In this document: positions 1-32,000 of the stretch, one piece after another | Layout: each line of letters opens with the position of its first letter | Position numbering within the stretch: the first letter of the stretch is position 1 | Assembly: GCF_051097895.1 (NCBI RefSeq) | Contig: NZ_CP142525.1 | Span: forward strand, 30,001 to 62,000 | Length of the DNA stretch: 32,000 nucleotides | Direction: 5' to 3' | Source: Psychrobacter sp. HD31 | Lineage (GTDB): Bacteria; Pseudomonadota; Gammaproteobacteria; Pseudomonadales; Moraxellaceae | Made by a program: the position numbers and the translations under genes | Notes under the pieces: generated by a model | Database searches by the model: none | Seen by the model: only the letters and a program-made list of their open reading frames with translations | What the model was told of the DNA's origin: nothing

Positions 1-495
1 TACAACCTATTTGATGGTCAAAAATATTCAACCTCAGATTATGCGGTGATGGATGAAGATGGCTATTACTTTATTTTAGGTCGTACCGATGATGTTATTA
101 ACGTTGCGGGTCACCGATTAGGCACCAAAGAAATCGAAGAAGCAATTAGCCAACACAAACAGGTTGCAGAGTCTGCAGTTGTCGGTACTCACGATGATCT
201 TAAAGGTGAGCTACCGGTTGCCTATGTGGTGATTAGAGACCATGATATGGTTGAAGAAACGGAATCTCGATTCCGATTAGAGCAAGAAATCATTGGAGAA
301 GTCGTTAAAAGTTTAGGTGCATTGGCTCGGCCCGCTGCAGTGTATTTCCCAACACACCTTCCTAAAACTCGTTCAGGTAAAATTTTACGCCGTTCTATCC
401 GTGCTCTAGCTGAAGGTCGTGATGTGGGTGATATTTCAACCATTGATGATCCAACAGCCATTGATGCGGTTAAGCAGGCGATGGAAGATTACTAA
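1..495 (+). CDS. prpE: Propionate--CoA ligase (acyl-CoA synthetase family), C-terminal fragment; the 5' end lies outside the window
   Basis: Frame 1 is open from base 1 (YNLFDGQKYSTSDYAVMDEDGYYFILGRTDDVINVAGHRLGTKEIEE...), so the ORF-track Met at 46 is internal. The C-terminus LPKTRSGKILRRSIRALAEGRDVGDISTIDDP..QAME closely matches my memory of the E. coli PrpE C-terminus. Confidence 0.8.
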   Translation, partial: YNLFDGQKYSTSDYAVMDEDGYYFILGRTDDVINVAGHRLGTKEIEEAISQHKQVAESAVVGTHDDLKGELPVAYVVIRDHDMVEETESRFRLEQEIIGEVVKSLGALARPAAVYFPTHLPKTRSGKILRRSIRALAEGRDVGDISTIDDPTAIDAVKQAMEDY

Positions 496-525
496 TTTAG
501 CTATTGTTTATGGTAAAAATTAAAT

Positions 526-554
526 AAAGCTGAGCCAAGGGTTCAGCTTTTAAT
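526..554 (+). terminator. Rho-independent terminator after prpE
   Basis: GCTGAGCC (529-536) pairs with GGTTCAGC (540-547), with one G.U pair and a 3-nt loop, and is followed by TTTT. Confidence 0.6.
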
Positions 555-614
555 AAACAATTATTAGCATGGTGATAAACACACCTTTAATCCATAAGAC
601 AAGGAATGTAACTT

Positions 615-2111
615 ATGTCAGATGTAAAAACAGTCAAACAGCTTATCAATGGTCAGTTTGTCGAGTCCAACACCAGCGAGTGGATTGACCTAACCAACCC
701 AGCCAACCAAGAGCTGATTGCCAAAGTACCCCAAACCACCCAAGACGAAATTAATGAAGCGGTGGCGTGTGCCAAAGAGGCATTTAAAACGTGGCGTAAA
801 ACCGCTGTCACTAAACGTGCAGGGATTTTCTTAAAGTATCAACAGCTGATTAATGAACATATGGATGAATTGGCTGAGATGTTGACCGAAGAACAAGGCA
901 AAACCATTGCCGATGCTAGGGGCGATGTATTCCGTGGCTTGCAAGTGGTGGAGCATGCAGCAGGGATTGGCAATTTACAACAGGGTGATTTTGTTGAAAA
1001 TGTGGCAACGGGCGTCGATACTTATAGCATTTGGCAACCGCTGGGCGTTTGTGCTGGTATTACGCCGTTTAACTTCCCTGCGATGATTCCACTCTGGATG
1101 TACCCAATGGCGATTGCCACTGGTAATACTTTTGTCTTGAAGCCCTCTGAGCAGAATCCAATGGTGACCATGCGTTTGATTGAGCTTGCCATTGAAGCAG
1201 GTGTGCCAGAAGGCGTACTGAATGTGGTACACGGCGGTAAGCCAACGGTCGATGCGATTTGTGACCACCCTGATATTAAGGCAGTGTCGTTTGTTGGTTC
1301 GACGGCAGTTGGTACGCATGTTTATAACCGTTCAAATGCCGCTGGCAAGCGTGTGCAGTGCATGATGGGAGCAAAAAACCATGCGGTCATTCTACCTGAC
1401 GCCAATAAAGAACAAACTCTAAACCAGTTAGCTGGGGCAGCATTCGGTGCGGCAGGACAGCGTTGTATGGCGCTGTCTGTGGTTGTGCTGGTTGGTCAAG
1501 CAAAAGACTGGGTAGAAGATATTAAAACCAAGGCAGCAAGCTTAGTGGTTGCTGCTGGTAAAGATGACAAAGACTTAGGTCCATTGATTTCACAAAAAGC
1601 GAAGGAACGCTGTGAAAAACTGATTCAACAAGGCGTGGACGAAGGGGCTGAGCTATTGCTAGACGGTCGTGGTGTGGTGGTTGAAGGCTCAGAAAATGGT
1701 AACTTCGTTGGTCCTACTATTTTAAATAATGTCACCAAAGAGATGACCTGCTATACACAAGAAATCTTTGGTCCTGTGTTATGTATCATGTATGTCGATA
1801 GCTTGGATGATGCGATTGAGCTGGTTAATGCCAATCCAAACGGCAATGGTACGGCCATCTTTACTCAATCTGGGGCAGCCGCTCATAAATTCCAGTCGGA
1901 TATTGATGTTGGTCAAGTAGGCATTAACTTGCCAATTCCAGTACCTCTACCAATGTTCTCATTCTCTGGCTCTCGTGCCAGTAAGCTGGGTGATTTAGGA
2001 CCTTATGGTAAACAAGCGGTTCAATTCTATACGCAAACCAAGACGGTCACGGCTCGTTGGTTTGATGATGAAGCGAGTAAGGGTAAAGTAAATACCACGA
2101 TTTCGATGTAA
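615..2111 (+). CDS. mmsA: Methylmalonate-semialdehyde dehydrogenase (CoA-acylating)
   Basis: 498 aa aldehyde dehydrogenase with [10 protein letters not shown] and the catalytic-Cys context GQRCMALS. The AAGGAA RBS lies 8 nt upstream of the ATG. It sits in a valine-catabolism gene context. Confidence 0.93.
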
Positions 2112-2247
2112 TATTTTACCCAAAAACTTAATCTACCCTATATTATGAGGGGTCAAAGTTGCTCAAGGTACTTCATGTATATTTTCGCTTCTTTTCCTCG
2201 GTATATTAATTTTTGGATTTGATATAGATATTTTATAAAATAAACTT

Positions 2248-2273
2248 GTGCGACTTGATAGGTTAAGTCGCAC
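2248..2273. other. Perfect 9-bp stem hairpin in the long mmsA-downstream spacer
   Basis: GTGCGACTT (2248-2256) and AAGTCGCAC (2265-2273) flank an 8-nt loop. There is no U-tract, so it is not a canonical terminator. Confidence 0.5.
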
Positions 2274-2399
2274 GGATTCAGTCTTATCATGTCATTAGGG
2301 ATTTTCGTGGAGATTTTTAATGAGGTGGTGAGGTTTTATTAAATTTGGTACCAGTGGTGGTACCCGAACAGATACGCAGTCTTTTAATGACTACATCAT

Positions 2400-2475
2400 A
2401 AACCCTTTCTAACTCTTAAAGAAAGTGGAAAACTGTACCCCATACTTTAACAAGTTTAGTTGTCAACAACAAAGC
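2400..2475 (+). repeat. Decayed direct copy of the DUF559 cassette's right inverted repeat plus ~40 bp of its downstream flank
   Basis: A hand alignment with 2997-3075 shows shared blocks AAACCC, CTAAC, AAAGTGGA, AACTG, (T/C)ACCCC, TA.TTT and AACAAAG in the same order, with a few small gaps. Confidence 0.6.
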
Positions 2476-2492
2476 TAGACTTTCGAGCGGAC

Positions 2493-2527
2493 GTTCCTCC
2501 ACTTTTCAAGGGGAGGCTAGGAGGGGT
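2493..2527 (+). repeat. Left inverted repeat of the DUF559 cassette
   Basis: The sequence is GTTCCTCCACTTTTCAAGGGGAGGCTAGGAGGGGT. It also forms an internal hairpin, CCTCCACTT-TTC-AAGGGGAGG (9-bp stem, 1 mismatch). Confidence 0.85.
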
Positions 2528-2595
2528 TGACGAAGTTGGTTAGAAACAAAACTAGCCAGCCTCAAGAAACCTCCCAAAAAAACAGGAAAACCAAA

Positions 2596-2988
2596 ATGAT
2601 TGACAAAGTCTTTAATAAAAAAGACCAAAAATCAAAACGCAAACAACTAAGAAACAACGCCACCAGTCCAGAACAAATATTATGGCAATATCTGAAAGGA
2701 AAACAACTTGGCGTAAAATTTAGAAGACAATCTGGAATTGATGAATACATTGTAGATTTCTTCTCACCAGAAATTAAACTGGCTATCGAAATAGATGGTG
2801 AAAGTCATTTTAATGATGAAGCAAAACAATATGATGAACTTAGAACAGAATTTATCAACTCACTAAATATAGAAGTCATCAGATTTACAAATAAAGATGT
2901 AACTCAAAATATAATGGGCGTTTGTCAGGCAATAAGAGCAGTTATTAGCAGAAAACTGTTAGAACAGCAAATTCAGCTTAATGAATAA
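2596..2988 (+). CDS. DUF559 domain protein (Vsr/restriction-endonuclease-like fold)
   Basis: The motifs are family-typical: ATSPEQILWQYLKG..LGVKFRRQ, YIVDFF, LAIEIDGESH, YDELRTEF and VIRFTNKDV. I prefer the ATG at 2596 (AGGAAA RBS ~9 nt upstream) over the ORF-track TTG at 2527, which lies inside the left IR. Confidence 0.8.
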   Translation: MIDKVFNKKDQKSKRKQLRNNATSPEQILWQYLKGKQLGVKFRRQSGIDEYIVDFFSPEIKLAIEIDGESHFNDEAKQYDELRTEFINSLNIEVIRFTNKDVTQNIMGVCQAIRAVISRKLLEQQIQLNE

Positions 2989-2998
2989 GCTAACAAAA

Positions 2999-3033
2999 AC
3001 CCCTCCTAACCTCCCCTTGAAAAGTGGAGGAAC
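2999..3033 (+). repeat. Right inverted repeat of the DUF559 cassette
   Basis: The sequence is ACCCCTCCTAACCTCCCCTTGAAAAGTGGAGGAAC, the reverse complement of 2493-2527 except for one position (C2517 vs T). Confidence 0.85.
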
Positions 3034-3143
3034 TGGCACCCCGTATTTTGCGTTGTTCAGTTTTTAAAAACAAAGATTGACTATCTTACTTACTAAAGAT
3101 AAAAAATGTAAACCATTTAAACCCACAACACAAGGATACCCCA

Positions 3144-4310
3144 ATGAATTTTTCTCTAAACGAAGACCAGCAAGCCTTTGCTGAACTTGCCAGCAACTTC
3201 GCCAGCAAATCAATGGCACCCTTTGCAGATGAATGGGACAAAACGGCTCACTTCCCAGTCGAGATGTTTAAAGAAGCAGGTGAACTTGGTTTCCTCGGCT
3301 TATACACCAACGAAGAAGTTGGTGGTATGGGCTTATCACGCTTAGATTCCTCCATCATCTTTGAAAAGCTTGCCTACGGTGACACCTCAGCAGCTGCCTT
3401 TATGACCATTCACAACATGGTCGCTTGGATGATTGGTGAATTTGCCAAACCAGAAGTTGCCGAAGCGTGGATTCCAGACATGATGACAGGTGATAAGCTT
3501 GGCAGTTATTGCCTAACGGAACCAAATGCAGGCTCAGACGCAGGCTCACTGACCACCAAAGCGGTGAAATCAGACGATGGCAAACACTACTTGCTCACGG
3601 GGCAAAAAATGTTTATCTCTGGTGCTGGAGCGACCGACGTACTGGTGGTCATGGCTCGCACAGGTGAAGACGGCGCAAAAGGCATTTCTGCATTTGTTGT
3701 CGACGCCAAAGCAGAAGGCATCACCTATGGCAAAAATGAACATAAAATGGGCTGGAAAAACCAACCCACTGCCGCCGTACATTTTAAAGACGTGAAAGTA
3801 CCTGCCAAAAACTTACTGGGCGAAGAAGGACAAGGCTTTACCTTTGCCATGAAGGGCTTAGACGGTGGGCGTATCAACATCGCCACTTGTGCAGTGGGGA
3901 CGGCTCAAGCCGCTCTGGAACGTGCCGTACAATATGTACAGGAACGTAGCCAGTTTGGACGTACACTGGATAAATTCCAAAACGTGCAGTTCAAACTTGC
4001 CGATATGCTAACCGAACTCACTGCCGCACGGCAAATGGTCAGACTGGCAGCATACCACCTAGACACAGGCAGTCCAGACGCCAGTAGCTATTGTGCAATG
4101 GCAAAACGATTAGCGACCGACCTCAGCTTTAAAGTGGCGAATGAAGCCCTACAGCTGCACGGTGGTTATGGCTATCTGCAAGAATACCCACTCGAACGCC
4201 ATGTGCGTGACTTGCGTGTCCACCAAATCCTTGAAGGCACCAATGAAGTGATGCGACTCATCGTCTCTCGTAAAATGATGGATATGGATACTTTAAAAAG
4301 AATGCAGTAA
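3144..4310 (+). CDS. Acyl-CoA dehydrogenase (isobutyryl-CoA dehydrogenase by context)
   Basis: 388 aa with YCLTEPNAGSDA and the C-terminal LHGGYGYLQEYPLERHVRDLRVHQILEGTNE. The AAGGA RBS lies 7 nt upstream. Substrate assignment is from operon context only. Confidence 0.88.
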   Translation: MNFSLNEDQQAFAELASNFASKSMAPFADEWDKTAHFPVEMFKEAGELGFLGLYTNEEVGGMGLSRLDSSIIFEKLAYGDTSAAAFMTIHNMVAWMIGEFAKPEVAEAWIPDMMTGDKLGSYCLTEPNAGSDAGSLTTKAVKSDDGKHYLLTGQKMFISGAGATDVLVVMARTGEDGAKGISAFVVDAKAEGITYGKNEHKMGWKNQPTAAVHFKDVKVPAKNLLGEEGQGFTFAMKGLDGGRINIATCAVGTAQAALERAVQYVQERSQFGRTLDKFQNVQFKLADMLTELTAARQMVRLAAYHLDTGSPDASSYCAMAKRLATDLSFKVANEALQLHGGYGYLQEYPLERHVRDLRVHQILEGTNEVMRLIVSRKMMDMDTLKRMQ

Positions 4311-4336
4311 GGCGTGGGCTTTACCCATCTTAAGCT

Positions 4337-4559
4337 AACAATTTTAAATATTTTGAAGCGGAAACCTGCTTTTCGCTTGTATCTTGCTACCCGATGGCGT
4401 TGCTCTCTATGGCTAAGTGCGTTTCAGACTTTGAGCAATCACCCTTAGCCATGTTCGCAATAGCCATCGGTCACACAAGGTGAGGAGGGAAATAGCGAAG
4501 CACTGCTTCGCCCCGACGCAAGGGAAAATTTGTAATTTTCCGCTTCAATCAGGGCTAAG
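4337..4559 (+). repeat. Structured intergenic repeat, copy A (MITE-like, no ORF)
   Basis: It is homologous to 8051-8219. It has perfect 12-bp terminal inverted repeats TTGAAGCGGAAA (4353-4364) and TTTCCGCTTCAA (4537-4548), and a central ~80-nt hairpin at 4391-4470. Confidence 0.75.
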
Positions 4560-4664
4560 TTCAACACCTCGTATTTTTTTGAATGTGTTTGGCTGTTTGA
4601 GGTAGGATTTTTTAAAGGTGCTTAAAAAGCACTCTAAAACTAACATCTTATAATAGGGATATTT

Positions 4665-5063
4665 ATGAAAAACCAAATCATCACATCTTTGACTTTCCAA
4701 GATGGAAATGCTGAAAACGCTATGAACTTTTATGTTGAGGTATTTGCAAACGCTCATATCATTAATGTGAACAGATGGGGTGAAAATGCACCTGTTGCAG
4801 AAGGTAAAATCATGCAAGCCACCTTTGAGATTAATGGCACTATCTTTATGTGTAGTGATAGCCCAGCGATACATAATTGGGATTTTAGCCCAGCTGTTTC
4901 AAATTACCTAGAATGTGATAATGAAGCTGAAATAGCTACTTTATTCTCGAAACTTTCTGAAAATGGCACTGTTACAATGCCATTAGACAACTATGGATTT
5001 AGTCAAAAATTTGCTTGGGTACTAGACCAATTTGGGGTGTCTTGGCAATTAAATTTGGCTTAA
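4665..5063 (+). CDS. VOC-superfamily protein, PhnB-like (3-demethylubiquinone-9 3-methyltransferase-domain family)
   Basis: 132 aa with ITSLTFQDGNAENAMNFYVEVF...ATFEINGTIFMCSDSP...DQFGVSWQLN, the pattern I associate with PhnB/PF06983 proteins. The AGGGA RBS lies 6 nt upstream. It is AT-richer than the flanking operon genes. Confidence 0.65.
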   Translation: MKNQIITSLTFQDGNAENAMNFYVEVFANAHIINVNRWGENAPVAEGKIMQATFEINGTIFMCSDSPAIHNWDFSPAVSNYLECDNEAEIATLFSKLSENGTVTMPLDNYGFSQKFAWVLDQFGVSWQLNLA

Positions 5064-5154
5064 ATATTTCTACAATAAATTATGTTTTTAAAGAGTTGAA
5101 CTGAGTATTAACGCACCAATAAAATAACATTAATCAAACCAAAAGGAAAACAAC

Positions 5155-5934
5155 ATGACGGACTACACCAACCTAGACCTATCAATAAACGGACATATCG
5201 CTAACCTCACTTTAAACAATCCACCAGCACACACATGGACACTCGACAGCCTAAAATCACTCAAACAACTTGTGGCAGACTTAAACGCCAATAAAAGCGT
5301 GCAAGCCCTAGTTATTCATGGTGATGGCGAAAAGTTCTTTAGTGCAGGGGCAGACCTAAATAGCTTTGCCAGTACAGACAAAGCACCAGCCACCGATATG
5401 GCGATTGCCTTTGGCGAAGCCTTTGAAGCACTATCAAACTTCCGTGGTGTTTCTATTGCCTGTATCAATGGTTATGCGATGGGAGGCGGACTTGAGTTTG
5501 CCCTAGCCTGTGACATTCGCATTGCCGAAGACCACGCCCAAATGGCACTGCCAGAACTGTCAGTTGGCTTGCTTCCTTGTGCTGGCGGTACACAAAACTT
5601 ACCTTGGTTAGTCGGTGAAGGCTGGGCAAAACGCATGATTTTATGTGGTGAGCGTATCAAGGCAGATAAAGCCTTACAAATTGGGCTGGTCGAAGAAGTG
5701 GTAGAAAAAGGCAAAGGGCTAGAAAATGCCCTCGCACTTGCCGAAAAGGTCGCCAAGCAATCACCCGATGCCATCGCTTCAAGTAAAAACCTCATCCAAT
5801 CGGCACGCACCAATCCACCACGCTATAATCTAATCAATGAGCGTGAAGACTTTATCAAACTATGGGACGGCGAAAACCAAATGGAAGGCGTGAATGCGTT
5901 TTTAGAAAAACGACCTGCTGAGTGGAAGGTTTAG
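5155..5934 (+). CDS. Enoyl-CoA hydratase (crotonase family; methacrylyl-CoA hydratase by context)
   Basis: 259 aa with FFSAGADL and GYAMGGGLEFALACDIRIA. The AAGGAAAA RBS is present. Confidence 0.88.
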   Translation: MTDYTNLDLSINGHIANLTLNNPPAHTWTLDSLKSLKQLVADLNANKSVQALVIHGDGEKFFSAGADLNSFASTDKAPATDMAIAFGEAFEALSNFRGVSIACINGYAMGGGLEFALACDIRIAEDHAQMALPELSVGLLPCAGGTQNLPWLVGEGWAKRMILCGERIKADKALQIGLVEEVVEKGKGLENALALAEKVAKQSPDAIASSKNLIQSARTNPPRYNLINEREDFIKLWDGENQMEGVNAFLEKRPAEWKV

Positions 5935-5940
5935 CATCAT

Positions 5941-6420
5941 ATGGCATTGATTCATGAGTTTACAACAGCCAAACAAGCTGATATTCAAAAAATCTTAGAG
6001 AATGTCAACTTACTAAGGGATGCAAGTGTTGTATCCCCAGTGGTTGGTATTCATGATGATTTTATCTTGTATTTTGCAGATTCGATGAAGTGGATAGAAA
6101 CTACTAATCCTAGAAAAAAGCCGGAAGAGCATATACCCCATCAGAGCTTATGCTACTATGGTCTTACTCTATTTCTACCTAATCAAGTGACGCAGTTTAA
6201 ACGTGTTATTGAAGCTTGGTATAGTATGTTTAGCCTAGCACCAGATGAGTTTATTATAACTGGTAGTTGGACAGAAGTTGTCGGTGAAGAAAATAGTGGT
6301 AAATATGACAAAATTAAAGCAATCAAAGCTGAAATTTTAGAAACATTATCAGAGCTAATTCAACTTTGTGTAGACGTGGAAAAAGATGACAGTTTGTGTT
6401 TATTCCATTGGGGAATTTGA
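5941..6420 (+). CDS. Hypothetical protein (no family recognised)
   Basis: 159-aa ORF starting 6 nt after the hydratase stop, with GGAAGG ~12 nt upstream. It is AT-richer than its neighbours, and I recognise no motifs. Confidence 0.5.
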   Translation: MALIHEFTTAKQADIQKILENVNLLRDASVVSPVVGIHDDFILYFADSMKWIETTNPRKKPEEHIPHQSLCYYGLTLFLPNQVTQFKRVIEAWYSMFSLAPDEFIITGSWTEVVGEENSGKYDKIKAIKAEILETLSELIQLCVDVEKDDSLCLFHWGI

Positions 6421-6811
6421 TAAAAACGCTATTCGATGAAGCGGTAGATGCTCTAAATACTGACACGTAGTCTTATCAGATGAAGAAAGTAAACTTATCG
6501 TTGATAAATTTGAAAGTTCATTCCCATTTTTATTGACTGGAAGTGGCAAAATTGATTGGAATAATATCCAGAAATATCAAACTATTAATACAATTTCTGA
6601 TATCTTATCAATCTAAAGTTACTCAATATCTAAAAACTGCTTTATTATATGGAATGACTCCTCTTTAGCAGTTATTCAAAGCAAATTAAGCCACGTCATA
6701 ACTGTATTTGATGATATAACAACAGTGAGTTTTGACACTTGGATATTTATTCCTGAGACAAACAATGTGATTGAAAACACATTTGGCAGTTTAAAAATTA
6801 CAACAAATTAA
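6417..6811 (+). pseudogene. Broken small gene (one frameshift near 6461-6470 and one in-frame TAA at 6614)
   Basis: Frame 0 reads (L)IKTLFDEAVDALNTDT* (6417-6470). The frame of 6464 then reads HVVLSDEESKLIVDKFESSFPFLLTGSGKIDWNNIQKYQTINTISDILSI*SYSISKNCFIIWNDSSLAVIQSKLSHVITVFDDITTVSFDTWIFIPETNNVIENTFGSLKITTN*. The text is protein-like across the disruptions. Its start overlaps the upstream stop (TTGA). Confidence 0.5.
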
Positions 6812-6842
6812 AGTTCGAATTTAATTTAACAAGGAAATAACG

Positions 6843-8039
6843 ATGAAGGAATCAACCGAAACCAACCAATCACAACCCATACTTATAGACACCATCGCCA
6901 CCGCTAGCGGTCATGCCATCGGCACACTGACACTCAACGACCCAAAGGCTCTGAATGCCCTGAGTGTCGACATGTGTCAGATGATAAGCAAGCAACTCAG
7001 CAACTGGCAAAATGACGATAACATTGTTGCCATTCTGCTTAAAGGCAGTGGTGACAAAGCATTCTGCGCAGGAGGCAATATCCGCAAACTGTATGAAAGC
7101 ATGCTGGATAATCCACCCATGCCCAACCCTTACGCCGAAGAGTTCTTCTCCAGCGAATACAGCCTATTCCGCCAAATGCACTTCTATAACAAACCCATTG
7201 TCCTATGGGCGAACGGCATCGTCATGGGCGGTGGCATGGGATTAATGGCAATGTGTAGCCACAGAGTGGTTACCGAAACCACCCGTTTTGCCATGCCAGA
7301 AATCACCATCGGACTCTACCCAGATGCCACAGGCAGTTGGTTGCTACAACGCTTCCCTGCCAAGCTTGGGCTATTCCTGGGATTAACAGGTGCTAACTGC
7401 AATGGAGCAGATGCCTTAATTGGCAACATGGCTGAGTTTGCTGTTACCAGTGAGCAATATGATGACATGGTACACGCCTTGAGTAGTGCCGATTGGGCAA
7501 ACAGTGCTGACTTACATGACACCGCCAGCCAAGCCCTCGCCACCGTCCACCATACTGAGCAACTTGCCGAAAGCAACCTTATCAACCACTGGCAAGCCCT
7601 ACAAGCCATTGTCAACGCAGGTGACATTCATGCCATTGACCAAGTCTTACAAAATGCCGAATTAGCCGAAAAATACAAAGATGACAAATGGATGAGCCGA
7701 GCCATCAGCACCTATCAGCATGGTTGCCCTGTGACTGCTGGATTGACTTTTGAGGCATTTAAACGAGCCAAAAAACTGTCACTTGAGCAAATCCTATATA
7801 TGGAAATGAACCTATCACTGCATTGTGCCAACAACCCAGACTTTAGAGAAGGTGTGCGAGCCTTGCTTATCGACAAAGACCGCACCCCAAAATGGAGTAA
7901 AACTCTTGCCGAATGTGGTGGTAAAGAAGGGCGTTCCTATATCGACTCGCACTTTAACTCACCCTATGATGAAGGGAAGCATCCCTTTGAAAACTGGTTA
8001 GATAATGGTAGCAAATCAGCAGACTTGGTGAACATTTAA
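6843..8039 (+). CDS. 3-hydroxyisobutyryl-CoA hydrolase (ECH_2 crotonase subfamily)
   Basis: 398 aa with FCAGGNI and NGIVMGGGMGL, plus the long C-terminal extension typical of HIBYL-CoA hydrolases. The AAGGAAA RBS is present. Confidence 0.88.
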   Translation: MKESTETNQSQPILIDTIATASGHAIGTLTLNDPKALNALSVDMCQMISKQLSNWQNDDNIVAILLKGSGDKAFCAGGNIRKLYESMLDNPPMPNPYAEEFFSSEYSLFRQMHFYNKPIVLWANGIVMGGGMGLMAMCSHRVVTETTRFAMPEITIGLYPDATGSWLLQRFPAKLGLFLGLTGANCNGADALIGNMAEFAVTSEQYDDMVHALSSADWANSADLHDTASQALATVHHTEQLAESNLINHWQALQAIVNAGDIHAIDQVLQNAELAEKYKDDKWMSRAISTYQHGCPVTAGLTFEAFKRAKKLSLEQILYMEMNLSLHCANNPDFREGVRALLIDKDRTPKWSKTLAECGGKEGRSYIDSHFNSPYDEGKHPFENWLDNGSKSADLVNI

Positions 8040-8050
8040 ACCGTTTTTTA

Positions 8051-8219
8051 AACAGTTATTGAGTTTTTGGAGCGGAAACCTGCCATCCGCTATTATCTTG
8101 CTTGCTGATAGCGTGTGTTCTATGTGCCTGAGTGCGTTCCAGACTTTGAGCGACCATCCTCAACCACAGACCACATCACCATCAGCTTCACAAGGATAAC
8201 CGCTACTGTCAGGGCTAAA
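8051..8219 (+). repeat. Structured intergenic repeat, copy B (shorter; degenerate right end)
   Basis: It is homologous to 4337-4559 and shares the same start (TTGGAGCGGAAACCTGC) and end (TCAGGGCTAA). The central hairpin at 8105-8185 has an apical 26 nt that is 22/26 identical to copy A. It lacks ~55 bp that are present in copy A. Confidence 0.75.
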
Positions 8220-8353
8220 CCGCTCTCATTGCATAATTTGAGTTTCATAACTCGACACCAACACACTAACTAAAGTTCACAAACAACACAAATAGTAGGC
8301 AAACCCTACATATTCCTCAATAAGGAAATTCACTCAACACAAGGAATGTAACT

Positions 8354-9277
8354 ATGAGTAACGTAAAAACTTCTATCCAAACAATCGGCTTTATCGGACT
8401 TGGCAACATGGGTAAACCGATGGCAGATAACCTACTTAAAAATGGCTTTTCACTAAAAGTCTTTGACCTTAACGAAGCTGTTCTTGCTCAAATGGCAGAG
8501 CAAGGTGCAACAGTCTGCGACTCTCCAATTAGTGCCACCACAGATGTCGATATGGTCATCAGCATGCTCCCAGCAGGTCAACACGTCAAGAGCGTTTATC
8601 TTGGTAGTGATGACAGTACAGGCGTATTTGACAGTTTAGACCCAAGCACCCTCGTTGCTGACTGTAGCACCATTGCAGCAGCCGATGCCAGAGCTGTTGC
8701 CGAAGTCGCTAAACAAAAAGGCATTCAGTTTGTCGATGCACCTGTATCAGGTGGTACAGGCGGTGCAACAGCAGGCACGCTTACCTTTATCGTTGGTGGT
8801 GAAGCAAAAGCTTTTGACCAAGTAAAACCAGTGCTAGAAGCCATGGGTAAAAATATATTCCACGCTGGCGACCACGGAGCAGGGCAGGTTGCTAAAATCT
8901 GTAACAACATGCTGTTGGGCATTTTAATGTCTGGCACAGCAGAAGCCATCAATCTAGGCGTGAAAAATGGCTTAGACCCAAAAGTTCTCTCTGATATCAT
9001 GCTTCAAAGCTCAGGGCGTAACTGGACATTAGAAGTTTACAATCCTTATCCAAACGTCATTGATACCGTACCATCGAGCAAGGGTTACACAGGTGGATTT
9101 ATGAGTAAGCTGATGCTAAAAGACATGAACCTAGCCAAAACCACAGCTGATGATACGGGCGTGCAAACCCCAATGGCTGACCAAGCTCGTGATATGTACA
9201 CCGCTCATGTTGAAGACCATGCGGATGCTGATTTTTCTAGTATCATGGCGGTATTTGATGACAGTGTTTTAAAGTAA
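8354..9277 (+). CDS. mmsB: 3-hydroxyisobutyrate dehydrogenase
   Basis: 307 aa with the N-terminal IGFIGLGNMGKPMA Rossmann motif and GAGQVAKICNN. It sits in the operon with mmsA. Confidence 0.92.
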   Translation: MSNVKTSIQTIGFIGLGNMGKPMADNLLKNGFSLKVFDLNEAVLAQMAEQGATVCDSPISATTDVDMVISMLPAGQHVKSVYLGSDDSTGVFDSLDPSTLVADCSTIAAADARAVAEVAKQKGIQFVDAPVSGGTGGATAGTLTFIVGGEAKAFDQVKPVLEAMGKNIFHAGDHGAGQVAKICNNMLLGILMSGTAEAINLGVKNGLDPKVLSDIMLQSSGRNWTLEVYNPYPNVIDTVPSSKGYTGGFMSKLMLKDMNLAKTTADDTGVQTPMADQARDMYTAHVEDHADADFSSIMAVFDDSVLK

Positions 9278-9302
9278 TTTGTTAAACTATAAAAAATACA
9301 TA

Positions 9303-9340
9303 GCCCCACAAATTAAATAATTTGTGGGGTTTGTTATTTA
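9303..9340 (+). terminator. Rho-independent terminator after mmsB
   Basis: GCCCCACAAATT (9303-9314), an AAAT loop and AATTTGTGGGGT (9319-9330) form a perfect 12-bp stem followed by T-rich sequence. Confidence 0.8.
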
Positions 9341-9532
9341 TCAAAGGTTGTTTGCTATATTGCAAATAATTGACCAATCCAAAATGTTATGAATAAAGCT
9401 AACACGCCCTATAATAATATATAAAAAACAGCGGGTGCAATTTTTGCTCCACCAAGCTTAGCAGAGATAAAACCAAGTAACATAATCCCCGAAAAAAGCC
9501 CCAACAAAGTTGATATTGTTAGATTTTATAAA

Positions 9533-9541
9533 TGTTATAAT
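9533..9541 (+). promoter_or_regulatory. Extended -10 promoter element upstream of ylqF
   Basis: TGTTATAAT (TGnTATAAT) lies ~48 nt upstream of the ATG at 9589. There is no good -35. Confidence 0.4.
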
Positions 9542-9588
9542 GATGATAACTAAAACATTAAATTGTGTCATACCCTAGAGTTTAAAAT

Positions 9589-10545
9589 ATGAATAATCAA
9601 CAAAGTATTCAATGGTTTCCCGGTCATATGAACAAGGCACGCAATGAAATCAAAGACGTGCTACCATCCATTGATATTGTCATTGAAGTGATTGATGCCC
9701 GCATCCCTTATAGTAGTGAAAATCCGATGGTAACTGAGCTACGAGGGCAAAAGCCGGTTATCAAAATATTAAATAAATCCGACCTTGCCGACCCAGAAAT
9801 TACACAAGCATGGATTGCACATCTAGAACAAACTCAAGACACCAAAGCATTGGCTTGCGATGATAATAAGGCAAGCGTAGTTAAGCAGATTGTACAACTG
9901 TGTAAGCAGTTTAAAGCAAATAAAGTGGGTACAGGGCAAAAAATTAGAGTGCTGATTATGGGCATTCCTAACGTAGGTAAATCTTCACTGATTAATAGCC
10001 TTGCAGGTCGAGCCATTGCCAAAACTGGCGATGAGCCAGCCGTGACCAAAACTCAGCAACTAATAAAAATTGATGAAGACATCATGTTGTATGACACCCC
10101 TGGGATGCTATGGCCAAAAATTGAAAACCCAAATTCTGGCGTACGCTTAGCCGCCACGGGTGGTATTAAAGATACCGCCTTTGATTTTATTGATGTGGCA
10201 AGCCATACTGCCGAATATTTGATTCAAGCTTATCCAGAGCTATTAAAATCCCGCTATCAAATAGAACAACTACCAGCAACAGATTGGGAGTTTATCGAGC
10301 TTGCTGCCCGTAAGCGAGGCTTTTTGAAAAAAGGCGGATATGTCGATAGTGAGCGTATGTATGAGATACTGATTAACGAGCTACGCAGTGGTAAGATAGG
10401 GCGGATTAGCCTTGAAACACCTGCCATGCAGGCAAGTGAGCAAGTACTGGTGGAGAAATTAAGAGCCAAAGCTGAAGCAAAAAAACAAGCCAAGCTAGAA
10501 CAAAAAAGATTGCGTAAATTAAGAGCCAGAAAAAACCGAGGATAA
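9589..10545 (+). CDS. ylqF: Ribosome biogenesis GTPase YlqF/RbgA (circularly permuted GTPase)
   Basis: The G motifs are in permuted order: NKSD (G4), then GIPNVGKSS (G1), then DTPG (G3). The N-terminus reads IQWFPGHMNKA. The C-terminal tail is Lys/Arg-rich. Confidence 0.9.
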   Translation: MNNQQSIQWFPGHMNKARNEIKDVLPSIDIVIEVIDARIPYSSENPMVTELRGQKPVIKILNKSDLADPEITQAWIAHLEQTQDTKALACDDNKASVVKQIVQLCKQFKANKVGTGQKIRVLIMGIPNVGKSSLINSLAGRAIAKTGDEPAVTKTQQLIKIDEDIMLYDTPGMLWPKIENPNSGVRLAATGGIKDTAFDFIDVASHTAEYLIQAYPELLKSRYQIEQLPATDWEFIELAARKRGFLKKGGYVDSERMYEILINELRSGKIGRISLETPAMQASEQVLVEKLRAKAEAKKQAKLEQKRLRKLRARKNRG

Positions 10546-10687
10546 GTCATCCTGCCCTGATAAAGGGCAGCATTGTCAAATGGCAAGTTGTACTGGTCGA
10601 TTTTAAGAATCGAATGCTTATTTAAAACGGCTGTTTTTCCTATTCTTATAAGCTTGCCAATGATGGAATAGTGTGTATGACAGCAAT

Positions 10688-10900
10688 TTACGATAACTTC
10701 ACTTCAAGCTTTAAGCCATTAACTTCAATCACATCTCCAGAAACGATTTTTTTGCGTTTTTGGGTTTCGACTTCGCCATTTAGCAACACATAGCCTTCTG
10801 CAATGATGTTTTTTGCCATCGCACCACTGTCAGCAATGCCTTCAAATTTTAGGATCTTAAATAGCTCAACAGGTTCGTGGGTGATTTCTACAATTTGCAT
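10688..10900 (-). CDS. ybcJ: S4-domain RNA-binding protein, YbcJ-like
   Basis: 70 aa, with ...LFKILKFEGIADSGAMAKNIIAEGYVLLNGEVETQKRKKIVSGDVIE..., matching my memory of the YbcJ family. Confidence 0.8.
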   Translation of the reverse strand: MQIVEITHEPVELFKILKFEGIADSGAMAKNIIAEGYVLLNGEVETQKRKKIVSGDVIEVNGLKLEVKLS

Positions 10901-11143
10901 GATTTGTCCGATGGTTTGGTGGTAAAAATTGCAGGGGATTATAACATTTTAACATGGCAATGGTGTGGTTAGTTGTTATGCCTTTACCAAGCAATCATGT
11001 CAATAAAAAAACGGCTCTTTATTAGTCCTAGTCCACTTAATGAAGTGTTTGTCAGTAGATTGTAAAAAGGCACAATTGTATTTAGATTGTGATATGCTAT
11101 TTTTTTAACCTTGATATTTTAACTTTTAAATAATAATAAACTT

Positions 11144-11950
11144 ATGACAAACATTAATTATCAACCTCCTCACAGCAATCAAGGCAGTCACTCTGCTAGT
11201 GATGTCCAGTCACCTGTCCCTTTATTTGGTAAAAAGGGTACTGTTGTATTAGCGATAGCTTCGGTATTGGGCTTTCTTGGTGTACAGGTAATTAGTCTTT
11301 TACTTGCCTTATTGATAACCTTCGTTATCATGCCAAACAAAATTAAGGATATCGATAACATTATCCCTTTGTTATCTAGCGACGGGACGATATTAAGCAT
11401 ATCACTCATCTTTAATTTATTGGCAGTCATCTTGATTGTGTTTTTTGTTATCAAGTCTCGCAAAAAACAGTTTACAGATTATTTGCAGTTTAGGCGTTTT
11501 TCATTAAAAAACATGCTATTTGGTTTTGGGCTTTGGATTGCTTATTTGATTGCCAGTGCCGTGGTGCTTTCTTTGATAGATAGTCAACCGATGGGTTTTT
11601 TAGATGCCTACTTCCTTAGTGCAGAGCCTTTGTGGTTGTTATTCCTTGGTGTTGTTTTGTTAGCACCCATTTATGAGGAGTTGCTATTTAGAGGTTTGAT
11701 TTGGCGAGCAGTTTTTGAGCAATTTTTAGATGAACGAAAAGGGGCAATTGTCGCCAGTGTATTGTCAGGGGTATTATTTGCGATTATCCATTTTCAATAT
11801 GGTTTTCATGAAATTGGTGCAATTTTTGTGTTTGCACTGGTTTTAGGATTTATTCGCTATCGTTCTGGGTCTATTTTGTTACCGATAATGATACATATTG
11901 CGAATAATGGGTTGTCGATGCTTCAGTATGCGTTGATTATGAACCCGTAA
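11144..11950 (+). CDS. CPBP family intramembrane glutamic endopeptidase (CAAX protease/Abi-like)
   Basis: A polytopic hydrophobic protein with EELLFRG, FAIIHF and IHIANN motifs. Confidence 0.85.
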   Translation: MTNINYQPPHSNQGSHSASDVQSPVPLFGKKGTVVLAIASVLGFLGVQVISLLLALLITFVIMPNKIKDIDNIIPLLSSDGTILSISLIFNLLAVILIVFFVIKSRKKQFTDYLQFRRFSLKNMLFGFGLWIAYLIASAVVLSLIDSQPMGFLDAYFLSAEPLWLLFLGVVLLAPIYEELLFRGLIWRAVFEQFLDERKGAIVASVLSGVLFAIIHFQYGFHEIGAIFVFALVLGFIRYRSGSILLPIMIHIANNGLSMLQYALIMNP

Positions 11951-12322
11951 GAGGATAGGGAACTGCTGGTTTTTTTGAAACAATAAAATGCAAAATGATT
12001 TGAATCATAGAGACAGTTTAGAAGTGGAAAATATCATTGATTTTTATCTAATTTAAACAACTTGTCTTCAATTAATAAAAATAGTTTTTACGCTTTATCT
12101 GACGAAGCGGAGAATACGTCAATTTTCCTATTTACTGACCAATTTATAACAAATTTATCTTCTAATGAACTAGTGACTAATAAAAACTATTTTATATTTT
12201 TTAATAAACCGTAAAGTTTATGGTGGCTAAAATTCCGATGAAATTATTTTAGCATGGTTTGTTTTGATTTGCTGGGGTTAATCCCAGCCTACGCTTGCTA
12301 TAAGCTCAGCGTATCTTACTTA

Positions 12323-13318
12323 TCAATTTTTTTGAAGTTCGTTGATTGTAAAAAGCTTTTGGCTACTATAGAAATCACAGTTTTTTTCTTTAAAATTAAC
12401 GTAAATTATTGGGTTTTCTAGTGTTGACTTAATGGAAAAGTCAATTGTATGAATTACCTCACAATCTGGGTCTTTACTCATAATATCTTGAGCTTTATAT
12501 AAAAACGGAATAAATTTACGATATTTATCTTTTACTCCTTTTTCATAGATTGCACACTCATCTATTAAGCTCAGAGGTATTATGTTTTCTTTTTCATTAT
12601 TTAAAAAAGGGTTCTCCATAGGTTTAGCAAATAGATTATAACTATTAGTGTCTTGAACTATCTGATTAAATTTTATATCTCGATTAGCTAGCAATTTTAG
12701 AATATTATTTCTGTCACTCAATGATGATTTGAGTCCAAAATAAATTGCCTTAATAGCTCCATGTCTATGAAAGTTTTGACCTACTTGATGACTTATGACT
12801 CTAACTTCTTGTTCATTTTGCCAGTCAATATGCTTAGTTCCTATGATTTTTTGAAATAATTTATTTTCAGATGTCTCATCTTTAAAATTTAAGTTTAAAT
12901 TAGAAAAACTAATATCTTGTGGTTGTATTAAATACTGAACTTCGAAATAGTTGTAATATGTTTTGTGCTTAGCAATTAATTCATCAATATCATATTCTAT
13001 ACAAAAGCCTTGGTGGCTATTGGCATATAATGACCAAAGAGGTTGAATAAATGGTGACTTACTAGCAGAAAATATTCCCTGCTTAGCAACCATTGCTATG
13101 ACATCATCTAAATTCTCTTCAAGCGTATTAAATTGGGCAGAACCTTGGATTAATTTTGAGATAAAGTTTAATCCTTGCAAGTCATTAGAAAGCTTCTTAC
13201 GTGTAAAAAAGCCTTCACAAGGATCATTTAATGAAGCTTTATCTGCTAACCAAATATAATTTTCTTTAAGGCTCTTTAAGTTGTTATCATTAAACGTTCG
13301 ATATTTAAAAATTCTCAT
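12323..13318 (-). CDS. DUF2971 family protein
   Basis: Family-typical motifs are present: IFKYRTF..L..L..NYIWLADKASLNDPCEG, LWSLYANSHQGFCIEYD, HIDWQNEQEVRVIS and IKAIYFG. I prefer the ATG at 13318 (GAGGG RBS ~9 nt upstream) over the ORF-track start at 13393. Sampled 60-nt lines are 25-32% G+C versus ~48% in uvrB. Confidence 0.75.
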   Translation of the reverse strand: MRIFKYRTFNDNNLKSLKENYIWLADKASLNDPCEGFFTRKKLSNDLQGLNFISKLIQGSAQFNTLEENLDDVIAMVAKQGIFSASKSPFIQPLWSLYANSHQGFCIEYDIDELIAKHKTYYNYFEVQYLIQPQDISFSNLNLNFKDETSENKLFQKIIGTKHIDWQNEQEVRVISHQVGQNFHRHGAIKAIYFGLKSSLSDRNNILKLLANRDIKFNQIVQDTNSYNLFAKPMENPFLNNEKENIIPLSLIDECAIYEKGVKDKYRKFIPFLYKAQDIMSKDPDCEVIHTIDFSIKSTLENPIIYVNFKEKNCDFYSSQKLFTINELQKN

Positions 13319-13399
13319 AAGAATTACCCTCGCTAATATACAGTGATGAAACTTAATTTGTTGGTTATGATTATTTAAATACCAACTTATCAAGATTAA

Positions 13400-15535
13400 C
13401 TACCCAATAATATACCCCTTCAACTCCAACACCTTATCTCTTACACTCGCTGCCTCTTCAAACTTTAATTCTTTTGACAAAGCCTTCATCTCTTTTTCTA
13501 GGTGGTTAATTTCTTTGGCAAGCAAGTCAGGGCTACGCAAGATTTCAATATCCACATCTGGCATAGTATTGGCATCATGCGTTGGAATGGCACGATTTTT
13601 GGCTGAGTCATCCAATATCTCACCAGTTTCGATTTTATCAGTGATTTGACGCTTGGCAGATTTAGGCGTGATGCCATGTTTTTCGTTATGAGCAATCTGC
13701 TTGGCACGCCTGCGGTCGGTTTCGTCAATGGCTTTTTGCATGCTATTGGTAATACGGTCAGCGTAGAGAATCGCCTTGCCATTGACGTGGCGAGCGGCAC
13801 GCCCAATCGTCTGAATCAATGAGCGTTCTGAGCGGAGAAAGCCTTCTTTATCCGCATCAAATATCGCCACCAGTGATACCTCTGGCATGTCCAAACCTTC
13901 ACGTAATAGGTTGATACCCACCAATACATCATGCACACCGGTGCGAAGCTCATGGATAATCTGCATACGCTCCACAGTGTCGATGTCCGAGTGCAGATAA
14001 GCCACCTTAATGTTGTATTCTTTAAGGTAGCTGGTGAGGTCTTCCGCCATACGCTTAGTTAAGGTGGTAATCAACACACGCTCATCAAGCTCCTTACGAA
14101 TGTTAATCTCCGATAGCACGTCATCCACCTGCGTCAATACAGGGCGAATCTCAAGTATTGGGTCAAGCAAGCCAGTCGGTCGTACCACTTGTTCAACCAC
14201 TTGTTCGGCATGGCTCAGCTCATAATCGGCAGGAGTGGCTGTGACAAAAATCATTTTGGGGGCAATACGTTCCCATTCTTCAAACTTCATTGGGCGGTTG
14301 TCCATCGCACTGGGCAAGCGGAAACCATACTGCACCAGCGTTTCTTTTCGGCTACGGTCACCTTTATACATCGCACCAATTTGCGGTACAGTCACATGAC
14401 TTTCATCAAGAAATAGCAAGGCATCTGCTGGAATATAATCAAACAAGGTTGGCGGTGCTTCGCCACTGGGTCGCCCAGATAGGTGACGTGAGTAGTTTTC
14501 GATGCCGTTGCAATAGCCCAATTGTTGTATCATCTCTAGGTCGTATTGGGTACGTTCTTTGATGCGTTGGGCTTCAATCAGCTTGTCATGCTCACGGAAA
14601 AATTCTAAGCGTTCAGTCATCTCCTCTCGGATGGTTTCACTGGCAGCTTCGAGTTTTTCACGAGGAGTAACATAGTGGGATTTAGGATAGATGATAATGC
14701 GTGGCACACTACGCACACTTTTACCTGTAAGAGGGTCAAACCATGCGATTTTTTCCACTTCATCATCAAACAGTTCAATACGCACGGCAAGTTGCTCAGA
14801 TTCAGCAGGGTAGATGTCAAGAACCTCACCACGGATACGGTAAGTACCACGCCCAAAGTCCAACTCATTGCGGATATATTGCATTGCCACAAGACGTTTG
14901 ATGATGGCTTGGCGGTCAACCACATCACCCACTACAATATGCAGTAGCATTTTTAGGTAACTTTCTGGGTCACCCAAACCATAAATACAGGATACCGATG
15001 CAACAATGATGGCATCACGGCGTTCGAGCAAGGCACGAGTGGCAGAGAGTCGCATTTGGTCAATGTGGTCGTTGATGGCACTGTCTTTTTCGATAAAAGT
15101 ATCACTGGCAGCCACATAAGCTTCGGGCTGATAGTAATCGTAATAGCTGACGAAGTACTCCACGGCATTGTTGGGGAAGAATGCCTTAAACTCGCCATAC
15201 AACTGAGCGGCAAGGGTTTTGTTATGTGCCATGATGATGGTGGGGCGTTGGGTTTCGGCAATGACCTTTGCCATGGTGTAAGTTTTTCCTGAGCCCGTCA
15301 CGCCTAGCAGTAGTTGAGCTTGCTTGTCATCCTTGATGCCTTCAACCAGTTTGGCAATGGCAGTGGGCTGGTCGCCTGAGGGTTCAAACTCTGTCACCAT
15401 TTCAAAGGCTTTGCTAGATATTTGCGTGCCTGAGGCATTCACCCCTGTGAGTTGGGCTTCTTCTTGTAGTTGTGAGGCAAGTTGGTTGAGCTTTATTTGT
15501 TCTCGTGAATCAGATTTAGGGGTTGGTTGTCGCAT
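13400..15535 (-). CDS. uvrB: Excinuclease ABC subunit B
   Basis: [14 protein letters not shown] (Walker A), LDESHVT and the C-terminal UVR motif [11 protein letters not shown] are collinear with E. coli UvrB. There is a ~40-aa N-terminal extension relative to E. coli. The start at 15535 is supported by AAGAG and an upstream TATAAT on the minus strand. Confidence 0.95.
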
Positions 15536-15735
15536 TTTTGGCTCTTTTATTTAGTCATGTAATGATTATAGCGGTTAAAATTGGGCAGTCATTAAAAAAA
15601 CTTGTTGTGATTCCGTATGTTTTGTTATAAATGGGGATGAAATCGTGCTGTTTAAAGATAAGCCATAGTAGGACTGCTTTAAAAAGCGAATTGATTTTAA
15701 GTTTATATTACACGGATTATAGGTTAAGGAAAACC

Positions 15736-16863
15736 ATGAAAAATAATAACCAAATCAATACCATCATTATTGGTGCTGGTCCTGCTGGGCTGGCAATGGC
15801 AGCTTGCCTTAGTAAGCAAAACACACCCTATGTAATACTGGAACAAAGTGACAAGATTGCGGTTAAGTGGCACAATCATTACAAACGTTTGCATTTGCAT
15901 ACTGCCAAAGAATACTCTAACTTGCCTTATTTTGATTTTCCTAAACAGTTTCCTCGTTATCCATCTCGTCAACAAGTGGTGCGTTATCTTGAAGATTATG
16001 CCAACCATTTTGATATCCAACCAGTGTTTAATGCCAAAGTTATTGATACAAAAAAAACCAACGATGGCTGGCAAGTGGTTGCCGAGCAAAAAGGTCAAAC
16101 AGTAACGTTTGATAGTCAAAACTTGGTGGTGGCAACCGGCTTTAATCACATACCCAATATGCCAACTTGGGATGGGCTTGAGTCATTTACTGGCGAGGTT
16201 ATCCATAGTGAAAATTACGTGGACGGCAAAGCATACAAAGATAAAACGGTTATGGTTGTGGGCTTTGGTAACTCAGGCTCTGAAATTGCAATTGATTTAT
16301 GGGAGTATGGGGCTAAACCTATTATGAGTGTACGCTCGCCTGTTAATATTTTACCTAAAGAGGTGATGGGTATTCCAACCCTTGCAATGGGCATTGTACA
16401 ACAGCATTTGCCAACAAAAATTGCCGATGTGATTACCAAGGTTACTGCCAAAACGATGATAGGGGATTTGTCTAAATATGGTTTAAAAACTTTGGATAGA
16501 GGACCAATGGAAGAAATTAAGAAAAATGCCAGAGTCCCTATGCTCGACATAGGCACGGTGGATTTAATTAAGCAGGGCAAAGTGTTGGTTTATCCTGATA
16601 TCCATAAATTTACTGCCGAGACGGTACAGTTTGCTGATGAGCGTGAAGTTAAGGTAGATGCCGTGGTATTGGCAACAGGTTTCCGTCCACAAATTAGTCG
16701 TTTTTTAAAACTGCAGCAATGCTTAACTAATGGACTCCCTAATACCAGTGGCACAAAGTCAGAAGTGAAAGGCTTATATTTTATTGGTTTTTACATATCT
16801 CCTGCAGGTATGTTTAGAGAAATGGCAAATGAAGCAAAAAAGTTAGCCAAACTTATTTGTTGA
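15736..16863 (+). CDS. Flavin-containing monooxygenase-like NAD(P)/FAD-binding oxidoreductase
   Basis: It has two dinucleotide-binding motifs, IIGAGPAGLA and VVGFGNSGSEIA. The ATG at 15736 has an AAGGA RBS 5 nt upstream, so the ORF-track start at 15631 is probably too long. Confidence 0.75.
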   Translation: MKNNNQINTIIIGAGPAGLAMAACLSKQNTPYVILEQSDKIAVKWHNHYKRLHLHTAKEYSNLPYFDFPKQFPRYPSRQQVVRYLEDYANHFDIQPVFNAKVIDTKKTNDGWQVVAEQKGQTVTFDSQNLVVATGFNHIPNMPTWDGLESFTGEVIHSENYVDGKAYKDKTVMVVGFGNSGSEIAIDLWEYGAKPIMSVRSPVNILPKEVMGIPTLAMGIVQQHLPTKIADVITKVTAKTMIGDLSKYGLKTLDRGPMEEIKKNARVPMLDIGTVDLIKQGKVLVYPDIHKFTAETVQFADEREVKVDAVVLATGFRPQISRFLKLQQCLTNGLPNTSGTKSEVKGLYFIGFYISPAGMFREMANEAKKLAKLIC

Positions 16864-16925
16864 TTTTAAAAACGCATGTTTTTTAAGCGGGTTAAATCTA
16901 TCAACCATCAAAAAAATTTTTGGTT

Positions 16926-17432
16926 TTATATATCTAACCCTTTTTTTAATTTGTCTAGTAAATGAGTGAGGTTTTGATACTCGGCTTCACTGAGTGTGTC
17001 TTGTTGCTGCTGTTGTATTTTGGCTTTTTCTTGCCCAGCTTGTTGCTCTAAATCAATGCCTACCTGGCTTAAACTAATCATTTTACTGCGTTTGTCTAAC
17101 GGGTTAGCGGTAAGCTCAATCACGCCTTTATTTACCATCTTTTTTAACATTAAGCTTAAACAGCCATTATCTATTGATGTGATTTTTTGTAGCTCCCCAA
17201 TGCTTAAATGGTGTTGGTTATTAGCATGTTGTTGCCATAACGCCATCATCACCACATATTGAGGGTAGGTGAGGTTGACCGCCTCTAACAATGGTCTATA
17301 GGTTCTGGTAACAGCGTTAGATAACACATATAAGCGGTGACATAATTGGCTTTCTAGCGTTTGATCTGTGGTATTGGTTTTATCATCAGTCGTTTTTATA
17401 TTGGGTTTTTTAGTGGTATTCGTCATAGTCAT
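16926..17432 (-). CDS. ohrR: MarR-family regulator, OhrR-like
   Basis: It carries the reactive-Cys context ESQLCHRLYVLSNAVTRTYRPLLEAVNLTYPQYVVMMALW, typical of OhrR. It is divergent from an operon ending in ohr. Confidence 0.8.
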   Translation of the reverse strand: MTMTNTTKKPNIKTTDDKTNTTDQTLESQLCHRLYVLSNAVTRTYRPLLEAVNLTYPQYVVMMALWQQHANNQHHLSIGELQKITSIDNGCLSLMLKKMVNKGVIELTANPLDKRSKMISLSQVGIDLEQQAGQEKAKIQQQQQDTLSEAEYQNLTHLLDKLKKGLDI

Positions 17433-17468
17433 TAGCCAGTTATATTGAAAAATCTATTATATTTTACA

Positions 17469-17520
17469 TGCAAAGTACTTGCAAATATAAAAAAAACCAA
17501 TATAATAGTTTGCATGCAAA
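17469..17520 (+). promoter_or_regulatory. Candidate sigma70 promoter with two TGCAA-type palindromes (putative OhrR operators)
   Basis: The -35 TTGCAA (17479-17484), a 16-nt spacer and the -10 TATAAT (17501-17506) make a plausible promoter. TGCAA-N5-TTGCA (17469-17483) overlaps the -35. The perfect 12-bp palindrome TTTGCATGCAAA (17509-17520) lies just after the -10. Confidence 0.55.
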
Positions 17521-17580
17521 ATAAATATGTATTTTCTTTTAAGTAAAAAAATGCATGATTAGTAAACAACCAATAAGGTA

Positions 17581-18228
17581 ATGAATATGAAACATACTGA
17601 TTTTCTTGATAAGCTGTCTGAACGTTATGCAGCAAAAGCAATGAATGGGCAAGTGGTACCAGAAGATAAATTACAACGTATTTTAGAAGCAACCAGATTG
17701 GCACCAACTTCTAGTGGCTTACAACCATTTGAAGTGTTTATCATTACAAATGATGAAATAAAAGCAAAAATCCGTAAAGTTGCATGGGACCAACCACAAG
17801 TAACGGATTGCTCTCATCTTATGGTTTTTGCCGCATGGGATACCTATACAGAAGATCGAATCAACCACATGTTTGATTTAACAAATGAGATTAGAGGGTT
17901 TAAAAACGAAGGGTGGGAAAACTATCGTCAATTTTTATTATCCATATATCCACAAAGATCGGCAGAAGAAAACTTTCAGCATGCCGCTCGTCAAACTTAT
18001 ATTGCATTAATGGCAGCCATGACACAGGCAGAATATGAAGCGGTTGATTGTGTACCAATGGAAGGCTTTACTCCAGATGATGTTGACCAAATACTAGGGT
18101 TAGCAGAAAAAGGTTTAAAGAGTACCTTATTACTGCCATTGGGTTATCGTGATGCAGAAAATGATTGGTTGGTAAACTTACCAAAAGTACGTAAACCAAT
18201 GGAGCAATTGGTTAATTATATCGACTAA
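17581..18228 (+). CDS. NAD(P)H nitroreductase family protein
   Basis: 215 aa with an N-terminal RYAAKAM...L..ILEATRLAPTSSGLQPF pattern and the C-terminal PLGYRD typical of nitroreductase-fold proteins. The ATG at 17587 is an alternative start with better AAGG spacing. Confidence 0.8.
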   Translation: MNMKHTDFLDKLSERYAAKAMNGQVVPEDKLQRILEATRLAPTSSGLQPFEVFIITNDEIKAKIRKVAWDQPQVTDCSHLMVFAAWDTYTEDRINHMFDLTNEIRGFKNEGWENYRQFLLSIYPQRSAEENFQHAARQTYIALMAAMTQAEYEAVDCVPMEGFTPDDVDQILGLAEKGLKSTLLLPLGYRDAENDWLVNLPKVRKPMEQLVNYID

Positions 18229-18298
18229 TTGTAATCTTTGTTCTTTATCGTTTTATTAATTAAATTTCTTATAATTTTCGTAAAAATTGGAGTCAATT

Positions 18299-18730
18299 AT
18301 GTCAATTGAAAAAGTATTATATACAGCAGAAGTGAATGTAACTGGTGGACGTGAAAACGGTGCTGCCAAGTCAGATGATGGTCAGTTAGATATTGCTTTA
18401 GGGCAACCAAAAGCGTTAGGCGGTGATGGGGTAAGCGGTAGCAACCCAGAGCAGTTATTTGCCGCAGGTTATGCCGCCTGTTTTATTGGGGCAATGCGTG
18501 TGGTTGCAATGCGTCAAAAAATTGACTTACCAGAAGGTCTAAATATTGACAGTAAAGTTAGTTTGGGTGCGGTTGGTCAGGCTTACGGTATTGCTGCTGA
18601 ATTAGTTGTTAATTTGCCAGGCTTGAATCAAGAAGTGGCAGAAGGCTTAGTTAATGCTGCCCATCAAGTATGCCCATACTCAAATGCAACACGTGGCAAT
18701 ATTGATGTTAAATTAAGTGTGGTTGTATAA
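18299..18730 (+). CDS. ohr: Organic hydroperoxide resistance protein Ohr (OsmC/Ohr family)
   Basis: 143 aa from the ATG at 18299 (GGAG RBS 5 nt upstream). Both conserved Cys contexts are present, AAGYAACFIGA and HQVCPYSNATRGNI. Confidence 0.9.
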   Translation: MSIEKVLYTAEVNVTGGRENGAAKSDDGQLDIALGQPKALGGDGVSGSNPEQLFAAGYAACFIGAMRVVAMRQKIDLPEGLNIDSKVSLGAVGQAYGIAAELVVNLPGLNQEVAEGLVNAAHQVCPYSNATRGNIDVKLSVVV

Positions 18731-18765
18731 AATAGTACAATAAAAACCTACTAAAGTTTTTAATT

Positions 18766-18803
18766 AAAAAAGCACGCTAATTTAGATTGGCGTGCTTTTT
18801 TTG
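18766..18803. terminator. Bidirectional rho-independent terminator between ohr and argF
   Basis: AGCACGC (18771-18777) pairs with GCGTGCT (18790-18796). An A-run lies upstream and a T-run downstream. Confidence 0.7.
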
Positions 18804-18862
18804 TTCAAAATTTTAATAACCCTAAAATAATACGCTTAAAAAGATATGAGAGAAAGAAAGTA

Positions 18863-19780
18863 TTAAAGTTTAATTTTGTCTTGTAGTAAAAATTCCATTA
18901 ATGCTTTTTGAGCATGTAAACGGTTTTCAGCTTCATCCCAAACAACAGAACGTGGATCATCTAACAAATCGATAGAAATCTCTTCACCACGGTGTGCAGG
19001 CAAACAATGCATAAATAATACATCAGGGGCTGCTTTATCTAACAGAGCAGGGGTAACTTGATAGGGGTTAAAACGTTTAGCACGGGTGTTTTGTTCAGAC
19101 TCTTGCCCCATGCTTGCCCATACATCAGTTACAATCAGGTGAGAGTCCTTACTGGCATCTTCTACGCTTTCCATCACACTAACACAGTGTTTGTATTTTT
19201 CGACTAAATGTGGATTTGGCTCAAAACCATAGGGTGCAGCAACACGCAGTTCAAACCCAAATTGGTCAGCAGCATGGATAAATGAAGCACACATATTGTT
19301 GCCATCACCAACCCAAGTGACAGTCTTACCCTCAATACTACCTCTGTGCTCATGGAATGTTTGCATATCTGCCAACAACTGGCAAGGGTGGAAGTCATCG
19401 GTTAGGGCGTTTATGATGGGTACCGAAGAGTATTCGGCAAATTTTTCTACCTTTTCATGCTCAAAGGTACGAATCATAACAATATCGACCATGCTAGAAA
19501 CAACTCGTGCAGAGTCTTCAATTGGCTCACCACGCCCAAGTTGTGTACTTTGAGGCGATAGGAATAAGGCTTGCCCGCCAAATTGCCCCATGCCTGTCTC
19601 AAATGAGATGCGTGTGCGTGTTGATGATTTTTCAAAAATCATGGCAAGGGTACGACCAACAAAAGGCTGATAAATATCACCAGCATGTTGCATTTTACGC
19701 AACTCAGTAGCACGTGCAATAACTTGTTTTAGTTCTGATTTTGATAAGTCTTTAAGGGTTAAAAAGTGGCGCACACTCAT
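18863..19780 (-). CDS. argF: Ornithine carbamoyltransferase
   Basis: [18 protein letters not shown] and [10 protein letters not shown] motifs are present. The ATG at 19780 ([12 protein letters not shown]) is preferred over the upstream TTG at 19792. Confidence 0.93.
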
Positions 19781-19956
19781 GGATAATCTCAAATTGCTAT
19801 GATTAAAAAAATAAGCTATAAGTCACCAGTATAACTTAATTTAAGGGTTTGTAAATTGTCTTTTTTGATTTACAGTAAAGTCCGGTTTGTTTAAGGCATA
19901 ATGATTTATTTTTTAAATAAAAAATATGAATTAAAGATTTTTTAAACACTCATTTT

Positions 19957-21078
19957 TTAAGTTTTGTGGAGTTTTCTGGTTGGTCGGGTGGTTAAACGGC
20001 ATAAAAGCTCATAGCTAATGGTGTTGGCAGATTGAGCCACCTCATCTATTTGCGGTGCCGCTCCCCACAAGGTGACTATACTGTCAATGCCCAGGCTGGC
20101 AGTTAAGTCGGTTAAGTCGATGACAATCATATCCATGGCAACACGCCCAATAATAGCCGCTTTATGTAATCCTGCTTGCGTTGTTGTGTCTGTAACGGCA
20201 ACCCAAGCTGTGTTATCAACAACTCGGGGATAGCCATCGCCATAGCCAATACTAACAATGCCCACTCGGCTTGCCCTTTGAGCTTTCCAGCGGCTACCAT
20301 AGCCGACCATTTCTCCTGTGTTTAGTTGATGTACTGCCATTATTTTTGCCTGTAATGTCATGACAGGTTTTAGGTTAAGTTGGTCAGAGGCTTTATCAAC
20401 AACAGGAGAGCTACCATACAACATGATACCAGGACGAACCCAGTCAAAATGCCAATTAGGAAAGTTAATAATGGCAGCCGAATTGCATAATGACCCTTTA
20501 ATATTAGGGTCGACTTGTTGTTGCAGTTGAGTGAATACCTTGCTAAATAGTGTGCCCTGTTGCTCATTTAATGGGGTTGATTTGTCATCTGCATTGGCAA
20601 AGTGGCTGGTTAAAATGAGTTGGTAGCCTGCTTGTGTTAGCTGTTTTGCTGCTTCAATGACGCTGTGTTGATCAAAACCCAGACGGTTCATACCTGTGTT
20701 GAGTTTAAGCCATATGGTTTTTGTTTGGCAATCATGCTTTGGTATGTTTTGTAACGCCCAGTCTAATTGCTGCTGCTGATGAATCACGCACATAAAATGG
20801 TTGTTTATGGCAGTTTGCCATTCAGCTTGGCTAAAAACCCCTTCAATTAATACCGTGTGTTTTGCCCAGCCAAGTTGTTTTGCTTGTATAGCCTCAGCTA
20901 AAGTAGCCACGCCTATGGCATCGGCATCGGTTAACGCCGGTAAACACATAGCCACCCCATGCCCATAAGCATTTGCTTTTACCATCGCCAGTACTTTGCT
21001 GTTGGGTGCAATCTTGTTAACCTGTGCTAGGTTGTGTGTTAAAGCACCTTGGTTTATTAGTATGTTGGCAGTACGCAT
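19957..21078 (-). CDS. alr: Alanine racemase
   Basis: The PLP-lysine motif VKANAYGHG is present. It is 373 aa and lies immediately downstream of dnaB. Confidence 0.9.
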   Translation of the reverse strand: MRTANILINQGALTHNLAQVNKIAPNSKVLAMVKANAYGHGVAMCLPALTDADAIGVATLAEAIQAKQLGWAKHTVLIEGVFSQAEWQTAINNHFMCVIHQQQQLDWALQNIPKHDCQTKTIWLKLNTGMNRLGFDQHSVIEAAKQLTQAGYQLILTSHFANADDKSTPLNEQQGTLFSKVFTQLQQQVDPNIKGSLCNSAAIINFPNWHFDWVRPGIMLYGSSPVVDKASDQLNLKPVMTLQAKIMAVHQLNTGEMVGYGSRWKAQRASRVGIVSIGYGDGYPRVVDNTAWVAVTDTTTQAGLHKAAIIGRVAMDMIVIDLTDLTASLGIDSIVTLWGAAPQIDEVAQSANTISYELLCRLTTRPTRKLHKT

Positions 21079-21147
21079 GGGGGGGTCGCTTTATTGATTT
21101 AAATGGTTTAAAAAATAATGGTAACCTAGTTTACGTTAATTAATGGC

Positions 21148-22557
21148 TTATTCGTCTGGCTCGGCAAAGCCTGCATCAGAAAAATGTTCTGGCGTTAAGT
21201 TTGTAAAACGTGTGAACTGACCTTCAAAACCTAAGCGAACCGTTCCGATGGGTCCGTTACGTTGTTTGCCGATAATAATTTCTCCCATACCTTTTTGGTC
21301 GCTTTTTTCGTTATATACTTCATCTCGATAAATAAAGGTGATTAAATCGGCATCCTGTTCAATAGCACCAGATTCACGCAAGTCAGACATGATAGGGCGT
21401 TTATTTGGGCGGTTTTCTAGGCTGCGGTTAAGCTGAGACAATGCAATAACTGGACATTCAAGCTCACGGGCAAGGGCTTTTAAACTACGTGAAATTTCAG
21501 AAATCTCACCAACTCGGTTATCGCCCATACCTGGTACTTTCATTAGCTGTAGGTAATCGACAACAATCAAGCCAATTTTGCCATCATTGTCTTTAGCAAT
21601 ACGGCGACAGCGAGAGCGCATTTCTGATGGCGGTAGGGCAGTGCTGTCATCAATGTATAGCTTTTTCTCATTAAAAAATGCCATGCCAGATTGTACTTTA
21701 TGCCATTCATCTTCATTCATTTTACCAGAACGCAAACGCCCTTGATCGACAGACATAAATGAAGAAAGCATACGCATGACAATGGATTCTGCTGGCATCT
21801 CCATAGAAAATACCACCACAGGCAAGTCTGAATACTTTAAAGCGCCTTCTGCTAAGTTCATGGCAAAAGTGGTTTTACCCATAGATGGACGAGCGGCAAC
21901 AATAATCAGATCCCCTTTTTGTAGCCCACGCGTTTTTATGTCTAAATCTTCAAACCCAGTAGACAAACCAGTGACGCCGTTTTCGTTATCGATGAGTTTT
22001 AACTCGGCAAGTTGTTCGGTAACGGTTAATAAAATATTGGTGATTTCTTGCGGACCTTTTTGGCTAGACTGCTTGCTGTGTTGCTCATTAATGGCAAAAA
22101 TCTTTGATTCTGCGGAGTCCAAAATGTCGTTAACGCTTTGCTCTTTTGGGTTGTAAGCTAGGCTTAGCATCTCGTTACTGGCAGAAATAATTTGACGCAA
22201 GGTAGACAGCTCACGCACACGCTGGGCGTATGACTCCAAGTTAAAAAGTGTTGCTGGGCTTTGGGTTAAAATATCGCCTAAGTAGCTCTCACCGCCTGCG
22301 TTTTCTAGCAGCTTTTGGCGCTCTAACCAATCATATACCATAACCATGTCGTATGGTAAGCTGGCATTTGCCAAGTGATTGATTGCCGAAAAAATATGCT
22401 GATGGCGCAAAGCATAAAAGTCCTCTTTTCCGACAATTTCAGAAACGGTGTCGTAAGACTCTTCAATGCTCATTAATGATGCGAGCAAAGCTTTTTCGAT
22501 ATCAATGCTATGCGGCGGTTGTTGTTTTAAGATGTCGTCAGATTTGCCATCATTCAT
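21148..22557 (-). CDS. dnaB: Replicative DNA helicase
   Basis: 469 aa with GLSTGFEDLD, Walker A AARPSMGKTTFA, FSMEM and the C-terminal RNGPIG motif. There is no intein. Confidence 0.95.
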   Translation of the reverse strand: MNDGKSDDILKQQPPHSIDIEKALLASLMSIEESYDTVSEIVGKEDFYALRHQHIFSAINHLANASLPYDMVMVYDWLERQKLLENAGGESYLGDILTQSPATLFNLESYAQRVRELSTLRQIISASNEMLSLAYNPKEQSVNDILDSAESKIFAINEQHSKQSSQKGPQEITNILLTVTEQLAELKLIDNENGVTGLSTGFEDLDIKTRGLQKGDLIIVAARPSMGKTTFAMNLAEGALKYSDLPVVVFSMEMPAESIVMRMLSSFMSVDQGRLRSGKMNEDEWHKVQSGMAFFNEKKLYIDDSTALPPSEMRSRCRRIAKDNDGKIGLIVVDYLQLMKVPGMGDNRVGEISEISRSLKALARELECPVIALSQLNRSLENRPNKRPIMSDLRESGAIEQDADLITFIYRDEVYNEKSDQKGMGEIIIGKQRNGPIGTVRLGFEGQFTRFTNLTPEHFSDAGFAEPDE

Positions 22558-22797
22558 ATATTTAACTGCTAGTTTTTTGTTAGTCTTGCTATAATTATCG
22601 GTGTGATATGATGCAAAAACAAGTAATTTTTATATAAAAGATTCGCTTTTATGCCTTATTGTTAATTGTCAAAATAATGCCAATTGAGCAATCAGCATTG
22701 ATAACAAGCATAATAAATAATCAGGCTTACTATAGTGTGAATGTTTGTATCGCCCAAATAACCTATTTCATAAGCACAATAAACCAAGGGGAAAAGT

Positions 22798-23856
22798 TTG
22801 AGTCAAAATAAACACAAACCCATTTTAATAACAACAGGTGAACCTGCAGGCATTGGTATGGATATTGTGCTCGCACTTGCCAAAACGGGGTATTTTAAAC
22901 AGTTGCAACAACCCATTATTGTTGCTGCTAATGCGGCTGCTTTGAAGGAGCGATTAAATTTACTACAAAAAAATAATTGGCATGATGATTTAACACAACC
23001 AAGTTGGCGGGTACTGCAATCGGTAGATCAGTTGACGAATCATAAAGATAAAAAACCAGTAGATTTTTATGTAACTGACATAGCTGTTACAGAAAATGTT
23101 GTCGCTGGACAAGTTAATATAAACAATGCAAGTATGGTGTTAGAACAGCTTGCGTTAGCGCATGACTTGGCAAAACATAAAAAAATTGCAGCGATAGTAA
23201 CCGCACCTTTACAAAAATCAGCACTGATTAATGCAAATTTAAACTTGCCAGATGGCACCATGTTTAGTGGGCATACCGAGTATTTTATGCAAATGAGTGG
23301 CTGTGAAAAAGTGGTGATGATGCTGGCTAACAGCAAGTTAAAAGTGGCTTTGGTAACCACACATTTACCATTATCTCAAGTAGCTCAGGCCATTACTAAA
23401 GCGCAAGTACAACAAACAGTTGAGATTGTTTTAAACAGTTTACATAGCCAGTTTGGTATCAATAAGCCCAAAGTACTGGTTTGTGGGCTAAATCCGCATG
23501 CAGGTGAAGACGGACATTTGGGTATGGAAGAAATAGAAACCATCAACCCTGTGTTGCAAACATTTATTGAAGCAGGGCATGATATTAGCCTTGCCATGCC
23601 AGCAGACACCTTGTTTACCGAGCGTTATCTTACAAATTGTGATGCCACCATTGCCATGTATCATGATCAAGGGCTGCCTGTACTTAAATCACACGGATTT
23701 GGAGACTCGGTAAATATTACGCTTGGTTTGCCTTATGTACGCACCTCGGTAGACCATGGTACGGCGCTTGACTTAGCCGGTAGTGGTAAAGCAAGTAGTA
23801 ATAGCCTAAAACAAGCCATTGTGTATGCCATAAAAATGACGAGTGGCGCTAGATAA
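22798..23856 (+). CDS. pdxA: 4-hydroxythreonine-4-phosphate dehydrogenase
   Basis: ITTGEPAGIG, GHTEY and NPHAGE motifs are present. The TTG start is supported because the next in-frame ATG would delete the conserved GEPAGIG. Confidence 0.9.
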   Translation: MSQNKHKPILITTGEPAGIGMDIVLALAKTGYFKQLQQPIIVAANAAALKERLNLLQKNNWHDDLTQPSWRVLQSVDQLTNHKDKKPVDFYVTDIAVTENVVAGQVNINNASMVLEQLALAHDLAKHKKIAAIVTAPLQKSALINANLNLPDGTMFSGHTEYFMQMSGCEKVVMMLANSKLKVALVTTHLPLSQVAQAITKAQVQQTVEIVLNSLHSQFGINKPKVLVCGLNPHAGEDGHLGMEEIETINPVLQTFIEAGHDISLAMPADTLFTERYLTNCDATIAMYHDQGLPVLKSHGFGDSVNITLGLPYVRTSVDHGTALDLAGSGKASSNSLKQAIVYAIKMTSGAR

Positions 23857-23973
23857 GCCTTTGGATTAACTGCTGAACATGCGCAATTTTTTTCAAATTT
23901 TTTCAGAGGCTGCTGGCATGTTATAATTGCCATTCATTAAATTTATGTAATAAACGAAGCGATTAAGCCCAAA

Positions 23974-24825
23974 ATGAGCATACCTAAAAAAATCAAAACC
24001 AACCATCAGCCCCGTAAACGCTTTGGGCAAAACTTTTTACACGATACTGGCGTTATTGAACAAATTGTAGATGGTATTAACATCCAGCGTGATGACTGGC
24101 TTGTTGAGATAGGACCTGGCATGGGGGCATTAACTGAGCCTATGCTAAAACAATTAGACTCAATGACTGTCATTGAACTAGATAAAGATTTATCTAGCAC
24201 TTTGCGTATGCGTATTGGCGCAAATGCACATGCTGATTTTAACATCATAGAAAATAACGCCATGCATGTTGATTATCATCAGCTTTATCAAGATTACAAA
24301 GACACAACGGGGCAAGATAAGCAGCTAAGAGTGGTGGGCAACTTGCCTTACAACATATCAACCCCACTTTTGTTTCATTTGCTTAATTTTGCTGATGTGA
24401 TTGAAGACATGCACTTTATGCTGCAAAAAGAAGTGGTGGATAGAATCACAGCTGAGGTTGGTACCAAAGCTTATGGTCGTTTATCTATTATGATGCAATA
24501 CTATTGCCAAACCGAATATCTGCTAACTGTGCCAAAGGGGGCGTTTAACCCACCGCCAAAGGTTACCAGTGCGGTTTTCCGCCTTGTGCCATTTGCTAAT
24601 AAGCCAATTGTCGCCAATGATGAAGAAAGCTTTGCTGTGGTGGTCAGAGAGTGCTTTAATCAGCGTCGTAAAACCTTGAGAGCCATATTTAAAAAGAACG
24701 CACTATTACCAACACTAACAGATGAAATGATAGAAACGTTAGAAGCCCAAGGTATTGATATGCAGGCTCGTCCAGAAACCTTGTCGGTTGAAGATTTTGT
24801 TAAACTGAGCAATGTGGTTATCTGA
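23974..24825 (+). CDS. rsmA: 16S rRNA (adenine1518/1519-N6)-dimethyltransferase
   Basis: [16 protein letters not shown] and GNLPYNIS motifs are present. Confidence 0.93.
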
Positions 24826-24867
24826 TTAGAGACTAAAATAAAAGCAAAAATTAATGATAGAGGCTTT

Positions 24868-25692
24868 ATGGATTTTCGTCATGAATATGTTATAGGGGAT
24901 TTACAAGGGTGTTATGATGCCTTTGAACGGCTTTTAAACAAAATAGACTTTGACCCCAAAAAAGATAAAATCTGGCTGGCTGGCGATTTGGTTGCTCGTG
25001 GTGAAGACTCCTTAAAAACCTTGCGTAAAGTTAAAAAATTGAGCGAACGAGGTGCTGCTCAAACTGTGCTTGGTAATCATGACATTAACCTCATTGCCGT
25101 TTGGCGAGGTTTTGCCAAACTAAAAAAGAAAGATAATACCGCAGAAATTATTTGGGCTAAAGATTGCGATGAATTAATGAATTGGCTACGTAAACAGCCT
25201 GTATTGTTAATGCCAAATAAAAATACCGTGTTGGTGCATGCAGGGCTACCTCCACATTGGAAGACCCGACAAGCTAAAAGTTATGCGAAAGCGTTAGAGG
25301 CAGCATTACAAGATGATATAAAAGCGTTAGATAAGTTGTTGCCAAATTTATATAGTAAAGTTGCGGATGATTGGCATGATGATTTAAAAGGGCACGACAA
25401 ATTAAGAGCAATTTGCAATTATTTTACACGCATGAGGCTGTGTAAAGAAGATGGCACATTAGAATTTAGTTTTAAATCTAGCCTAGCAGACGAAATGCCC
25501 AAGGATTTTAAACCTTGGTTTGACTGGAAAACATCTCGTAAAGAAAAAGTGTTGTTTGGGCACTGGGCAGCACTACTTGGTGAAGTGGATTTACCTAAGG
25601 CAAAAGCATTAGATGGCGGCTGTGTATGGGGAGAGAAGCTATTAGCGTATCGCTTAAAAGATGGTAAGGTTTTTAGCGTCGATAACGATTAA
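24868..25692 (+). CDS. apaH: Bis(5'-nucleosyl)-tetraphosphatase, symmetrical
   Basis: Metallophosphatase motifs GDLQGCYD, GDLVARG and GNHD are present. It lies directly after rsmA. Confidence 0.9.
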   Translation: MDFRHEYVIGDLQGCYDAFERLLNKIDFDPKKDKIWLAGDLVARGEDSLKTLRKVKKLSERGAAQTVLGNHDINLIAVWRGFAKLKKKDNTAEIIWAKDCDELMNWLRKQPVLLMPNKNTVLVHAGLPPHWKTRQAKSYAKALEAALQDDIKALDKLLPNLYSKVADDWHDDLKGHDKLRAICNYFTRMRLCKEDGTLEFSFKSSLADEMPKDFKPWFDWKTSRKEKVLFGHWAALLGEVDLPKAKALDGGCVWGEKLLAYRLKDGKVFSVDND

Positions 25693-25834
25693 TTGCTAAG
25701 CTGACAGCATAAATGGTAAGGTATTTTTAACTTAGTATTTTGCGTTAATTTTTTAATTTTAGTAAGTAAAAGAATACCTTATTATGACTTTAATTTTTTG
25801 TTGATAAACTAAGTAAATTTTTTAATAAAAAAGC

Positions 25835-25862
25835 TTGCATATGCAAAAATATTGGGTATAAT
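25835..25862 (+). promoter_or_regulatory. Sigma70-type promoter for tRNA-Lys
   Basis: TTGCAT (25835-25840), a 16-nt spacer and TATAAT (25857-25862) form the promoter. A GC-rich discriminator (GCCCTC) lies before the tRNA 5' end. Confidence 0.6.
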
Positions 25863-25876
25863 ATGCCCTCACTTAA

Positions 25877-25952
25877 GGGTTGTTAGCTCAGTTGGTAGAG
25901 CAGTTGACTTTTAATCAATTGGTCGCAGGTTCGAATCCTGCACAACCCACCA
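25877..25952 (+). tRNA. tRNA-Lys (anticodon UUU), CCA encoded
   Basis: A manual cloverleaf works: acceptor GGGTTGT/ACAACCC, D arm GCTC-AGTTGGTA-GAGC, anticodon arm GTTGA-CTTTTAA-TCAAT, T arm GCAGG-TTCGAAT-CCTGC, then ACCA. It is nearly identical to my memory of E. coli tRNA-Lys. Confidence 0.95.
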
Positions 25953-25958
25953 TATTTT

Positions 25959-25992
25959 AATCCCAGCTTTATATAAGCTGGGATTTTTTTTT
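25959..25992 (+). terminator. Rho-independent terminator after tRNA-Lys
   Basis: AATCCCAGCTT, a TATATA loop and AAGCTGGGATT are followed by a long T-run. Confidence 0.85.
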
Positions 25993-26024
25993 GTTATTTG
26001 TTTTGTTAGCCTGTTTAGTTTTAA

Positions 26025-26052
26025 TAAAAAAACCCGCCTTAAAAGACGGATT
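26025..26052 (-). terminator. Rho-independent terminator after the thiolase gene (minus strand)
   Basis: The minus-strand RNA AUCCGUC-UUUUAA-GGCGGGU (two G.U pairs) is followed by a U-run. Confidence 0.55.
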
Positions 26053-26082
26053 TTTAATAGAGTCAAATAAGCTTAGCTTAAG

Positions 26083-27264
26083 TTACACAAGTTCAATTGC
26101 AACAGCGACGGCTTCACCACCACCAATACATAATGATGCAACGCCTTTAGTACCACCAGTACGTTTTAGTGAGTTCATTAGCGTAACTAAAATACGAGCG
26201 CCAGAACAACCAATTGGGTGACCTAATGCACAAGCACCGCCTTCAACATTGACTTTTGCATGGTCGATGTTTAGTTCATCCATTGCTGCCATAGTTACCA
26301 TAGCAAAAGCTTCGTTAATTTCCCAAAGGTCAACATCGTCTACTGTCCAGCCAGCTTTTTCTAGCACTTTTTCCATAGAGCCAATCGGTGCAATTGTAAA
26401 CTCGCTTGGATGACGTGAATTAGTAGCATGGGCAACAATACGTGCTTGCACGTTTAACCCTTTTGCATCTGCAACGCTTTGTTTGGTGACAACAACAGCA
26501 GCACCACCATCTGAAATTGAACTAGAGTTAGCAGCTGTTACAGTACCATCTTTTGCAAATGCAGGGCGCAAAGTTGGGATTTTGTCGATACGTGCTTTAC
26601 CAGGCTGTTCATCCGTATCAACAACGATGTCGCCTTTACGGGTTTTAATCGTTACTGGTACAACTTCATCGCTAAAGTGACCTTCGTTAATCGCTGTATT
26701 AGCACGGTTTAATGATTCGATAGCAAAGTTATCCATTTGTTCACGTGTGATGCCACGCTCATCTGCCATTGATTGCGCAAATTGCCCCATTAATTTGCCT
26801 GTTTCTGCATCTTCTAAGCCGTCGGCAAACATGTGATCTTTAACTGCATTATGCCCCATGCGATAACCAGCACGAGCTTGTGGCATGATGTAAGGGGCAT
26901 TGGTCATAGACTCCATACCACCGGCAACAACAATATCAGCACTACCAGCTTTAATCGTATCATGTGCTTGCATTACCGCTTTTAGTGCAGAGCCACAAAG
27001 CTTATTAATTGTAATTGCGCCAGTTGAGTCAGGGATACCAGCACCACGCATTGCTTGGCGGGCAGGACCTTGTCCAACACCTGCACCTAATACGCAGCCC
27101 ATAATAACTTCATCAATTTCTGCAGGATTAACACCAGCACGTTCAACGGCTGCTTCAATAGCAACGGCACCAAGTTGAGGCGACGTTGCGTTAGACATAG
27201 CGCCTTGAAAACCACCCATAGGGGTACGTGCATTACTGACAATGACAATAGAATCTGTTGACAT
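26083..27264 (-). CDS. Acetyl-CoA C-acetyltransferase (thiolase II)
   Basis: NKLCGSALKA (active-site Cys), GHPIGCSGARIL and CIGGGEAVA motifs are present. The ATG at 27264 is preceded by a GAGGAAG RBS, and the ORF-track GTG at 27279 overlaps that RBS. Confidence 0.92.
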   Translation of the reverse strand: MSTDSIVIVSNARTPMGGFQGAMSNATSPQLGAVAIEAAVERAGVNPAEIDEVIMGCVLGAGVGQGPARQAMRGAGIPDSTGAITINKLCGSALKAVMQAHDTIKAGSADIVVAGGMESMTNAPYIMPQARAGYRMGHNAVKDHMFADGLEDAETGKLMGQFAQSMADERGITREQMDNFAIESLNRANTAINEGHFSDEVVPVTIKTRKGDIVVDTDEQPGKARIDKIPTLRPAFAKDGTVTAANSSSISDGGAAVVVTKQSVADAKGLNVQARIVAHATNSRHPSEFTIAPIGSMEKVLEKAGWTVDDVDLWEINEAFAMVTMAAMDELNIDHAKVNVEGGACALGHPIGCSGARILVTLMNSLKRTGGTKGVASLCIGGGEAVAVAIELV

Positions 27265-27370
27265 ATTTAACTTCCTCACTTTAATGTTAGTGTATATAAC
27301 GATCTAAATGGGTGCCCGGTTTTTGGTAACAACAAAATAATGATGCCAAATAAATGGGCGTAAAAATAAC

Positions 27371-27406
27371 TAAAAAAATGACGCATTGAATTGTCAACAC
27401 GTCATT
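27371..27406 (-). terminator. Rho-independent terminator after hom (minus strand)
   Basis: AATGACG and CGTCATT form a 7-bp stem with a 16-nt loop, followed on the minus strand by TTTTTTT. Confidence 0.55.
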
Positions 27407-27410
27407 AATC

Positions 27411-28736
27411 CTAATCTTCATCAAGCTCTTCTAAACGGATACGAACGACTTCATCGGTTACGGTATCTAGTTTTTCAATTTGTGCAATTGCTTGGTTCAT
27501 TTTTTGAGCAATGATTGGTTGAGTTAATATAATCACAGGCACATGACCAGCTTTATGGGCAGGTTGCTGTAATATAGCATCTATATTAATGCCTGATTCA
27601 CTCAATATACGGGTTACATCAGCTAAAACACCTGGGTGATCTTCTGTATGTAATCGTAAATAGTAGCCAGAAGTAATTTGTTCTGGTGATAAAATTTTAT
27701 AGTCAGTTAACAACTCAGGTTGGAATGATAGGTGCTCTACATGATGTCCATTGTTATCCGTATTTAAGACACGAATCAAATCCATGACATCGGCAACAAC
27801 GGCTGATGCTGTTGCGCCAGCACCGGCACCGGCACCATAGTATAGGCTTTGCCCTAATGGATGAGAGTTAACCAGTACCGCATTTTTAACACCATTTACA
27901 CTGGCTAAAAGTTTGTCTTCTGGTATTAGGGTTGGGTGCACACGCAATTCGATGGCATCGGTACCATCTGGCTGTTGGCGACGTACGGCAAGCCCTAAAT
28001 GTTTAATGCGGTAGCCCAAGTCTTCGGCATACTCTACGTCTTGTGTGGTGATTTTGGTAATACCTTCGCAATACACTTGATCAAACGCAAGTGGCATGCC
28101 AAAGGCGATAGAGGCAAGTAATGCTAATTTGTGGGCGGCGTCTATTCCTTCTACGTCAAAGGTTGGATCTGCCTCTGCATAGCCAAGTTCTTGTGCTTCT
28201 TCTAGCACATCGGCAAATGACCGACCTTTATCACGCATTTCTGTCATAATAAAGTTGCCTGTCCCATTGATGATACCTGCCAGCCAATCTATTTTATTAG
28301 ATGCTAAAGACTCACGCAGTACTTTAATAATAGGGATACCACCAGCAACTGATGCCTCGTAAGTCACATGTACCTTGTTTGCTTCTGCCAAATTAAATAG
28401 CTCATTGCCATGTTCGGCCAGTAAAGCTTTATTCGCGGTAACAACATGTTTGCCGTGTGTAATAGCATGAGTAATCACATCTTTAGCAACGGTTGTGCCA
28501 CCAATAAGCTCAATAACAATATCAACATCATCACTTTCGCAAATTGAGAATAAATCGTCAGTTTGCTTAATGCTTGTATCTATGTCGTCACGATGTTTTC
28601 TTGTACCGACTTGGCTAATAACAATATTATAGCCACTGCGGCGTTTAAGTTCGTTTAAGTTATCTTGCAGTAAATGCACAACACCTGTGCCAACTGTACC
28701 AAGTCCAAGGATGGCAAGTTTTATTGAATTGTTCAC
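27411..28736 (-). CDS. hom: Homoserine dehydrogenase with C-terminal ACT domain
   Basis: 441 aa with the N-terminal LGLGTVGTG NAD motif and an ACT-like C-terminus (YYLRLHTEDHPGVLADVTRILSESGINI). The GTG start has a GAGGA RBS 5 nt upstream. Confidence 0.92.
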   Translation of the reverse strand: MNNSIKLAILGLGTVGTGVVHLLQDNLNELKRRSGYNIVISQVGTRKHRDDIDTSIKQTDDLFSICESDDVDIVIELIGGTTVAKDVITHAITHGKHVVTANKALLAEHGNELFNLAEANKVHVTYEASVAGGIPIIKVLRESLASNKIDWLAGIINGTGNFIMTEMRDKGRSFADVLEEAQELGYAEADPTFDVEGIDAAHKLALLASIAFGMPLAFDQVYCEGITKITTQDVEYAEDLGYRIKHLGLAVRRQQPDGTDAIELRVHPTLIPEDKLLASVNGVKNAVLVNSHPLGQSLYYGAGAGAGATASAVVADVMDLIRVLNTDNNGHHVEHLSFQPELLTDYKILSPEQITSGYYLRLHTEDHPGVLADVTRILSESGINIDAILQQPAHKAGHVPVIILTQPIIAQKMNQAIAQIEKLDTVTDEVVRIRLEELDED

Positions 28737-28773
28737 AAAATCCTCAATAATTAGTTTTGTTAAAGTTTAATTT

Positions 28774-29571
28774 TTAAAGTCCTAAAGCATTTGCAATTTG
28801 TTCTGGTGGTAAATAGCCACCAATTTGTTCGCCACTTTCGGTAAATAATGCTGGGGTACCTTGTACACCTAAGCTAAAGCCAATTTCTGTATGTTGTTGT
28901 ATTGGCGTTTCACATTTTGGTGATTGTGCGCCATTTTCGGTAATAGCGGCGGCAAAGGCGGTTTTTTTGTCATCACTACACCAAATTGACTGCATAATCG
29001 GTTCTGCTGTTTGGTTACGTGGCCAAGCTAGATAACGTACTTCTATGCCTTTTGCGTTAATATCACCAAGCTCCTCATGTAGTTTTTGGCAATAAGGGCA
29101 AGTTGGGTCGGTAAAGGCATAAATAATGCCTTTGGTCTCGCCTTTAGCAGGGTAAATAATCATCTCATCTGTATTAATTGCCGCTAACTTTTGTTTTGCA
29201 ACTTCTGCAATCATATCTGCACCAATATCAGTAGGTTTGTCTGTCCCTACGGCAATGATTGGTCCCTGAATGATATGTTGACCTGTGGCATCAGTAAAAA
29301 ATGGAGGCATGCCTTGTGCATTAACCCAATAAATACCGTCAACTTTCGTGGCTTTGGTAGCAATAATGTTAGCGTCAATACCCGAAGCAATTAAGTTGTT
29401 TTGTAAGTTTGCTGCTAAATCTTGATTTGTTGTTGTGGTCGCTGTGTTTTCGGTTGTTGTATTAGAAGATGGTTCGCCATCTTTATTATTTGCACAACCA
29501 ACTAAACCCGCTGATAAAAAAGTGGCTAGGGCAGTGGCTAGCAAGGTTTTGGTTAGTCCAAAATTTATCAT
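28774..29571 (-). CDS. dsbC: DsbC/DsbG-family thiol:disulfide interchange protein, predicted lipoprotein
   Basis: It has the thioredoxin motif FTDPTCPYCQKLH and the signal-plus-lipobox LSAGLVGC, followed by a Thr/Asn-rich linker. Confidence 0.82.
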   Translation of the reverse strand: MINFGLTKTLLATALATFLSAGLVGCANNKDGEPSSNTTTENTATTTTNQDLAANLQNNLIASGIDANIIATKATKVDGIYWVNAQGMPPFFTDATGQHIIQGPIIAVGTDKPTDIGADMIAEVAKQKLAAINTDEMIIYPAKGETKGIIYAFTDPTCPYCQKLHEELGDINAKGIEVRYLAWPRNQTAEPIMQSIWCSDDKKTAFAAAITENGAQSPKCETPIQQHTEIGFSLGVQGTPALFTESGEQIGGYLPPEQIANALGL

Positions 29572-29830
29572 AGTTTTCTCGACTGAAGTGGTTATAAAAT
29601 CTCCTCTATACTATCATATATTGCTAGTTTGGTGTGCTTAATAACGTGCTAATAAACATAAAAAAAGTTAGCGTTAAAACAGGTTTTGGCTATAATTGAA
29701 TTATGAGGTGTTTAGATGCCTTGATACAATTTAAAGCTGATATTATGGCTTAATTTAGGTAAAATGTTGATATATGATTTTATAAAACAAATGTAGGTGC
29801 TCTGTCATTTTACATTGAATAGGAGAAAAT

Positions 29831-30745
29831 ATGGCAATTGCCAGCTTATTAACTTTACTTGACGATATTAGCTTGATTATGGACGATGTGTCTGTAATGA
29901 CAAAAGTTGCTGCTAAAAATACGGCAGGTGTATTGGGGGATGACTTGGCACTAAATGCCGAGCAGGTAACTGGTGTGCGTGCTGAAAGAGAGTTGCCCGT
30001 TGTTTGGGCAGTTGCTAAAGGCTCCTTTATTAATAAGCTAATTTTAGTACCCGCAGCATTGGCATTGAGTTGGGTTTATCCACCGCTCATTACTTTTTTA
30101 CTAATGTGTGGTGGTTTATTTTTATGTTACGAAGGTGCAGAAAAAGTATTACACAAATTTTGGCCACATTTGTTAGCACATGATGAAGCGCATGAAGCCC
30201 ATAAAAAAGCCAATGCCGATGATAGTGTTGATATGGTTGAATTTGAAAAAAATAAAATTAAGGGTGCGATTCGTACAGACTTTATTTTATCGGCAGAGAT
30301 TATTGTTATTGCCTTAGGCTCAGCTGTTGGAGCGAGTTTGTTAACTAAGTCTATTATGCTGGCAATTGTTGCAATTGGTATTACGATAGGGGTATATGGG
30401 TTGGTTGCCTTGTTAGTAAAAATGGATGATGCGGGACTGCATCTAACTAAAACCAATAGCAAAGCAAAACAACAAGTGGGTCACTTATTATTGATGGCAG
30501 CACCAAAACTGATGAAGTTTTTATCTATTGCAGGTACAGTTGCAATGTTTTTAGTTGGTGGTGGTATTTTAGTGCATGGTTTTAGTTTTTTACATCATGG
30601 TGTCAAACATATGGCCGAATTTTCTGGTATTTTTGCTGGCGTCACTGAGTCTGTGTTAAACGGATTAGCTGGGCTAGTTATTGGTGTTGTGGTTGTTGCA
30701 ATTATGAGTATTATCGCTCGAGTTAGAGGATACAAGGCGCATTAA
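29831..30745 (+). CDS. yedI: DUF808 inner-membrane protein (YedI family)
   Basis: The N-terminus SLLTLLDDISLIMDDVSVMTKVAAKNTAGVLGDDLALNAEQVTGVRAERELPVVWAVAKGS closely matches my memory of E. coli YedI. The AGGAG RBS is present. Confidence 0.88.
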   Translation: MAIASLLTLLDDISLIMDDVSVMTKVAAKNTAGVLGDDLALNAEQVTGVRAERELPVVWAVAKGSFINKLILVPAALALSWVYPPLITFLLMCGGLFLCYEGAEKVLHKFWPHLLAHDEAHEAHKKANADDSVDMVEFEKNKIKGAIRTDFILSAEIIVIALGSAVGASLLTKSIMLAIVAIGITIGVYGLVALLVKMDDAGLHLTKTNSKAKQQVGHLLLMAAPKLMKFLSIAGTVAMFLVGGGILVHGFSFLHHGVKHMAEFSGIFAGVTESVLNGLAGLVIGVVVVAIMSIIARVRGYKAH

Positions 30746-30780
30746 TTAAAACTATATGCATTGAACCATCTTATCAAAAT

Positions 30781-30817
30781 AAAAAAAGCCCCTGTGTATG
30801 TCACAAGGGCTTTTTTT
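30781..30817. terminator. Bidirectional rho-independent terminator between yedI and the convergent acidic-protein gene
   Basis: An A-run, GCCCCTGTG, a short loop, CACAAGGGC and a T-run occur in that order. Confidence 0.75.
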
Positions 30818-30851
30818 ATGTATCACTTTTTTATAAAAGGTGAATCTTTAG

Positions 30852-32000
30852 TTATTTGTCGGTATCTTTTTTCTTGCGGCTACGAGTTTTTGGAATCGTA
30901 GGCGTTGATAAGAATAAAGAGTTACTCACCGTTTTTGTGGATAATTGCTCAGAAACGTTTGCAAGCATATCACGGTATTCATCAAATGAAGTTTTACCAC
31001 GTTCTGGGTCATCAGCCTCATCTTCTGAAGAAACCTGCTCAGGTGATGATACCTCATCCACTTCTTCTTTAGGCAAGATTGTTTCAGAAACTTCTGTATG
31101 CTCGCCATCTTGTTGATGAGCTACTTCTGCCTCGTTAGCAGGTTCATCATCGGATAAAGATGTTTCTTCTTCAGCAAGCAATTGACCAAATGCTGCATCA
31201 AAAGCATCAGGCGTTTGGTTAGCGGTATCTGCAGACTCAGCAGGCTTTGCGTCCTCTTCGGTTACAGCAACATCCAATGTAACTTCTTCAACAGGTTCAG
31301 CAATAATTGGCTCTGGTTCAACATAATCGGGGTGTTGACCGCGTGGGTCGTTTGCCGCACGCTTACCAATGGCAGTTGGTTCAACCGCTGTTTTGCCTTG
31401 CACTGCATTAAACTGAGCAACAGGTTGCGTCATGGCAGTAAAATTAGCCAAATATTCAGGCATTAATGGTTCATATCCATAGTTGCTAAAATCAAAGTCA
31501 GCGAGGTTAGCTTCAGCATTGGTATCAGCTGCTGACACTGCGCTGTTTTGAGTTTTTGCTACTGCCTGGATAAAGCAAGCAATTACCCCATCTTTTGCAA
31601 GATGAGCTTCTGCATCCTCTAATGTCGCACGGATGAACTCACCCACATTTCCCTTAATCGGCTGATTTGCTAGTGGGGCAGTGACAGCTTGTGTTTGTGC
31701 TAAATTAGCTCTCACAACACGAGGGTCATTTTTTGCCTGTGCAAACTTATGGGCAGTGATGTAACGGTCTGCAAAAATATCTGCAAACAGGTAGGCAGCC
31801 GCAGATTCGTTTTTATCAGAGTGGTTGCTTTCAACACTGTCAACTTTGCCAGCTTTTACATTGCTCGCTTCAACACTGGGTTCCTCTGGTGTCGCCAATG
31901 TGCTTGCATTACTTGTGCTATTGGTAACGTCAGAAGTTGCTTTGTGTTCTGGCTTAGTTTTATTTTGCTTAGCTTGTTTGCTTAAGGCAGCTGGTAAGTT
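30852..32000 (-). CDS. Acidic low-complexity protein, C-terminal 382 codons; the gene continues beyond the window end
   Basis: The minus-strand frame stays open from 32000 (NLPAALSKQAKQNK...), and the ORF-track start at 31898 is only an internal TTG. The sequence is Glu/Asp/Ala-rich, has two NDPR motifs and ends in a basic tail, RSRKKKDTDK. I do not recognise the family with confidence. Confidence 0.6.
   Translation of the reverse strand, partial: NLPAALSKQAKQNKTKPEHKATSDVTNSTSNASTLATPEEPSVEASNVKAGKVDSVESNHSDKNESAAAYLFADIFADRYITAHKFAQAKNDPRVVRANLAQTQAVTAPLANQPIKGNVGEFIRATLEDAEAHLAKDGVIACFIQAVAKTQNSAVSAADTNAEANLADFDFSNYGYEPLMPEYLANFTAMTQPVAQFNAVQGKTAVEPTAIGKRAANDPRGQHPDYVEPEPIIAEPVEEVTLDVAVTEEDAKPAESADTANQTPDAFDAAFGQLLAEEETSLSDDEPANEAEVAHQQDGEHTEVSETILPKEEVDEVSSPEQVSSEDEADDPERGKTSFDEYRDMLANVSEQLSTKTVSNSLFLSTPTIPKTRSRKKKDTDK

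Follow-up and report, generated by a model that had tools for sequence, protein, structure and literature searches.

In Psychrobacter sp. HD31, the stretch of DNA analysed here (32,000 nucleotides; the window) contains an aldehyde dehydrogenase gene of the methylmalonate-semialdehyde dehydrogenase type (mmsA-type; 615–2111, + strand) and, downstream of it, an acyl-CoA dehydrogenase gene (3144–4310, + strand), both assigned as context. The spacer between them harbors a DUF559 gene enclosed by two inverted arms. A repeat search placed the arms at 2493–2528 (+ strand) and 2998–3033 (− strand); they are 36 nt long, complementary at 35 of 36 positions (97%) and 469 nt apart. Their sole difference, C2517 (CTAGG) versus T (TTAGG), is the one that a first-pass annotation had reported together with the near-perfect inverted repeat itself. 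The 35-mer arm matches just these two sites in the 32 kb window, and none of 100 shuffles contained a match. Between them the arms enclose a single ORF, that of DUF559 (2527/2596–2988), which, as also described earlier, has the same orientation as both neighbors and is AT-rich, with a GC content of 0.29–0.33 versus 0.45–0.52 in the flanking genes. The arm edges of the window and of the loci L001 and L002 show no target-site duplication, and no Y1_Tnp/HUH transposase, RAYT or any other transposase was found, in agreement with the first-pass annotation. No recombinase or invertase gene was found beside the cassette, an Rfam search of 2100–3300 (E ≤ 1) returned no relevant family, and nothing convincing was found as a promoter or terminator of the cassette itself.

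The gene (2596–2988, + strand) is assigned by profile, alignment and model to the Vsr-like PD-(D/E)XK nucleases, and its product matches PF04480 with an E value of 6.8e-29 (score 100.4 bits, cut-off 20.6; profile positions 2–108 of 109). The NCBI annotation is the 130-residue form with an ATG start, and an in-frame TTG upstream, at 2527, would yield 153 residues. The conserved core of the window protein comprises K41FRRQ, D54F, E65xD67GxxH71, D80 and R83. Asp54, Glu65, Asp67 and His71 are invariant in an alignment of 40 sequences and are present in the window protein (VDF...IEIDGESH); by analogy with Vsr and I-Bth0305I, these four residues would be of the catalytic type. An AF2 model of the protein (pLDDT 90.6, pTM 0.84) has a restriction-endonuclease-like α/β core fold, and Foldseek matched this model to 3hrl (E 7e-7, TM 0.82), to 3r3p (I-Bth0305I; E 1e-3, TM 0.78), to PvuRts1I and to Vsr (1cw0/1vsr). 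A phmmer comparison of the window protein with 3hrl gave an E value of 1.8e-15. The earlier statement that the nuclease-type motifs look intact is thus borne out. The ORF ends at TAA 2986–2988. In its closest relatives, L001 and L002, this codon is CAA and the ORF extends to the TAA of the module (3007–3009). The window ORF therefore looks as though it has acquired a nonsense codon seven codons ahead of the ancestral stop, and the former C-terminal tail (GCT AAC AAA AAC CCC TCC TAA; 2989–3009, + strand) is now untranslated.

In each arm a hairpin is followed, after a linker of 3 nt, by a purine segment in mirror order to the hairpin's purine strand. The arms read CCTCCACTT-TTC-AAGGGGAGG-CTA/TTA-GGAGGGG; the mirror is perfect, and the hairpin has one Watson–Crick mismatch. 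The module finder, which allowed one hairpin mismatch, and the mirror rule resolve the left arm, in G-orientation, into GTT, the Y stem CCTCCACTT (2496–2504), the loop TTC, the R stem AAGGGGAGG (2508–2516), the linker CTA (2517–2519), the third (mirror) strand GGAGGGG (2520–2526) and TT. The right arm, detected by both the repeat search and the module finder, is the same module inverted and consists, on the + strand, of AA, the third strand CCCCTCC (3000–3006), the linker TAA (3007–3009), CCTCCCCTT (3010–3018), the loop GAA, AAGTGGAGG (3022–3030) and AAC. The third strands of both arms point toward the DUF559 gene. Possible outer extensions lie at 2464–2492, which is weakly similar to the outer flank of other copies and has an uncertain boundary, and at 3034–3062 (TGGCACCCCGTATTTTG...), which was placed by alignment with other copies and resembles the sequence ACTG[GT]C...ACAT/GTAT that flanks BoxC copies of E. 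coli and the L001 arms.

A purine-motif triple helix can form from one DNA strand through G.G:C, A.A:T or T.A:T triplets. By their sequence architecture, the arms are members of a described group of intrastrand triplex motifs, the BoxC / PIT / TMECO class (Bachellier et al. 1990s; Hoyne & Maher 2000; Holder et al. 2015, PMC4666352). The first-pass annotation had overlooked the purine mirror repeat after the hairpin. The class is defined by a C-rich stem, a loop of 3–6 nt, a complementary G-rich stem, a loop of ~3 nt and then another G-rich stem mirroring the first one, and G.G, A.A or A.T pairing is permitted in the mirror (PMC4666352). The window arms do not fit the TMECO consensus, CCCTCNCCC N3-6 GGGNGAGGG N3 GGGNGAGGG; with stems of the type CCTCCCC/GGGGAGG instead of CCCTCNCCC/GGGNGAGGG, 7–9 nt in length, each can be classed as a relative and not as a strict TMECO. 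Aligned to E. coli BoxC copies, they share the layout of these copies and resemble them in the outer flank. Within the class, triplex formation in vitro has been shown by CD/NMR for TMECO only, and earlier work reviewed in the same study reports that RNA does not form triplexes of the purine motif (PMC4666352). The mirror purine segment thus points to a structure at the level of DNA. The hairpins nested in the arms, which had been noted before, are indeed present, but in the window copy they contain an A.G / C.T mismatch, and their DNA energies of −4.3 to −6.5 kcal/mol are no better than those of shuffles (triplexes lie outside the ViennaRNA model). Because the hairpin-breaking change is common to both arms, complementarity between the arms exceeds that within each arm, and because both hairpins are imperfect, triplex formation by the window copy is doubtful.

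The module is not confined to this locus. The 19-mer CCCCTCCTARCCTCCCCTT was found in at least 120 stretches from many phyla, nearly all of the listed ones continuing as a hairpin, a feature that was no part of the search pattern, and it is multi-copy in other genomes, for example those of Prevotellaceae KH2P17, Thiothrix and Aetokthonos. In the fetched loci, the third segment exactly mirrors the purine stem in 192 of 259 informative hairpins, a direct-repeat reading fits 12, and the covariation of mirror and stem extends to more than 25 stem types. Within the mirror, A stands opposite A (163 positions) or T (70) and G opposite G (1169), and the linker is mostly 3 nt long. Two other structures were considered and discarded. 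A G-quadruplex of the G-rich arm leaves the A/T mirror positions in the third segment unexplained. A pyrimidine-motif triplex, formed with the C strand or with RNA, is incompatible with the loci, as stem A faces third-segment T at 30% of positions and a T in the third segment of the G strand would require an A on the C strand.

Repeat and DUF559 gene are associated strongly and reciprocally across many bacterial phyla. In a count restricted to loci found via the protein alone, module density is 2.57 per kb within 200 nt of a DUF559 ORF, compared to 0.05 per kb elsewhere on these contigs and 0 in shuffled sequence, a ~47-fold enrichment at ≤200 nt from DUF559 genes. The finder, with one hairpin mismatch allowed, detected at least one module at 81 of 98 DUF559 ORFs. 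Conversely, among the matches listed for the 19-mer, DUF559 is the sole recurrent gene family beside the modules and no other recurrent family adjoins them; most of the modules among these matches are solo and remote from any DUF559 gene. The arrangement around the gene is also biased. An 'up +, down −' module pair, in which the third strands face the gene, is present in 18 of 29 loci (expected 25%; p 2.6e-5), and the upstream module has the preferred orientation in 45 of 58 cases (p 3e-5), with a different module orientation in a minority of loci. The module linker serves as the stop of the ORF in 6 of 37. Protein similarity follows the module sequence type only weakly (43.7 versus 42.4% identity, permutation p 0.013), which suggests that recognition, if any, is of shape rather than of sequence. 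A nuclease that co-evolves with the stem sequence of its module was considered, and the very small size of this effect makes sequence-specific stem recognition unlikely. Carriage by plasmids or phages was likewise considered and proved rare, with 37 of 72,556 plasmid records (mostly chromids) and 2 of 50,697 phage records; among 2.9 million viral contigs there were 2 module matches.

The distribution of the cassette is patchy. P0002, a DUF559 protein of 70% identity, is encoded next to adh_short, and P0003, of 65% identity, is encoded between QRPTase and NAD synthase genes; both have almost the same arms as the window, and between cassettes in different contexts the arms are better conserved than the protein. 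That the arms are kept around DUF559 genes in other contexts indicates that they travel with the gene, and this agrees with the earlier view of the unit as a discrete cassette. The comparison of the mmsA–acd spacer in sister strains, which the first-pass annotation had called for, showed that the cassette is absent from the three nearest relatives (AcdH 93, 83 and 81% identical), whose spacers contain DUF2834 or EamA or are empty, and lack G/C-run modules. These spacers cannot be aligned to that of the window, so that they show absence and not exact insertion boundaries. The cassette is not ancestral in this spacer, and the spacer is a hot spot for small-gene turnover. Neither of the two findings that would have told against the earlier proposal was made: the arms occur in other contexts and the cassette is missing from this spacer in relatives, and the fold and conserved residues of the nuclease are intact.

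A presence/absence difference at a single site was found in V. campbellii. In strain L213, the folD–nupC spacer has the arrangement units-X-DUF559-X, and in the sister strains (L215/L219) the same spacer has no more than a pair of modules, ahead of which stand the final 14 nt of the ORF. This difference begins and ends within the modules, with homologous sequence on both sides. Remnants of the ORF 3′ end thus lie beside cargo-less modules in Vibrio, and they do so in E. coli as well; no target-site duplication was present at the polymorphic sites of either. The two modules that flank the gene in V. campbellii and in L002 are of different sequence types.

In E. coli K-12, the DUF559 gene ycjD (b1289) terminates in a degenerate module, and within ~170 nt downstream lie a partial copy of the ycjD 3′ end and a full BoxC/TMECO. 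Given 23 TMECOs in 4.6 Mb, a BoxC would occur near ycjD by chance at ~0.3%. The ycjD site is the position of the eefRABCD operon in other E. coli, and phylogroups D/E/F reportedly lack ycjD yet contain 6–13 TMECOs (PMC12817139). Published BoxC counts by phylogroup are 13–30 for A/B1/C, 0–2 for B2 and 6–13 for D/E/F, and a survey of 5,426 genomes with a chimeric query, relating ycjD to BoxC number, agrees with them in direction; as both datasets follow phylogroup and are confounded by phylogeny, this correlation is a lead and not evidence. In E. coli, variation is concentrated at TMECO loci (PMC4666352). At fimH–gntP, a comparison of filled and empty sites of a solo BoxC showed 12 nt replaced by 81 nt without a target-site duplication, a replacement that fits recombination and also simple instability and is uninformative on clean insertion.

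Our preferred reading is that 2493–3033, possibly ~2464–3062, is a horizontally acquired selfish nuclease-plus-repeat cassette that acts on DNA, and we put its probability at about one half. As to the mechanism, we infer that the DUF559 nuclease would recognise the folded or extruded repeat in DNA, or a break or stall caused by the repeat, and would cut the DNA there. Recombinational repair could then use the repeats as portable homology, and the gene, the repeats or both would be copied elsewhere, either to other repeat-bearing sites or to new ones. Such a partnership would be like that of RAYT and REP or of a homing endonuclease and its target, except that the nuclease would have another fold and the repeat would be one that forms a triplex. 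The Psychrobacter copy looks like a single, slightly decayed insertion, with the Watson–Crick mismatch in both hairpins and the nonsense codon. A broader and more tentative proposal is that the DUF559 nucleases, YcjD included, are the missing partner enzymes of the BoxC/PIT/TMECO repeats, forming a selfish system of many phyla in which a Vsr-fold nuclease may act on the hairpin-plus-third-strand and may drive the spread of the repeat and of its own gene, as well as turnover and local instability. Such a system would parallel RAYT and REP while differing from them in mechanism.

One alternative places the function in RNA: in a read-through operon transcript the arms would pair as a ~35-bp dsRNA, the RNase III-type substrate that the first-pass annotation had envisaged, and RNase III would cut this stem and so excise or insulate the DUF559 message. 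The stem is indeed predicted here, as the arms are paired over their whole length in the RNA MFE structure of 2470–3060 (−164 kcal/mol, z −9.7; 0 of 100 shuffles reached this value). In addition, the change common to both arms breaks the local hairpins and keeps the pairing between arms, the cassette is co-oriented within an operon and lacks a convincing promoter or terminator itself, and the arms contain stop codons on both strands and an SD-like GGAGG. The layout recalls the ORF-containing intervening sequences of 23S rRNA that are excised by RNase III, which also place a small ORF inside a long stem within a longer transcript. Unlike these, the cassette lies outside rRNA, and its arms are DNA repeats of the triplex type, which are found as solo copies too. 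Moreover, the covarying purine mirror repeat has no role in a Watson–Crick RNA stem, and the purine-motif triplex that fits the mirror is reportedly not formed in RNA (PMC4666352). The terminal stem is not conserved across the class either: most modules are solo among the matches listed, and in V. campbellii and L002 the flanking modules differ in type, so that no long stem can form between them. Earlier tests of PIT elements detected neither promoter nor terminator activity, and RNA polymerase was unaffected by them (summarised in PMC4666352). We therefore do not favor the RNase III idea and judge an RNA-level device to be improbable; the long dsRNA stem in read-through transcripts is probably a side effect and not the function of the repeat.

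Also unlikely is the absence of any functional link. In that case triplex motifs would be fragile or recombinogenic spots at which incoming foreign DNA lands or persists, DUF559 would be a common orphan gene of the repair or restriction type that is there by accident, and the inverted arms would be two repeats flanking it by chance. The variability of TMECO loci in E. coli (PMC4666352) and of the mmsA–acd spacer in relatives, the weak covariation of protein and module type, the many modules without a nearby DUF559 gene among the matches listed and the messy comparison of filled and empty solo BoxC sites are all compatible with coincidence. Against it stand the specificity of the association in both directions, with its local enrichment in the same contigs and with DUF559 as the only recurrent neighbor family among the matches listed, the significant bias in module orientation relative to the gene, the frequent stop of the ORF in the module linker codon, the 3′-end remnants at cargo-less modules in Vibrio and E. 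coli, and the better conservation of the arms than of the protein across contexts. An invertible segment, in which the 36-bp repeats would flip the DUF559 gene relative to the operon promoter and make its expression phase-variable, would account for the presence of exactly one gene between inverted repeats. We consider it very improbable, as no recombinase or invertase gene lies beside the cassette, a single orientation was seen at the window locus, the mirror repeat and the solo modules are left unexplained, and the published enrichment may stem from DUF559 domains inside R-M loci.

The selfish-cassette reading bears on repeats that have been catalogued for ~30 years, that form triplexes in vitro and that mark unstable regions in enterobacteria and cyanobacteria. 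According to the main study of BoxC/PIT/TMECO, a mobility-type gene has never been found in their vicinity (PMC4666352). The pairing of the repeats with a single small family of nucleases, ycjD included, is specific, conserved and widespread; it provides a concrete candidate enzyme and may explain how BoxC-type repeats spread. If functional, the pairing would join REP/RAYT as a second class of selfish elements composed of a nuclease and a structured repeat, and would provide a biological role for an intramolecular DNA triple helix and a function for DUF559. The meaning of the window alone is modest: a foreign, slightly decayed cassette in the spacer of a valine-catabolism operon.

The first-pass annotation knew of no function or mobility mechanism for DUF559 units bounded by inverted repeats; our literature search likewise found none described, while the arms themselves proved to be of a known class. 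Like BoxC/PIT/TMECO elements, the arms are intergenic modules, often in inverted pairs, in locally variable DNA. Unlike them, the copy in the window has one Watson–Crick mismatch per hairpin, and the arms bracket a nuclease gene where published work reports no associated gene; two copies were seen in the 32 kb covered. The resemblance to REP or IS200/IS605 that had been proposed holds for the architecture: in REP/RAYT ('REPtron') and IS200/IS605 elements, too, one nuclease-type gene is flanked by inverted hairpin repeats, copies are solo or clustered between genes, target-site duplications are missing, and structure-forming single-stranded DNA ends are implied. It does not extend to the enzyme, which is a Vsr-like PD-(D/E)XK protein and not an HUH/Y1 transposase, and REPs lack the mirror purine segment and its triplex potential. 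With a TIR transposon or MITE the cassette shares inverted repeats, without the target-site duplication or the DDE-type transposase.

The homing endonucleases of the EDxHD/Vsr fold, such as I-Bth0305I (PDB 3R3P), have a close catalytic fold, and homing endonuclease genes, free-standing ones included, are likewise small, selfish and patchy, with presence or absence at one site as seen in V. campbellii. The cassette differs from them in lying outside introns and inteins, and its presumed target is a dispersed structured repeat and not a unique gene sequence. YcjD and N. gonorrhoeae NGO0050 (PDB 3HRL), to which no functions are assigned, belong to the same Pfam family and fold, with ~35–38% identity to the window protein. 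At ycjD, a BoxC/TMECO and a degenerate module accompany the gene as in the cassette, here on the 3′ side alone and without the symmetrical inverted bracket.

Our analysis of HD31 shows a DUF559 nuclease gene of foreign origin that lies between inverted repeats of the triplex type. The two arms (2493-2528 and 2998-3033) were found by repeat search to be 36 nt each, 469 nt apart and complementary at 35 of 36 positions, which bears out the near-perfect inverted repeat claimed by the first-pass annotation; their sole difference is C2517 (CTAGG) versus T (TTAGG). Within the 32 kb window, the 35-mer and the inner 21-mer of the arms occur at two places only, and in shuffles at none. ORF and profile searches also upheld what had been said of the interior and the setting. 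The sole ORF inside the arms is the DUF559 gene on the plus strand (2596-2988, or 2527-2988 from an upstream TTG), which matches PF04480 at an E value of 6.8e-29 and, more weakly, MTES_1575, PvuRts1I-N and Vsr. It is flanked in the same orientation by the mmsA-type aldehyde dehydrogenase and acyl-CoA dehydrogenase genes and is indeed AT-rich, with a GC content of 0.29-0.33 versus 0.45-0.52 for the adjoining genes.

The window protein has an exact counterpart among the annotated proteins of Psychrobacter sp. HD31, an "endonuclease domain-containing protein", and stands alone in its own 90% cluster. It contains every residue that is invariant in an alignment of 40 sequences (K41-F-R-R-Q, D54-F, E65-x-D67-G-x-x-H71, D80 and R83) and matches the solved DUF559 protein 3HRL by sequence with an E value of 1.8e-15. 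The AlphaFold model built from the same alignment has a pLDDT of 90.6 and a pTM of 0.84, and in structure comparison it matched best to 3HRL, the homing endonuclease I-Bth0305I (catalytic domain), PvuRts1I and Vsr. Given the alignment, the 3HRL match and the model matches, the protein is predicted to have a nuclease fold with its conserved residues in place, in keeping with the earlier view that the motifs are intact. Compared with the two closest relatives, the window ORF has been shortened by a CAA-to-TAA change seven codons ahead of the ancestral stop (2986-3009); in those relatives the ORF ends (...ANKNPS*) at a TAA within the right arm, in the linker of the right-arm module.

We scanned one genome per species for the 19-mer CCCCTCCTARCCTCCCCTT and obtained at least 120 stretches from many phyla. 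Nearly every match among those listed is continued by loop-AAGGGGAGG, which is absent from the pattern, and since only ~13 of the 120 listed have a DUF559 ORF within 200 nt, most of the listed matches are solo intergenic modules. On the G-rich strand a module consists, in order, of a Y stem, a loop, an R stem, a 3-nt linker (mostly TTA or CTA) and a third segment, which is the R stem mirrored, that is, reversed without complementing. Of 259 perfect Y-loop-R hairpins from the retrieved loci, all with an informative purine stem and a G-rich stretch after it, 192 show the exact mirror versus 12 under a direct-repeat reading, and the rule spans more than 25 stem types (such as GGGGGAG to GAGGGGG, GGGGAGA to AGAGGGG and GGAGAGGG to GGGTGAGG). 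In the mirror G always faces G (1169 positions), while A faces A (163) or T (70); a purine-motif (reverse-Hoogsteen) triple helix is built from just these pairings.

This repeat class is already known as BoxC, PIT elements or TMECO "intrastrand triplex motifs". The published TMECO pattern is CCCTCNCCC N3-6 GGGNGAGGG N3 GGGNGAGGG (Holder et al. 2015, PMC4666352); the motif folds as a triplex in vitro, is intergenic, differs strongly in copy number among strains and marks variable regions, and the authors report that no mobility-type gene, whether for a transposase, an integrase or another such protein, ever turned up in its vicinity (PMC4666352). According to earlier work summarised there, RNA does not adopt purine-motif triplexes, and PIT elements are devoid of promoter or terminator activity. 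Aligned with E. coli BoxC copies, the window arms have their parts in the same order and an outer flank like theirs. Both arms fit the design: the mirror is perfect, and each hairpin has one Watson-Crick mismatch. Because the hairpin-breaking substitution is common to both arms, it implies either concerted evolution of the arms or selection on the pairing between them. The cassette has the look of a single import that has decayed slightly.

The association of modules with DUF559 is strong, reciprocal and oriented. In 80 metagenomic loci gathered via the protein alone, strict modules have a density of 2.57 per kb up to 200 nt from the DUF559 ORF versus 0.05 per kb elsewhere on the same contigs, and none occurs in shuffles of these loci. 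When a single hairpin mismatch is tolerated, at least one module accompanies 81 of 98 DUF559 ORFs; conversely, DUF559 is the sole family that recurs across genomes beside 19-mer modules in the 120 genome loci listed. Agreement is far closer between the arms of a single gene than between arms from different loci (arm-arm score of at least 40 in 27/73 pairs versus 2/73 across loci), and module sequence type is tracked only marginally by protein similarity. In 45 of 58 loci (p 3e-5) the third strand of the nearest upstream module points toward the gene, and both third strands do so, as in the window, in 18 of 29 two-sided loci versus 25% expected (p 2.6e-5). The TAA/TAG linker of the module serves as the ORF stop codon in 6/37 loci. 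In our judgement both architecture and association have good support; the unit is rare on plasmids and phages.

The nearest homologues of the window protein, 70% and 65% identical, lie in other neighbourhoods, upstream of a short-chain dehydrogenase gene and between the QRPTase and NAD synthase genes. Since almost identical arms bracket both, the arms are better conserved than the protein, and they move together with the gene. The closer homologue (L001, 610-650) is probably inactive because it lacks eight residues of the conserved RFTN region; this locus has perfect hairpins and a 52-nt inverted repeat despite that loss. Distant homologues occur in Methylococcaceae, Thiothrix, Fusobacteriaceae, Patescibacteria, Bacteroidota, Marinomonas, Vibrio, Ignavibacteria and others, a patchy distribution. 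In Prevotellaceae bacterium KH2P17 (L016, L024, L046, L059, L112), the same 19-mer module lies within a longer repeat with both flanks conserved; it occurs on five contigs or more, with tandem copies spaced 330-370 nt apart.

In Vibrio campbellii the folD-nupC spacer holds three repeat units, X, the DUF559 gene and X again. Here X stands for a 185-nt direct repeat in which ~90 nt separate a C-oriented module from a G-oriented one. In sister strains (FolD 98% identical) the same spacer has a compact module pair only, and the 14 nt before this pair match the final codons of the DUF559 ORF exactly. Thus the gene is present or absent at one site among close relatives, and the cargo-less pair keeps a piece of its 3' end. 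The boundaries of the difference fall inside modules, with no target duplication at this site. In some ten further loci, long direct repeats surround the DUF559 ORF. Pairs of modules of the window's type that lack cargo (Thiothrix namsaraevi, L048, 53-141; also L038, L050, L110, L111, L116) are arranged tail-to-tail, hairpins inside and third strands outside, the layout that a circular or tandem form of the cassette would have at its junction. Same-stem-type modules with 33-37-nt hairpin-loop insertions form four tandem ~146-nt units directly 3' of the DUF559 gene in Vibrio maerlii (L004, 640-1340) and are also seen in L030, L105 and L121.

The E. coli K-12 DUF559 gene ycjD, which stands where other phylogroups have the eefRABCD operon (PMC12817139), has its 3' end inside a degenerate module. 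Past it lie a partial duplicate of that 3' end and, ~170 nt downstream, a full BoxC/TMECO; this partial copy, of the last ~60 nt of ycjD, lies in the ycjD-fabI interval (L208, 5250-5440) and is followed by a degenerate module (…GAAAGGGTTAGGGGC) before the BoxC. The duplicate resembles the ORF-tail remnants beside Vibrio modules. In published counts, phylogroups A/B1/C, the carriers of ycjD, have 13-30 TMECOs, B2 has 0-2 and D/E/F have 6-13, and a chimeric ycjD+BoxC query of 5,426 genomes pointed in the same direction; the link is only suggestive because both datasets follow phylogeny. At a solo E. coli BoxC, the filled allele differs from the empty one by replacement of 12 nt with 81 nt, without duplication.

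Module and DUF559 gene thus form a widespread, oriented and polymorphic unit. We infer, as a moderately likely mechanism, that the nuclease targets the repeat in DNA, in its folded or extruded form, and that recombinational repair, with the repeats as portable homology, would spread the gene and/or the repeats, akin to RAYT with REP sequences or to a homing endonuclease with its target. The first-pass annotation had pointed to a dsRNA stem between the arms in a read-through transcript. Such a stem is predicted in the window and may affect the operon, yet it leaves the mirror segment unexplained and is not a conserved feature of the module class: the modules adjoining the V. campbellii gene differ in type, so that locus has no long inter-arm stem. 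Both the DUF559 fold family and BoxC/PIT/TMECO repeats were already known, and the main repeat paper explicitly reports no associated gene (PMC4666352). We found no paper in the open-access literature connecting the two, although an earlier description is possible.

In the three lineages nearest to HD31 (acyl-CoA dehydrogenase 93, 83 and 81% identical), the mmsA-acyl-CoA dehydrogenase spacer holds a DUF2834 gene, an EamA gene or nothing, and no G/C-run modules. The cassette is absent from all three and is thus not ancestral at this site; the spacers differ too much for an exact empty site to be drawn. Small insertions make the valine-catabolism operon a mosaic (window 2112-2492, 4311-5154 and 5941-6420; L124, L126, L127). 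They include a PF06983/glyoxalase-like ORF (4665-5063) between the acyl-CoA dehydrogenase and enoyl-CoA hydratase genes and a 159-aa ORF without a Pfam match (5941-6420), at the equivalent position of which L127 has an unannotated 163-aa ORF. Two more small palindromes lie upstream of the cassette in the spacer (2248-2273 and 2343-2366), one being GTGCGACTTGATAGGTTAAGTCGCAC, terminator-like on the minus strand, and the other GGTACCAGTGGTGGTACC. Finally, a ~145-nt direct repeat (4337-4480 and 8051-8195, copies 70-75% identical), which begins ~10-30 nt past the stops of the acyl-CoA dehydrogenase gene and of ORF 6843-8039, is a second intergenic repeat family in the window, unrelated to the modules.

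Follow-up and report, generated by a model that had tools for sequence, protein, structure and literature searches.

The valine-catabolism operon in the 32,000-nt stretch analysed here (hereafter the window; G+C content 40%) carries two copies, A (4337-4602) and B (8051-8270), of a dispersed, non-coding repeat family, the members of which fold into a long covarying hairpin, are placed in a fixed orientation behind stop codons and are related to the Rfam motif Flavo-1. We read the family, with a probability of about one half, as a lineage-restricted, Flavo-1-type, non-autonomous repeat of ~175-230 nt, which would be recognised as a hairpin and the function of which is putative. Both copies are insertions relative to the ancestral operon, and copy A in turn hosts a 59-nt module.

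A repeat family inserted at operon junctions

The operon comprises, all on the + strand, mmsA (615-2111), an acyl-CoA dehydrogenase gene (acd, 3144-4310), a VOC-family gene (4665-5063), an enoyl-CoA hydratase gene (ech, 5155-5934), an ORF without assigned function (5941-6420), a 3-hydroxyisobutyryl-CoA hydrolase gene (hibch, 6843-8039) and mmsB (8354-9277), behind which lies a terminator-like hairpin at 9302-9331. With the protein of two “Gammaproteobacteria” MAGs and of Psychrobacter sp. HD31, the acd protein shares 93% identity; identity is 79-85% to Moraxella osloensis and related clusters and at most 71% to typical Psychrobacter, which indicates that the host belongs to a poorly sampled Moraxellaceae lineage. 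A look-up by exact protein gave no record for the acd product of the window or for the protein of Psychrobacter sp. HD31. The neighbouring proteins are those of Moraxellaceae, with Psychrobacter sp. HD31 and Moraxella osloensis as the closest named relatives. As a sequence-only reading of the window had described, copy A lies behind acd and copy B behind hibch, both inside this one operon and in its orientation, and neither encodes a protein, no credible ORF being present. A small peptide starting from the NTG before GAGCGG was considered and rejected, since the frame closes after 13 to >60 codons among the copies and the second codon is TAG in the RCMY copies. The operon is an example of how repeats and accessory genes can colonise a tidy catabolic unit at all of its junctions.

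The repeat is real and significant. Copies A and B align over ~145 nt in two blocks free of gaps, one of 64 nt with 75% identity and one of 80 nt with 70%, and the 20-mer GTGCGTTYCAGACTTTGAGC common to both occurs exactly twice in the window, with 0.00 occurrences expected from 100 shuffles. Copy B lacks ~59 bp that are found in copy A, close to the ~55 bp estimated earlier. The motifs TTG(A/G)AGCGGAAACCTGC and TCAGGGCTAA, which had been taken as the start and the end of the element, are present, but they are internal landmarks rather than ends; conservation runs ~45-50 nt beyond TCAGGGCTAA, until 4602 in copy A and 8270 in copy B. The 12-bp inverted repeat of copy A (4353-4364 and 4537-4548) likewise exists and is perfect, but it is not a terminal inverted repeat of the family: three of its 12 bases are the last three T's of the nested module, and the complementarity between GGAGCGG and CCGCTNC that is found family-wide amounts to no more than 6-7 bp, with interruptions in most copies. 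With neither a family-wide terminal inverted repeat nor a target-site duplication where flanks can be compared, the classical MITE architecture proposed at first is not supported, and the label is only loosely right for what is a multi-copy, non-coding, mobile-looking repeat. MITEAba12 is a different element, of the TIR/TSD type.

Further copies are found beyond the window. The exact 20-mer from the core of A and B gave only two chance matches (a Eubacteriales MAG and Iodobacter) among 185,579 species-representative genomes. Searching metagenomes for the 5' motif AGCGGAAACCTGCYNTYCGCT gave 34 stretches, ~30 of them real copies at ~20 distinct loci with unrelated flanks and four that look like chance matches in coding DNA; most of the copies stem from the metagenome projects in which the 93% relative is also found. 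When a covariance model built from four copies (R1) was run over the sequence stretches collected, 24 full-length copies were recovered at E ≤1.6e-6, along with extra copies missed by the pattern and many truncated ones. Copy B matches this model at 8068-8218 (110.3 bits, E=6e-21) and copy A at 4354-4493 (67.5 bits), the latter match being truncated by the nested module. The sequence-only reading had itself argued that a mobile repeat should recur elsewhere and should not be a local segmental duplication of operon spacer, and both hold because the family is multi-copy and dispersed. Local duplication, or chance similarity, is suggested by the presence of just two copies within the 32-kb window, but it is already refuted by dozens of copies at unrelated loci and by a shuffle expectation of 0, so that its probability is negligible.

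Other collections gave no relatives. The element had no match in plasmid or phage collections, its ends and the module returned one chance match and one IS3 copy from viral contigs, and the searchable literature on Moraxellaceae repeats, or on the exact sequences, held nothing relevant. As had been observed before, no transposase is encoded within the window; a RAYT or a recombinase was likewise not found there, and a parent IS with the same ends was found neither in the window nor in the plasmid and phage collections.

Copies A and B are insertions relative to tight ancestral junctions of 29-58 nt in three outgroup lineages. Their lengths at acd-ech and hibch-mmsB are 31 and 38 nt in relatives at 85% identity (L047-L050), 58 and 33 nt in a relative at 83% (L006) and 29 and 34 nt in a relative at 81% (L005, M. 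osloensis cluster), and the 93% relative (L003/L007) has a related element behind acd and none between hibch and mmsB. Since the ancestral spacer between hibch and mmsB (TAAAGTTCACAAAC; TAAAGTTCACAAACAACACAA, as in M. osloensis) continues from 8271 onwards in the window, copy B represents an insertion of ~230 nt directly behind the stop codon. Presence/absence polymorphism is thus found together with dispersed multiple copies. The same variant occurs at different loci in L018 and L019, where the similarity opens exactly at TGGAGCGG and closes ~70 nt past CAGGGCTA, with unrelated flanks; no target-site duplication was seen in this comparison, nor, beyond a possible TAA, in that of copy B with the ancestral junction. 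Fully different stems occupy the same locus between flanks of ~95% identity in three comparisons (L043 vs L045, L022 vs L041 and copy A vs L003), and the same stem is found at different loci (L018 vs L019/L045). The replacement of stems between kept flanks points to variant exchange or repeated insertion. Deletions at microhomologies have generated derivatives of the element in L042, L026, L041 and L014.

Fold and relationship to Flavo-1

In single-sequence folds each copy forms a long hairpin, and the fold is thus a single one of this kind in place of two short repeats at the ends. On the operon strand, CCUG and two further bases pair with two bases and CAGG to form an outer helix, within which two CCGCU loops (AGCGG on the Flavo-1 strand) face each other. 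Next inward follow a short AUCU/GGAU helix and a stem of ~32 bp, the sequence of which is variable between copies while the pairing is kept, and a semi-conserved apical loop of 26-29 nt caps this long stem. Copy A consists of an AT-rich leader, the hairpin core, the nested module and a 3' tail, and lies on the - strand, antisense to the operon, in the Flavo-1 reading. Its 5' conserved block TGAAGCGGAAACCTGCTTTTCGCTT (4354-4378) provides the outer-helix arm CCTG + TT and one CCGCT-type loop, the long stem of ~32 bp with the semi-conserved apical loop (GTGCGTTTCAGACTTTGAGCAATCACC) extends over 4379-4480, and the 3' conserved block CCGCTTCAATCAGGGCTAA (4540-4558) provides the second CCGCT loop and the outer-helix arm AA + CAGG. 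Copy B, which is made up of leader, hairpin core and type-2 tail and is also on the - strand in the Flavo-1 reading, shows the corresponding 5' block TGGAGCGGAAACCTGCCATCCGCTA at 8068-8092, the long stem and apical loop at 8093-8199 and the 3' block CCGCTACTGTCAGGGCTAA at 8200-8218, of which the TG pairs with CA at 8084-8085. The stems of both copies are defined by the folds and by covariation, which in the family extends to all stem helices.

Two types of tail follow the core. The type-1 tail of copy A (GTTCAACACCTCGTATTTTTTTGAATGTGTTTGGCTGTTTGAGG, 4559-4602) is homologous to the tails of other copies and is also found behind CAGGGCTA in L018, L019, L022, L029, L036, L041, L043, L044 and L045, and the type-2 tail of copy B (ACCGCTCTCATTGCA..., 8219-8270), which includes a third CCGCT, is common to L025, L021, L028, L026 and L032. 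Behind the tail of copy A lies a small REP-like hairpin, GGTGCTTAAAAAGCACT (4617-4633), and this hairpin, or full REP/REPIN forms, is found behind the tail in eight other copies.

The fold is borne out by covariation. Across the 24 copies aligned with the model, pairing in the stem helices amounts to 78-93%, and changes on both sides are found in almost all pairs. Over the complete Flavo-1-style structure, paired cells make up 90.4%, compared with 67.0 +/- 1.0 in shuffles and 34-47% in slid controls; both sides have changed in 34 of the 40 pairs, and compensatory cells number 209 (61.5 +/- 6.6 in shuffles). The outer helix is 95.8% paired although it lies outside the model that made the alignment; its dinucleotide alternates between TT/AA, CA/TG and TA/TA, and in one variant CCUG/CAGG has become CUCG/CGAG. 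The first structural model, in which a separate local 9-bp 5' hairpin (P1) precedes the long stem, was rejected, as P1 barely varies. From the Flavo-1 alignment and the covarying dinucleotide it follows that the 3' arm of P1 belongs to the long-range helix, and P1 is possibly an alternative fold at best. An alignment of 22 copies with MAFFT and RNAalifold was also set aside in favour of the covariance-model alignment, since the hypervariable arms were misaligned and stem fragments only were obtained.

The antisense strand, which is that of Flavo-1, folds more stably in 18 of 22 copies, on average by 7.4 kcal/mol (Wilcoxon p=4e-4); the same strand preference in folding stability is found for the long stem by itself. 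G-U and A-C counts (64 vs 27) become about equal once three fixed wobble positions are left out, so that the strand is not decided thereby.

Flavo-1 (RF01705) is the nearest known entity; the family described here represents a variant of it with a long stem and a score below the threshold, in a phylum new to the motif. At the gathering threshold, the Rfam scan of the window listed nothing, whereas a relaxed threshold gave Flavo-1 as the sole match; hammerhead or other ribozymes were not found. The reverse complement of copy B (8072-8220, - strand) scores 41.0 bits (E=1.3e-7) and thus falls below the gathering cutoff of 42, a marginal shortfall that is largely caused by an insertion of 73-88 nt in the terminal stem. 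On the same strand, L022 scores 33.9 bits, 15 further copies score 28.3-40.7 bits and copy A scores 21.4 bits (4358-4560, E=0.038), and the matches span the full model (1-76/76). The loop nucleotides UAGCC, GAUUGUAGCGG, AUCC, AGAU and AGCGGAAAGC are common to both. Of the features that define Flavo-1, the nucleotides of the internal loops and of the 5' UAGCC, the covarying nested hairpin and the terminal stem of variable length are all present, whereas the score stays below the cutoff and the host lies outside the range of Bacteroidetes and a few Spirochaetes. Both are multi-copy hairpins with two facing conserved internal loops and a variable-length terminal stem, but this stem measures ~5-15 nt in Flavo-1 and 73-88 nt here, and the hosts are Bacteroidetes or Spirochaetes on the one hand and Moraxellaceae (Gammaproteobacteria) on the other. 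Furthermore, a conserved 5' block (GGAGCGGAAA) and a 3' tail are present here in addition to the parts of Flavo-1, and the family is strictly placed behind stop codons, for which there is no report in the case of Flavo-1.

The original description of Flavo-1 in 2010 drew on 239 examples, nearly all from Flavobacteria; covariation and the variable-length stem led to its rating as a likely RNA, and it was taken, by presumption, for an sRNA (Weinberg et al., 2010; PMC2864571). In Flavobacterium, its matches are placed “indistinctly in sense or antisense” with respect to transcribed regions, and a large number are untranscribed (PMC9723704); this fits a DNA-level element. The motif has been in Rfam since 2010 without an assigned function, and a transcriptome study could not link it to transcripts. 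The window gives filled and empty sites, a rule of position and orientation, locus-swapped variants and decay products, and observations of this kind are needed for deciding whether Flavo-1 is an RNA gene or a mobile DNA hairpin. For annotation, the lesson is that sub-threshold Rfam matches on the “wrong” strand can flag such repeats.

Orientation, neighbouring cargo and mode of spread

The nearest upstream ORF is co-oriented, in the operon-strand reading, in 18 of the 19 copies with enough upstream sequence (~16 of 17 when counted by independent loci), and in these 18 copies the element starts 12-150 nt past the end of that ORF. Such a degree of co-orientation hardly arises from replication-strand bias alone, which points to an oriented target or to selection on orientation, the latter hinting at function. 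The element is often followed by variable cargo: the acd-ech junction holds the VOC gene in the window and four other genes in L003, and directly behind the element lies AIPR in L021 and DUF7716 in L028. At the RCMY locus, six defence cargos are found between two inverted elements, namely AIPR, GmrSD, Thoeris ThsA/ThsB, a methylase with an ORC/CDC6-like protein, SIR2 and a STAND-like protein, and the variability opens directly behind GGCTAAAC. Since the six RCMY contigs represent one locus between two convergent core genes, the inverted pair may be incidental. Scans of the window for intrinsic terminators and promoters made no call at either copy, and a relaxed pattern scan for the 28-bp XerC-spacer-XerD arrangement found no Xer/dif-like site at the elements.

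The interpretation as a non-autonomous repeat draws on the insertion polymorphism, the decay products and the nested repeats, and the lack of target-site duplications and of real terminal inverted repeats, together with the strand specificity, suggests recognition of a single strand. The elements are insertions directly behind stop codons in a fixed orientation, vary in presence between close relatives, decay by microhomology deletions and host other small repeats. In the proposed mechanism, spread or exchange would take place at the DNA level, mediated by an enzyme that recognises the folded single strand, as in REP/RAYT or IS200/IS605, and recombination between copies may add to the spread. 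The location of both copies within the valine operon means that its mRNA must contain the 32-bp stem, which could plausibly form an RNase III site or an exonuclease barrier, as a side effect and not as the selected function. However, the strict orientation behind genes is unexplained by a single-strand-DNA model alone, so that RNA readings stay alive, and the conserved internal loops and the semi-conserved apical loop could equally reflect a functional RNA.

Several known repeat systems share parts of this picture. The REP/REPIN-RAYT repeats are also short, non-coding, hairpin-forming and intergenic, lack target-site duplications and gather behind genes, and the G(T/G/A)AG tetranucleotide that adjoins the paired region of REPs has a possible counterpart here (GTAGCGG on the Flavo-1 strand). 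GTAGCGG, GGAGCGG or GAAGCGG occurs at two to four places per element, with a geometry unlike that of canonical REPs, and canonical REPs adjoin many copies. The element is nevertheless much longer, has conserved internal and apical loops and is oriented, whereas REPINs are symmetric, and no RAYT was identified in the window. With PATEs, which derive from IS200/IS605, it has in common the absence of inverted terminal repeats and of duplications, a hairpin-dependent recognition, here putative, and strand specificity, but there is no conserved 4-5-nt target motif 5' of the element, matching left-end and right-end hairpins are missing, and neither TnpA nor TnpB is encoded nearby. ERIC, Correia and similar enterobacterial or neisserial repeats measure 100-170 nt, form imperfect palindromes and lie in intergenic DNA that is transcribed, with size variants that arise through internal insertions; they are co-transcribed and have known effects on mRNA stability or RNase III processing. 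These repeats possess true terminal inverted repeats and, in the case of Correia, TA duplications, neither of which is seen here, and their copies are alike in sequence, whereas here the stem is hypervariable and pairing alone is kept. Integron attC sites likewise act as folded single-strand hairpins with structure conserved over sequence, adjoin exchangeable cassettes and have a fixed orientation to genes. They differ by their RYYYAAC/GTTRRRY boxes, arrays and integrase, all missing here, where copies are solitary or form inverted pairs; moreover, a conserved loop on a variable stem, as found here, is the opposite of what attC shows.

Among the alternatives to a hairpin-recognised mobile repeat, a cis-acting RNA in the sense transcript, with the 3'-UTR or intercistronic hairpin serving as stabiliser, RNase III site, weak terminator or insulator, is rather unlikely. 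It would be in keeping with the position shortly behind co-oriented stop codons, with the presence of both window copies within one operon in operon orientation and with the retention of the covarying ~32-bp stem, which would make a good RNase III substrate; in addition, P1 as a local hairpin with UUGUAUCUU behind it looks like a weak terminator when read from the sequence. On the other side, the antisense strand is the more stable one and the homologous Rfam motif is defined on it, many copies are decaying, outgroups run the same operon without the element, the terminator scan calls neither copy, and Flavo-1 follows no orientation rule in Flavobacterium (PMC9723704). The strand preference, together with the loop nucleotides conserved across phyla and the Rfam type of Flavo-1 (“Gene; sRNA”), would fit a trans-acting small RNA gene transcribed antisense to the upstream gene. 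This is highly improbable, given that the label for Flavo-1 is a presumption, that the flanks are unrelated between copies with no conserved promoter or terminator on the antisense strand, and that the family comprises dozens of copies with hypervariable stems, many of them truncated; in the window, the transcript would moreover run antisense into acd and hibch.

At the DNA level, a recombination landing pad, or a boundary for exchangeable accessory and defence cassettes, with a logic like that of integron attC or Acinetobacter pdif, is unlikely. The variable cargo directly behind the element at three hotspots (the acd-ech junction, L021 vs L028 and the RCMY locus) speaks for it, as does the insertion of the nested module behind CAGGGCTA. 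However, the RCMY contigs amount to a single locus, at which two elements may simply lie behind two convergent core genes, cargo is missing from several copies, B among them, and permissive intergenic regions gather repeats and islands anyway; furthermore, there is no Xer/dif-like site, attC R/L boxes are missing as judged by eye from the sequence, and no recombinase was seen. A classical MITE, i.e. an internally deleted DDE-type IS with terminal inverted repeats and target-site duplications that is mobilised in trans, is very unlikely. The element does start with 5'-TG, its 5' end TGGAGCGGAAACCTGCT approximates the reverse complement of the internal ...AGCAGGATACCGCTACA at ~14-15 of 17 positions, the 3' CCGCTCTCA of type-2 copies mirrors TGGAGCGG, and TAA is found on both sides of the copy B insertion. 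Yet the inter-locus comparisons show no target-site duplication, conserved sequence continues past the putative right repeat, the perfect repeat of copy A was partly made by the nested insertion, and no IS with such ends occurs in the plasmid or phage collections. In addition, a neutral MITE would not hold a 32-bp stem paired through so many double changes.

The nested 59-nt module

The module nested in copy A (4481-4539, + strand) is missing from copy B and lies outside the family consensus. It reads TGAGGAGGG...GTAATTTT and contains two hairpins: TGAGGAGGG is followed by the hairpin GCGAAGC-ACT-GCTTCGC, clamped by GGG/CCC, then by CGACGCAAG and by a second, variable hairpin. In other copies the module lies behind CAGGGCTA (L003, L007 and L039) or inside the long stem (L021 and L028), and L013 and L039 represent the same locus in its empty and filled state. 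It can thus be regarded as a separate, independent small insertion element. A more far-reaching reading, which is doubtful, would see Flavo-1-type hairpins as cross-phylum mobile or recombinogenic elements and not as small RNAs, inserted here in orientation behind stops and marking the borders of accessory or anti-phage cassettes, with the module as a distinct tiny mobile element directed at runs of A, among them the A AAA AAG heptamer. The first 44 nt of the module are found at 45 places in 26 plasmid records of Moraxella, Psychrobacter or Acinetobacter, and these plasmid copies sit within IS3-family orfA. In the alignment of filled and empty sites, empty IS3 copies have the frameshift heptamer A AAA AAG, in the form CTAAAAAAGGC, and filled copies read CTAAA[TGAGGAGGG...GCTCGAGT]TGGC; on Moraxellaceae plasmids, the 59-nt element thereby interrupts the programmed-frameshift site of IS3 transposases.

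The two-hairpin module

The two-hairpin module nested in the Flavo-1-like long-hairpin element behind acd (copy A) lies at window 4481-4539 and behaves as a tiny insertion element in its own right. Across copies it measures 59-62 nt, and it recurs in the 93% relative L003 (11390-11450), in two further sequence stretches, L009 (approximately 2497-2560) and L010 (approximately 2500-2560), and also in L039, L021, L028 and L012. For its CTA^AAAA sites both filled and empty counterparts exist, and in Moraxellaceae plasmids (26 records, 45 places) the module splits IS3-family transposase genes at their programmed-frameshift site, A AAA AAG. Neither Rfam nor the literature yielded a match to it.

Surroundings of the Flavo-1-like elements

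Canonical REP/REPIN sequences, GTAGGGTGCGTTGCACGCACC and GTAGGTTGGGTTGAGG...AACCCAAC, are found next to Flavo-1-like elements (window 4617-4633 and 8295-8309; L003 11185-11215; also L029, L036, L041 and L013), and this clustering suggests that a RAYT-type system is active in the host lineage. The RCMY metagenome contigs (L023, L027, L034, L038, L040 and L042) represent a single chromosomal hotspot with a 2-hydroxyacid dehydrogenase gene on one side and a convergent gene on the other, where two mutually inverted Flavo-1-like elements flank anti-phage cargo that comes in six kinds (AIPR, GmrSD, Thoeris, a methylase with an ORC/CDC6-like protein, SIR2, or a STAND-like protein). The sequence turns variable immediately after GGCTAAAC.

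Variable content of the window

Between mmsA and acd, a DUF559 (Vsr-like endonuclease) ORF (2527-2988) is flanked on both sides by 36-nt inverted repeats that are 97% complementary (2493-3033). This junction holds DUF2834 in L003 and L007 and EamA in the 83% relative L006, and nothing in the 81% relative L005 or the 85% relative L047. The ORF-free 420 nt separating the unknown 159-aa ORF from hibch (6420-6843) look like a decayed gene, since in relatives this spacer, or the one separating ech from hibch, is 13-42 nt long. Immediately downstream of uvrB, a DUF2971 gene on the minus strand (12323-13393) is probably a further accessory insertion.

Follow-up and report, generated by a model that had tools for sequence, protein, structure and literature searches.

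We found that the two hairpins A and B of the window (the whole stretch of 32,000 nt of Psychrobacter sp. HD31 that was analysed) form the variable rods in two copies of an intergenic repeat of about 150 nt, which is non-coding, mobile and present in many copies, and that this repeat is a long-stemmed Moraxellaceae variant of the Flavo-1 motif (RF01705). Our tentative account, to which we give a probability of roughly 0.45, is that of a mobile Flavo-1-type repeat under selection for the fold of its single-stranded minus strand, be it DNA or RNA, with the folded strand preferably serving as substrate of a recombinase or transposase. A sequence-only reading of the window had dealt with the central 80-nt hairpin of a repeat. 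When the letters of the window were read again, its coordinates, the 22/26 identity of the apical segments and the A.C appositions of copy B were all found to be correct; the unit, however, is not this hairpin. It is the mobile repeat of about 150 nt, the most conserved parts of which lie outside the hairpin coordinates. The features of both copies are given in Table 1.

Table 1. Parts of the two repeat copies and their flanks, in window positions.
Feature	Position	Strand	Remark
Copy A of the Flavo-1-type repeat	4354-4560	minus	207 nt
Outer conserved end of copy A, AAGCGGAAACCTGCTTTTCGCTT	4356-4378	minus	segment invariant in the family alignment
Variable rod of copy A (hairpin A of the sequence-only reading)	4391-4470	minus	apex 4418-4443
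Second, unrelated small repeat nested in copy A, TGAGGAGGGAAATAGCGAAGCACTGCTTCGCCCCGACGCAAGGG...	4481-4541	plus	between rod and inner end
Inner conserved end of copy A, CCGCTTCAATCAGGGCTAA	4540-4558	minus	minus-strand reading 5' UUAGCCCUGAUUGAAGCGG
Recurrent flank module R1, GTTCAACACCTCGTATTTTTTTGAAT...GGTGCTTAAAAAGCAC	4559-4640		adjoins the inner end of many copies
Copy B of the Flavo-1-type repeat	8068-8218	minus	151 nt
Outer conserved end of copy B, GAGCGGAAACCTGCCATCCGCT	8070-8091	minus	sequence reading, family alignment
Variable rod of copy B (hairpin B of the sequence-only reading)	8105-8185	minus	apex 8133-8158
Inner conserved end of copy B, CCGCTACTGTCAGGGCTAA	8200-8218	minus	sequence reading and Flavo-1 match
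Recurrent flank module R2, ACCGCTCTCATTGCATAATTTGAG	8219-8250		resembles a degenerate second inner end

The element has near-invariant ends, TGGAGCGGAAACCTGC..CGCT and ..CCGCT..TCAGGGCTAA (end motifs at 4358-4369 and 4549-4558 in copy A), and the near-invariant base on the minus strand of the window reads 5' UUAGCCCUGA-nnG-nAGCGG-UAUCC ... GAUA-nA-AGCGG-AnnG-CAGG-UUUCCGCUCCA 3'. The rod of about 40 bp is free in sequence and kept in pairing, with the total length of the element held at 149-153 nt, and the apical loop of 25 nt is of several types across the family. The two ends pair together yet do not represent one unit in inverted copies; AGCGG and CCTG come in a different order in each, and the outer junction is consistently ..T(G)|(G/T)AGCGG. 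At the outer end of copy A a local hairpin AAGCG/CGCTT is possible, and its CCTG also pairs with the CAGG of the opposite end. A hammerhead-like CUGAnGA/GAAA core, judged by eye, was discarded, as CCUG is paired and Rfam finds no ribozyme. The greater length of copy A is due to a nested 61-nt insert; this unit of 60 nt recurs at varied positions in or beside the big element (L002, L003, L034, L056, L100, L075). Flank module R1 likewise adjoins the element in L026, L029, L037, L062, L084, L114, L121 and L125, and flank module R2 in L050, L034, L056, L075, L053 and L087.

Regarding the rods, CCGATGGC (4391-4398) pairs with GCCATCGG (4463-4470) in hairpin A, and CTGATAGC (8105-8112) lies opposite CACCATCAG (8177-8185) in hairpin B. 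The replacement of the pair C4392-G4469 of A by T8106-A8184 in B is present in the window letters, where A8110.C8180 and C8112.A8178 are also read as A.C appositions on the plus strand. The apices are TGCGTTTCAGACTTTGAGCAATCACC in copy A (4418-4443) and TGCGTTCCAGACTTTGAGCGACCATC in copy B (8133-8158).

Listed in Rfam since 2010 with 239 instances, Flavo-1 is without a known function. Its model matches the copies on the minus strand of the window only, and positions 1-76 align end to end with every copy, the conserved positions of the motif (UAGCC..GAU.G.AG.GG ... A.CG.A.AGC..G) being found there. Copy B reaches 41.0 bits (E = 1.6e-7, gathering score 42), copy A 21.4 bits with a 160-nt insertion, and nine relatives 32.5-40.7 bits, below the gathering score of 42. 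These scores stay under the threshold because of an apical insertion of 73-160 nt, the apical stem being 75-90 nt longer. With covariance model R1, which was built without copy A, copy A scores 53.2 bits (E = 4e-14) and copy B 136 bits. Contig L131 carries a canonical short Flavo-1 (58 bits) with a base that equals that of the window copies almost to the nucleotide. It was met as one of six matches to the inner-end pattern among viral contigs; the model confirmed none of the other five, nor the outer-end pattern matches in L127 and L128. The element and Flavo-1 share the strand and a nearly identical base (UUAGCCCUGA..AGCGG..AUCC / GAU..AGCGG.A.AGCAGG), as well as covarying pairs, an apical stem of variable length, many copies per genome and the lack of a known function. 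They differ in the host, which is Bacteroidetes or Spirochaetes for Flavo-1 and Moraxellaceae (Gammaproteobacteria) for the element, in an extra 3' segment of the element, UUUCCGCUCCA, which is able to form an alternative terminal hairpin, and in the fixed overall length and semi-conserved apical loop of the element. A protein match of 100% assigns the window to Psychrobacter sp. HD31.

At least about 39 further copies (full, truncated or solo remnants) are present on at least 33 low-GC metagenome contigs of related Moraxellaceae. A scan of genome contigs with the strict pattern GCGGAAACCTGCNNNNCGCTNNNATCTT returned only a chance match in a coding region of 61% GC, and a blastn search of a plasmid collection with copy B returned no match. 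Between sequence classes the two ends are 85-87% identical, the apex 51% and the arms 41-45%; the sequence-only reading that the apex is kept therefore applies to the pair A and B and fails for the family. In about ten such classes, 40-55 base pairs and a length of 149-153 nt are retained despite this divergence of the arms.

The evidence for covariation from A and B alone is thin: their minimum-energy folds have 9 pair columns in common, with 1 two-sided change and 2 changes to G.U. Statistical support comes instead from the family, for which 17 full-length copies among the matches listed were aligned with MAFFT blind to structure and compared with 500 shuffles, a control that does not remove the relatedness among the copies. 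In this alignment 78.7% of cells are paired against 67.0 ± 0.8 in the shuffles, 37 of 58 pairs are changed on both sides against 26.2 ± 2.3, and the covariation score is 0.350 against 0.164 (0/500 shuffles for each of the three measures), while controls with slid partners give 32-41% paired. The proposal that structure rather than sequence is selected thus holds up on independent copies. The contrary view, that the repeat is a functionless, decaying palindromic remnant whose apparent covariation reflects common descent or the gene conversion of entire hairpins, strikes us as hardly credible. It draws on the relatedness that the shuffles leave in place and on copies that are in fact decaying: L002 and L003 have 5-7 A.C against 1 G.U, solo ends are found in L011, L053, L054, L068, L077, L079, L087 and L110, and deletions have occurred between short direct repeats. 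Decay does not account for the pairing and length kept across about ten classes, nor for ends that are 85-100% identical where the flanking intergenic DNA is unalignable and the DNA of neighbouring genes is 79-85% identical, and the strand asymmetry described below is opposite to what deamination of an exposed coding strand would presumably leave.

Several observations point to mobility. Nearly the same interior occurs at unrelated loci (L037/L062 98%, L050/L121 96%, L029/L026 98%) with flanks of 9-27% identity, and, conversely, one locus can hold different interiors, as in L125/L114, where the flanks are 92% and 95% identical and the interior 53%. The site of copy B is without the element in the relatives L002 and L005. 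Neither a target-site duplication nor an excision junction could be delimited, and a clean empty site and a parent IS were likewise not found. In 18 of 20 cases among the matches listed, a convergent gene lies past the outer end and has its stop codon at a distance of 6-144 nt. In the window, copy A starts 44 nt past the stop codon of an acyl-CoA dehydrogenase gene (3144-4310), and copy B lies 29 nt past that of a 3-hydroxyisobutyryl-CoA hydrolase gene (6843-8039) and 136 nt ahead of mmsB (8354-9277). Both are solitary insertions within a valine-catabolism operon and not operon-specific regulators. Insertion into intrinsic terminators was considered and dropped, since no consistent hairpin with T-tract directly precedes the outer junction.

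The element often borders variable cassettes, many of which consist of defence genes. Downstream of a 2-hydroxyacid dehydrogenase gene, differing cargo is bracketed by inverted pairs of the element, a layout that comes from essentially one chromosomal locus in several strains. The cargo there is Thoeris, a SIR2 protein, AIPR, GmrSD, or a methyltransferase together with PRTase-CE and an ORC/CDC6-like protein, and homology between contigs ends exactly at the UUUAGCC boundary of the element.

Regarding the strand, the minus strand is the more stable one in 19 of 22 copies among the matches listed, by 7.5 kcal/mol on average. In a strand-neutral alignment of the hairpins, in which each arm was aligned with the reverse complement of the other and both kinds of transition were scored equally, 76 appositions are G.U on the minus strand against 25 A.C (p = 4e-7). 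With one copy per sequence class the numbers are 43 and 10, and in the rod of copy B alone 6 and 0. Folding of purine/pyrimidine-recoded sequences as another strand-neutral approach led to mis-registered structures and gave no signal. With DNA parameters hairpin A reaches -20.2 kcal/mol on the minus and -19.0 on the plus strand (z about -5.3 on both), and hairpin B -13.9 (z -2.4) on the minus and -7.3 (z -0.09) on the plus strand, so that hairpin B is significantly structured on the minus strand only. For the whole B element, RNA parameters give -53.2 (z -3.8) on the minus and -37.6 (z -1.2) on the plus strand. The suggestion that the minus strand, which runs antisense to the operon, is the one that matters is borne out in that folding, G.U excess and Flavo-1 match all fall on it. 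Two DNA-level forms had been offered with it; a symmetric cruciform is disfavoured because the fold signal is strand-specific, and the single-stranded hairpin is retained in our account.

The same data bear on the view that the repeat acts on the mRNA in the manner of ERIC, Correia or REP elements, being co-transcribed in plus orientation so that its long hairpin stabilises, processes or partly terminates the message. The position 6-144 nt past the stop of a gene reading into the element in 18 of 20 cases would suit such a role, as would the placement of both window copies between co-directional operon genes, and the plus-strand RNA still folds (A -48 kcal/mol, B -38). We nonetheless judge it decidedly improbable: the fold is selected on the opposite strand, the wobbles become A.C mismatches in the plus-strand RNA, the plus-strand hairpin of B is no better than shuffled sequence, and no U-tract follows the hairpin. 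Selection favours the strand that is antisense to the operon, so the operon's own mRNA has only the complementary, weaker hairpin.

A somewhat unlikely alternative, and one that agrees with us on the strand, is that the copies encode small structured RNAs, true members of Flavo-1, which are read from the minus strand and hence antisense to the operon. The functional product would be this RNA, which might bind a protein through the base and the apical loop, and the copies would be paralogous RNA genes or would have spread through an RNA intermediate. Flavo-1 is classed as an sRNA in Rfam on the grounds of covariation (Weinberg et al. 2010, PMC2864571), G.U is strongly favoured on one strand, and the conserved unpaired purines in the base helices, together with a bulge whose position is fixed, resemble sites of RNA-protein recognition. 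The 5'-side gene is co-oriented in ten cases, where the sense strand could be a 3' UTR. Set against this, neither A nor B showed a sigma-70-like promoter or an intrinsic terminator for a minus-strand transcript, and reading the flank modules by eye revealed no consistent -35/-10 pair. A terminator-like site lies upstream of B on the minus strand (8309-8295), and in 18 of 20 cases the sense strand runs antisense to the gene next to it upstream. In Flavobacterium psychrophilum, transcriptome work found no consistent expression of Flavo-1 and likewise gave it no role, its matches lying sense or antisense to transcribed regions indiscriminately and many of them not being transcribed (PMC9723704). 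An RNA gene would also leave the copies at cassette borders, the solo remnants and the replacement of the interior at one locus unexplained.

RNA is at least as good a match as single-stranded DNA for the asymmetry of G.U or G.T appositions and for the conserved internal loops rich in purines. The plus strand shows a positive local GC skew, a weak hint that the minus strand is the leading-strand template and thus less often exposed as single-stranded DNA.

Among known mobile repeats, REPINs, which are REP doublets mobilised by RAYT transposases and proposed to fold in single-stranded DNA or mRNA, have conserved ends, a spacer limited only by its length and its capacity to form a hairpin, compensatory changes and singlet remnants (Bertels and Rainey 2011, PMC3116915). 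The element resembles them in being extragenic and multi-copy, with conserved ends, a middle held only by length and hairpin, compensatory changes and solo remnants. It differs in size, at about 150 nt against the 71-bp spacing of the conserved 16-mers in the GI REPIN doublet (PMC3116915). Its ends are not two inverted copies of one palindromic REP, and it falls into about ten very divergent classes and not into a cloud round one master sequence. Membership in a RAYT/REPIN system was rejected, as the one Y1/RAYT-like gene seen (L010 1935-2435) has another REP family (GTAGGTTGG...CCCAAC) on its flanks; the window holds no Y1 gene.

The attC sites of integrons are defined by structure and not by sequence, with conserved ends, a variable centre, fixed unpaired bases and one strand that is active when folded; they are 57 to 141 nt long and border exchangeable gene cassettes. 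The element is alike in its structural definition, conserved ends, variable centre, fixed unpaired bases, use of one strand and presence at cassette borders. Its cassettes, however, are bracketed by inverted pairs and not arranged in direct arrays, and its length is nearly constant. Identity with attC was rejected because RYYYAAC / GTTRRRY boxes are missing from the ends TGGAGCGGAAACCTGC and TCAGGGCTAA; neither the window nor the contigs, which are too short to exclude a distant integrase, showed an intI integrase or attI. ERIC and Correia elements are MITEs of Enterobacteria and Neisseria, intergenic imperfect palindromes of 100-155 nt with RNA hairpins whose strength depends on orientation. 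The element shares with them the imperfect intergenic palindrome, the position inside or between transcription units and the orientation-dependent strength of the hairpin. In contrast to these MITEs, no terminal inverted repeat with TA duplication can be defined for the element, its copies are far more divergent and show compensatory change, and its strand-specific fold is antisense to the neighbouring gene.

In the account that we favour, selection would act on the fold of one single strand, the minus strand of the window, and a recombinase or transposase with its gene elsewhere in the genome would use this folded strand as its substrate. By analogy with attC sites and REPINs, which are recognised by structure, the enzyme may recognise the conserved base and the bulges. 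No recombinase or transposase linked to the element was found. A recombinase substrate would explain the copying to new intergenic sites, the replacement of interiors and the position at cassette borders. More speculatively, and in our estimate unlikely, Flavo-1-class hairpins might be the strand- and structure-specific recombination sites of an undescribed cassette-exchange system, parallel to attC yet unrelated to it. The base would then be recognised by a recombinase encoded elsewhere, and through this system accessory genes, those for phage defence among them, would enter fixed intergenic spots after conserved genes in Bacteroidetes and Moraxellaceae.

New with respect to Flavo-1 are the long-rod form with the same invariant base in a different phylum, the clear evidence for selection of a Flavo-1-type fold on one strand only, the behaviour of a mobile repeat (recent copies at unrelated loci, interiors swapped at fixed loci, remnants), and the position right after gene ends and at the borders of variable, often defence, cassettes. 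What was an orphan RNA motif thereby poses a question that can be tested, namely on which strand and in which molecule the substrate is to be sought, and by which protein the base is recognised. In annotation, such hairpins inside a catabolic operon are to be read as insertions and not as regulators specific to that operon. Five relatives also carry an element at the site of copy A, past the acyl-CoA dehydrogenase gene, and the genes on its inner side differ.

We found that the similarity between copies A and B reaches well past their hairpins. Both start with (T)G(G/A)AGCGGAAACCTGC-nnnn-CGCT and end with CCGCT-n7-TCAGGGCTAA, and a permissive Rfam scan matched the minus strand of both copies end to end with Flavo-1 (RF01705) and with no other family. 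Copy B scored 41.0 bits (gathering score 42, E = 1.6e-7) and copy A 21.4 bits with a 160-nt insertion; a covariance model that excluded copy A recovered it at 53 bits. With filters off, no further copies were identified by covariance model in the 32-kb window. A metagenome scan with the pattern AGCGGAAACCTGCNNNNCGCT matched at least 120 loci, and true copies lie on the low-GC contigs among the matches listed, mostly from the projects PDWI01, PDWJ01 and RCMY01; a contig carrying a 76%-identical orthologue of the valine operon is among them. Including additional copies added on these contigs by covariance model, there are at least about 39 copies (full, truncated or solo) over at least 33 contigs. 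Full copies measure 149-153 nt and fall into about ten classes, between which the rod arms are 41-45%, the apex 51% and the two ends 85-87% identical, so that conservation in the family lies in the ends. The sequence-only reading had the hairpin keep its apical sequence, which is true of A and B (CUCAAAGUCUGRAACGCAC on the minus strand) and does not extend to the family, where this is one of several apex types.

The first description of Flavo-1 counted 239 instances, noted covariation and stems of variable length, and gave no function (PMC2864571). Scanning viral contigs with the inner-end motif, we found a canonical copy adjoining a terminase gene on the phage-like contig L131 (58 bits), whose base, UUAGCCCUGAUAGGAGCGGUAUCC...GAUAUAGCGGAUAGCAGG, is the same as in the window copies, but whose apical stem has only about 10 bp. 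The window element is thus a long-rod variant of Flavo-1 in another phylum, and we conclude that it is a new long-stem variant behaving as a mobile intergenic repeat. The canonical short copy of L131 (7050-7400) is flanked on both sides by a repeat, CCTCACCCCC..CCCCTCTCC-AAGGAGAGGG..AGCTACACTCATG.

Features of the window around the two copies
Feature	Position	Strand	Remark
mmsA	615-2111	+	first gene of the valine-catabolism operon (615-9277, plus strand)
Inverted repeats	2493-2528 / 2998-3033		36 nt, 97% complementary
DUF559 gene	2527-2988	+	operon, between mmsA and acyl-CoA dehydrogenase gene; Vsr-like endonuclease family
Acyl-CoA dehydrogenase gene	3144-4310	+	operon, directly before copy A
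Copy A	4354-4560	-	rod 4391-4470
Second small repeat	4481-4541		61 extra bases within copy A
Flank module R1	4559-4640		after copy A
Glyoxalase-family gene	4665-5063	+	operon, directly after copy A; glyoxalase / 3-demethylubiquinone-9 3-methyltransferase family
Enoyl-CoA hydratase gene		+	operon, next after glyoxalase-family gene
Unknown ORF		+	operon, between enoyl-CoA hydratase and 3-hydroxyisobutyryl-CoA hydrolase genes
3-Hydroxyisobutyryl-CoA hydrolase gene	6843-8039	+	operon, directly before copy B; product 100% identical to a Psychrobacter sp. HD31 protein
Copy B	8068-8218	-	rod 8105-8185
Flank module R2	8219-8250		after copy B
mmsB	8354-9277	+	end of operon, directly after copy B
tRNA gene	25877-25949	+	79 bits; no other part of the window reaches an Rfam gathering threshold

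The sequence details of hairpins A and B noted earlier all proved correct on re-reading the window. On either strand hairpin A folds far better than its shuffled sequences (z about -5.3), while hairpin B is stable on the minus strand only (z -2.4 vs -0.09 on plus, DNA parameters). The minimum-energy folds of A and B have only 9 pair columns in common, with one double-sided change and two changes to G.U, and covariation can therefore not be supported by these two copies alone. For 17 full copies aligned with MAFFT, structure being ignored, RNAalifold gave 33 pairs, 20 of them with compensatory changes. Over the 58-pair rod taken from individual folds, 78.7% of cells were paired (shuffled 67.0 +/- 0.8%), 37 pairs (26.2 +/- 2.3) and 132 cells (54) were changed on both sides, and the covariation score was 0.350 (0.164), values as high being reached in 0 of 500 shuffles, a control that may be inflated by relatedness of the copies. 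Independent of relatedness are the slid controls, in which moving the 3' partner by 1-3 columns left 32-41% of cells paired, and the retention of 40-55 pairs in all classes with unalignable arms. The proposal that structure is under selection is supported by the 17 copies, and a decaying palindrome without function is in our view hardly credible.

The minus strand, the Flavo-1 sense strand, gives the better fold in 19 of 22 copies, with a mean advantage of 7.5 kcal/mol; for the whole B element the values are -53.2 kcal/mol (z -3.8) on the minus and -37.6 (z -1.2) on the plus strand (RNA parameters). In a strand-neutral test, aligning each arm to the reverse complement of the other and scoring both kinds of transition equally, 76 appositions were G.U on the minus strand versus 25 A.C (p = 4e-7), or 43 versus 10 with one copy per class (p = 6e-6); in the window the ratio was 6 to 0 for B and 2 to 2 for A. 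Counts on the alignment, where the structure was derived from minus-strand folds, agree. This supports the suspicion, raised by copy B, that the minus strand is the relevant one. Because the signal is strand-specific, the symmetric cruciform that had been considered as well is disfavoured, and selection acts on a single strand, whether of RNA or of DNA.

Near-identical interiors occur at unrelated loci (metagenome contigs L037/L062 98%, L050/L121 96%, L029/L026 98%) with flanks of 9-27% identity, and differing interiors at a single locus (L125 and L114, flanks 92% and 95%, interior 53%). In L106 (503-552) the left flank of L037 (95% identical) and the right flank of L062 (89%) meet across a truncated element, which suggests a rearrangement between two copies. 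Remnants comprise solo outer ends and copies with internal deletions, bounded by short direct repeats (CCGCT or AGGGC, for example). The site of copy B is free of the element in L002, where an 80-codon ORF takes its place, and in L005 (43-nt spacer). The site of copy A, directly after the acyl-CoA dehydrogenase stop codon, is occupied in L002/L003, L034 and L056 and holds a solo remnant in L011. In these contigs the end of the dehydrogenase gene is 79-85% identical to the window in DNA (the L034 protein 100%) and homology does not continue past the stop codon; the class of interior found at this site differs, and the inner side carries four unknown genes in L002, an AIPR gene in L034, DUF7716 and a methyltransferase in L056, and the glyoxalase-family gene in the window.

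The latter gene and a 159-codon ORF without Pfam match (5941-6420) interrupt the valine operon; as both are missing from these positions in the relatives L002 and L005, they look like accessory insertions. The DUF559 gene is bracketed by the inverted repeats, and its spot is taken by DUF2834 in L002 and EamA in L005; the stretch 2493-3033 has the look of a small mobile cassette of its own.

Past the outer end (3' end in the RNA sense) the neighbouring gene converges on the element in 18 of 20 cases, with 6-144 nt between its stop codon and the element, and gene orientation on the inner side is mixed (17 opposite, 10 same). Downstream of a 2-hydroxyacid dehydrogenase gene (L088, 353-3983; L110, L054, L079, L103, L038), inverted pairs with outer ends outward enclose 2-5 kb of varying cargo: Thoeris (ThsA, SIR2-STALD, and the TIR protein ThsB), a SIR2 protein, AIPR, GmrSD, a methyltransferase with PRTase-CE and an ORC/CDC6-like protein, or a 1560-residue P-loop protein. 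Between contigs with the same resident element, homology ends exactly at its UUUAGCC boundary. Next to other copies lie a MunI restriction enzyme, together with an MT-A70 methyltransferase, and PIN-domain toxins. As the paired arrangement comes from several strains but essentially a single locus, we treat it as a lead, not a rule.

We favour, with a probability of roughly 0.45, that the element would serve as a structure-specific substrate of a putative recombinase or transposase encoded elsewhere, probably as single-stranded DNA by analogy to REPINs (PMC3116915) and attC sites. Against a REPIN-type mechanism, the sole Y1/RAYT-like gene found (Y1_Tnp, L010, 1935-2435) has another REP family, GTAGGTTGGkn12rnCCCAAC, on its two sides (786-815, 2452-2550). 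This family also adjoins Flavo-1-type copies in L002, L003, L026, L084 and L100, and has no copy in the window. Features typical of RNA are the G.U pairs and the conserved, purine-rich internal loops. Local GC skew, positive on the plus strand, also speaks for RNA, as it weakly suggests that selection is on the template of the leading strand, which is single-stranded less often. A small RNA is in our view less probable than the favoured reading. Against a separate RNA gene, a search for a sigma-70-like promoter or an intrinsic terminator of a minus-strand transcript gave neither at A or B, a terminator-like site (8309-8295) precedes B in the minus-strand direction, and the Flavo-1 sense strand runs antisense to the operon. 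In a flavobacterial transcriptome Flavo-1 showed no consistent transcription, its matches lying sense or antisense to transcribed regions indiscriminately and many being untranscribed (PMC9723704). An effect in cis on the operon mRNA we consider still less probable.

Besides the element itself, the extra bases in copy A constitute an unrelated repeat of about 60 nt with two small hairpins (consensus TGAGGAGGGnAnTAGCnAAGCAnTGCTTnGCCCCGAyGCAAG...), present also in L002 (5690-5760), L034, L056, L100 and L075. Among the matches listed it was met only within or directly beside Flavo-1-type elements, at no fewer than four different positions, as if it targeted them. The inner ends of many copies are followed by recurrent flank modules. 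In the window, R1 is similar to a truncated copy's apex with the arm that comes after it, and R2 to a second inner end in degenerate form (ACCGCT...GGTTAG), which suggests nested or tandem partial copies.
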